Source of the DNA: a virus | Taxonomy: Duplodnaviria; Heunggongvirae; Uroviricota; Caudoviricetes | Strand: one strand, 5' to 3' | Length of the DNA: 6,190 nucleotides | Virus record (IMG/VR): IMGVR_UViG_2684622580_000010 | Shown here: piece by piece, positions 1 to 6,190 of the stretch | How positions within the stretch are numbered: the stretch's first letter is position 1 | Layout: the number at the start of each line of letters is the position of its first letter | Notes under the pieces: generated by a model | Told to the model about the DNA's origin: nothing | The model's database searches: none | The model's input: the letters and a program-made list of their open reading frames with translations, nothing else | Program-made: the position numbers and the translations under genes

Positions 1-981
1 TTATAACGTCACTCCGCCTTTTAGTGGATTCAGAGCGACGGCATTTTGCAGGTAGTCAGGCGCAAGGTGCGCATAGGCCATCGTCTGCTGAATGCTCGCA
101 TGTCCCAGAATCTGTTGCAGTGCGATTATATTGCCCCCATTCATCATGAAATGGCTTGCGAATGTATGCCGCAGGATGTGGGTTGCCTGATTGGGTGGTA
201 TATCAGGTTTCACTCTGCGTAAAATCCCGCAAAATTTCTCATAATCAACTTTGAATAATTTGGCGCTGGCCTCCTCTTTAACTTTTTTCTCCAGTTCCTC
301 AGAAATCGGCACGGTTCGCTTTTTACCGTTTTTGGTTTTCAGGAAGGTAACCCTGCAATTTGTAATCTGTGCTGGTTTTAGCGTGGCAACTTCCGTCCAT
401 CTTCCTCCAGTGCTCAGACATAAAAGCGCGACAAGTAAGTCATCACCAGCCAAAACATTTAACAGTTTTTCGATTTCTGCTTTTTCCAGGAACGTCATTT
501 CAGGGTTGGCCTCCGCCAGTGGCGGCAGTCCGTGAATTGGGTGTTGCCCGGAAAATTCATCCAATTGAATTAATTTTGTGAACATGCCGGATAATCGGTA
601 CGTGTCACGGTTTATCGTTGCGGCACTGATACCATCACGTAGTCGCATGGAACGATAATCCATCAAAGCCCTTTTGCTCATCCGGCTCACTGGTATATCA
701 CCTATGCCGCTGATGGTTTTGAGTAGATGATTAAACTCTTTTGTTCCATGCTCGTGGTTTTGCCCGTGATATTTCCACCAGATGTCCAGCAACTCACTCA
801 AAGTTCGGCGGTCTGCTCGCTGGCCTCCCCATTCTTTCTGACTGGCATTGGCGATTGTGTATCGCTCAAATGCTAGTGCTTCAGCTTTTCTTTCGAATTT
901 CCTGCGGATGCGTTTTCCGTCGCGACCGCGAGGTCTAATGTCCACTTCATAGCGACCATCATCGAGCTTCTTAATTGCCAT
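1..981 (-). CDS. int: Tyrosine-family site-specific integrase, P2 Int-like
   Basis: Minus-strand ORF with TAA stop at 3-1. The track starts it at the ATG at 1011-1009 (336 aa), but the ATG at 981-979 is preceded by GGAGGG (revcomp of 989-994) at 7-nt spacing and gives the N-terminus MAIKKLDDGRYEVDIRP, which I recall as typical of P2-family integrases. The C-terminal part has the tyrosine-recombinase box HILRHTFASHF...ILGHASIQQTMAYAHL with the putative catalytic Tyr. Start choice (981 vs 1011) is an inference. Confidence 0.9.
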   Translation of the reverse strand: MAIKKLDDGRYEVDIRPRGRDGKRIRRKFERKAEALAFERYTIANASQKEWGGQRADRRTLSELLDIWWKYHGQNHEHGTKEFNHLLKTISGIGDIPVSRMSKRALMDYRSMRLRDGISAATINRDTYRLSGMFTKLIQLDEFSGQHPIHGLPPLAEANPEMTFLEKAEIEKLLNVLAGDDLLVALLCLSTGGRWTEVATLKPAQITNCRVTFLKTKNGKKRTVPISEELEKKVKEEASAKLFKVDYEKFCGILRRVKPDIPPNQATHILRHTFASHFMMNGGNIIALQQILGHASIQQTMAYAHLAPDYLQNAVALNPLKGGVTL

Positions 982-1050
982 AAGAAAGCCCTCCGGCGCT
1001 GTATTCACCATCTTGGTAGCAAATGGTGAAAATGTAATCTTTATATAGAG

Positions 1051-1344
1051 TTAGCCAATCCTTTTCGCGGAGTGGTTGGACTCTGTTGACTCTGGCCCAA
1101 TGTGCGCGAGAGCCGGTGCGATTTGTCCTGCGTCCGGCGCGGTTTTATCTGTCATAAGCCATAGAGCATATTTTTGGAATGTGGGATGCATAGTGATTTT
1201 TAGCAAAGCTGTGCCACCGGGTTCAAAGTTTCCTCCTTCATATTTTTTAAGTGTGCTTAGCGGTAACTCTATGATTTCACAGAATTTTGATTGGCTTAGC
1301 CCTTCAGCCTCACGCAAGGCCTTAATCTTTTCGCTTAATTTCAT
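1051..1344 (-). CDS. C: Immunity repressor, short HTH protein of the P2 C type (97 aa, no peptidase/autocleavage domain)
   Basis: 97-aa minus-strand ORF directly upstream of int and divergent from the cox-like gene. It has an N-terminal helix-turn-helix-like segment (LSQSKFCEIIELPLSTLKKYEGG) and a C-terminal FQKYALWLMT...QIAPALAH region that matches my recollection of P2 C. Size and position fit P2 C (about 99 aa). Confidence 0.75.
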   Translation of the reverse strand: MKLSEKIKALREAEGLSQSKFCEIIELPLSTLKKYEGGNFEPGGTALLKITMHPTFQKYALWLMTDKTAPDAGQIAPALAHIGPESTESNHSAKRIG

Positions 1345-1465
1345 TTGACATGGTGCCTATATAGGGACTAAATTCCCTCAAAACTGGAACCTATATAGGT
1401 TCCATTGATTTGAGAATAAACCAGCGTCTAAACGGTTTTGAGTGGTTTAGAAAGGGCTGGATCCT
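1345..1465. promoter_or_regulatory. Divergent immunity switch region: candidate early promoter (Pe-like) and candidate repressor operators
   Basis: Perfect -35 hexamer TTGACA at 1345-1350 on the + strand, with a TAAATT -10-like hexamer at 1369-1374 (18-bp spacer). Two identical 10-bp palindromes CCTATATAGG sit at 1356-1365 and 1390-1399 (the second within a perfect 18-bp palindrome GGAACCTATATAGGTTCC, 1386-1403), 34 bp centre to centre. The leftward promoter for C-int (Pc) could not be placed with confidence. Confidence 0.45.
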
Positions 1466-1753
1466 ATGAGGGTACCATATATGGACGCTGAAAATTATGT
1501 GATTCAGTATCCGCTTGATGCGGTTCATGTGGATAAATTTGCTGATTTATTAGGGAAGCCAAAGACAGCCGTCAGTGAAATGGTGAAGGCAAATAAATTA
1601 CCAATTATTGAATTGCGTGATCCTTGCAAACCGAAGGCTCGTGCCGGTGAAAAATGGGTTTTCATTCCTGAGTTTAATCGCGCTGTACGTGAGGCGTTTT
1701 ATAACCGACCGGTTGAACAGCGTGATGCATGGCTCTTGTGGATGGGGTTGTGA
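1466..1753 (+). CDS. cox: Cox-like excisionase / early-late switch protein (P2 Cox family)
   Basis: 95-aa ORF divergent from the repressor and first gene of the rightward operon. The translation (…KLPIIELRDPCKPKARAGEKWVFIPEFN…RDAWLLWMGL) resembles my recollection of P2 Cox (…KLPVIDMTDP…RAGEYWVYLP…WLMWLGL). An alternative start is the ATG at 1481; a purine-rich stretch lies upstream of both. Confidence 0.75.
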   Translation: MRVPYMDAENYVIQYPLDAVHVDKFADLLGKPKTAVSEMVKANKLPIIELRDPCKPKARAGEKWVFIPEFNRAVREAFYNRPVEQRDAWLLWMGL

Positions 1754-1755
1754 TT

Positions 1756-1926
1756 ATGAATGAGCCGCGTTGTATTGCTCAGTTACTGCGTAACGAAAGC
1801 CCCAGGGCGATTGACTTCACCATCACCCACGGGAAGGGGCGCAAGGGAATCATTATCCGCACCAAAAAACAGAGTCCGTTAAAGAAGGCTCTGACCTTTC
1901 TGAAAAGCCGGAGGGTATGGAAATGA
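1756..1926 (+). CDS. Small basic hypothetical protein (56 aa), in the position of P2 orf78
   Basis: In-frame ATG at 1756, 2 nt after the cox stop (TGA 1751-1753). Its stop TGA (1924-1926) overlaps the B-like start in an ATGA junction. Lys/Arg-rich translation (MNEPRCIAQLLRNESPRAIDFTITHGKGRKGIIIRTKKQ…). The track ORF 1729-1926 includes 9 upstream codons that overlap cox. Confidence 0.5.
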   Translation: MNEPRCIAQLLRNESPRAIDFTITHGKGRKGIIIRTKKQSPLKKALTFLKSRRVWK

Positions 1927-2423
1927 CAGTGATGACGCTTAATCTCGTTGAAAAACAGCCAGCAGCTATGCGCCGGATAATTGGTAAGCATCTTGCCGTC
2001 CCTCGCTGGCAGGATACATGTGATTATTATAATCAGATGATGGAGCGCGAACGGTTAACGGTTTGCTTCCATGCGCAGTTAAAACAACGTCACGCAACGA
2101 TGCGTTTTGAAGAAATGAACGACGTCGAACGTGAACGGCTGGTTTGTGCAATTGATGAACTGCGCGGGGCATTCTCAAAACGCCGTCAGGTTGGCGCAAG
2201 TGAGTATGCATATATTAGTTTTTTAACAGTCAGTCAGCGTCGCACTTTATTTATGCACGCACGACTGACAGAAAAAGAATTTAACCAGCCATACTGGCGA
2301 ATTAATGAAGAATCATGTTACTGGCGTGATGCTTTATTCCGTGCATTACGTGAGTTATTCAGTCTGTTTGAGTATGCACCGACAATTCTGACGTCGGTAA
2401 AACCAGAGCAATATCTGCATTAA
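1923..2423 (+). CDS. B: P2 B-like replication protein (166 aa)
   Basis: The ATG at 1923 is preceded by GGAGGG (1910-1915) at 7-nt spacing; the track's ATG at 1917 has only 1-nt spacing. The product is 166 aa, the size I recall for P2 B, and it sits where B sits in P2 (after cox/orf78, before the small orfs and A). Assignment rests on synteny, size and recalled sequence. Confidence 0.65.
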   Translation: MTVMTLNLVEKQPAAMRRIIGKHLAVPRWQDTCDYYNQMMERERLTVCFHAQLKQRHATMRFEEMNDVERERLVCAIDELRGAFSKRRQVGASEYAYISFLTVSQRRTLFMHARLTEKEFNQPYWRINEESCYWRDALFRALRELFSLFEYAPTILTSVKPEQYLH

Positions 2424-2486
2424 ATAATTAACCAGAGTTTTTAACGCACTTAATCGTGCGGGGCTTCTTTTTGCCTGGAGAAAGTT

Positions 2487-2711
2487 ATGCATACAGTTTC
2501 TGAAAACAAGTGCGGTAAATACGCATTACTGCTGCAACAGGCCAGAGCCGAAGCACAGGCCGACGCAGCGACACGCTTTTCTTCTCATCTTGACGCCATG
2601 ATTCGCCACATCACAAAGGCGGAGTTATCCCGCGTGGAGATAGTCGAGCTGCTCAGTCAGGAGTCGGAAAAATTTCACAATATCGGATTGTCTCGCGGGG
2701 AGGTGCTTTGA
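2487..2711 (+). CDS. Hypothetical early protein (74 aa), in the position of P2 orf80
   Basis: ORF with GGAG (2477-2480) 6 nt upstream of the ATG. Its stop TGA (2709-2711) overlaps the next ATG (2711-2713) as TGATG. No recognisable motif. Confidence 0.6.
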
Positions 2712-3010
2712 TGTCCTGTTCTCGTTCAGTTGTATTACTGAATAACGCCTTAAAAATCGCCGTTATGGAGAATGGCGATTTGTCTCTTATTCAACTTAGG
2801 TTTGATAAAGAAAAACGCGAAATAACTGAATCTGTTTTCGCGATTTATCAGAACGAATTAAATCTCCTGTCTGATGTGGTCAATTTACTTGTTAAACGCG
2901 CTGTATTTCATAAGCAAATTTCCTCAGTGGATGAACTGACAAAATTAACGACAGAACTTGCCAGTTATTGCGCTGATGTATCCAGGAAACTTAACGATAA
3001 AAGGAGCTGA
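2711..3010 (+). CDS. Hypothetical early protein (99 aa), AT-rich, in the position of P2 orf81
   Basis: ATG at 2711 preceded by GGGGAGG (2697-2703). Composition is roughly 40% GC by eye versus about 50-55% in the neighbours. The track begins this ORF 3 nt upstream at a TTG. Confidence 0.6.
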   Translation: MSCSRSVVLLNNALKIAVMENGDLSLIQLRFDKEKREITESVFAIYQNELNLLSDVVNLLVKRAVFHKQISSVDELTKLTTELASYCADVSRKLNDKRS

Positions 3011-3012
3011 TA

Positions 3013-3237
3013 ATGCCGGACAACGTAGATTTTATTCAGGAACAACAGGCTGAATTACTGGAGCGCCAGATTAACGCGGCAAGGGTAAAACATTGCGGTG
3101 TTTCTGCGCTGGTTTGCGAAGAGTGTGACGCACCAATACCTGCTGCCCGTCGTGCGGCTTATCCGTCAGCCACGCGTTGTGTTTCCTGTCAGTCAGTCTT
3201 TGAAGCAAAAAACAAACATTACCGGAGAACGGCATGA
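3013..3237 (+). CDS. TraR/DksA-family C4 zinc-finger protein (74 aa), in the position of P2 orf82
   Basis: AAGGAG (3001-3006) 6 nt upstream of the ATG. The translation carries two cysteine pairs in the spacing typical of TraR/DksA C4 zinc fingers (…VCEECDAPIP…ATRCVSCQ…). Confidence 0.7.
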   Translation: MPDNVDFIQEQQAELLERQINAARVKHCGVSALVCEECDAPIPAARRAAYPSATRCVSCQSVFEAKNKHYRRTA

Positions 3238-3509
3238 GTATTCGTATTGAAATTGGCGAACGTTATGTCGTTACCAGTGACAGCTTTCAGTTTATTCTCC
3301 ACGAGAAAAAGAGAGCGGAAAGCGGTAAAAACGCCGGTCAGGAATGGCTGGCGGTGGTTGGTTATTACCCGAAATTAAGCCAGCTCGTTTCCGGCCTGAT
3401 GCATCACGATATTCTGACCGGAAGCGCAAAGTCTTTTGCTGATTTAAACGCGCAGGTTGAGCAACTCAGCAAGCGTTGTTCAGAGGCTTTTGGCTCATAT
3501 GGCCGTTAA
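3234..3509 (+). CDS. Hypothetical early protein (91 aa), in the position of P2 orf83
   Basis: ATG at 3234 overlaps the preceding stop (ATGA), with GGAG at 3223-3226. The 3' end overlaps the start of A by 11 nt. Confidence 0.6.
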   Translation: MSIRIEIGERYVVTSDSFQFILHEKKRAESGKNAGQEWLAVVGYYPKLSQLVSGLMHHDILTGSAKSFADLNAQVEQLSKRCSEAFGSYGR

Positions 3510-4614
3510 AGCCTCCGGGCGTTTTGTCCCTCCGTCAGCATTTGCCGCAGGCACCGGTAAGACGTTTACCGGTGCTTATGCATGGAACGCGCCACGCGAG
3601 GCCGTCGGGCGCGAAAGACCCCTTACACGTGACGAGATGCGTCAGGTGCAAGGTGTTTTATCCACGATTAACCGCCTGCCTTACTTTTTGCGCTCGCTGT
3701 TTACTTCACGCTATGACTACATCCGGCGCAATAAAAGCCCGGTGCACGGGTTTTATTTCCTCACATCCACTTTTCAGCGTCGTTTATGGCCGCGCATTGA
3801 GCGTGTGAATCAGCGCCATGAAATGAACACCGACGCGTCGTTGCTGTTTCTGGCAGAGCGTGATCACTATGCGCGCCTGCCGGGAATGAATGACAAGGAG
3901 CTGAAAAAGTTTGCCGCCCGTATCTCATCGCAGCTTTTCATGATGTATGAGGAACTCAGCGATGCCTGGGTGGATGCGCATGGCGAAAAAGAATCACTGT
4001 TTACGGATGAGGCGCAGGCTCACCTCTATGGTCATGTTGCTGGCGCTGCACGTGCTTTCAATATTTCCCCTCTCTACTGGAAAAAATACCGTAAAGGACA
4101 GATGACCACGAGGCAGGCATATTCTGCCATTGCCCGTCTGTTTAACGATGAGTGGTGGACTCATCAGCTTAAAGGCCAGCGTATGCGCTGGCATGAGGCG
4201 TTACTGATAGCTGTCGGGGAGGTCAATAAAGACCGTTCTCCTTATGCCAGTAAACATGCCATTCGGGATGTGCGTGCACGCCGCCAGGCAAATCTGGAAT
4301 TTCTTAAATCGTGTGACCTTGAAAACAGGGAAACCGGCGAGCGCATCGACCTTATCAGTAAGGTGATGGGCAGTATTTCTAATCCTGAAATTCGCCGGAT
4401 GGAGCTGATGAACACCATTACCGGTATTGAGCGTTACGCCGCTGCAGAGGGTGATGTGGGGATGTTTATCACGCTGACCGCGCCGTCAAAGTATCACCCG
4501 ACACGTCAGGTAGGAAAAGGCGAAAGTAAAACCGTGCAGCTTAATCACGGCTGGAACGATGAGGCATTAATCCAAAGGATGCGCAGCGTTATCTCTGCCG
4601 TATCTGGAGCCTGA
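3499..4614 (+). CDS. A: Replication initiator A (P2 A-like), N-terminal portion ending prematurely at TGA 4612-4614
   Basis: The ATG at 3499 gives MAVKASGRFVPPSAFAAGTGK…, which I recognise as the P2 A N-terminus; the track ORF starts 14 codons upstream at 3457. The frame stops at 4612-4614 after about 371 codons, whereas P2 A is about 761 aa, and the rest of the protein continues in another frame. Confidence 0.8.
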   Translation: MAVKASGRFVPPSAFAAGTGKTFTGAYAWNAPREAVGRERPLTRDEMRQVQGVLSTINRLPYFLRSLFTSRYDYIRRNKSPVHGFYFLTSTFQRRLWPRIERVNQRHEMNTDASLLFLAERDHYARLPGMNDKELKKFAARISSQLFMMYEELSDAWVDAHGEKESLFTDEAQAHLYGHVAGAARAFNISPLYWKKYRKGQMTTRQAYSAIARLFNDEWWTHQLKGQRMRWHEALLIAVGEVNKDRSPYASKHAIRDVRARRQANLEFLKSCDLENRETGERIDLISKVMGSISNPEIRRMELMNTITGIERYAAAEGDVGMFITLTAPSKYHPTRQVGKGESKTVQLNHGWNDEALIQRMRSVISAVSGA

Positions 4615-5774
4615 TGCGCACGGCATTCAAGGATAATGATTTACAGGTCTACGGTTTGCGTGTCGTCGAGCCACACCACGACGGAACGCCGCACTGGCAT
4701 ATGATGCTTTTTTGTAATCCACGCCAGCGTAACCAGATTATCGAAATCATGCGTCGCTACGCGCTCAAAGAGGATGGAGACGAAAGAGGAGCTGCGCGAA
4801 ACCGTTTTCAGGCAAAACACCTTAACCGGGGCGGTGCTGCGGGATATATCGCGAAATACATTTCAAAAAACATCGACGGCTATGCACTGGATGGTCAGCT
4901 CGATAACGATACCGGCAGGCCGCTGAAAGACACTGCCGCGGCTGTTACCGCATGGGCGTCAACGTGGCGCATTCCGCAATTTAAAACGGTTGGCCTGCCG
5001 ACAATGGGGGCTTACCGTGAACTACGCAAATTGCCTCGCGGCGTCAGCATTGCTGATGAGTTTGACGAACGCGTCGAGGCTGCACGCGCTGCCGCAGACA
5101 GTGGCGATTTTGCGCTGTATATCAGCGCGCAGGGTGGGGCAAATGTCCCGCGCGATTGTCAGACTGTCAGGGTCGCCCGTAGCCCGTCGGATGACGTTAA
5201 CGAGTACGAGGAAGAAGTCGAGAGAGTGGTCGGCATTTACGCGCCGCATCTCGGCGCGCGTCATATTCATATCACCAGAACGACGGACTGGCGCATTGTG
5301 CCGAAAGTTCCGGTCGTTGAGCCTTTGACTTTAAAAAGCGGCATCGCCGCGCCTCGGAGTCCTGTCAATAACTGTGGAAAGCTCAACGGTGGTGATACTT
5401 CGTTACCGGCTCCCACACCTTCTGAGCACGCCGCAGCAGTGCTTAATCTGGTTGATGACGGTGTTATTGAATGGAATGAACCTGAGGTCGTGAGGGCGCT
5501 CAGGGGCGCATTAAAACACGACCTGAGAACGCCAAACCGTCAGCAAAGAAACGGAAGCCCGTTAAAACCGCATGAAATTGCACCATCTGCCAGACTGACC
5601 CGGTCGGAACGATTGCAAATTACCCGTATCCGCGTTGACCTCGCTCAGAACGGTATCAGGCCGCAACGATGGGAGCTTGAGGCGCTGGCGCGTGGCGCGA
5701 CCGTAAATTATGACGGGAAAAAATTTACGTATCCGGTTGCTGATGAGTGGCCGGGGTTCTCGTTACCCATTTGA
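4614..5774 (+). CDS. A: Replication initiator A, C-terminal catalytic portion (HUH rolling-circle nickase motifs), in a different frame from the N-terminal part
   Basis: This frame is open from 4563. The first ATG at 4614 overlaps the upstream stop as TGATG, with GGAG at 4606-4609. It encodes the HUH motif (TPHWHMMLF; HWH codons at 4692-4700) and the tandem-tyrosine motif YIAKYISK (Tyr codons at 4845-4847 and 4857-4859). Confidence 0.8.
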   Translation: MRTAFKDNDLQVYGLRVVEPHHDGTPHWHMMLFCNPRQRNQIIEIMRRYALKEDGDERGAARNRFQAKHLNRGGAAGYIAKYISKNIDGYALDGQLDNDTGRPLKDTAAAVTAWASTWRIPQFKTVGLPTMGAYRELRKLPRGVSIADEFDERVEAARAAADSGDFALYISAQGGANVPRDCQTVRVARSPSDDVNEYEEEVERVVGIYAPHLGARHIHITRTTDWRIVPKVPVVEPLTLKSGIAAPRSPVNNCGKLNGGDTSLPAPTPSEHAAAVLNLVDDGVIEWNEPEVVRALRGALKHDLRTPNRQQRNGSPLKPHEIAPSARLTRSERLQITRIRVDLAQNGIRPQRWELEALARGATVNYDGKKFTYPVADEWPGFSLPI

Positions 5775-6034
5775 GTGAAAACACAACGTGATTTGATATG
5801 GCATTGAATGGCTTATGCGGAGCAGTTATGGGGCAGCAGAAGGTCAATAGCATGCTGAATTAGAAGGCTAAATGCTATTGAGTGACTAGCATGTCGGTAA
5901 GGACAGCCGTTTGATCCGGGTCATAAAAGGCCATCCATTTAGTCTAATAAAATCATTGCGGGTAACCTTATGTCGACGCATAATTCGTCTTGAGCGAAGT
6001 CTTGTCAGTCTTTCATCGTATTGATGATGGGCGC

Positions 6035-6064
6035 AAAAAAACCACCCTGGCAGGTGGTTTTTTT
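6035..6064. terminator. Rho-independent terminator, probably bidirectional
   Basis: A-run (6035-6041), stem ACCACC (6041-6046) pairing with GGTGGT (6053-6058), a 6-nt loop, then a T-run (6058-6064). The flanking A and T runs let it work on either strand, closing the A operon and the convergent minus-strand ORF ending at 6077. Confidence 0.75.
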
Positions 6065-6076
6065 GTTTGAAGCATA

Positions 6077-6190
6077 TTAAAGCATAATGCTGACATTGAT
6101 ATTACTGACGTTTACTGACAAACCACTCGGACTACCGTTTGGATAGCCAAAGAGGGTCAGAACGAGAATGCAGTAATAGCATTTCTTCAT
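6077..6190 (-). CDS. Small hydrophobic protein (37 aa if the ATG at the window edge is the true start), unknown function
   Basis: Minus-strand ORF whose ATG is the last 3 nt of the window (6190-6188) and whose TAA is at 6079-6077: MKKCYYCILVLTLFGYPNGSPSGLSVNVSNINVSIML. The N-terminus is Lys-Lys followed by a hydrophobic stretch (signal-peptide or membrane-helix like). Upstream sequence is not visible, so it may instead be the C-terminus of a longer gene. Confidence 0.35.
   Translation of the reverse strand: MKKCYYCILVLTLFGYPNGSPSGLSVNVSNINVSIML

Follow-up and report, generated by a model that had tools for sequence, protein, structure and literature searches.

A frameshift at codon 357 interrupts the replication initiator gene A in the sequence of a P2-like prophage

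As recorded, the gene A studied here is a disrupted member, i.e., a pseudogene, of the P2 gpA/Phage_GPA family and not a functional one. In the 6,190-nt stretch of DNA that was analyzed (the window), a single T is missing from codon Phe357, and the gene is thereby divided into an N-terminal ORF of 371 aa and a C-terminal ORF of 386 aa. We put the probability that this T was genuinely lost from gene A of a P2-like prophage beside cpxP, leaving a replication-dead prophage, at about 0.65. The split reflects ordinary decay of a prophage gene, or possibly an error in the consensus; it is neither a split-gene variant nor a recoding site.

Gene layout and reading frames

The window corresponds to the left, early arm of a prophage of the P2-like (Peduovirus) type, and the order of its ORFs is the same as in the P2 genome and in E. 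coli prophages (Table 1). By a look-up of exact protein matches, the window was assigned to the E. coli draft contig CXYD01000190.1 (20,074 nt; GCA_001268965.1), on which the prophage adjoins cpxP, and the same integration site was found in E. coli FXCREC043. The first position of the window coincides exactly with the integrase stop codon and its last position with the start of a 37-aa gene call; the ends were evidently set on gene boundaries. The longest ORF of the integrase comprises 336 aa, and gene callers and RefSeq give 326 aa (981 nt) in both the source contig and FXCREC043.

Table 1. Features of the window. Positions refer to the window; codon and residue numbers refer to the restored A protein.
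Feature	Position	Strand	Description and evidence
Integrase	1-1011	minus	ORF listing
HTH repressor	1051-1344	minus	ORF listing
cox	1466-1753		ORF listing
B	1917-2423		ORF listing
Small early ORFs (n = 4)	2487-3509		ORF listing
Gene A (both ORFs)	3499-5774	+	ORF listing
N-terminal ORF of A, 371 aa	3499-4614	+	Residues 1-356 of native A, 15 residues read out of frame (LIQRMRSVISAVSGA), and the TGA stop
Private G>A substitution, A308T	4420	+	Comparison with P2, RM10466, and FXCREC043; A308 invariant in 28-sequence alignment A3
Rep motif I, F323-I-T-L-T327	4465-4479	+	Sequence and restored translation; in the N-terminal ORF; strand 320-327 of the model; F323 and T325 invariant (alignment A3)
Lesion in codon Phe357, TT where relatives have TTT	4567-4568	+	1-nt deletion causing a frameshift; alignments with P2, RM10466, and FXCREC043
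Out-of-frame tail of the N-terminal ORF	4567-4611	+	DNA normally coding for residues 357-372 (FNPKDAQRYLCRIWSL), which are in neither product
Apparent Shine-Dalgarno and stop-start overlap, GGAGCCTGATG	4606-4616	+	Codes for W-S-L-M373 in intact genes; invariant in P2 and RM10466
C-terminal ORF of A, 386 aa	4614-5774	+	Native residues 373-758; HUH motif, both tyrosines, and C-terminal region
HUH motif, H399-W-H401	4692-4700	+	Direct reading and restored translation; strand 398-406 of the model
Active-site tyrosine pair, Y450-I-A-K-Y454 (motif III/C)	4845-4859	+	Numbered as in P2 A; located in helix 447-460 of the model
Core of the replication origin inside A	5350-5368	+	P2 nick site (P2 coordinate 29892) corresponds to about position 5356; intact and identical to P2 around the site

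From the end of A to cos (window positions 5775-6190 and onward; L003 25776-26640), the sequence is AT-rich, with 35-45% GC, and contains no annotated gene in FXCREC043. The sole ORF between A and cos codes for 88 aa on the minus strand (L003 26078-26344), and its 3′ part corresponds to the 37-aa call mentioned above (window 6077-6190). In P2-like phages this interval is a cargo hotspot, which holds tin and old in P2 and a SacI-family restriction-modification pair in RM10466. In locus L006, described below, the cargo downstream of A consists of a DUF3850/ASCH protein, a DNA methylase, and a 665-aa HATPase_c_3 protein.

The initial annotation of the window, which was made from the sequence alone, had described an A frame running from ATG 3499 to TGA 4612-4614 and a second frame, open only from position 4563, that carries the HUH motif at 4692-4700 and the tandem tyrosines within 4845-4859. 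Both frames were recovered. The ORF listing and direct reading agreed on the first, of 371 aa; for the second, they gave a stop at 4560-4562 and ATG 4614-4616 as the first start codon. The codons of the motifs are CAC TGG CAT for HUH and TAT (4845-4847) and TAC (4857-4859) for the two tyrosines.

A single-nucleotide change had been predicted to lie within 4563-4612, and it was located there by aligning the window with P2 and with prophages from two E. coli strains: GCATTTAAT in P2, RM10466, and FXCREC043 is aligned with GCATTAAT in the window, one T being gone from the TTT run at 4567-4568. The AAA run that had been suspected as the site of the indel is intact, and it lies at 4574-4576 rather than at 4573-4575. 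After insertion of one base, the two ORFs merge into a single ORF of 758 aa with HWH at residues 399-401 and YIAKY at residues 450-454. The assignment of the tyrosines to residues 450 and 454 after frame repair agrees with the numbering in P2 A translated from NC_001895. The restored length had been given as 761 aa, which is that of P2's own A; the actual 758 aa is also found in the closest relative.

The HUH domain and the stop-start junction

In intact A proteins, PF05840 (Phage_GPA) matches one stretch comprising residues 133-462. Of the 321 profile positions, 1-210 are matched in the window by the N-terminal ORF (E = 1.1e-71, 241.9 bits) and 227-321 by the C-terminal ORF (E = 2.3e-39, 135.8 bits), both with a cutoff of 31.4 bits. 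The break is thus located inside the single Phage_GPA/HUH domain, with motif I in the N-terminal ORF and the HUH motif and the tyrosines in the C-terminal ORF. The 16 residues encoded by neither ORF (357-372) are conserved: in the 28-sequence alignment A3, P359 and D361 are invariant, and K360, Q363, Y365, and L366 are near-invariant. The segment can still be recognized at ~40% identity, as exemplified by the homologues SPRETQQYLCKVW and TPRQAQAYLTKVW.

An AlphaFold model was built for residues 1-584 of a 99%-identical relative, with a mean pLDDT of 72 and values of 80-90 around the break. In this model, a single helix (residues 359-379) runs from the motif-I strand (320-327) to the HUH-bearing strand pair (384-392 and 398-406), and its first 14 residues are among those lost. 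Judged by the model, the HUH domain is cut through its core: the first strand of the sheet is separated from the remainder, and the helix packing on the sheet is for the most part deleted. From the conservation and this model of moderate confidence, we infer that no active nickase would be formed by either fragment or by the pair.

The locus shows the PF05840 profile, the three Rep motifs, the origin, and the HUH fold of the family, the Rep motifs being divided over two ORFs. A single polypeptide of about 740-770 aa with the whole catalytic domain is not encoded, as the frame breaks at codon 357. Among the A copies in viral contigs, 73 of 86 are at least 740 aa long.

The two ORFs meet at a TGATG stop-start overlap with GGAG 4 nt upstream, which the initial annotation had regarded as a possible sign of a two-polypeptide arrangement. 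The overlap is indeed present, with GGAG at 4606-4609 and an ATG that shares the A of the TGA; its interpretation as a two-polypeptide signal did not hold, since the same nucleotides are wild-type coding sequence (TGG AGC CTG ATG). Any 1-nt deletion within 4563-4611 ends at the same TGA and creates the same junction. The IMG/VR locus L091 provides an independent case, in which a 1-nt deletion at codon 368 leads to a 371-aa product ending at this TGA. Furthermore, Met373 is replaced by Thr or Ile in distant homologues. As the junction is unchanged wild-type sequence read out of frame, it is a coincidental by-product and provides no evidence for designed coupling or recoding. Coding sequence may by chance contain a neat stop-start overlap preceded by GGAG, and such an overlap is no evidence of a designed two-gene layout.

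In a functional two-polypeptide initiator, the second ORF would be translated by termination-reinitiation at TGATG, and the fragments would reassemble or one of them would have acquired a new function, such as inhibition by binding to the origin. Besides the overlap and its GGAG, such an arrangement could draw on the fact that none of the three Rep motifs is missing from the two ORFs taken together and that the origin is intact. However, a search for intact homologues with the same two-ORF layout in E. coli genomes, contig collections, and protein representatives yielded none; the split is shared by no relative, and distant homologues are single polypeptides. When 1.84 billion representatives were scanned in full by HMMER, with the C-terminal ORF as the query, the region corresponding to its start was located at least 227 residues into a longer chain in about 100 of the 150 best matches, which were the ones examined. 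The few short matches either had no start Met or contained several frameshifts of their own, as in fragments or noisy sequences. The layout is thus not conserved in relatives, and conserved residues of the core, including the invariant P359 and D361, are lost at the split, where the core HUH helix is cut. We therefore consider a two-polypeptide initiator to be very improbable. The same low probability applies to the idea that both fragments are made via TGATG coupling and reassemble with weak activity, or that the 371-aa fragment is kept as a dominant-negative or origin-binding decoy against incoming P2-like phages.

Restoration of full-length A by recoding within 4563-4612, either through a programmed −1 ribosomal frameshift or through slippage during transcription, is the least probable explanation and can practically be dismissed. 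A −1 shift anywhere in 4563-4611 would regain the catalytic frame, but the overlap interval contains neither a slippery heptamer of the type X XXY YYZ nor a run of four or more identical bases, no Rfam element was found in the window, and A occupies a single frame in relatives. Searches for promoters and terminators near the junction had no result, and a search of the PDB by sequence returned nothing relevant, with one chance match to a porin (E = 0.62).

Distribution and origin of the deletion

To place the lesion among known A genes, complete E. coli genomes were searched with a 66-nt query spanning it. Not one of the 1,732 copies found in 1,519 genomes matched exactly. A 29-mer containing the deletion was absent from viral, species-representative genome, and metagenome contig collections; the wild-type 30-mer, which served as a positive control, matched at least 120 viral contigs. 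For both ORF products, of 371 aa and 386 aa, the only record is one contig from one source (CXYD01000190.1, NCBI), and a search for the exact truncated proteins in the independent reassemblies of Logan found none. By these sequence comparisons, the T deletion is private to the one draft contig.

Two proteins that resembled the truncated form were considered and rejected. P0041 (371 aa, 81% identical), a candidate for a recurrence of the frameshift, ends in the native frame (...RYLCRI). P0032, which is encoded on a 20.8-kb Logan contig and was a candidate for a reassembly of the same strain, stems from another sample and lineage, has lost its catalytic core through an in-frame deletion, and contains Ala at position 308.

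The closest complete genome, that of FXCREC043 (NZ_CP195866.1), is 99.7% identical to the window and differs from it by 15 substitutions and one 1-nt gap. All of the substitutions, and the gap as well, are located in a 1.1-kb patch at 3472-4589, outside of which the two sequences do not differ. The patch shows 99.1% identity to the RM10466 type and 98.6% to FXCREC043, and it is an exact copy of no allele found. Judged from the sequences, P2-like A alleles seem to have recombined here to give a mosaic, which need not be a simple two-parent chimera.

The initial annotation had left three options for the split: an inactivating mutation, an assembly error, or two polypeptides. The last was discarded as described above, the loss of a single nucleotide was confirmed, and between the remaining two the indirect evidence tilts toward mutation. 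If the sequence were in error, a base would have been dropped from the draft consensus, and A of the isolate would be intact, with TTT at the site and a length of 758 aa. The occurrence of the deletion in one draft assembly and in no other source, its position in a short homopolymer, and its location in the mosaic patch, which possibly represents a mixed consensus, speak for this possibility. The source contig ends 448 nt past the end of the window (L004 13100-13140, corresponding to L003 26600-26639), where lineage-specific sequence meets the conserved P2 cos (tgcattaaaaccgccccgtgaagcgggcgGGCGAGGCGGGGAAAGCAC). A stop exactly at cos points to a repeat-type assembly break and suggests a second cos element in the genome, either a P2-like prophage or a P4-like satellite, and such a related element could have disturbed the consensus.

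On the other hand, the deletion is the only indel across 13 kb of the source contig when compared with the 99.6%-identical complete genome of FXCREC043. All nine homopolymers of at least 5 nt in A are intact, whereas the lesion is located in a run of three, and the flanking chromosomal genes are called at the same lengths as those annotated in FXCREC043. According to a rough estimate, true lesions of A, which affect ~6% of the sampled copies, are several times likelier than an indel error would be in a single gene of 2.3 kb assembled from short reads. An error is the main alternative explanation of the missing T but the less likely one.

The substitution leading to A308T, 147 nt upstream of the T deletion, adds another private and possibly damaging change to A; a 65-mer around position 4420 had no exact match among 1,814 E. 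coli copies. An exchange at this invariant residue fits a relaxed constraint on a dead gene, but the substitution could equally be a second local error.

Disrupted A genes were also found in other elements. Lesions were present in 5 of the 86 whole A copies in viral contigs (~6%); they comprised frameshifts, a 26-nt deletion, and a premature stop, and their sites were scattered. In the IMG/VR locus L091, three separate 1-nt deletions affect codons 368, 532, and 546, which suggests an old pseudogene or an error-prone assembly. Independent disruptive lesions were located at codon 200 in L064, codon 439 in L114, and codon 654 in L074, and L015 has a stop at codon 97. More cases of independent disruption are present in the protein database. 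One of them, the 553-aa variant of A encoded at positions 3645-5306 of L006 (Logan SRR14306920), results from an in-frame deletion that joins approximately residue 383 to residue 590 and removes the HUH motif and both tyrosines. Lesions at scattered sites in ~6% of the A copies fit the known tendency of the hosts to keep prophages with decayed lytic functions.

The word-indexed protein search returned fragments and disrupted forms only and no full-length A; it is usable as a lesion catalogue and not as a length census. Several of the protein records carry unexpected names: P0056 and P0113 are Phage_GPA proteins named "large subunit ribosomal protein L30" by JGI, and P0003, a 162-aa protein in the 90% cluster of the N-terminal ORF, is named "phosphohistidine phosphatase." These names are probably annotation or clustering oddities.

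Consequences and comparison with known systems

According to PMC8537503, gpA of P2 nicks the origin within its own ORF (29,892) and becomes covalently bound to the DNA, and PMC3986222, citing Odegrip & Haggard-Ljungquist 2001, describes an active site of P2 A with two tyrosines in motif C. The A protein encoded in the window would, when intact, be an HUH rolling-circle initiator of this type that nicks the origin in its own gene and is linked covalently to the DNA via Tyr450/Tyr454. In the sequence as recorded, translation from ATG 3499 would shift frame at the lesion and stop 15 codons later, giving a 371-aa product that has the N-terminal helical region and motif I and is devoid of the HUH motif and the tyrosines. 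Residues 373-758 could be made only by re-initiation at the overlapping ATG, and this product would be devoid of the motif-I strand and most of the helix of the HUH sheet. Presumably, the origin would be nicked neither by one of the fragments nor by both, and the prophage would be left without replication or progeny of its own.

P2 A acts in cis, as it is reportedly described in the title of a 1993 paper by Liu et al. With a cis-acting A that is dead, the prophage would be unable to replicate alone and could not be rescued by a co-resident P2-like phage. The functions for immunity and integration could still be kept. Late gene expression of P2 depends on replication, and P4 transactivates the late genes of P2 without P2 A; a supply of late gene products to a P4-type satellite is conceivable in principle. 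If the mutation is real, immunity and the capacity to act as a helper for P4-type elements may thus persist after the loss of A. For annotation, A should be labeled a frameshifted pseudogene or possible sequencing error rather than two "replication endonuclease" genes, and the prophage should be scored as probably replication-defective. Beyond annotation the finding is of little importance.

The disrupted genes in L091, L064, L114, L074, and L006 (SRR14306920) resemble the one described here in that the same gene is inactivated by small deletions; they differ in that the lesions are independent and at other positions, and none of them shows the loss of T at codon 357. The HUH initiator of phiX174, encoded by gene A, is accompanied by a shorter C-terminal product, A*, which is made from an internal in-frame ATG; the full-length protein is made as well, and the internal start is conserved. 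A C-terminal product from an internal ATG would also be possible in the prophage studied here, but no full-length protein is encoded and Met373 is not conserved. P2 itself shares the gene order int-C-cox-B-orf80-83-A, and its A gene (gpA, 761 aa; NC_001895 P2p40) is 97.4% identical at the nucleotide level over the gene, with the same PF05840 domain, motif I, HUH motif, YIAKY at 450/454, and an origin that is identical around the nick site. P2 A is one protein of 761 aa, whereas here one T is missing at codon 357, the 758 aa of the restored protein are distributed over ORFs of 371 aa and 386 aa, and the A308T exchange is private. The closest counterpart is A of FXCREC043 (replication endonuclease WP_053264428.1, 758 aa), which is located in a prophage at the same cpxP site that is identical to the window outside 3472-4589, and in which the gene is intact.
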